Origin: a virus
Taxonomy: Duplodnaviria; Caudoviricetes
IMG/VR virus record: IMGVR_UViG_3300032227_000555
Span: 1-30,744 of that record
Strand: one strand, 5' to 3'
DNA: 30,744 nt
The notes under the pieces are model-generated. The model was not told the origin of the DNA. It saw only the letters and a list, made by a program, of their open reading frames with translations, and made no database searches. Numbering within the stretch: the stretch's first letter is position 1; every line of letters starts with the position of its first letter. Shown piece after piece: positions 1 to 30,744 of this stretch. The translations under genes were made by a program, and so were the position numbers.

Positions 1-123
1 ATCCTTATTAATTAATACGTTTACATAAGGAATTTTACCCAATGTGTATTGTATTTCCTTTGTATTATCGCCTAATATACAAAAATTATTGATTGGATTT
101 GTTTGATTTATTCCACCTGTATA
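1..123. repeat. Terminal direct repeat, copy 1 (circular assembly overlap)
   Basis: 1..123 is identical to 30622..30744; a CDS reads through the junction in frame. Confidence 0.97.
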
Positions 124-537
124 ATTAGAATAGCCATCAACTGCACCGCCAATAATATAATCACCAGTAAAAATACCTAAACAATCATCAGCCTCATAGG
201 TTCCTGAATCTGCAAGTACTCGTGTTTTAAATGCTAATGTTTTATTAGTATTATTTGAATATAAAACAGCCTTATAATTTACAAATGATGTATTTGATTC
301 AAGTTCTGGTCCCGTTGGAATAATAGGATTAATATTTTCAATGTATTCGCGCAAGTAAGGTGCTATATTATAAATCGTTGACCTTTGAGAATTAGATGCA
401 ACATTTTTTGAAAGTGTATAAGTTGCACTTACATTAATATTATTTGGATAATTCCAAAGGAATAAATCTATTTTGCTTGTGGTTTGTAAAGCACCATTAA
501 TTTCAATAAGGTATGGTGATCGTGCGTAAATTATCAT
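1..537 (-). CDS. 5' part of a junction-spanning tail protein (about 383 aa: 537->1, then 30621->30007); distal-tail-like by position
   Basis: ATG at 537 overlaps the upstream stop (ATGA); open frame MIIYARSPYLIEIN... joins ...GKIPYVNVLINKD|TNERL across the overlap. Confidence 0.8.
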   Translation of the reverse strand, partial: MIIYARSPYLIEINGALQTTSKIDLFLWNYPNNINVSATYTLSKNVASNSQRSTIYNIAPYLREYIENINPIIPTGPELESNTSFVNYKAVLYSNNTNKTLAFKTRVLADSGTYEADDCLGIFTGDYIIGGAVDGYSNYTGGINQTNPINNFCILGDNTKEIQYTLGKIPYVNVLINKD

Positions 538-1070
538 TTTATTTTCTTTAATTCATAGTCTACAATATAGTCAACATCCATCGCAAAAGCCTGACCTATT
601 TCTCCATCAATATATTTTTTCTTTCCAGCTTCAAATGGTTTTGTAAAAAATAAACTTGGCCTTAAACCTGTTTGATAAATACTTCTAGTAATAATAAATG
701 CAGTTGATTGATAAGATATAAATCTACCACTCTTTTTATCTCTAAATTGTATTCCTTTTTGTTTTACCCATTTTTCAATTCCTTTTGTTAAGCCACCTTT
801 GGGACCTGACTTTTTACCAAATTGAAATATACTATTTGGTGCTTTGGCTGAACTACTTTTTCCCTTAACACCTTGATCCTGGTACATACCATAATCAGCC
901 ATGCTAAATCCAACTATTGTATAATCCTTTTCGCTTACTATCTCACCTTTAATGCTATTATATAACTCCTTTGTGTTATTCTTTTTGCTCTTGGATAGGT
1001 TTGACCTACTCTGTTGAATTACATAGTCCCTATAACGTTTTATTAAAGCTTGTGTGTTCTTTAATTCCAT
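534..1070 (-). CDS. Putative neck/tail-completion (virion morphogenesis) protein
   Basis: Basic 178-aa protein with YGMYQDQGVKG and GLRPSLFFTKPF; likely start at 1070 (TAATG overlap). Confidence 0.55.
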   Translation of the reverse strand: MELKNTQALIKRYRDYVIQQSRSNLSKSKKNNTKELYNSIKGEIVSEKDYTIVGFSMADYGMYQDQGVKGKSSSAKAPNSIFQFGKKSGPKGGLTKGIEKWVKQKGIQFRDKKSGRFISYQSTAFIITRSIYQTGLRPSLFFTKPFEAGKKKYIDGEIGQAFAMDVDYIVDYELKKIK

Positions 1071-1525
1071 TAGCAAATACTCATATCATTAGGTACAATT
1101 ATGTCAAATGTCAAAGTCCATCCTGCCACTTTATTTTCAAACCTATCAGTAAATGGTTCACATAATGGATCTCCATCAATCTGAACTAAATTGGTAAACA
1201 AATCACCACGTTTTAAACTACTTACTAATCTTTGTGCAATGGCTAACTGCTCATTTAACACATCTAATAAATTATCATTATTTTCAAAAACATTAATATT
1301 ATCTTCTTTACTTATATCAACAAGGTCCATAAATAAAATAGAAATATTATAATTACTTACATATTCTTTTGGACTTGCATTATTTACAATAATATGAGCC
1401 AATGAATAAATGGTTTGTTTGGCTAAATCAACTTCAAAGATGTCACCAGTAGTAACCGTATTGACAAAGCCTGTGTCTTTAATATAATCCCTTAACTTAT
1501 CTATAACGTAATAAAATCCGTTCAT
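1070..1525 (-). CDS. Putative tail terminator-like structural protein
   Basis: Acidic 151-aa protein ending in a beta-rich PFTDRFENKVAGWTLTFDI segment; tail-module position. Confidence 0.55.
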   Translation of the reverse strand: MNGFYYVIDKLRDYIKDTGFVNTVTTGDIFEVDLAKQTIYSLAHIIVNNASPKEYVSNYNISILFMDLVDISKEDNINVFENNDNLLDVLNEQLAIAQRLVSSLKRGDLFTNLVQIDGDPLCEPFTDRFENKVAGWTLTFDIIVPNDMSIC

Positions 1526-1776
1526 TATCTATTTTGATTTATCATTTTCATTTCTAATTCATTCTTTTGTTTTTCAAAACTTAAAAACATTAAGCATTGA
1601 TTAATGGAAAGTTTGGTAATTTCATCAAATCGTCTAACATCTCCTTGTGATAAGGCATAGATTGAAGAATACCAACCCCATCGCTTCCCAAATTGTGCTT
1701 GTTCGCTAAACTCATTGGATTGCTCTCCTCCAAAAAGGCTATCGTATTTTTCAATAATTCGCGTCCTAAAGTCCAA
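1525..1776 (-). CDS. Tail assembly chaperone, -1 frameshift extension (gpT-like)
   Basis: No ATG start; begins in the -1 frame exactly at a 9-T run; small helical domain. Confidence 0.7.
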   Translation of the reverse strand: MDFRTRIIEKYDSLFGGEQSNEFSEQAQFGKRWGWYSSIYALSQGDVRRFDEITKLSINQCLMFLSFEKQKNELEMKMINQNR

Positions 1777-2264
1777 AAAAAAACCTTACTACTTAATACA
1801 ACATCCATTGGAGCATCTAACATTAATTCTGAATACTTATCACTTCCCTCATAGTCCTCAATTAAGTATTTATTGCCTAATTTTTGTTTAATTGGTCTGT
1901 AAAGAACTGCCATACTTTTATGCGAATCCTCCCAGTCAACAATATACCCATCCAAGTCCATGTACTCGCCACTTGACATATCATTTAGGTTCGGAATAAA
2001 TCCAAACTCTGTACCATTTAAAGTAAACTTTGTTACTAACTCTGGAATCTTTTTAAACAATTCTGCAATCTGATTAACTGCATAATTTAAATCTTGCTGC
2101 TTCATCTTTGCAACTACAAATAAATCAACATTGCAAAATATCTGAACCATCTTTTGGTTTAGAAATGTGCCTTCTTCATTCTCGCTTGCTATCTTAACAA
2201 ACTTCTGATATTGGCTTAATTTAATCTCACTTAATGATGTCGGAATTGATATTTTAACCTTCAT
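1590..2264 (-). CDS. Tail assembly chaperone (gpG-like)
   Basis: 224 aa; contains GTT TTT TTT TGG slippery site encoding VFFW. Confidence 0.65.
   Translation of the reverse strand: MKVKISIPTSLSEIKLSQYQKFVKIASENEEGTFLNQKMVQIFCNVDLFVVAKMKQQDLNYAVNQIAELFKKIPELVTKFTLNGTEFGFIPNLNDMSSGEYMDLDGYIVDWEDSHKSMAVLYRPIKQKLGNKYLIEDYEGSDKYSELMLDAPMDVVLSSKVFFWTLGRELLKNTIAFLEESNPMSLANKHNLGSDGVGILQSMPYHKEMLDDLMKLPNFPLINA
1775..1783 (-). other. Programmed -1 ribosomal frameshift site (T9 run)
   Basis: AAG GTT TTT TTT TGG; the -1 frame is open for 83 codons. Confidence 0.75.
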
Positions 2265-2269
2265 AGTGT

Positions 2270-2294
2270 ATAAACGTAAATTGTTTGTTTTTGT
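2270..2294 (-). promoter_or_regulatory. Putative late promoter ACAAAA-N12-CGTTTAT
   Basis: One of four copies at the head of structural gene blocks. Confidence 0.65.
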
Positions 2295-2295
2295 C

Positions 2296-3501
2296 TTAAT
2301 ATATGTGATAATTCCCTTGATTTGGATTATCTAAATGGTAGATTATATTGTATCTAATCGCATCAATAATATGATTCCAAGCATCAAGGTATAATTTAGA
2401 TGCCTTATTTAAGTAAACATAGTTGTTAAATTCTTTGGCAATGTTTTGTGATTGTGGATCTACAATGATTTGATAGTCTTGCATTCTTACTATACCAGAT
2501 TCAATAGTGCCTTTCTTTACCGGTTGAATATTAATTCCTTGATAACGTAAGTCATCTATTAGTCTTGGCTCTGCGGAATCTGCAATGATTAAACCATTAT
2601 TACATTTCTCTTTTATTAATGATGCCAAAATATGTGTCTTTAATCCACGTTCATAAATTACCTCCTTGACATAGATTATCTTTTTTGCTTTGTCAATGGC
2701 AACTTCAGCCAAAGCATCAGGATCAATTGAAAATCCAAAGTCCATACCAAATGATGTTTGTAGTTTATTAGGATTAAATTCCCCAAACTTCCAATTGGTA
2801 AAAACTACTCCTTCAGCCTTATCTAACCAACCTCCTAAAATTGTATGCTGATATTTTTTAGGATTTGTTTCTTGTAAGTTTTCAATTTGGGAAATAAATG
2901 AATTAGATAAATATTTTTCATTGTCTTTATAAGTTGTATGAATGTAAGTTGTATCTTTTTTTATTAATGATGACCCAGCATCCACTCCTTTATTTTCAAA
3001 GAATCTTTTGTAAATAAAATGCTCTTTGGTTACTGGATTTAAAATCAATATTACCCTATTTTGCTTTGAGTTATGCCTAACTGATAAATCAATCTTATCA
3101 AATACATCTTCATCAACTAATTCTTCAGCTTCATCAAGTACAAATGTAGTTACTCCAGCCAATGACTTTAAATTAGCCGTTTGCGTTCCACTTGATGTTT
3201 TAATTCCCTTAAATATTATCCTTGAATTAGTTTGAGTATTAATAATCTCATCCTTTGTTATGTAAAAATGGTCTTGTAATCCTGCCGTTTCAATCTTATC
3301 TGTAAACTCTGGAATGATTGACACATGAGCTGATGTTAGTGTATATCTTGTAAATAGTATTACATGATCTACTTCGTATGTTAAAAGTAAAAGGAATGAG
3401 TTTAAAGCATAGGATTTACCCGAACCACGACCACCAGTTATAACATAGTATCTTGAATCAGAATAAAATAACGGCTTATATTTATCATTTAAACTTATCA
3501 C
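2296..3501 (-). CDS. terL: Terminase large subunit (PBSX/Terminase_3-like)
   Basis: Walker A GGRGSGKS, Walker B FVLDEAEE, ILILNP motif, nuclease GMDFGFSIDP and NHIIDAIRY. Confidence 0.97.
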   Translation of the reverse strand: MISLNDKYKPLFYSDSRYYVITGGRGSGKSYALNSFLLLLTYEVDHVILFTRYTLTSAHVSIIPEFTDKIETAGLQDHFYITKDEIINTQTNSRIIFKGIKTSSGTQTANLKSLAGVTTFVLDEAEELVDEDVFDKIDLSVRHNSKQNRVILILNPVTKEHFIYKRFFENKGVDAGSSLIKKDTTYIHTTYKDNEKYLSNSFISQIENLQETNPKKYQHTILGGWLDKAEGVVFTNWKFGEFNPNKLQTSFGMDFGFSIDPDALAEVAIDKAKKIIYVKEVIYERGLKTHILASLIKEKCNNGLIIADSAEPRLIDDLRYQGINIQPVKKGTIESGIVRMQDYQIIVDPQSQNIAKEFNNYVYLNKASKLYLDAWNHIIDAIRYNIIYHLDNPNQGNYHIY

Positions 3502-3770
3502 TCAAATTTGACAATGTCTTTGATGTCGAAATCGTTAATTGTATGTGTATTGTTTTGATCTATAACTTGTTTTGGCATACCATACCTGTATTGTAGCCAA
3601 GTCTTGATGGCATTTGTATCACCTTCATCAACTCTTTCAGCCAACTTAATCCATACAGCTTCAGGGACCTTAACTAAATCCATAGTTTCAATCAATGAAA
3701 TTACTTCATCTTTTTTTAGTCTTCCCGAATTTGGTCTGGCACCTCCTCTTTGTTTTTTTATCTCTTCCAT
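3498..3770 (-). CDS. terS: Terminase small subunit (putative)
   Basis: RGGARPNSGR N-terminus, helical core with AIKTWLQYRYGMPKQ, overlaps the terL start. Confidence 0.75.
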   Translation of the reverse strand: MEEIKKQRGGARPNSGRLKKDEVISLIETMDLVKVPEAVWIKLAERVDEGDTNAIKTWLQYRYGMPKQVIDQNNTHTINDFDIKDIVKFE

Positions 3771-3791
3771 TGAAAAAAATTGAAATCCAAA

Positions 3792-4223
3792 TTAAAATTT
3801 AATTCCTACTGCATTTGTATTCTTATCGATTAAATCTAATTCCTGTTGATTATTATCATAATGAATATCAATATCTAATCTTTTAATTGTTTCCCACTTC
3901 ATTTTACCATTAGTAAAATAGACCTTTGATTTTGGTATTCCTAATTCATCTGCAACTTTATAAACTTCTGCCGATGCTGATTCTTGCCTTCTTGTAATGA
4001 TATAAACATCCTTTCCTTGAGTTATTAATCTCTTGGCTAATGTTTGCCCTCTCTTTGTGGATAATGTATCATCAAAATCAAAAGAAACCTTATTTGCTTC
4101 AGCTGCATACTCACCTTTGGAAATTATAGCCACATAAACTTCTGTTGCTTTCTCTTTGGTATCATAAATACAATCACCTGTACCTACTCTCCATTTTCCA
4201 TTACTGCATTGAATTACTGGCAT
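3792..4223 (-). CDS. HAD-superfamily hydrolase-like protein with N-terminal extension
   Basis: Motif I SFDFDDTL, motif II IITRR, K, and motif IV HYDNN. Confidence 0.7.
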   Translation of the reverse strand: MPVIQCSNGKWRVGTGDCIYDTKEKATEVYVAIISKGEYAAEANKVSFDFDDTLSTKRGQTLAKRLITQGKDVYIITRRQESASAEVYKVADELGIPKSKVYFTNGKMKWETIKRLDIDIHYDNNQQELDLIDKNTNAVGIKF

Positions 4224-4603
4224 TATATTTCCTCTTTAGTTTTATGTTCTATGTAAACCTTGCGTAATTTGCCTATTGTATCTCGCCAGCATGAATCACA
4301 TGATGTTTGTTGTAATCTTACATTAAAGACATTAAAATAAATATTAGATAAATCATTTTGTATCATTGGTGTTATGCTTTCATGATTAGCACCAAAGAAT
4401 TGATCTAAATATTGATAATCCTCTATTGATAAACATTGTGGATTATTGTAAGGAAATAATTTATTTAGTACTTCCTTTCTTTTTTCACATCCACAATCAA
4501 AACCTATTGCTTCTGCTAATTTGTCAACTCCAGCCTTTATACCGGTTGCTTCTGTGAACTTTTCTATTGAATCTCCAAGTCCTTGTGATTTTCTTTTGCC
4601 CAT
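4223..4603 (-). CDS. Cys-containing hypothetical phage protein
   Basis: GLGDSIEKFTEATGIK, DCGC and CDSC motifs; tightly packed with its neighbours. Confidence 0.6.
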   Translation of the reverse strand: MGKRKSQGLGDSIEKFTEATGIKAGVDKLAEAIGFDCGCEKRKEVLNKLFPYNNPQCLSIEDYQYLDQFFGANHESITPMIQNDLSNIYFNVFNVRLQQTSCDSCWRDTIGKLRKVYIEHKTKEEI

Positions 4604-5043
4604 TGTTTTAATTTGTTTTTACAATTTCTAATTGTGTTGTAAATTGAGGTGAATGATATGCCAGATTCTCTCGACATTTTACGCATTGATATTCCTTTTT
4701 TTAAATAAACTGAAAATAGCATTTGGTCGTAATAGTTCCAAGTTGCTATGTAATCAAAATAAGGTTTAGTTGATTCGATTATTAAATCCTCTGTTAAATA
4801 ATCTGAAATTAAGTATTCAATCTCCTTTGTAAACTCTACCTTTATTATTTTTACTCTTGATAAATCAGCAGTTAGGCTTCGTAATGTATAATAGAAATAA
4901 GCCTCATTTATTTCTTTATTCTTTTCTAAAATCTTAATGTATGCTTCTTGTACTATGTCTTCAGCATAAACTACCTCGCCAAACTTACGAACAATGTTAA
5001 TCCAATGTCTATGTCGCTTGACAAGGTGATCTATTGCATTCAC
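4564..5043 (-). CDS. ECF-like sigma-70 factor (putative late transcription factor)
   Basis: Region 2 AEDIVQEAYIKI; region 4 HTH SMRKMSRESGISFTSIYNTI; lies upstream of the terminase genes. Confidence 0.8.
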   Translation of the reverse strand: MNAIDHLVKRHRHWINIVRKFGEVVYAEDIVQEAYIKILEKNKEINEAYFYYTLRSLTADLSRVKIIKVEFTKEIEYLISDYLTEDLIIESTKPYFDYIATWNYYDQMLFSVYLKKGISMRKMSRESGISFTSIYNTIRNCKNKLKQWAKENHKDLEIQ

Positions 5044-5059
5044 TTTATATTTTTTAGAA

Positions 5060-5260
5060 CTAGGTTTTTTGTAATTCGTGATTTATGTACCATAATGCTT
5101 TTTCTAAATCTTGCTTCTTATTTCCTTTCTTGTCTGCTCTTAAAATATATTTAATTGAATTTCCAAGATTAAAATTAAGATTAAAAGAATCGATAATATC
5201 AATCACTTCAATCTCATTGCTTTGATAATGTTGTGGGTGATCTATTAAATTATTACTCAT
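5060..5260 (-). CDS. DUF3310 (SaV-like) protein
   Basis: DHPQHY...EVIDII...GNSIKYILRA..KG..QDLEKALWY. Confidence 0.85.
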   Translation of the reverse strand: MSNNLIDHPQHYQSNEIEVIDIIDSFNLNFNLGNSIKYILRADKKGNKKQDLEKALWYINHELQKT

Positions 5261-5280
5261 GCGCAAAGTTTAATAAAAAT

Positions 5281-5487
5281 TTATTTAAATTCCAAATAAT
5301 CTTTAATTTTTTTTGTTTGTCTGTAAGCTGGGTATGATGATCCATTTTCCATTAAAATTCTATTCTTATTTATTTCAAGGCTAAAATTTAAATCTAAATA
5401 GGTAGCACAATCAATTTGTATTTGTCTTGTTGGATATTCTAACATCTTATCAATCCATTTAATTGCATTCTTATAATTTTCTTTCAA
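5281..5487 (-). CDS. Hypothetical protein
   Basis: 68-aa ORF overlapping the upstream stop. Confidence 0.6.
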   Translation of the reverse strand: MKENYKNAIKWIDKMLEYPTRQIQIDCATYLDLNFSLEINKNRILMENGSSYPAYRQTKKIKDYLEFK

Positions 5488-5834
5488 ATCTCATCTGCTT
5501 TAAACTTTTTTATTAATTCGATGCAATCATCTAATCTTCGAACAATCGTGTAATAATACCCATGTGCAAGTGCTATCTGTTGAAATGCTTTTTGATTTGG
5601 TTGCTGGCTTCCTTTTTCAATCTTAACCTCGACAAATAAACCTTTCCAATTTTTATTAGATATCATCCAAAACATATCAGCAACCCCAGCTTTAGCACCT
5701 TCCATTTTTAATTTTATTGCCACAAGCCTATGCCTTGCTCCTCCATTTGGAATGGCAAAATAATAAAAGTCTTGTGTAAAATCTAGCCAATGGCAAATAG
5801 CTACTTGGAGTTTATGTTCATATTCATTTCTCAC
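5484..5834 (-). CDS. VRR-NUC domain nuclease (putative junction resolvase)
   Basis: EHKLQ, IPNGGAR, GVADM, FVEVK, QKAF (PD-(D/E)xK signature). Confidence 0.9.
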   Translation of the reverse strand: MRNEYEHKLQVAICHWLDFTQDFYYFAIPNGGARHRLVAIKLKMEGAKAGVADMFWMISNKNWKGLFVEVKIEKGSQQPNQKAFQQIALAHGYYYTIVRRLDDCIELIKKFKADEI

Positions 5835-6058
5835 AATTTTTCTATTTCATGTTTAACTTCTTGCCAATAATTATGTCTATTATAATATCCGTTTGTAAAA
5901 TATGCTTCTTCTATTAATTCTTCAACTGCAATTAATGCACATTGTTTAGCACTATTATTATCCTCAATCCATTTATGTATAATACTATCCCATTTAGTCA
6001 TGTAATTATATTCAAAAAATTTATCTACTAATTCTTCTGCTTTTTCTTTAGGTGTCAT
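5831..6058 (-). CDS. Hypothetical phage protein
   Basis: MTPKEKAEELV...AKQCALIAVEE...YWQEVKHEIEKL. Confidence 0.7.
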   Translation of the reverse strand: MTPKEKAEELVDKFFEYNYMTKWDSIIHKWIEDNNSAKQCALIAVEELIEEAYFTNGYYNRHNYWQEVKHEIEKL

Positions 6059-6091
6059 AACTTTATTAATTTAGGATTATTTTCTAAAATA

Positions 6092-6244
6092 TTAGCAATT
6101 CTGTTCTTTTAATATATCATTAATAATATGCAATGTGTCTTCTAAAAATTCATCAATAGATATATTAGCATCATCAATATGACTATCATTCCAACCATAA
6201 TCTTTTACAAGCAATTCTCTAATTTTTGCTACGGTGATGTTCAT
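6092..6244 (-). CDS. Hypothetical protein
   Basis: Likely start MNITVAK at 6244, which removes the overlap with the upstream gene. Confidence 0.5.
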   Translation of the reverse strand: MNITVAKIRELLVKDYGWNDSHIDDANISIDEFLEDTLHIINDILKEQNC

Positions 6245-6248
6245 TGTT

Positions 6249-6443
6249 TTATTGTTTGTAAGTTTCGTTGTAATATTGTTGCCCTCCACCATTATTTATA
6301 TCGTATTTAAAACCTTCATCAAATGAATCAATTATCTGCTCTTTCTCCATTTGTTTGGCTATTTTATATAACATAAGAGTATCAAAATCCTCTAAATCTT
6401 GTTTTGTAAATAACCAATCCACTGCTGTTTGTTTATTTTCCAT
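6249..6443 (-). CDS. Hypothetical phage protein
   Basis: KQTAVDWL...AKQMEKEQII...QYYNETY. Confidence 0.7.
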   Translation of the reverse strand: MENKQTAVDWLFTKQDLEDFDTLMLYKIAKQMEKEQIIDSFDEGFKYDINNGGGQQYYNETYKQ

Positions 6444-6642
6444 TGCTATTATATTTTAATCTTCCGTGACTTGTGTATAACCTTAAATCTATTGTATCAG
6501 TGTAGATATCCTCAGATTCGGAAATTCCGAATACCCACTTTGGTTCGTTATTTTTTTGTATTGTCTGATTATTTTTTGTCGAGCAATAATAAGCATAGCA
6601 AATTAATGCCAGTGCAGTTACGTAAATTAGTTTTCTTTTCAT
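6433..6642 (-). CDS. Small membrane-anchored hypothetical protein
   Basis: N-terminal hydrophobic helix. Confidence 0.55.
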   Translation of the reverse strand: MKRKLIYVTALALICYAYYCSTKNNQTIQKNNEPKWVFGISESEDIYTDTIDLRLYTSHGRLKYNSNGK

Positions 6643-7391
6643 TATTCGTTTGGTTTAATATTTCCATCTTGATCAATATGACAATCAAATGTAGCTAAAG
6701 AATTTATAAATTTAATATATCCTTGAGTTTTGCAATGTAGTTTACGTTCTTCAACATCTTGAATATTAGAATACTTATCCCAAAGTTCAATTTTTTCTTC
6801 CCTTGAAATTGTAGGTATTTTAAATTGTTCTAAATAATCAAACAAGATTGATAAGCCTCCAGCAATAAACGTAAACTTCTTATCGTTTTGTTCGCAAAAT
6901 CTAATTTGCTTTGCGTATTCATTGGCTGTGTCAATGGCTTGCTTCTTTAATTCTTGATCACTTGGTACTGGTGTCTTTTCTTCTTTTTGTTTTTCCTTTG
7001 CAACCTTACTTAAAACTTCATTTTTTTCGTAATAATATTTCTTTATCCATTGCACAAAAATAGATGAATTAAAAAATACTGATGATTCAGATTGATTCAA
7101 ATACTCGCCATTTAATCCATTGTTTACGGCAATCATTATATCATCCTCTGAATAGTTACCAAATGCCTCAAGATCGAATAAAATAAGTTTTATATCCATT
7201 TCATCCTCACCTTTATTTTTGTCCTTTAAACCTAATTTGGCTTTGGCTAATGCAACTACTTTCATTGCAATTTTTACTTTTTGGCTTTCTGCTAATAATT
7301 TAATTGCTGGCTTTAAATATGCCTGATAAATTAAATCTTCTCTTTTAGTCAAATAATTATTTTCTACTGAACGGGTTATTAAAAGTTCCAT
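6642..7391 (-). CDS. Replication-associated protein (possible helicase loader)
   Basis: 249 aa directly downstream of the initiator; function inferred from position only. Confidence 0.4.
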   Translation of the reverse strand: MELLITRSVENNYLTKREDLIYQAYLKPAIKLLAESQKVKIAMKVVALAKAKLGLKDKNKGEDEMDIKLILFDLEAFGNYSEDDIMIAVNNGLNGEYLNQSESSVFFNSSIFVQWIKKYYYEKNEVLSKVAKEKQKEEKTPVPSDQELKKQAIDTANEYAKQIRFCEQNDKKFTFIAGGLSILFDYLEQFKIPTISREEKIELWDKYSNIQDVEERKLHCKTQGYIKFINSLATFDCHIDQDGNIKPNE

Positions 7392-8130
7392 CTTCTATTT
7401 GTTTTAAAAGTTTATGTTCTAACTCTTGTAAATTTTCAAAGTTCTTTTGATGATTCCCTTTTTTTTCTAAAGGTTGATGATAAATAATCTCATCGTTCCA
7501 ACATTTATTATTTAAATAAGTAGATGGATTTTTTCTAAATTTAATATCTTGATTTGCATTTACATAATCTTCTATCGTAGATAAAATATTATCAATATCA
7601 TTTCCAGATAATTTATTCCAAGTCTTCTCGCATTTAGATCTATCTAATTTTTTATTATAACAATCCCAAAAGAAATTAAAATCATTTTCGCGTTGTATAC
7701 TTGTAGATTTGTATACTTGTATATTTGTATTATTGTAAATTGGTATATCTATACTATCAATGCTTTGTATAGTGCTTTCCTTTTGCTTTGTACCATGCTT
7801 TATTAATGCTTTATCAAGTGCTTTACTATGTGCTTTATCAAAATTTGATAGAGCAACTATGTTAGCAGAATACTGATTTTTACTTCTTTCAACCACAATA
7901 ATTAACCCAATTTCTTCAAGGTCATTAAGAGTATTGATATAAGTATTATGAGATTTAATACCGATGGCTTCCATCGACATCATGCTTGGAAGACCAAATT
8001 TTTTCTTCCATCCTAACCTGTTACAATGCTCAATAATAAAGAAATATAAAGCACAATGATTTGGCTTTATTTTATCTGGATTATCATAAGCATAGTCCCA
8101 GAAGTTTCTTGACAAACTATATATGTCCAT
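7357..8130 (-). CDS. Replication initiator / replisome organizer
   Basis: N-terminal winged-helix-like region, repetitive linker, C-terminal FNFFWDCYNKK...RKNPSTYLNNKCWNDE. Confidence 0.8.
   Translation of the reverse strand: MDIYSLSRNFWDYAYDNPDKIKPNHCALYFFIIEHCNRLGWKKKFGLPSMMSMEAIGIKSHNTYINTLNDLEEIGLIIVVERSKNQYSANIVALSNFDKAHSKALDKALIKHGTKQKESTIQSIDSIDIPIYNNTNIQVYKSTSIQRENDFNFFWDCYNKKLDRSKCEKTWNKLSGNDIDNILSTIEDYVNANQDIKFRKNPSTYLNNKCWNDEIIYHQPLEKKGNHQKNFENLQELEHKLLKQIEDGTFNNPFSRK
7693..7855. repeat. Putative replication origin: 7 TGCTTT iterons plus 6 TTGTA repeats of 8-bp period
   Basis: TGCTTT at 7761, 7773, 7784, 7796, 7807, 7819, 7831; TTGTA at 7693, 7701, 7709, 7717, 7725, 7733. Confidence 0.7.
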
Positions 8131-8140
8131 TTTTTAAAAT

Positions 8141-8230
8141 AAAAAAGCCAGTCTGCGTAGGAGTGCAAAACTGGCTTTGGTTATTAAACCTTATTAATTA
8201 CCCAAGAACTCCTACCCTCTTGGACAATTA
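8141..8230 (-). promoter_or_regulatory. Structured 5' leader/attenuator with two hairpins whose loops are complementary
   Basis: Hairpin 1 loop GGGUAGGAGU; hairpin 2 loop ACUCCUAC followed by U6. Confidence 0.7.
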
Positions 8231-8235
8231 TATTA

Positions 8236-8243
8236 CAAATATA
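8236..8243 (-). promoter_or_regulatory. Bacteroidota-type -7 promoter element TATATTTG
   Basis: Matches TAnnTTTG; intergenic, just before the structured leader; no clear -33 element. Confidence 0.6.
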
Positions 8244-8249
8244 CAAAGA

Positions 8250-8348
8250 TTATTTCTTTTTTTTAGGAATAATACCTAGTTTCTTGTAATCTTTTTCTAA
8301 CTCTTTGGCTAAATAAATGTGCCAAGTATTATATGTTAATTTTTTCAT
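8250..8348 (-). CDS. Small basic protein (32 aa, not in ORF track)
   Basis: MKKLTYNTWHIYLAKELEKDYKKLGIIPKKKK; ATGA overlap with the upstream ORF. Confidence 0.5.
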   Translation of the reverse strand: MKKLTYNTWHIYLAKELEKDYKKLGIIPKKKK

Positions 8349-8479
8349 TGGTTGTAAATTTTAGTTATAATTTCGACAACTATTGCAAATATCCAGCATG
8401 ATATAATTCCTACAATTCCGACCATCGTAAAAAATTCAGCTATCTCACATGAATTATTGGACTTCCCTTGCTTTCTCAT
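8345..8479 (-). CDS. Small membrane protein (44 aa, not in ORF track)
   Basis: MRKQGKSNNSCEIAEFFTMVGIVGIISCWIFAIVVEIITKIYNQ; fills the gap with coupled overlaps. Confidence 0.5.
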   Translation of the reverse strand: MRKQGKSNNSCEIAEFFTMVGIVGIISCWIFAIVVEIITKIYNQ

Positions 8480-8684
8480 CTTGCATTTGTTTAGCTATTA
8501 ACGCAACCTCTGCCATTACTTCAGGATATTTTACATATCCTTCACCTTTATTTCTTGTGTTCCAATACACAACTTGCTGGACATTTAAAACATTCCATTC
8601 TCTTGCTGAAAAAGGTAATATACCTTTCTTATTTAAGCTATCGGCAACTGCCTGGTGAATATTCATTTTTTTGATCTTTATCAT
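8454..8684 (-). CDS. Hypothetical protein, possibly DNA-binding
   Basis: VADSLNKKGILP...W..LNVQQV resembles a small HTH/recombinase-type fold. Confidence 0.45.
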   Translation of the reverse strand: MIKIKKMNIHQAVADSLNKKGILPFSAREWNVLNVQQVVYWNTRNKGEGYVKYPEVMAEVALIAKQMQDEKAREVQ

Positions 8685-8686
8685 AA

Positions 8687-8878
8687 TTAATTTTTATTTA
8701 GTTCTCTTTCCATTTCTTCGGTAATGATTAGATACTCTTCGTATTCTTCTAATTCATTCCATTTCCTTTTTGCTTTCAAGTATGGTTCAATTTCATCTTC
8801 CGAAAATGTTTTCTTTTCGCAAAATCTTGATCTATCAAATAAATCAATCCACCGAAATAAATAGGTTTTCTTTTTCAT
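8687..8878 (-). CDS. Hypothetical protein
   Basis: 63-aa ORF, tight packing. Confidence 0.55.
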   Translation of the reverse strand: MKKKTYLFRWIDLFDRSRFCEKKTFSEDEIEPYLKAKRKWNELEEYEEYLIITEEMERELNKN

Positions 8879-8880
8879 AT

Positions 8881-9126
8881 CTAAAAAGGTAAATCTTTGA
8901 TGTCTTTTACAGGCATTGATTTTCCAATCTTAAAGTTGCCCAAGATTGGCGCATTCTTTTCAGGAGTTTTAACACCATCTTGAGTGATGAAACCAAAGTT
9001 CCCATAATTGTCAGGATCTTCTTTAAGAAATCCTGAAATGTTAAGGTATGTACCTTTCTTACCTTTGTAAAATTTTGACTCATCTAATAAGTCGACATTG
9101 ATTGAAATTGAAACTAACTTGCTCAT
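8881..9126 (-). CDS. Putative single-stranded DNA-binding protein
   Basis: Beta-rich, C-terminal DLPF tail, follows ERF. Confidence 0.55.
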   Translation of the reverse strand: MSKLVSISINVDLLDESKFYKGKKGTYLNISGFLKEDPDNYGNFGFITQDGVKTPEKNAPILGNFKIGKSMPVKDIKDLPF

Positions 9127-9130
9127 TTGA

Positions 9131-9703
9131 TTATTGATTAATTGTGAAACTTAATTTTTTAGTACTTAATAAAGGTAAAATATTTGGATTTGATTGAATG
9201 TCAGCTAAATTATCATTGTAAAATGACATACATCCTTCAATTGAATCAAGACTATCAATTATAGTCTTATAATATTGTAATGGCTTATTAGTTACTTGAA
9301 TAACTTTATGCTCATCTTTTCCGTGAGTATTGGTAGCATCTGAATCCTTAGTGTCATCGAGTGCAAATAATCCGTTAAGTGCATATTTTCTAGCATAACT
9401 TGAACAGGCTCCAGTTACCTGACTCCCATCCATTCCTTTCTTACTTTCTTCTTCTCTTGCATATCCTTCCGTTATCCACGTTTCCTTACCATTTGAAAGA
9501 ATAGCAGTAGCTTTGATGTAATATCTATCTCCAACGTTAATTATCGTGTCGGAAATTGTAATATAATAACCCATAGGATTAATTATTTGCTTGACTGCTT
9601 CAAGAATATCCTCTGCACTACGATAGTTATATTTACCGAATGAATTAAATTGTCCTTTAGGTGCTTTAACCTTTGCTTGAATTTCTGCTAATTTGTTTTC
9701 CAT
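9131..9703 (-). CDS. erf: ERF-family ssDNA annealing protein
   Basis: APKGQFNSFGKYNYRSAEDIL; GMDGSQVTGACSSYARKYALNGLFALDD.KDSD. Confidence 0.93.
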   Translation of the reverse strand: MENKLAEIQAKVKAPKGQFNSFGKYNYRSAEDILEAVKQIINPMGYYITISDTIINVGDRYYIKATAILSNGKETWITEGYAREEESKKGMDGSQVTGACSSYARKYALNGLFALDDTKDSDATNTHGKDEHKVIQVTNKPLQYYKTIIDSLDSIEGCMSFYNDNLADIQSNPNILPLLSTKKLSFTINQ

Positions 9704-9704
9704 G

Positions 9705-9851
9705 TTAGTCTTGGTTTAACTCTATAAATTTTGATTTGTAAACTCTTTCTTCTCGATATACTTTAGACCAAAAGTCTTCGAACCCCTCGCAATACCAAGT
9801 ACAATGATAATACCCAGCTTCATCTTGAAATTTTGCTTTATACTTATACAT
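9705..9851 (-). CDS. Hypothetical protein (48 aa)
   Basis: Likely start MYKYKAKFQ at 9851. Confidence 0.5.
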   Translation of the reverse strand: MYKYKAKFQDEAGYYHCTWYCEGFEDFWSKVYREERVYKSKFIELNQD

Positions 9852-9978
9852 GACCTGTGATGATTGGGATGATGTGACAATACATAATATAAATAAAAAT
9901 GGTGATGGCAATCATACCATACAATCCTTCTGGATCTTGTTGATGAAATTCTTTGAAAAATTTAATGATCTTTCTCAT
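9844..9978 (-). CDS. Small membrane protein (44 aa, not in ORF track)
   Basis: MRKIIKFFKEFHQQDPEGLYGMIAITIFIYIMYCHIIPIITGHV. Confidence 0.55.
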   Translation of the reverse strand: MRKIIKFFKEFHQQDPEGLYGMIAITIFIYIMYCHIIPIITGHV

Positions 9979-9979
9979 G

Positions 9980-10162
9980 TTAGTAATTGCGTTTAGTTTT
10001 GATTTTTACAATGTCTAAATGAGATGTGTTAGCCAATAGATTATTAGCAATTTTTATAGCATCTTGCTTGCTCCAGCAGTTTTTAACTACTGACGTAATT
10101 TCATTTCCAAATTTGTCTTGGAATGAGAATAAATAAGCATACTCTTTTGGTAAATTTGTCAT
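9980..10162 (-). CDS. Early hypothetical protein (60 aa)
   Basis: Likely start MTNLPKEY; shares its start context with the gene starting at 10580. Confidence 0.6.
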   Translation of the reverse strand: MTNLPKEYAYLFSFQDKFGNEITSVVKNCWSKQDAIKIANNLLANTSHLDIVKIKTKRNY

Positions 10163-10214
10163 TTTTTGTTGGTTTAAGATTGCCGAAGAATCCGCTCCGG
10201 CTCGGGTTTTATTA

Positions 10215-10580
10215 TTAAATATTAAAATAGACACTTGCAAAAACTAATCCTTGCATTGACATCCATTTTGCTAAATCTAACTCAGATTTTGATTTTGAAA
10301 TTTTAACTGGATATTCTGATAATTCATTGTTTTTAAAAGTAAATGATTTTAATCCTCCATTATCTATGCAATTAAAATATTCCATTTTTTTAATTGAATT
10401 AATTCCATTTGAATTATAAATAGAATAAACCTCATTTTCAAACTCGTAAAATTTAACATTAGTAAACCAGTTTGTTAATTGAGTAATTTGTTTCTTCCAT
10501 TCGTATGGATTGTAATCATTTCTTGAATGATTAATAGCTTGTTCTGTTGTGATTTCAGTTAATTTGATTGAATTTGTCAT
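10215..10580 (-). CDS. First early gene, hypothetical
   Basis: 121 aa downstream of a TATATTTG promoter element. Confidence 0.65.
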   Translation of the reverse strand: MTNSIKLTEITTEQAINHSRNDYNPYEWKKQITQLTNWFTNVKFYEFENEVYSIYNSNGINSIKKMEYFNCIDNGGLKSFTFKNNELSEYPVKISKSKSELDLAKWMSMQGLVFASVYFNI

Positions 10581-10620
10581 TTTTTGATTGGTTTAAGTTT
10601 ATTATTTGTTTTTGTTGAGA

Positions 10621-10628
10621 CAAATATA
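10621..10628 (-). promoter_or_regulatory. Early promoter -7 element TATATTTG
   Basis: TAnnTTTG consensus 40 bp upstream of the first early gene, with an AT-only region upstream. Confidence 0.65.
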
Positions 10629-10688
10629 TAACTAATATTTTAAATAAAAAAATTTTATATAAAATTATTTTAATTATTTATTTGGCAT

Positions 10689-10721
10689 AAAAAAATCCCC
10701 ATCGGTAAGACCAATGAGGAA
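10689..10721 (-). terminator. Intrinsic terminator ending the late/lysis region
   Basis: UCCUCAUUGGU-CUU-ACCGAUGGGGA followed by U7. Confidence 0.8.
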
Positions 10722-10772
10722 ATTAAGACCAAACTAAAACCCTTTAACCTATTATGAAAATCAAATATAATA

Positions 10773-11768
10773 CTAATTTACAATTTTACCATCTCTAATC
10801 TGAATATTATTTACTTTACTTTTTCCGTTTATAATTTCAACAATTGCAAAACCATGATTGTGATGTGAGAATGGCATATATTTAGGACTTAATAATGTCA
10901 AACATCCAGTAGTATAAGTATTAATAAATTGCTTCATACTTGTTTTACGTTGAGTCATACTGGTCCTATGAACATGACCAATAAGAGTATTACATAAAGT
11001 TTTATTAAAAAGGTTTTGTGATGGATTAATACCTCCAGCACCATACCATTCATGACCATGCCCAACTAATAGATCTCCCATTTCCATTCCTTGCCAATCC
11101 TCAATCATTGTAATACCTAATTTATCTAACCTAAAAAATACATCAAATTGTAAATCATGTATTTGCGCAAATTCTTCAGCTTGCAATTGTAAAGACCTCG
11201 CAAATCTATTTTCATGGTTACCTAACTTATAATAAATTGGAATGTTTCTAAATATATCTCTTAATCTCTGCAAGAAATCTCTATTCATATCTACTTCCCT
11301 TTTAAAATCACGCATATCCTTTTCTTTTTCATGTCGTGAAATAGAATAAAAATCTTGAATATCGCCATTTAAATATAAGCAATCAATCTCTTGATCCTTT
11401 AAATGCTTAATAGCACAGGTAAGCGCAGTAAGATCATGGTAAGGAAAATGTATATCAGATAATATTCCAATCTTTTTTAGATTACTCGGTAGTTTAGCAG
11501 AAACATATTCTTTGCCAATGCTTGCTTCTATCCCAAAATTATCAAGTGTTTCAAGATTATAATTTACGACTACTGGTGGCAATTCTAGGTTAATTGATTG
11601 TGCTGATCTTTCTTTTGTTAAAATTCCATTAGCAATCATATACTTTCTTAAAGAATCCCAAGATTGATACCCATACATGGTATGGAATGTATTATAAAAA
11701 TCTTTGTTAGTCATATTAGTGGAGTAGAAATGCTCCCTAATCTTTGTGACTTTATCGGCTTTGTTCAT
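10773..11768 (-). CDS. Calcineurin-like metallophosphoesterase
   Basis: SDIH, LNGD, LGNHE, GHGH and GHVH motifs. Confidence 0.9.
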   Translation of the reverse strand: MNKADKVTKIREHFYSTNMTNKDFYNTFHTMYGYQSWDSLRKYMIANGILTKERSAQSINLELPPVVVNYNLETLDNFGIEASIGKEYVSAKLPSNLKKIGILSDIHFPYHDLTALTCAIKHLKDQEIDCLYLNGDIQDFYSISRHEKEKDMRDFKREVDMNRDFLQRLRDIFRNIPIYYKLGNHENRFARSLQLQAEEFAQIHDLQFDVFFRLDKLGITMIEDWQGMEMGDLLVGHGHEWYGAGGINPSQNLFNKTLCNTLIGHVHRTSMTQRKTSMKQFINTYTTGCLTLLSPKYMPFSHHNHGFAIVEIINGKSKVNNIQIRDGKIVN

Positions 11769-11943
11769 ATTCTTCCATTAAAGTGTCAACAAGAAATTCG
11801 ATATTATTTAAAATCTTCATTCGTAAACCATAGGCCACATCATCTATGTACTCTATGTTCTGCATCACATCCATCATCGTTTCCAATAAATCAGATGTTT
11901 TGGTCCTTCTATTTTCTAATTGTTCAATTGTTTTTGATCCCAT
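11752..11943 (-). CDS. Hypothetical acidic helical protein
   Basis: 63 aa with overlaps on both sides. Confidence 0.55.
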   Translation of the reverse strand: MGSKTIEQLENRRTKTSDLLETMMDVMQNIEYIDDVAYGLRMKILNNIEFLVDTLMEEYEQSR

Positions 11944-12383
11944 TAATAGAAAAATTTAAAATATATCCAAACAGAAATTAACAAACCTTGAATTAGCATA
12001 ATAATTATGGCCCATGTTGGAACAACTTCCCTTACAATTCTTTCAAAAGTTATGTGCTGGTTATCTTTTAATCTTGATTGATATTGTTTTTCATAGATAT
12101 TCTTAATTGAATCTATATCAATTGTGGCTTTAATATTTCCCTTGTAAGACCTTATAATTATGCGACCTTGTGGAATGCTTATCTTTGAATAAAATCGTGT
12201 CAGAATGCCCGAAGAATCACACGGATTCTCAACTATTAAAGTGTCTTTGATACTATTATAAATATGAACTATCTTTTCAGTTCTAAAAGTATCTACTTTA
12301 ATAATAGTTTTTTGATTTTCTACCTTGCTAGTTTTACAAGATATAATAGCAAAAATTAATAATAGAAATATTAAATTTTTCAT
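11943..12383 (-). CDS. Lipoprotein with C-terminal TM helix; putative unimolecular spanin
   Basis: Signal peptide with IISC lipobox, C-terminal hydrophobic helix, follows the endolysin. Confidence 0.6.
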   Translation of the reverse strand: MKNLIFLLLIFAIISCKTSKVENQKTIIKVDTFRTEKIVHIYNSIKDTLIVENPCDSSGILTRFYSKISIPQGRIIIRSYKGNIKATIDIDSIKNIYEKQYQSRLKDNQHITFERIVREVVPTWAIIIMLIQGLLISVWIYFKFFY

Positions 12384-12826
12384 GAGAAATAAAGTTTAGA
12401 TTCTGCTTGTCTTCGTAAAGTTAATCCTTTTACTGGAACTCCCTTGACTTTGTTCCAAATAAGAAATTGGCTCTCTATAAATTTATCATTGGGATCAGCA
12501 TTTACTTTTTTAAGTAATGTGCTATTTTTTAAGGCTCCGGTACCTACATTATAGGCAAATGAAACAAGTGCATCAAATTGTTCTTGTGTAATATCATCCC
12601 TTGTAAATGAGTCCACAGATGCTTCGTAATGCTTTAATACATTTAAGAATATTTCTGTGGCTCTTGCTTGGCTAACTTCAGGGTCTGTCATCTTTACCTT
12701 TGTACCATCTTCATAATAGGTGCAACCTATTGAAATAGTGGCAATCCCTGCTGGACATAAGTAAGGTTTTAATTTAATTCCCTCAAATTGCTTTAGTAGG
12801 TCGAGTCCTTTTTGGCTTATCTTCAT
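12380..12826 (-). CDS. Endolysin, GH24 phage lysozyme
   Basis: FEG..LKPYLCPAGIATISIG, FDALVSFAYNVG, GLTLRRQAE. Confidence 0.95.
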   Translation of the reverse strand: MKISQKGLDLLKQFEGIKLKPYLCPAGIATISIGCTYYEDGTKVKMTDPEVSQARATEIFLNVLKHYEASVDSFTRDDITQEQFDALVSFAYNVGTGALKNSTLLKKVNADPNDKFIESQFLIWNKVKGVPVKGLTLRRQAESKLYFS

Positions 12827-13088
12827 CCAACTTGCTTCTTAACTCTATATTTTCTGTTCTTAAATTATGAATTTCGGTAGTCAAAGTTTCGACCTTGATT
12901 TTTAATTCGGCAACTTCTTGTTTCATATCGTTTGCCATTTCTCGCCATATTTTAATGGCTTCTTGGACATTAGTAATCTCACCTGCTTCAACTTCCACCT
13001 GTGCTTTTTTTCTACCAAAAATCCAAGTAATTACAGATGCAAAAAATGCAGTTAATGTAGGCAAAATTACTTCGTTCCAATTTTCCAT
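12783..13088 (-). CDS. Putative holin (N-terminal TM plus coiled coil)
   Basis: Single TM segment, then heptad repeats; directly upstream of the endolysin. Confidence 0.55.
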   Translation of the reverse strand: MENWNEVILPTLTAFFASVITWIFGRKKAQVEVEAGEITNVQEAIKIWREMANDMKQEVAELKIKVETLTTEIHNLRTENIELRSKLDEDKPKRTRPTKAI

Positions 13089-13444
13089 TATTGTGCTAAT
13101 TGTTCTAAATATGCTTGCTCATAATCTATATCAATTGAGGCACCAAAAGAATGAATGCCAACTGGTGTACACCATATTTTGTATGGTTCAAATGATGATA
13201 ATTCATTTTCTTGCCAAAGAATATCAACGGAATATTTATCAGAAAAAACCGCAGGTTTAACGATATTCATTAAATCATCAAAAATTGGATCTTCTAATAA
13301 TATATAACCTATTTCTACAACTGAAACAATAATGTCTTTATTGTAACCTATTATTGTGTCATCTCCTAATTGATGGGAAATTTCTAAATCTGTTTTTAAT
13401 TCCGCCCACTTTGTAGGCTCAAATTCGTATTTTCTAAATTTCAT
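13088..13444 (-). CDS. Hypothetical protein downstream of the fibre gene (possible chaperone/accessory)
   Basis: 118-aa acidic protein with YSVDILW and GIHSFG. Confidence 0.5.
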   Translation of the reverse strand: MKFRKYEFEPTKWAELKTDLEISHQLGDDTIIGYNKDIIVSVVEIGYILLEDPIFDDLMNIVKPAVFSDKYSVDILWQENELSSFEPYKIWCTPVGIHSFGASIDIDYEQAYLEQLAQ

Positions 13445-13445
13445 T

Positions 13446-14669
13446 TTATTGTTGTGATAATGTGATACATTCTGAATTTGTCAAAGCCGTTTTCCAAATA
13501 GCTAATTTATCAAATTTAATATTAGTACTATTTTGCCACCAAATTCCAAAAGTTACTAAATTTAATGCAACAAATGTTCTTCCTGCTTCTGTTCCAACTA
13601 AAACACCATTTACAAATAATCTTGTGGATGTCGCTGAATAAGATAATACATAAGTATTTAAACCTAAATAATTTGGTAGTGTGTAATTTATATCAGTATA
13701 ACCTCCAACACCTAAAAATCTAAATTGAATTTGAGTAGAATTTATATTTTGAATATTAATTTTATTAGCATCTGAATTATCAGATATATTTAATAAAATA
13801 ACTTCTTTAGTATTTACAAATTGCGCTTTAAATAAAATTGTTCCTTGAGTTAAACCTAATAATGAAGAAATTGAACCTTTTGATATTGCATCTCCATTTC
13901 TTGTAACAGTTGCACTTGTGGTAGGAATATAAGATGATGCAGATTCACCTGCTTCAACTTGAGCGCCCCAAATATAATATTGTTCTGTTCCTAATGGATT
14001 TGATGTAACTAAACCATTTGAATTTACATAGGCAATATCAAATACACTACTTGTGGCTAATGCTGATCCTGTAATGCTTAACCTTACCCAACCATTTGCA
14101 TAATTTTGTATTTTAATTGGATAAACTGAATTATTTGTATTAGTTACTGTATTTGTATCAAAATCATATAAATTATATAATGTTCCACTTGTATAAATAA
14201 ATCTAAAACCTACATATCTATAATTTGATTTTTTAACAAAAATAGAAGCCGTATAAACCGTTGCTATTGTTAGATTTACACTACCTCTTATTAATGAATA
14301 ATTAGCTGCATTAGTAGTATTTAATGTATCTGCATTACTTGTACCATCAGGCGAAACAACAGTATTTGAAGTTAATGTACTCGATGATTTATCCCAATAA
14401 GCATTGTCAAACTCACTACTTCTAATTATTAAATTTGTTCTTTGTGGCTCAATCAAAACTTTAGGACAACTTCCATCTGTATAATCTAATCTTGGCTTGT
14501 TAGCTAAAACCGTTTCAATTACACCGCTAGAATTTACTCTTGTAGCCGTATCGCCTGCTCTTGATACACTAAAATCACCTGATCCATCAGCTGGAATAAG
14601 TGAATATAATTTTGATGCTTTATATCCATTAGCTGTAACAACCAATGAAGCACTATCTAATAAATTCAT
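13446..14669 (-). CDS. Virion fibre/spike protein with carbohydrate-binding and LamG/ConA-like domains
   Basis: SRAGDTATRVNSSG...PRLDY...LIEPQRTNL; WGAQVEAG...SYIPTT..TVTR; LFVNGVLVG; ALTNSECITLS. Confidence 0.7.
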   Translation of the reverse strand: MNLLDSASLVVTANGYKASKLYSLIPADGSGDFSVSRAGDTATRVNSSGVIETVLANKPRLDYTDGSCPKVLIEPQRTNLIIRSSEFDNAYWDKSSSTLTSNTVVSPDGTSNADTLNTTNAANYSLIRGSVNLTIATVYTASIFVKKSNYRYVGFRFIYTSGTLYNLYDFDTNTVTNTNNSVYPIKIQNYANGWVRLSITGSALATSSVFDIAYVNSNGLVTSNPLGTEQYYIWGAQVEAGESASSYIPTTSATVTRNGDAISKGSISSLLGLTQGTILFKAQFVNTKEVILLNISDNSDANKINIQNINSTQIQFRFLGVGGYTDINYTLPNYLGLNTYVLSYSATSTRLFVNGVLVGTEAGRTFVALNLVTFGIWWQNSTNIKFDKLAIWKTALTNSECITLSQQ

Positions 14670-14675
14670 ATTTTT

Positions 14676-15029
14676 TTATGTTAAATTATTACAAAAATTA
14701 ATTAAGCAATTATCTGCTTCATATTGTCCACTATCTAATCCTACTCGACCTTGAAATACAATATTTAATGCAGCACCATTAGACAATTCACCATTTATAA
14801 AATTATAAACGCATGAATAAGATTCAAATGTTCCTGAATCTGTTGTAACCCTTGATTGAAATGAATCAACAAAAGTTTTAATATAAAGCAATCCACCAAT
14901 AATATCTGTTTGGCCTGCATAGGCAAGTTGATGTGCATAACCCCAACCTATATTGTTATTAGTAGCACCTTGACCCCATCCAATTTCATTATTAGATGCA
15001 CCTAAACCCCAACCTATACTATTTGCCAT
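14676..15029 (-). CDS. Small structural protein with N.IGWG repeats (possible fibre base)
   Basis: Three NxIGWG repeats and two F..RV..DSG..E...C motifs. Confidence 0.55.
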   Translation of the reverse strand: MANSIGWGLGASNNEIGWGQGATNNNIGWGYAHQLAYAGQTDIIGGLLYIKTFVDSFQSRVTTDSGTFESYSCVYNFINGELSNGAALNIVFQGRVGLDSGQYEADNCLINFCNNLT

Positions 15030-15082
15030 CTTCTAACTTGTTTAAATAAATCTTTAATTTTTTAATATTTTCGGCTTTTGGT

Positions 15083-15583
15083 TTATAGGACCCAGCCAAC
15101 AAAATCACTTTCTTTGCTTGGGAATATATCTGCATTGCTATTAGTATTATATTCAGGAAATAAATTATTATTAAAACTCATGTAGTCTATAAATCTTCTT
15201 GTATAATTTTGGGCAATTGATCTTTCCTTTTCTACTAAAAAATCAATTTCCGATTTATCAACATTTTGACTATTTTCACTTCCATGCTTATAAATTCCTT
15301 TGTTAGCAATTGTATAAGCTGCAAATGGTAAGTATTCAACCATTGACCAATGTATCAACATAGGTTTGATATATACGTTTAAAAGCATTAAATAATTACC
15401 GCTTAATGTGTTAGAAACTAAATCATTATTTATTTTAGTGAATAATTTTGTACCCAAATAACTTTGAATATGTATGTCTTGCGCTAATTTAATCCATTGG
15501 ACAAAATTATCTGTGTCAATGTTTCCATTTAACGCAGTAAACTTTATAATCTCATCTCTACTTATAAATAATGCAGTTGCCAT
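15083..15583 (-). CDS. Putative head-tail adaptor/connector
   Basis: Helical 166 aa with AQDIHIQSYLGTKLF; directly after the portal gene. Confidence 0.65.
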   Translation of the reverse strand: MATALFISRDEIIKFTALNGNIDTDNFVQWIKLAQDIHIQSYLGTKLFTKINNDLVSNTLSGNYLMLLNVYIKPMLIHWSMVEYLPFAAYTIANKGIYKHGSENSQNVDKSEIDFLVEKERSIAQNYTRRFIDYMSFNNNLFPEYNTNSNADIFPSKESDFVGWVL

Positions 15584-15586
15584 ATC

Positions 15587-17338
15587 TTATTTTGGTAAAA
15601 ATCCTTTATTTGGCATATCAATTGGTCTTGTATAAACTAATTTGTTATTAGTTGGCAATATCTCACCTTTTTTTCTTGCCTCCGCTGGAGTTACTTCCAC
15701 AGATCCTTTTCTTCTTGGATCTATAAATCTTTTATAAGTTTCCCTTGTCCAAAAATGATGACAGGCTCCTCCACCTTTATAAAGGAATATGTCATAAGTA
15801 TCTGCACCTTTAGGACCAAATCCTTCATTTACAGGACTTTGACTCATCCTCATTATATCTTCTTTGCGATATAATTTATTTGCAGCAGTCATTTTCTTAC
15901 AAAATAATCTACTTTTTTCAGTTGTTTCACCCGAATATCTATATCTTGATTGAAATAATTTACCATCTTGTTCCGAACCGATATTTGGCCTTGCAACTCC
16001 AGTACTTACAAATTCATAAATCTTTGACATTAATGATTTTTTAGGGTTGTTTAATGCCTCTAATTCTGCATCTAATCTTGCTTCCGTTTCTAAATCATCA
16101 ACCCTTCTCGAATCAATTAATTCCCATTCGTTTAAATCAATATCCTCGCCAAATTCTTCGACATTTAATTCATCAATATGAGATGATAAAGCAACTCCAG
16201 TTTTTTCTTGTACTTGTTCTGCACTTACATTTGGATTTAAATCAATAAACTCCAAAGGTTGCAAGGTCTTAAAATATAGATTTAAACTGATTTTGTTGTA
16301 AGCTAAAACTTTGTCAATACCATCAATAAAAGTATCTTGAAAATACCTTATAACCATGTTATCAAATAAAGTAATTGCATTCTTTAACTCATCAGCATTA
16401 GAACTAAATCCATTTGAACTTGGTATTCCAAATTGTAAACCACTTACAACACCATGACCTAATAATATTTTAGATCTTGATTCCTCTGACAAATATTCAT
16501 AATGCTTTGGTGCTTCATTTAAAGGAACAGAATCTAATGTAGTTTTTTTCGTTTCATCATTGTTAAATGATACCACTACCTTTTTACCTTTGGACCCGGT
16601 TAATGTTGATGTAACTTGTCTTGATATTAATTCCCTTTTTTCCTCATCAGGAATCCCATTATTAAAGTTAATTATGCTTGTTGGACTAAATCCATTTTGC
16701 ACATCGTTAATCAAATAATCGGCTATTTCTTCTTCCAATTTAGCATAAGGAATGCAACCAATATAGTCAACATTGCTATAATATTTTTGGCCAACCGTAT
16801 AATTACCAACATAAAGAATTTCTAATGTCTTATCTCCAAATCCAAAAGCACTTAATCTTTTAGGAACAAAGTTTTTAGTATCTTCCCAATTATCGCAATA
16901 ATAATAGGCTTCAATTTCTCCTTTAGAATTACATTTTTCTGCTCTTAATAATTGTACTGGTATGTGTTCAACTCTAACAATTTCAGTCTTTTGCTTGTTG
17001 TATATTAATTGAAATGCAAATTGGCCCAATAATTTTAAATCAGATATTCCTTTCTTTATAACATCCTTTCTAAATAACATTATCATCTGTGCATATTCAT
17101 TCGGCTTCTTATTTGAATCCGTTGCATCTAAGCCACGACCATATATTAATTTAACAATGTTGTTAATTACAGAATTATTAGTCGTTGATCCGTTATATCG
17201 ATCAATTAAAAATTGAAAAAAGTTGTTATTTTCTCCAAATTCCACCCAATTATCACGCTTAGACTCAACAATTTTAGGTTGTGAATATGCTTCTAATTGA
17301 ATAAAATGTAAACCACTATTTTCCTTCTTTTTAATCAT
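15587..17338 (-). CDS. Portal protein with C-terminal Cys/His domain
   Basis: About 370-aa portal-like core (LINDVQNGFSP, ILLGHGVVSGLQFGI) plus an approximately 200-aa extension. Confidence 0.8.
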   Translation of the reverse strand: MIKKKENSGLHFIQLEAYSQPKIVESKRDNWVEFGENNNFFQFLIDRYNGSTTNNSVINNIVKLIYGRGLDATDSNKKPNEYAQMIMLFRKDVIKKGISDLKLLGQFAFQLIYNKQKTEIVRVEHIPVQLLRAEKCNSKGEIEAYYYCDNWEDTKNFVPKRLSAFGFGDKTLEILYVGNYTVGQKYYSNVDYIGCIPYAKLEEEIADYLINDVQNGFSPTSIINFNNGIPDEEKRELISRQVTSTLTGSKGKKVVVSFNNDETKKTTLDSVPLNEAPKHYEYLSEESRSKILLGHGVVSGLQFGIPSSNGFSSNADELKNAITLFDNMVIRYFQDTFIDGIDKVLAYNKISLNLYFKTLQPLEFIDLNPNVSAEQVQEKTGVALSSHIDELNVEEFGEDIDLNEWELIDSRRVDDLETEARLDAELEALNNPKKSLMSKIYEFVSTGVARPNIGSEQDGKLFQSRYRYSGETTEKSRLFCKKMTAANKLYRKEDIMRMSQSPVNEGFGPKGADTYDIFLYKGGGACHHFWTRETYKRFIDPRRKGSVEVTPAEARKKGEILPTNNKLVYTRPIDMPNKGFLPK

Positions 17339-17765
17339 ATAAAATTATATTTTCTGAACGATTTATATATTCGTTATTATTAACCGAATAAGTATCAATA
17401 TCTTGATTTGTAACGAATACTTTGTCTTTATAAATCAATTTGCTTGTATGCTCAAATAATGCTAAAAAAGTGTATAAACAACTTTCTGCCTCATATACTC
17501 CACCTTCTGCAACTACTCTTGATGCAAAATTATCAATTGCATATTTATCAGAATTTTGATTTATAGTTAAGCTATAAAAATGTCCTTCTTCTAATGCAAC
17601 TATTTTTGAAAATTTAGTATAAAAACTTTCATTAGTGCAATCAATATAATAATTTGTTTGCTCATTTGTGCTTTCATTTTTTAAAAATAATTCATTAGGG
17701 ACTCCATCTCTTGTCGGAATAAACTTAATTATTTGAGCCGTACCTATTGCTTTTAAAATCTTCAT
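17331..17765 (-). CDS. Putative head-closure/structural protein (144 aa)
   Basis: Likely start MKILKAIG at 17765, after a terminator and late promoter; beta-rich. Confidence 0.55.
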   Translation of the reverse strand: MKILKAIGTAQIIKFIPTRDGVPNELFLKNESTNEQTNYYIDCTNESFYTKFSKIVALEEGHFYSLTINQNSDKYAIDNFASRVVAEGGVYEAESCLYTFLALFEHTSKLIYKDKVFVTNQDIDTYSVNNNEYINRSENIILYD

Positions 17766-17771
17766 TAATGT

Positions 17772-17795
17772 ATAAACGCAAAAAAGTGTTTTTGT
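17772..17795 (-). promoter_or_regulatory. Putative late promoter ACAAAA-N11-CGTTTAT
   Basis: Motif copy directly after a terminator. Confidence 0.65.
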
Positions 17796-17808
17796 TTTCT
17801 TTTTAACG

Positions 17809-17831
17809 AAAAAAGGGAGCAAATGCCCCCT
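17809..17831 (-). terminator. Intrinsic terminator after the major tail gene
   Basis: AGGGGGC-AUUU-GCUCCCU followed by a U run. Confidence 0.8.
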
Positions 17832-17855
17832 AATTTCTCATCAAACAAACAAAAA

Positions 17856-18383
17856 TTAACTTCCTAGCGTAACTGTTACGCCTGCAAGTGTTAATGTAGT
17901 TGTAATAAAGTTTGCAGGTACTGGCTCCTCACCTACAATTGTAAGTGTATAACCTGACATATCGCCCATTGCTGCACCTGTAACAATTGTACCTCCAGTA
18001 ACCTCAAGACCATTCTTTAAACCACAATAAAAAAAGTTTCCATTGTTATCTTCTACGATGGCTTGTGGTCTTCCGTAAGCTAGTAATTTAATCTGCTTAT
18101 GGTCCTTAATTGATAATTGCTTTAAACTTAAATTTAAAGTTTGTGTGAAAAAAGTAGTTCCATTTTCACGACTTGAATTGATTGTTTGTTCAAATGAACT
18201 TGATCCTTTCAAATCATATTTGAATCCAATTGGAGTACCTGCAATTGCAGTAATAGCATCTGTATTTGTTGCATCGTATGTAACTCCAGTCGCATCTCCT
18301 TCAGTCATGAAATAAACTGCCTTTAATCCACCAACTGCTGTTTTGCAAGGCTCTAATCTCCCCAATGTAATATCGCAAGGCAT
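17856..18383 (-). CDS. Major tail (tube) protein, putative
   Basis: 175 aa, beta-rich (SRENGTTFFTQTL, GAAMGDMSGYTLT); flanked by terminators. Confidence 0.7.
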   Translation of the reverse strand: MPCDITLGRLEPCKTAVGGLKAVYFMTEGDATGVTYDATNTDAITAIAGTPIGFKYDLKGSSSFEQTINSSRENGTTFFTQTLNLSLKQLSIKDHKQIKLLAYGRPQAIVEDNNGNFFYCGLKNGLEVTGGTIVTGAAMGDMSGYTLTIVGEEPVPANFITTTLTLAGVTVTLGS

Positions 18384-18403
18384 ATTGATTGTATTTTAAA
18401 GTG

Positions 18404-18434
18404 AAAAATAAGCACCCCAAATTAATGAGGTGCT
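18404..18434 (-). terminator. Intrinsic terminator after the major capsid gene
   Basis: AGCACCUCA-UUAAUU-UGGGGUGCU followed by UAUUUUU. Confidence 0.75.
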
Positions 18435-18441
18435 ATTTAAA

Positions 18442-19395
18442 TTAGTTTGCAGAATTTGTAATTCCGTAAGTAACAATATCAGAAGCAAATCCGTATTGAA
18501 CTCCTGCAAGCATTCTCATTACAATTCTAACATTCTGTGAACCATCAATAGGACCCATATCAATCACCTGAACTTCTGCAAGGTCAGAAAGTAAATCTGT
18601 ACCAAAGTATAAGTTAGATTTTTGAGCAGCAATTGCTTTAGTTGATGCTAATCCATCTGCGACAAAGATCTTAATACCATCAAAAGTAAGAGATCCATTG
18701 TTATACCATTGAGTTCCCATTGTGTTAGTACCATTAGCACCTAAACCTGAAGAACCAAATCCACCCAAAGCACGAATGTAAGCACGAGCCATAGCTTGAG
18801 ATACATAAATGTAAAGGTCATCTTTAGTGTATAAAGAAGATGGAATAGCATCTGCAATTTTACCTAATTCAGTAATAATTGTTGAAGCAGAAACTGCAGC
18901 ACCTGCAACCTCATTAGCTGATGGCAAAGAAGCATCTGCAGCCAATAATGTAGAAAGACCATTAAATTCACCTGCATTAGCAGTAACACCTTCCCAAATG
19001 TTAGTTTCATTTTTTGCAGCAACTTTAGCAGCAACGTGAGCCACTAAAAATTCTTGAAATGATTTTGGTAATACTTTAAATGCTGAAAATCCTTGTTCTG
19101 CTCCAAGCCAGTCCGATACAAAATCTTTCTTACATAATTGTAAGTTTACTTGAAATTCTTCAGGTGCTAAAATCTTTTCAGTAATAGTAACAGTCGATGT
19201 AGCATCGAAATCACAAGTTGCATCTTTAAGAATGGCATCAGTACCAATTCTTTTAATGACTTGCTTATATTGTACGTTTGGCTTTACTTCAATACCACCT
19301 CTGTCGATAGTAGGTGAAGAAAGCAATGATGCCGCAATAATCTTATTAGCGTATTGACCGGCATAGGTAGTGGTTAGACTTAAAGTAGTTGCCAT
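18442..19395 (-). CDS. Major capsid protein
   Basis: 317 aa, Ala/Gly-rich, follows the scaffold gene and precedes a terminator; ETNIWEG..., NLYFGTDL. Confidence 0.85.
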   Translation of the reverse strand: MATTLSLTTTYAGQYANKIIAASLLSSPTIDRGGIEVKPNVQYKQVIKRIGTDAILKDATCDFDATSTVTITEKILAPEEFQVNLQLCKKDFVSDWLGAEQGFSAFKVLPKSFQEFLVAHVAAKVAAKNETNIWEGVTANAGEFNGLSTLLAADASLPSANEVAGAAVSASTIITELGKIADAIPSSLYTKDDLYIYVSQAMARAYIRALGGFGSSGLGANGTNTMGTQWYNNGSLTFDGIKIFVADGLASTKAIAAQKSNLYFGTDLLSDLAEVQVIDMGPIDGSQNVRIVMRMLAGVQYGFASDIVTYGITNSAN

Positions 19396-19417
19396 TTTTT
19401 AATTTGTAATTTAATTG

Positions 19418-20017
19418 TTATGAAAATATTTTTGTAAACACACTATCAAGAATTGTTTCAGGTCTATTTTGACCGTATGCAAATCCTTCATTTTTTACTT
19501 TAGCTTCAGGATTTTGAACAATTGGTTCTGCTCCTTCTTCTTGAGAATTTAATTTAATTTCCAATGCTTCTTTTTCTTTTTTCAAAGACTCATTTTCTGC
19601 TTTAACTTCATTGATCTGTAATGATAATTCCGTTCTTAATTTTTCAATTTCTGCAAAAAAAGTCTCTTTGCTAACTGATTCAACCACTCTTTTAGCTTGT
19701 GGTGCTTGTTGTGCAACTTCTGCCTCCACATTAATTTCAACAGGTGCTTCTGGCATATTAGTTTCTGCAGGTGTAGCCTCTTTTACTTCAGCTATAATAC
19801 CTTCAACTTTAACGACCAAAACCATTCCATCTTCTAATGTGTACTCGCCAATAGGCATAGGTACAATACCATCAGCAGTAACAATACCAACTGAAAAATC
19901 AGGTGCAAACTCTTCCGCTTCGATAATGGTAACACCATCTTCTAACTTCATCTGCGCCAAATTAATCTGAAAGCCTAAAACTGCTTTAACTCGATTTTTT
20001 GTGCTTTTGTATTCCAT
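19418..20017 (-). CDS. Capsid scaffolding protein
   Basis: Acidic, coiled coil, PIGEYTLEDG motif, C-terminal amphipathic helix; upstream of the capsid gene. Confidence 0.7.
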   Translation of the reverse strand: MEYKSTKNRVKAVLGFQINLAQMKLEDGVTIIEAEEFAPDFSVGIVTADGIVPMPIGEYTLEDGMVLVVKVEGIIAEVKEATPAETNMPEAPVEINVEAEVAQQAPQAKRVVESVSKETFFAEIEKLRTELSLQINEVKAENESLKKEKEALEIKLNSQEEGAEPIVQNPEAKVKNEGFAYGQNRPETILDSVFTKIFS

Positions 20018-20027
20018 ATATATATAT

Positions 20028-20393
20028 TTAAATTGATTGTGCGCCTTTTAGCAAATTATTAAAATAATCAGTTTTTAATTTTATAATACGGGTATAAAAA
20101 GACAATGCTTTTTCTGCTTCATTTTTTAAATTAGCATCTTTTGTTCTATTAGCTTCTTGAATAGTTACAAGTAAACTTCCTTCAACATCTTTTACTAATT
20201 TGTTAAATTTGCTTTTTTCGGTATTTATTGCAGTTAATACATTTTTTTTCATATCACCATTAACATAAATATCCATACGATTTAATACTTTTTTTACTCC
20301 ATCTGGAATACTTGCTAATTCTACTTTTTGTGATTCTAATTCTACTTTATCAGCAGAAAATAATTTTTCAAATACTTTGCTTTCTATGCTCAT
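20028..20393 (-). CDS. Helical hypothetical protein; candidate internal head protein
   Basis: N-terminus resembles the scaffold C-terminus; tandem KVEL motifs. Confidence 0.5.
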   Translation of the reverse strand: MSIESKVFEKLFSADKVELESQKVELASIPDGVKKVLNRMDIYVNGDMKKNVLTAINTEKSKFNKLVKDVEGSLLVTIQEANRTKDANLKNEAEKALSFYTRIIKLKTDYFNNLLKGAQSI

Positions 20394-20394
20394 T

Positions 20395-20583
20395 TTAGTT
20401 GCTTGTTGTGATTAAAACTCTTGGACTATTTGTATTTACTATTGTAGATGGTACACTTTGAACTAATGAACCCACTCCTTGTGATTGTAATTCGCCATCA
20501 CAACAATCACTATTGTATGTGCCATCTGCACATAAACATCCTCTATTCCCACCCTTTGGACTCGATGATTTATCTCTACTCAT
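20395..20583 (-). CDS. Small Cys-rich protein in the head module
   Basis: GCLC...DCCDG. Confidence 0.6.
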   Translation of the reverse strand: MSRDKSSSPKGGNRGCLCADGTYNSDCCDGELQSQGVGSLVQSVPSTIVNTNSPRVLITTSN

Positions 20584-21154
20584 TTTCTAATATGTTTAAA
20601 ATTTGACTTACTAATTCTTCATCTTTAATATCAGGCAATAATTCCAAACTTAATTTATCAGCAAAATAACCCTCAATAGAAAACCCCTTAATCTCACCAC
20701 TCTTTGCTTTAGCCCAAATTTCTTCATTGTCTGCTTTCATTGATACCATCCAAGTTCCTTTAGGTAAACTAAACCCGTATGATTTAGATTTATCCATTTC
20801 AGGATCTGTAATTAGCCAAGATTCAACCAATGACATACCATCTATTTTAGTTTTATGTTGTAATGTGGCATTAGATTGGTTTCCATTCTTTAAATACATT
20901 TGGCTCGCTTGTTCTACCGTACTTTCGCTAAAATAAACTTGGTATTTAGATTTTCCATCTTTACGGAAAATCATTTTATTAGGGATTAATGCTGGTCCCA
21001 TTAATATTTTCTTTTCTGTATCTACTTCGGCCAAATTCATTTCATACTCTTTTGCCAAAGTAATAAAGTTGCTTTCAATCGCTGGTCTATCCACCAAACT
21101 TATGGCTTCAATTCCATCTTCGTCACTAGAAATAATTAATTCGATTATTTTCAT
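20576..21154 (-). CDS. Prohead protease (XkdF-like putative serine peptidase)
   Basis: AISLVDRPAIE, GPALIP, ATLQH, VESW, GTW, KGFSIEG. Confidence 0.85.
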   Translation of the reverse strand: MKIIELIISSDEDGIEAISLVDRPAIESNFITLAKEYEMNLAEVDTEKKILMGPALIPNKMIFRKDGKSKYQVYFSESTVEQASQMYLKNGNQSNATLQHKTKIDGMSLVESWLITDPEMDKSKSYGFSLPKGTWMVSMKADNEEIWAKAKSGEIKGFSIEGYFADKLSLELLPDIKDEELVSQILNILENE

Positions 21155-21159
21155 AACGT

Positions 21160-21183
21160 ATAAACGTATATTTTATATTTTGT
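21160..21183 (-). promoter_or_regulatory. Putative late promoter ACAAAA-N11-CGTTTAT
   Basis: Motif copy before the head operon. Confidence 0.65.
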
Positions 21184-21193
21184 TACATTTTCA

Positions 21194-22687
21194 TTATCCT
21201 AAACTTGCAGACATAACCTTATTTCTGTCCAAAGATTGTTGAGAACTTATTTCAGATGAAACGACATAAGCCTTTATTGGTTCTTGATTTTGACCGACTA
21301 CCTGTGCAATTTGATTAACACCACTTGTACCAACTACGTTAAATTGTGGTGCAGTTGAATAACTTGGTGTCATTTGTTGATTTCCAAAAGACATATCACT
21401 ACCACTTGCAGTACCTGATCTAATATCTTGAATACCTTTTGCACCAGCAGCTATTGCAGAAGCAACACTAATACCTCCAGCAACTAATTCAGTAATTCCT
21501 AATGGACTTACATACCCATATTTAGCTGCATTTTTTTGAGTATTAATAATAATTGAAGCAACTGCAGCAGATTGTTCTAAAATAATTCCTGCAATTGCTA
21601 ATTCTTTATTATCTCCTGCAATTTGTCTTAAACCTTGACCAATACGCATCATATTTGAAACAAATGCTTCTTGAATTGCAGATTTTGTATCTGCTTCCGC
21701 TTGATTAATAGCAATTATTTCATCAGACTTCTTTTTTTCTAATGCTATTTCAGTATCAATTCTATTTGTTAATGATTTAAATAAATTTTGGCTTACATTT
21801 TTTTGACCTTCTTGTAATTTATCTACATACCCTGTATTTAATTCATTTACATTTGATAATCTATTATTATAATTTTTCTCATCATCTTCTTTTGCTTTAT
21901 CGAGTAATTTTTGATTCCTTTCTAATAAATCTTTAATATCTTGGTCTTGCTTTTCACTTGCTTCTAATCTTGCTTTTCTTCTTTTTTCTAATTCCTCTTT
22001 TTCAGTTTTGGTTTGTTGCTTTGCTCCATTCTCAAAGTTTTTTACCGAAATATCATAATTCTTGCTAAAATCGGTTACAGATGCTTTGGCATCTTTCCAA
22101 GCACCACTAAAATCTCCTTTAATAAATTTAACTACTGAACTTCCAAGACTTCCTAATGATTGAATGACTGCCGTGACTGATCCGTAAACAACTTGCATTG
22201 CTTTTGATACCATAGGCAAAGCACTAATAGCCAAGTCAACTAACGTATTAAATAATGGTTCAATGGCTGCAAAAACTCCATTAAATATTTTTTCTAATCC
22301 AGTAAATAAAGGTTGTAATTTTTTGACTGATTTTTCATTGTCATTAAATGCAGTAACTAAACCACCTACTAAAGAAACAAGTAATCCAATACCTGTTGCT
22401 TTTAATGCTGAACCAAATGATTGAGTTGCAACTTTTGCTTTATTAATTGCTCCGCCAAGTTCTCCCAAAGGACCACCAGCCATTTGTAAAGTATCAACCC
22501 AATCAGAAGACACATTTTTAGCAGATTTAATTTTATCTTCTAAATCATCAATTTGATTATAAAGATTTTTGAATGCCTCTGTGCCAACTTCTGTACTTTT
22601 TAATTCTTTCTTTAATTCTTTTAATTGCTTAATAGATCCACCAATATTATTGGATACATTTAAATCAACTTCTATTTCTGTTGCCAT
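21194..22687 (-). CDS. Tail tape measure protein
   Basis: 497 aa, helical/coiled coil with ALKATGIGLLVSLVG hydrophobic segments. Confidence 0.8.
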   Translation of the reverse strand: MATEIEVDLNVSNNIGGSIKQLKELKKELKSTEVGTEAFKNLYNQIDDLEDKIKSAKNVSSDWVDTLQMAGGPLGELGGAINKAKVATQSFGSALKATGIGLLVSLVGGLVTAFNDNEKSVKKLQPLFTGLEKIFNGVFAAIEPLFNTLVDLAISALPMVSKAMQVVYGSVTAVIQSLGSLGSSVVKFIKGDFSGAWKDAKASVTDFSKNYDISVKNFENGAKQQTKTEKEELEKRRKARLEASEKQDQDIKDLLERNQKLLDKAKEDDEKNYNNRLSNVNELNTGYVDKLQEGQKNVSQNLFKSLTNRIDTEIALEKKKSDEIIAINQAEADTKSAIQEAFVSNMMRIGQGLRQIAGDNKELAIAGIILEQSAAVASIIINTQKNAAKYGYVSPLGITELVAGGISVASAIAAGAKGIQDIRSGTASGSDMSFGNQQMTPSYSTAPQFNVVGTSGVNQIAQVVGQNQEPIKAYVVSSEISSQQSLDRNKVMSASLG

Positions 22688-22824
22688 TTTATTAATCTAT
22701 TAATTTGTCTAAATCCTTTTTTCCAAGTCTTTGGAATTTCATTTTTACCTTTTGCAATCTCTATTGATTCGTGTACTCCGTAATGATTATTAATCATTAG
22801 CAAGTCTAATATGTTCTTTATCAT
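22672..22824 (-). CDS. Small basic protein upstream of the tape measure gene (50 aa, not in ORF track)
   Basis: MIKNILDLLMINNHYGVHESIEIAKGKNEIPKTWKKGFRQINRLIKWQQK; overlaps the TMP start. Confidence 0.55.
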   Translation of the reverse strand: MIKNILDLLMINNHYGVHESIEIAKGKNEIPKTWKKGFRQINRLIKWQQK

Positions 22825-22847
22825 AAACGTAATTTTTAAGTTTTTGT
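22823..22847 (-). promoter_or_regulatory. Putative late promoter ACAAAA-N12-CGTTTAT
   Basis: Motif copy; its last bases overlap the ATG at 22824. Confidence 0.55.
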
Positions 22848-22848
22848 C

Positions 22849-23472
22849 TTAATTTCTATTGATATAATAGAATGGATTTTCGTGCGAATAAAATGAATCA
22901 TCAATTAAATAGTTAATTGGTTTTAAATATTTAAACCAATCATGCGCCCACATATTAACATCTAAATCTTTAATCTGATTATAAAAATCTAATAACATTG
23001 GTGATGGAATGACATAAAAATTATCATCGCATAAATTAGATACATCGCCACATCTTGACCTTGAAGAAATATTAAAACTATTAGGATCAAATGTAAAATT
23101 TGTAATGTTTTGCATGAATATTAAATCGTACCTTGTCAATAAAATGTAATTAAACTTCTGATAATCAGAATCTAAAATCAATTTTAATAAATTCTTAAAT
23201 GTATTATTTCGAGATCTCCAATTAGCATCTAAATCATTAGGAATATTTACTAAATCAGTAGTTACAATTCTTTCAATATTATAATCAGTAATTAAATTTT
23301 CAAGTACTGGCGAATTATAAGTAGATGCAAAAAATGTGCAATCAAAATGATCAAATATAAACCATTTATTATTCTCAATAGATTTTCTATAATCTACGGT
23401 TGGCCTCCACCCCATCCAATGGTTTAAATTTTCTTTGTAATGTATACCAAATAATCCGACTAATATTTTCAT
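22849..23472 (-). CDS. Putative glycosyltransferase-like protein (GT-A-like)
   Basis: MKILVGLFG first strand, YILLTRYDL (RxD) motif, CDDNF, late H-x-W. Confidence 0.5.
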   Translation of the reverse strand: MKILVGLFGIHYKENLNHWMGWRPTVDYRKSIENNKWFIFDHFDCTFFASTYNSPVLENLITDYNIERIVTTDLVNIPNDLDANWRSRNNTFKNLLKLILDSDYQKFNYILLTRYDLIFMQNITNFTFDPNSFNISSRSRCGDVSNLCDDNFYVIPSPMLLDFYNQIKDLDVNMWAHDWFKYLKPINYLIDDSFYSHENPFYYINRN

Positions 23473-24389
23473 AATAATGGTGAGTTTAAACCTGCTTTTT
23501 GAACTTCGTTATAATAGTAATAGCTTGCTCGATTTTTATCTATATCTAAATTTAAATTGTAAGGTAATTTATCAATGTATTGTCCTTTGTAAAACATACC
23601 GCTATTTGAATCAGGAACCCCAGCGTTATGAAGAATTTTGTAATTAATTGAATCCGATATATCGCTTGTGGACCACCCAAAATCTAATTCCTTAACTACC
23701 TTTGTTTGATGTCCAAAAAACCATGCATTGTAAAGCAATGACCACATCCCAGCAGTCCATTTTTGTATTGGATAATCATTTTCATATTTAGGTACATGAT
23801 AAGGTTCTTTATTTATAAAATATTGATATAAACTTATCGAATCTCTTTCAACCTTGTCCCAAAAATTAAAATCTGTTCCCTTTACTATGTATTGCGCTCC
23901 ACCACTATGATCGTTCATTAGTTTAGGAATTAAAGTATCAATGCCAACAATTCTGCACATATCAATCAATAAATCTTCTCCTTTTTGCATGATATAATCA
24001 TAGTTGATATAACTATTTGTATTGCTTAAATACCAAACCTTATCTTTTTCAAATTTTGAATAATCAGGTGTACTTGTAAATACTATGTCGCTATCATGCA
24101 AGAATAAAACTTCATCTTTTAAATGTGGATTTGATGCAAGATGTTGTTTCATCAAGTTAAAATAAATTGATGGGATATAACTTCCATTTTCTCTTGTGTC
24201 TTTATAGAAAAAAAATCGTACTGGATAATGTGTTTGTAAAATTCTCCACTTTGATAAATCCTGATTTTGGTAACCTAATAAAATATCAATTTGATTTGGA
24301 TTGATACCATTAGATATAAAATTATTAATGAACGTTTCGACTTGCCATAAGTAATAATCATTCGCAGGCTGACAACAGATATACCTCAT
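23469..24389 (-). CDS. Putative peptide O-glycosyltransferase (GT-A; GT95/GT96-like motifs)
   Basis: YYLWQ, FLHDSDIVF (DxD), GGAQY, WTAGMW, ILHNAG, FYKG. Confidence 0.6.
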   Translation of the reverse strand: MRYICCQPANDYYLWQVETFINNFISNGINPNQIDILLGYQNQDLSKWRILQTHYPVRFFFYKDTRENGSYIPSIYFNLMKQHLASNPHLKDEVLFLHDSDIVFTSTPDYSKFEKDKVWYLSNTNSYINYDYIMQKGEDLLIDMCRIVGIDTLIPKLMNDHSGGAQYIVKGTDFNFWDKVERDSISLYQYFINKEPYHVPKYENDYPIQKWTAGMWSLLYNAWFFGHQTKVVKELDFGWSTSDISDSINYKILHNAGVPDSNSGMFYKGQYIDKLPYNLNLDIDKNRASYYYYNEVQKAGLNSPLL

Positions 24390-24396
24390 ATAAAAA

Positions 24397-27333
24397 TTAA
24401 CTTGGGATTAATCCTCCATTTAATGATCCACCTAAAATAATTCCATTTGAAATATCTGTTGAAGATACGGTTACGGTAATTTGTGCTTGCACTCCTAATC
24501 CAGTTTGACTATTAGAAACAACTTGAAAACCATTATATTCAACACGGGGATTAGAACAACTTTGTCCGCTTTCTCCAGCTACCATTGTTATAACAAGTAC
24601 ATCACCTGCAATTACTGAAAAAGTTCCACTTTTACTTGAACTTAATAAAACATTAACCACAGAATTTGAATTTTTAGTAACACTAAATACACCTGTACCA
24701 CATGGACCACTTAAACCTGTAATACCATACCAATTTAAAATTACAGATGGCGGAATCGTGGTTGTCGATGTTGTGGTAGTTGATGCGGTTGTAGTTGTGG
24801 TGGTTGTTGGCGCAATGGTTGTAGTTGTAGTGGTTGTCGGTGATGCCGTTGTAGTTGTAGTCGTTGGCGCAATGGTTGTAGTCGTTGTATTAGTTATTAA
24901 ATTTTTAAGCCTTACAACAGTTGTATAATTTCCATAAGTATCAATATCAAATTCTTGATTGTCATTTAATTGCAATCTAATTCTAAAAGTTTCTTTCGTA
25001 TAACCATTATTAAATGGATTAATCATAAGTACTAATGCTTCTGTTCCATCTGCACTCATTTTGTAAGCTGACAATGGTGCTTGTCTATTATAAAGCATTA
25101 CTGGATAATTGGAATTATTTGCATCTGTATCCGATGTCCAATTACCATTAAAATATACTTGTGATCTTACCCAATTAGTATTGGCTGCAATAATATCTTT
25201 ATTTTGTTCTACTTGCCAATAACCTATATAAAGCCAATCATAAGTTCCATTATCTATCTCACTATTATTACCATAAATGTAAAATTCGGGTGTATATTCT
25301 TGTGGATATACATTAAATTCACCCCCATAAGTGTTAGGATTATCCCACATATACAGACCATCCATATAAGCAAATGCCCAAACTGCTAATGATTGTAAAA
25401 AAGATGGTGAATGAGTCGGCCTATAAATAACTTCTTGACCATTATATACTCCTTTTCTTTCAAATCCAAATTCAGAACTGTCAGGTAATGGCTCAAAAAA
25501 TCTCCAATTATATGCCTGTACTCTCTTTGATGAATAATCTTTTGAATTTTCAGTACCTATTTGAGCAATTATTTTTTTAGCAATGTCATAAGAATGAACT
25601 GCATTATAGAAATACCATTTAACAATTAAGTTATTACAATAATTAGTACAGAAAAATAAGCCAAATCCTTCAATTGCTCCTTCATATAAAGCATTATATG
25701 AACCCATTGATGTTCTTCCTATTGAACCATTAATATAATAGTTATGATAATCAGAATATAAAGAAGATGTTTTTGCTTGTGCTATTGATAAACTTGGATC
25801 TACATTATTCCAACCTCCATATAATCCAGCTTGATAAATTCCCTCTGCATAAATACTAAATTTTGGAATGACACCACCTAAACTTGCCCAATTATTAGCA
25901 ATTGAATATGCTTTACAATTTGCCCACAAAGCACTATATGCTCTACCTACATTTATGCGACTTCTTCCTGGTCCTACAACTTGCTCAGCATCATGTTGAA
26001 TGTATGCTGAATGAATACTATTCCAATTATTATATGGATTGTTACCAGTAGGATTAAAAAAATTTAAATAATTTCTTGCTGGTGATATATCAATATAACC
26101 TGTCCCTTCATATGGTACTGTGGTCCATTTATAAGGATTTATTTGGTCATACGTTTTTTGAATAATACCATTATTGAAAGACCAATTGGCTCTATCATTA
26201 GTATTTGTAATTAGTAATGATTCAAGTAAAGCACAGCACCATGAAGCATCTGTGGGTGAATCTGTAATATAATTAGAATCAGATGTAGCCCCATTAGATT
26301 TTATAAATGCAGTTGGACTTCTAATATAAGCATCAGCATCAATTGTATGTTTATTGGCATAAGCAACAACTTGAGAAATATTATTAGAATTAGATCCATT
26401 ACTTTCGTATGCCATTCGATAATTGGCATTTAATTGAGATACTTGACCATCTATTTTATTTTTAAAATATGATTCTGTCAATTTTGTTAATCCTTTATTT
26501 TGTCTTTTGGGATCTCTAAAAGTTCGTGATGAAACACCTTGAACTCCTGAATCCTTTATGACCATATCTAATAATGGATTAGTCAATGTCATAAACTCTT
26601 TTGCATAACCATTTTTATCTTTTATTGGCAAAGCATCAGGCATTCTTCTAAAAAATGATGGATATTCATTTGATGATGTGGGGATCAAATAATCAGGTCT
26701 AAAAAAATAGTTTACTTTACCTATGGTTGTAACTCGATTAAAATCTGCTGCAATATGAATAAATGCAGTCATTAATCTACCATATGGAAAACCCGGTACT
26801 CTTAAAGTTGGATTCCATTCGCCAGTTCTAACAACTAAATCAAATCCTTTCATTGCTGATAAATTTATGTTAGTTATCGCAACATCACTAATTACTCCAC
26901 TATCTATTAACCATTTTTTTGGATAATTATAATCTCTTGTGTACCAAAAATTATCGGTAAGCAATAATGTAGATGCATTTAAAACTAAATTTGTTCCACC
27001 AATAAAATTTTCATTATTGCTATTGGAAATTTGTTCTCCCGTATTATAATTTATTATCGATTCATCGACAAAAGTAACATCGTTACTACTTAATAATAAT
27101 TCAGTTATTGTTCCAACAATTTTACCATCACTCCCAAGTGTTACATAATAGGATTTAAACTGCGTAGGTATAACGTAATTACCTGCGGAAGCCAAAATCG
27201 TTTTTGCCTCATTCGTGTAAAATATTGTTGTTGAATTTAATAGATTATTATTTGCGTACAATATTTGTGAATCCACATCAGTCAATGGATTAATCAATTT
27301 TGTGCGTGCATCACTTATGCTTGAAAATGCCAT
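24397..27333 (-). CDS. Large tail-associated/receptor-binding protein with C-terminal poly-Thr stalk
   Basis: 978 aa, aromatic/Asn-rich core, 50-aa Thr tract, small beta-rich tip domain. Confidence 0.6.
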   Translation of the reverse strand: MAFSSISDARTKLINPLTDVDSQILYANNNLLNSTTIFYTNEAKTILASAGNYVIPTQFKSYYVTLGSDGKIVGTITELLLSSNDVTFVDESIINYNTGEQISNSNNENFIGGTNLVLNASTLLLTDNFWYTRDYNYPKKWLIDSGVISDVAITNINLSAMKGFDLVVRTGEWNPTLRVPGFPYGRLMTAFIHIAADFNRVTTIGKVNYFFRPDYLIPTSSNEYPSFFRRMPDALPIKDKNGYAKEFMTLTNPLLDMVIKDSGVQGVSSRTFRDPKRQNKGLTKLTESYFKNKIDGQVSQLNANYRMAYESNGSNSNNISQVVAYANKHTIDADAYIRSPTAFIKSNGATSDSNYITDSPTDASWCCALLESLLITNTNDRANWSFNNGIIQKTYDQINPYKWTTVPYEGTGYIDISPARNYLNFFNPTGNNPYNNWNSIHSAYIQHDAEQVVGPGRSRINVGRAYSALWANCKAYSIANNWASLGGVIPKFSIYAEGIYQAGLYGGWNNVDPSLSIAQAKTSSLYSDYHNYYINGSIGRTSMGSYNALYEGAIEGFGLFFCTNYCNNLIVKWYFYNAVHSYDIAKKIIAQIGTENSKDYSSKRVQAYNWRFFEPLPDSSEFGFERKGVYNGQEVIYRPTHSPSFLQSLAVWAFAYMDGLYMWDNPNTYGGEFNVYPQEYTPEFYIYGNNSEIDNGTYDWLYIGYWQVEQNKDIIAANTNWVRSQVYFNGNWTSDTDANNSNYPVMLYNRQAPLSAYKMSADGTEALVLMINPFNNGYTKETFRIRLQLNDNQEFDIDTYGNYTTVVRLKNLITNTTTTTIAPTTTTTTASPTTTTTTTIAPTTTTTTTASTTTTSTTTIPPSVILNWYGITGLSGPCGTGVFSVTKNSNSVVNVLLSSSKSGTFSVIAGDVLVITMVAGESGQSCSNPRVEYNGFQVVSNSQTGLGVQAQITVTVSSTDISNGIILGGSLNGGLIPS
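24745..24894 (-). repeat. Mucin-like Thr tract (Tn-IAP units)
   Basis: TNTTTTTIAPTTTTTTASPTTTTTTTIAPTTTTTTTASTTTTSTTTIPPS. Confidence 0.95.
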
Positions 27334-27334
27334 A

Positions 27335-30010
27335 TTATTTTAGAGTATAAAAGATTGTAGATCCATTTGATGGTGGAGTCGTTGTAGTTGTAGTCGTTGT
27401 ACTTGTTGATGTAGTACTTGTAGGTGCAATAGTTGTAGTGGTTGTGGTTGTTGTTCCACATTGTCCAATCATTGTCATATAAGATGCACCCGTACCGCCT
27501 AATGTTTCGTATTGAGCACAAACAATAGCACCATTTCCTATATTAACTCTTGTAAATATAGTACCATCACAACTTGTGTAAGAAATTGTTCTATTTGAAC
27601 CTGACTGATTTTGATAACTTTCGCAAGGGAATGTAGGTCTTGGAGTACTTGTTGTCGTAGTTGTACAGAATGAAGCGTATAAAGTTGTTGCAATATCAGT
27701 ATAAGCATTACAATTATTACCATTATAAACCCTAATTACATAGTTTTTAGTGGCAGATTGGTTCATAAAATTAGTCTGATAAGCCATATAACCATTGATT
27801 ATATAATTATCAGGCATACTACAACCCGTATTTGGACAAGTAAACGTAGTACCTTCACATACTTTATACCTATCTCCATTAACAACATTGGTTAATGCGA
27901 TAACTCCATATTGATTTGTGTCACAATTTGGTTGAATTATTACAGATTCAAAGGTAGGATTAGGTATTGCAGTTGTCGTCGTAGTCGTTGTACTTGTAGT
28001 GGTTGTTGATGTTGTTGTAGTCGTTGTAGAATCTAATGAAATATTTCTAAAATCAGACATTAACTCAAAACTTGTTTCTCCAGTAGTTAATTCCGTTTGA
28101 TAAGAATTTATAATATACCTTTTATCTCTTATGATTAATTTGTCATTTAATGCAAGTTTAGATAATAATGAAATAGGCATAAATGCTTTTAATTTCAATA
28201 ATCTTGCTTTTTGATTAAATGTGTTTGAAAGGTAAGCCGAATAAAAATTAGAAAATAATGAATTAGGCTCAATTTTGTCAGTAAAGCTTGATTGCTCTGC
28301 TCCCCAATTTATAGTATTAACGACCGAAGACACTAATGTATCTTGTCCGAATAAATTATAAGTTGTAACAGTTGCACTATGTGTACCATCATTAAAATGA
28401 AAATGTTGGCCACCTGATAATGTTTGAATAACTCCATAATCGTATAAGATAACAGGCTTAGGAATATAAGCATTTGTATCAGCTTTAATTGAGTACCCTA
28501 CTTGAAAATTAGAATTTGTAAATTTACTAAATGGCATATTCTCAAATGGTAGTTCAATTGAATATTCATCCCCATCATTATCAACTTGGTATTTTAAATT
28601 CCCATAAGGTATATCGGATTGAGATAAAAAAGCAGTCGCCAATAAATTTTCACATTCCTCATATTTAAAATTAATTGTCTTGTAAGGTTTTACTCTTTCC
28701 AAATCTATATCATCAGTTTGACAATATTTAGTAATGTCATAATTTTTACCTTCTGAATACCAATCTTCTAACTGCTGAATTTTATAATTAATTCCATCAT
28801 TAGAATAACAAGTAAGATTAAACATTTTTAATAATCCACTAAAAAAATCTTCTGCTTTAAGTTCAGGCATATAATCAGCCACATTTAAAGTAGTTGTTAT
28901 TGTTTGTGGTGTGCTTTGAGTTGCAGTAACTTCAATAACTGGTATTGATCCATTATTAATTTCAAAATGATATTCAGATGTAAATACTATTGGTGTTAAT
29001 GATGATACATAAAATGTATAAATTCCTGAATCTACAAAAGGAACATTTAAACGTAATGGTGTTCCTGTTGCATTAGTTGTATTTGTTTGTTCATTTAATT
29101 TAACTCCATTTTTATAAACAAAAAAATCAAATGAAATACCACCACCACTTGTAAAATTAAAATCTATGTACGAAAAATTTACAAAATTAGGTGCAATAGG
29201 TTGAGTAAAATTTAATGAATTAGCTCCAACATTAAAAATACCAGTTGTACTTGATTGAAAATCTATTTGATTTGCAGTTCCTTTTTGTATAAATTTATCA
29301 GTATTTTTTAACCAAAGAAAAGCATTTGTAAACTTGGGATTAGATAAAAATGAACCTTCTAATGTGATTCCTAGTTGGTTTGCAATAGATTCTAATATCT
29401 TACTTATTCTTATAGCTGGGAATAAATCATTATAATAAATTGGGTGTGATTGTTTTTGTATGTCCCAATTACTTTGGCTAGATCCATTAGTATTATATTG
29501 CCAAACATTTAATGAAGAAATCAAAGGAAATTTAACATTATTAGTAACGCCACTTATAATTCTTGCTTTTACTTCTGCACCTGAATAGTTAAAATTATAA
29601 GCCGAATAATCAAAATCCCTTAAAAATCTATTATTAAATTTATCCTTTAATGTTATTAGAGATCCAAAGAAAGTTAATGTATAATTATCAATATTACCTT
29701 TTTTATAACTTGCTTTTTCTAATTGAATCTTCCCTTTCCTAAATGTTAATGTGTCAAGTTCAATGTAAGCATCTTTTCTTTTGGTTGCATTAAATCCATT
29801 ATCTAAACTATTTTCATACCAATGTTTAAATATTATGTTGTTGTTCTTCGTTGCTGGAACCGTAAACGATTGGGTGAAATCCGTAAAGACTTTTGATATA
29901 TCATTAATGTTTTGGATTGAACTATTGATTGATATGTTTTCATCCTCAAATAATTCAAGTCTTTTTGCAAAACCATCATCGCCATAAACATAAATGCTTA
30001 CATTAATCAT
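27335..30010 (-). CDS. Tail tip/hub protein with Thr-rich, Cys-rich C-terminal extension
   Basis: LELFEDENISI...FTQSFTVPATKNN N-terminus typical of tail hubs; three Thr tracts follow ...FELMSDF. Confidence 0.7.
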   Translation of the reverse strand: MINVSIYVYGDDGFAKRLELFEDENISINSSIQNINDISKVFTDFTQSFTVPATKNNNIIFKHWYENSLDNGFNATKRKDAYIELDTLTFRKGKIQLEKASYKKGNIDNYTLTFFGSLITLKDKFNNRFLRDFDYSAYNFNYSGAEVKARIISGVTNNVKFPLISSLNVWQYNTNGSSQSNWDIQKQSHPIYYNDLFPAIRISKILESIANQLGITLEGSFLSNPKFTNAFLWLKNTDKFIQKGTANQIDFQSSTTGIFNVGANSLNFTQPIAPNFVNFSYIDFNFTSGGGISFDFFVYKNGVKLNEQTNTTNATGTPLRLNVPFVDSGIYTFYVSSLTPIVFTSEYHFEINNGSIPVIEVTATQSTPQTITTTLNVADYMPELKAEDFFSGLLKMFNLTCYSNDGINYKIQQLEDWYSEGKNYDITKYCQTDDIDLERVKPYKTINFKYEECENLLATAFLSQSDIPYGNLKYQVDNDGDEYSIELPFENMPFSKFTNSNFQVGYSIKADTNAYIPKPVILYDYGVIQTLSGGQHFHFNDGTHSATVTTYNLFGQDTLVSSVVNTINWGAEQSSFTDKIEPNSLFSNFYSAYLSNTFNQKARLLKLKAFMPISLLSKLALNDKLIIRDKRYIINSYQTELTTGETSFELMSDFRNISLDSTTTTTTSTTTTSTTTTTTTAIPNPTFESVIIQPNCDTNQYGVIALTNVVNGDRYKVCEGTTFTCPNTGCSMPDNYIINGYMAYQTNFMNQSATKNYVIRVYNGNNCNAYTDIATTLYASFCTTTTTSTPRPTFPCESYQNQSGSNRTISYTSCDGTIFTRVNIGNGAIVCAQYETLGGTGASYMTMIGQCGTTTTTTTTIAPTSTTSTSTTTTTTTTPPSNGSTIFYTLK
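27368..28030 (-). repeat. Three poly-Thr/Ser tracts separated by Cys-rich domains
   Basis: Tracts at about 27971-28030, 27644-27664 and 27368-27454. Confidence 0.9.
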
Positions 30011-30744
30011 ATTACATTATTTAATAAATTGTAAGCATATTCAAAATCAATGGTATAATTGATATTCTTATCTTTTAATGTAGTTTTTAAATCCGTTTGA
30101 TTTGTTTTTAATGTTACTGGCTTGTTATCTAATAATACAACTTCACTTAACATTAAATCTTGAATTAAATCTGAATAATTCTGTGGCACAAAACCTGTGT
30201 TTAAAGTTATCGTTTGTCTTGCATTGTAATTAAATGCTTTTGTTTGTCCTTGATAAACATTGTAATTAAAATTACTTGGAAGCAAATTATACATTGTACT
30301 TGTAACCGTTAATTGATTGCTCTGTGCTTTAAAGAATGTTAAAAACTGCCATCCACCAAATCTATTAATAAATGAGCAAACAACAGGTGTATATTTAGGC
30401 TCACAAATTGGAATAATATTAAATATTGTTGAATATGTTAATATATTATTTACATAATACTTTAATGTCGCTATTGTTCCATCATTATAGTTTGAACTTG
30501 ATGTGGTTAATGGTACTTTATACAAGTAATTTTTAGCTGATAATGTGATTGGTGCTACTGATGTTGTAAGTACAAAGTTACCACGAATATCCTTGTATTC
30601 AATGTCTAATCTTTCATTTGTATCCTTATTAATTAATACGTTTACATAAGGAATTTTACCCAATGTGTATTGTATTTCCTTTGTATTATCGCCTAATATA
30701 CAAAAATTATTGATTGGATTTGTTTGATTTATTCCACCTGTATA
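30007..30744 (-). CDS. 3' part of the junction-spanning tail protein (starts at 537)
   Basis: CEPKYTP..CSFINRFGGW..., LNTGFV..., YTIDFEYA; in frame through the overlap. Confidence 0.8.
   Translation of the reverse strand, partial: YTGGINQTNPINNFCILGDNTKEIQYTLGKIPYVNVLINKDTNERLDIEYKDIRGNFVLTTSVAPITLSAKNYLYKVPLTTSSSNYNDGTIATLKYYVNNILTYSTIFNIIPICEPKYTPVVCSFINRFGGWQFLTFFKAQSNQLTVTSTMYNLLPSNFNYNVYQGQTKAFNYNARQTITLNTGFVPQNYSDLIQDLMLSEVVLLDNKPVTLKTNQTDLKTTLKDKNINYTIDFEYAYNLLNNVI
30622..30744. repeat. Terminal direct repeat, copy 2
   Basis: Identical to 1..123. Confidence 0.97.

Follow-up and report, generated by a model that had tools for sequence, protein, structure and literature searches.

The window, meaning the whole 30,744-nucleotide stretch that was analysed, is a complete phage genome (30.7 kb) with all genes on the minus strand. 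In the late region, two genes encoding poly-Thr proteins are followed by a gene for a 306-aa protein and then by a gene for a 207-aa protein. One contig from run X1, possibly the source of the same DNA, covers positions 21000-30744 with zero differences. The downstream boundary of the cassette is a 497-aa gene (21194..22687, minus strand); it had been taken for a tape measure gene, and its weak match to phrog_3336 (E 3.2e-7) allows us to call it no more than weakly tape-measure-like. A promoter and terminator scan stayed at chance level.

Poly-Thr proteins

The 891-aa protein (27335..30010, minus strand) consists of a conserved N-terminal part of 650 aa and small Cys-containing modules between three Thr tracts. 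It matches phrog_38559, a family of unknown function (E 1e-69), and shares 29% identity with gp45 of Nonlabens phage P12024S, the record of which mentions a BACON domain. Tract 1 (27953..28039, minus strand; aa 658-686) has 18 Thr in 29 residues, the short tract 2 (27632..27688, minus strand; aa 775-793) has 9 in 19, and tract 3, close to the C-terminus (27356..27475, minus strand; aa 846-885), has 22 in 40. In the 978-aa protein (24397..27333, minus strand), aa 1-812 are conserved among sister phages, and tract 4 (24745..24894, minus strand; aa 814-863, 33 Thr in 50) and a 115-aa C-terminal module (24400..24744, minus strand) are appended here. In an ortholog that is 96% identical (L026/L339), the frame is 813 residues long and has neither tract nor C-terminal domain. 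No relatives of the 115-aa module were found, with zero BLASTP matches among the loci compared and zero significant family matches; Pfam, PHROG and PDB sequence searches with the 978-aa protein gave nothing significant. Judging from position, both proteins are probably virion or tail proteins. Pfam and PHROG family searches gave neither a tail annotation, so that of the two tail proteins with four poly-Thr tracts originally described, the tracts (up to 50 aa) stand and the tail identity is positional.

A Thr run of five or more occurs in none of the genome's other coding-strand frames. The shared Tn-IAP unit noted earlier is present, twice in the 978-aa tract and once in the last tract of the 891-aa protein. 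The Thr codons are mixed (ACA 38, ACT 21, ACC 12, ACG 11), of 60 pairs of adjacent Thr codons only 7 are identical where 19 would be expected (P 2e-4), and the tract copies are 61-74% identical to each other in DNA; simple triplet slippage is thus ruled out as their origin, as had been argued from the codon mixture.

A predicted GT-A glycosyltransferase

The 306-aa gene (23469..24389, minus strand) lies 7 bp from the 978-aa gene and overlaps the 207-aa gene by ATGA, as described before, except that its stop codon is TGA rather than TAA. Its product is a soluble protein of the unannotated family phrog_4417, which with its relatives comprises 821 clusters at 50% identity. The motifs named in the original prediction are all there: YYLWQ (12), HDSD (98-101), QKWTAGMW (209), ILHNAGV (252) and FYKG (266). 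The DxD motif D99-S-D101 (24087..24095, minus strand) is nearly invariant (D99 in 62 of 63 sequences, D101 in 63 of 63), and in the model it follows strand E94-98, the fourth strand; the C-terminal His, H254, is found in 63 of 63. The predicted GT-A fold is borne out by the models of both the 306-aa and the 207-aa protein, the former being nearest to glycogenin/GT8. The GT8-like enzymes (glycogenin, Skp1 alpha-galactosyltransferase, LgtC) share only 7-11% identity with it, and it lacks a GT8 Pfam match. A GT-A fold alone specifies neither donor nor acceptor. Pfam yields nothing for either enzyme (for the 306-aa protein, no family at E<=0.1), NCBIfam nothing at E<=1e-5, and PDB sequence searches chance matches only. 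The first strand begins at residue 2 and the maximal 19-residue hydropathy is 1.35, leaving no membrane anchor. By fold, DxD and C-terminal His, the model places the protein in the GT-A superfamily, and sugar transfer is its predicted activity. Transfer to the tracts of a group that is not a neutral sugar, such as a sugar phosphate, or a purely non-catalytic binding to them, is quite improbable in our estimate.

The resemblance to plant enzymes proposed earlier holds as a distant link and not as family membership. GT95 (HPAT) and GT96 (SERGT) are initiating peptide O-glycosyltransferases, and the two families are related to each other (PMC8012813). A homolog of the 306-aa protein, P0235, matches PF23452 (plant HPAT1-3, GT95) over 234 aa (9-230 of 307) at E 1.3e-4, and PF23452 occurs in 10% of the members of a neighbouring ESM Atlas cluster (score 0.97). 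Among 69 diverse homologs there are two matches, the best at 21.9 bits, below the Pfam cut-off of 23.9 bits; GT95/GT96 membership is rejected on this score. PF23452 matches neither the 306-aa protein itself, nor any of the 102 sequences in alignment A1, nor any of 10 cultured-phage homologs, and HPAT structures are absent from the fold matches of the model. A PF23452 scan of the phage's own genome had zero matches with the controls silent too, and is uninformative. Unlike HPAT and SERGT, the 306-aa protein has no Golgi type II anchor, and its candidate acceptor is poly-Thr, whereas HPAT and SGT1 modify Hyp or the Ser of Ser-Hyp4 in extensin motifs.

A swappable accessory gene

The 207-aa protein (22849..23472, minus strand) is GT-A-like and a candidate glycan-tailoring enzyme. 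Its best fold match is GT6 (4ayl, titled metal-independent in the PDB; GT6 includes BoGT6a and the blood-group synthases), with other GT-A-like folds nearly tied, 12-15% identity to GT6 folds and no Pfam match. Instead of DxD it carries an invariant R-[YF]-D at 114-116 (RYD here), which is not decisive given the title of 4ayl. Strains about 96% identical cleanly lack the gene, 5 of 16 sister loci have it, and elsewhere a methyltransferase or a GT2-like gene takes its slot or the slot is empty; it is a dispensable accessory cassette in a swappable slot. A record search returned zero records for the 207-aa protein. Aligning the 306-aa and 207-aa profiles with hhalign gave a probability of 0.8%, so that no paralogy between them is detectable, and a predicted complex of the two (score 0.00) bears neither way.

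These observations leave the fixed pair of primer and extender first proposed as no more than plausible: the gene is dispensable, the slot variable and the motif RYD, yet a 207-type domain is fused to the 306-aa domain in other genomes. The 207-aa protein might instead be an independent enzyme or a nucleotidyltransferase that does not extend the product of the 306-aa protein, a reading that we consider doubtful but keep in serious contention. Against it stand these natural fusions, the place downstream of the 306 gene in 13 of 17 loci of its close family, and the metal-independent GT6 fold as best match. Natural fusions of the 306-aa domain also involve GT2, GT6, GT7C-like and GT11 domains, methyltransferases and radical SAM.

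Enzyme and tract are gained and lost together

The expectation that the 306-aa family would lie beside poly-Thr structural proteins across phage genomes was confirmed. In IMG/VR, among the 71 loci with 1.5 kb or more of upstream sequence (9 of 80 were dropped beforehand), 65 have an upstream tract and 3 a downstream one; the control gave 1 of 80. The six loci without an upstream tract comprise two with Ser/Thr-rich sequence, one with tracts elsewhere and three fragments. Seen from the structural genes, four families pooled give 78 loci with enzyme and tract, 136 with neither, two with tract only and none with enzyme only. By family, as both/neither/tract only, the counts are 16/28/0 for the 891 family (one clade), 12/15/0 for the phiFL1A tail tube (4 changes, at least 3 forced), 36/32/2 for the iLp84 capsid (3 changes, 1 forced; the pair toggles among capsids 94-100% identical) and 14/61/0 for the bIL285 capsid (one clade). 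Two of the four contrast families represent a single event each. Dropped before counting were 28 of 72 loci (891 family; four of them carry tracts but stop short of the enzyme slot), 4 of 74 (iLp84), 5 of 80 (bIL285) and 8 of 80 (genomes); locus L420 enters the counts of two families, and the trees are quick or FastTree trees. In five complete enzyme-free sister genomes the enzyme is absent genome-wide (positive control 5 of 5). Counter to the pattern, a T7 tail persists in two near-complete proviruses (96% and 100%) that lack the enzyme.

Tracts also exist without the enzyme: of 80 random viral (ACN)8 loci just 5 have it no more than 10 kb away, and of 80 controls none (Fisher p 0.06; each pattern scan covered 80 of 123 loci, the 43 without flanks being left out). 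A whole-record check of three enzyme-negative poly-Thr fragments, 30-46% complete, found no enzyme.

A homolog is present in 77 cultured-phage records (tblastn), among them iLp84, PLE3, phiFL1A and 1706. In all ten that were inspected, the gene immediately upstream has a Thr tract within it or just beyond its end; in most cases this is the C-terminal end of a capsid or tail protein. Among cultured Bacillota phages, capsid or tail-tube proteins usually carry it as a bare C-terminal tag. The tract of phage 9183 lies in the -1 frame and is no readthrough product. A cellular branch of the family resides in Bacteroidota RiPP-type peptide clusters, an independent pointer to a peptide acceptor; one precursor there ends in a run of 13 Thr, and most have no Thr run.

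Could the enzyme have another target, either DNA or, to exclude superinfection, the host surface, with poly-Thr as unmodified linkers or recombination-prone DNA travelling along? Phage GT-A proteins with DNA or the host serotype as their target are known (PMC12619734); the (ACN)n tracts resemble one another and flank gained or lost modules; and most viral tracts have no enzyme nearby. However, in one phage some 27 kb separate the enzyme from the poly-Thr genes, and Bacillota prophages often have two or three separate genes tagged, which argues for action in trans and not for one hitchhiking cassette. Bare C-terminal tails would be linkers of nothing. The enzyme gene sits inside morphogenesis blocks in at least 8 of the 10 inspected phages, and in two Herelleviridae immediately behind an Ig-domain or 'major tail' gene. 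Considering also the lack of a membrane anchor and the peptide-maturation clusters of the cellular branch, we judge this alternative unlikely.

Proposed mechanism and implications

Because enzyme and Thr runs are gained and lost together in very different phages, the enzyme likely sugar-coats the tracts. We propose, with a probability of roughly 70%, that the 306-aa protein is a cytoplasmic, metal-dependent protein O-glycosyltransferase that likely places the first sugar onto Thr runs of the phage's own particle proteins, poly-Thr being the acceptor tag. The nucleotide-sugar donor would come from the host, since a scan of the 32 larger ORFs of the complete genome yielded no annotated sugar-synthesis gene. 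The proteins would be modified in the cytoplasm, either ahead of assembly or while it proceeds, and a dense O-glycan coat may shield or stiffen the exposed stretches. The glycan would differ with the occupant of the accessory slot (GT6-like, GT2-like, methyltransferase, radical SAM or none). Stalks presenting adhesin domains, as first envisaged, fit this window; the bare tags of Bacillota phages have nothing to present and favour a surface coat.

Tailed-phage virion glycosylation has so far been reported from mycobacteriophages, which use their own glycosyltransferases; capsid and tail-tube subunits reportedly bear the glycans at their C-termini, where they act as a shield (Freeman et al. 2023, Cell Host Microbe, as summarised in PMC12619734, PMC11256854 and PMC12691614, and cited in PMC12582341). 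The present phage likewise has two predicted GT-A-fold genes, and the tracts of the Bacillota members lie at the same kind of C-termini, as read from sequence. The hosts differ, being mainly Bacteroidota-type and Bacillota, and there is no sign of the same enzyme family in Che8-like phages, as the 77 tblastn records include zero mycobacteriophages. Full-text searches, whose coverage excludes most subscription papers, found neither the family nor poly-Thr tags on phage proteins described.

On a broader view, which we hold to be evenly balanced, this would be a widespread, unrecognised family of prokaryotic peptide O-glycosyltransferases, distant kin of plant GT95/GT96, using a portable poly-Thr tag. 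The tag would be added to whichever virion protein needs coating, sometimes via a frameshift so that just some subunits are tagged; the glycan would be varied by swapping the downstream tailoring gene, and the cellular branch would glycosylate Bacteroidota RiPPs. If true, phrog_4417 and its relatives would gain a function, and virion glycosylation would extend to phages already kept in culture collections (dairy, enterococcal, staphylococcal and freshwater), whose copies of the gene are labelled hypothetical; near-isogenic Lacticaseibacillus phage pairs exist that are suited to comparison. Glycoengineering would also obtain an enzyme that O-glycosylates Thr in the cytoplasm, together with its minimal tag. 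Bacteroidota would be indicated as a source of glycosylated RiPPs, and the question of where the plant HPAT/SERGT enzymes came from would be touched as well.

Genome organization and threonine tracts

The window is a complete phage genome of 30,744 bp that carries direct terminal repeats. Its GC content is about 30%, and every gene identified, including terminase, portal, protease and endolysin (Pfam and PHROGs), is encoded on the minus strand. The host may belong to Bacteroidota, judging from a 29% match of the 891-aa protein (27335-30010) to Nonlabens phage P12024S gp45, and freshwater metagenome run X5 contains pieces of a close relative. The genes for the 978-aa protein (24397-27333), the 306-aa enzyme (23469-24389) and the 207-aa protein (22849-23472) are packed as tightly as first described, although the 306-aa gene stops at TGA, not TAA. 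The two large proteins are indeed consecutive, but neither has a tail annotation; their description as tail proteins is based on their place upstream of a weakly tape-measure-like gene (21194-22687; E 3e-7). Downstream of the 207-aa gene, a 50-aa ORF (22672-22824, minus strand) precedes the tape-measure-like gene and overlaps its start. Strains that co-occur with this phage differ strongly from it at 21194-22687 (within the tape-measure-like gene) and 29020-29253 (part of the 891-aa gene).

The window holds four Thr tracts, as originally counted, three in the 891-aa protein and one in the 978-aa protein, and no further ones were found on its coding strand. Identical adjacent Thr codons are rarer than chance (7 of 60 pairs, 19 expected) and DNA identity between tracts is only 61-74%; thus, simple triplet slippage is excluded as their origin. 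Protein-level selection, as first argued, fits the codon pattern, but selection against slippage-prone DNA would look alike. Here the tracts stand between small modules that have been appended, and an ortholog of the 978-aa protein with 96% identity terminates before tract 4 (aa 814-863); a role as stiffened spacer is therefore plausible in this phage.

Association of the enzyme family with poly-Thr

The predicted co-occurrence of the 306-aa family with poly-Thr proteins was borne out. Among 80 IMG/VR loci with the family, 71 had at least 1.5 kb upstream and were counted; a tract (at least 10 Thr in 15) lay upstream in 65 and downstream in 3, versus 1 of 80 control loci; close kin are frequent among these loci. 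Three loci, on incomplete contigs, are still without tracts, and one seeming exception encodes very large poly-Thr proteins elsewhere in the same genome, at a distance of about 27 kb, which fits action in trans. In genome G008, a phage gene (L040:5897-7945) near a 306-family gene and other glycosyltransferases matches TIGR04414, the profile of Aah/TibC-type protein O-heptosyltransferases (239 bits, cut-off 200); Thr/Ala/Pro proteins of great length are encoded about 27 kb from it.

GenBank adds 77 phage records with the family, nearly all from Bacillota hosts, and in 10 of 10 inspected a tract lies within or just past the directly upstream gene. It extends the C-terminus of the major tail or capsid protein in phiFL1A, iLp84, phiCTP1 and P1046, takes the form of a PTTV repeat in 521B and serves as internal linker in MA9V-3. 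Bacterial genomes carry a tract at 42 of 72 loci with the family, and Bacillota at 36 of 37, where two or three distinct structural genes often have one. At loci L062 and L063 the upstream proteins have pure Ser/Thr tracts instead of poly-Thr; the acceptor may include Ser too.

When relatives were chosen by structural gene, blind to the enzyme, not one locus with enzyme and no tract was found across four families. Both were present at 16 loci and neither at 28 in the 891-aa family (single clade), 12 and 15 in the phiFL1A tail tube family (the tree shows four changes, of which three or more are forced), 36 and 32 in the iLp84 capsid family (tract only, 2), and 14 and 61 in the bIL285 capsid family (single clade). 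Among iLp84 capsids 94-100% identical, the Thr tail comes and goes in step with the gene, and five complete enzyme-negative sisters in the 891-aa family lack the enzyme gene genome-wide, with a positive control run.

From the opposite direction, random (ACN)8 runs, about 43 of the 80 being read as Thr in a count by eye, had the enzyme within 10 kb at only 5 of 80 loci (0 of 80 controls, p 0.06); the enzyme therefore predicts tracts, but not the other way round. A pair of near-complete Lacticaseibacillus-type proviruses (L591 and L593:7756-8412) have a T7-tailed tail protein and no 306-family gene, possibly through recent enzyme loss or recombination.

A variable slot behind the enzyme

The 207-aa gene is optional. 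Contigs from runs X2 and X3, which belong to the same study as the run that may be the source of this DNA, join 22850 to 23471; they lack exactly this gene and retain the one for the 306-aa enzyme. In X2 the contig, about 96% identical, also covers the 978-aa gene. Only 5 of 16 enzyme-positive sisters have it (two have too little DNA to judge), and in others its place is empty or taken by a methyltransferase or a GT2-like gene. At the same time, 13 of 17 close 207-family relatives stand behind a 306-family gene, and two proteins fuse both domains; other 306-family fusions involve GT2, GT6, GT7C-like, GT11, methyltransferase and radical SAM domains. The proposed primer and extender are plausible, but not as a fixed pair, and the arrangement reads as a putative initiator that stays constant, followed by a tailoring slot whose occupant varies. 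Given O-glycosylation of the Thr runs by the 306-aa enzyme, the 207-aa protein has an even or slightly better than even chance of extending the glycan.

In aquatic phages, a radical SAM/SPASM enzyme is often fused to or beside the 306-aa domain (P0167, P0317-P0361; L048, L066, L525, L527). On a 7-kb fragment lacking a 306-family gene, a 207-family gene directly follows two poly-Thr genes (L526:1931-5347).

A cellular branch in Bacteroidota

Tract-negative bacterial homologs, mostly from Chitinophaga, Mucilaginibacter, Pedobacter and Sphingobacterium and often fused to a second domain, form a group of 31 rows on the tree with support 92. Among the genes around them are those for peptidase-containing ABC exporters, HlyD, LanC-like proteins, a lantibiotic dehydratase and radical SAM/SPASM maturases. 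At least one RiPP marker gene was found at 27 of the 31 loci by profile search, a partly circular count because the profiles were seeded from nine of them. Sphingobacterium detergens encodes an 81-aa candidate lanthipeptide precursor with a C-terminal 13-Thr run (L457:2253-2498), and candidate precursors at two Chitinophaga loci (L449:4179; L469:3832 and 4182) end in a short Thr/Pro tail; the others mostly have no Thr tail. These neighbourhoods, independent of phage gene order, point to a peptide acceptor for the family, and the loci are candidates for glycosylated RiPPs.

Discussion

The tracts, predicted folds, motifs and co-variation of gene and tract were all observed. We consider it about 70% probable that the 306-aa protein is a protein O-glycosyltransferase for poly-Thr tags. 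Working in the cytoplasm with a divalent metal, it would transfer sugar from a nucleotide sugar of the host onto the Thr runs by O-linkage; the accessory gene in the 207 slot would alter the glycan, and the tracts of the window phage may act as a stiffened spacer between appended modules. The mucin-like stalk originally proposed, stiffening or presenting domains, fits this phage, but the bare Thr tails of Bacillota phages suggest a surface coat as the general role.

Virion glycosylation has a known precedent in mycobacteriophages, in the passages available from PMC12619734, PMC11256854, PMC12691614 and PMC12582341. The window system, as predicted from its genes, would work in a like mode, but through another family of enzymes and with poly-Thr as a tag of its own. 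Phage poly-Thr tags are absent from the available passages of PMC6821194, and no description of the 306 family was found in the full-text literature, a scope that leaves most subscription journals outside. The pairing of the family with poly-Thr tags is real and probably undescribed.

In some phages the tract can be reached only through a frameshift or past a stop. Phage 9183 (L087, about 7790-7890) has it in the -1 frame after CCCAAAA, and phage SA2 (L083, about 7700-7930) has a longer tract that begins to be read after a +1 shift at CCC-TAA; we take the two sites to resemble programmed frameshift sites. In bIL285 (L088, about 5944-5985) it stands behind an in-frame TAA, where two relatives have a sense codon. 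If used, the -1 shift, the +1 shift and passage through TAA would yield both tagged and untagged subunits.
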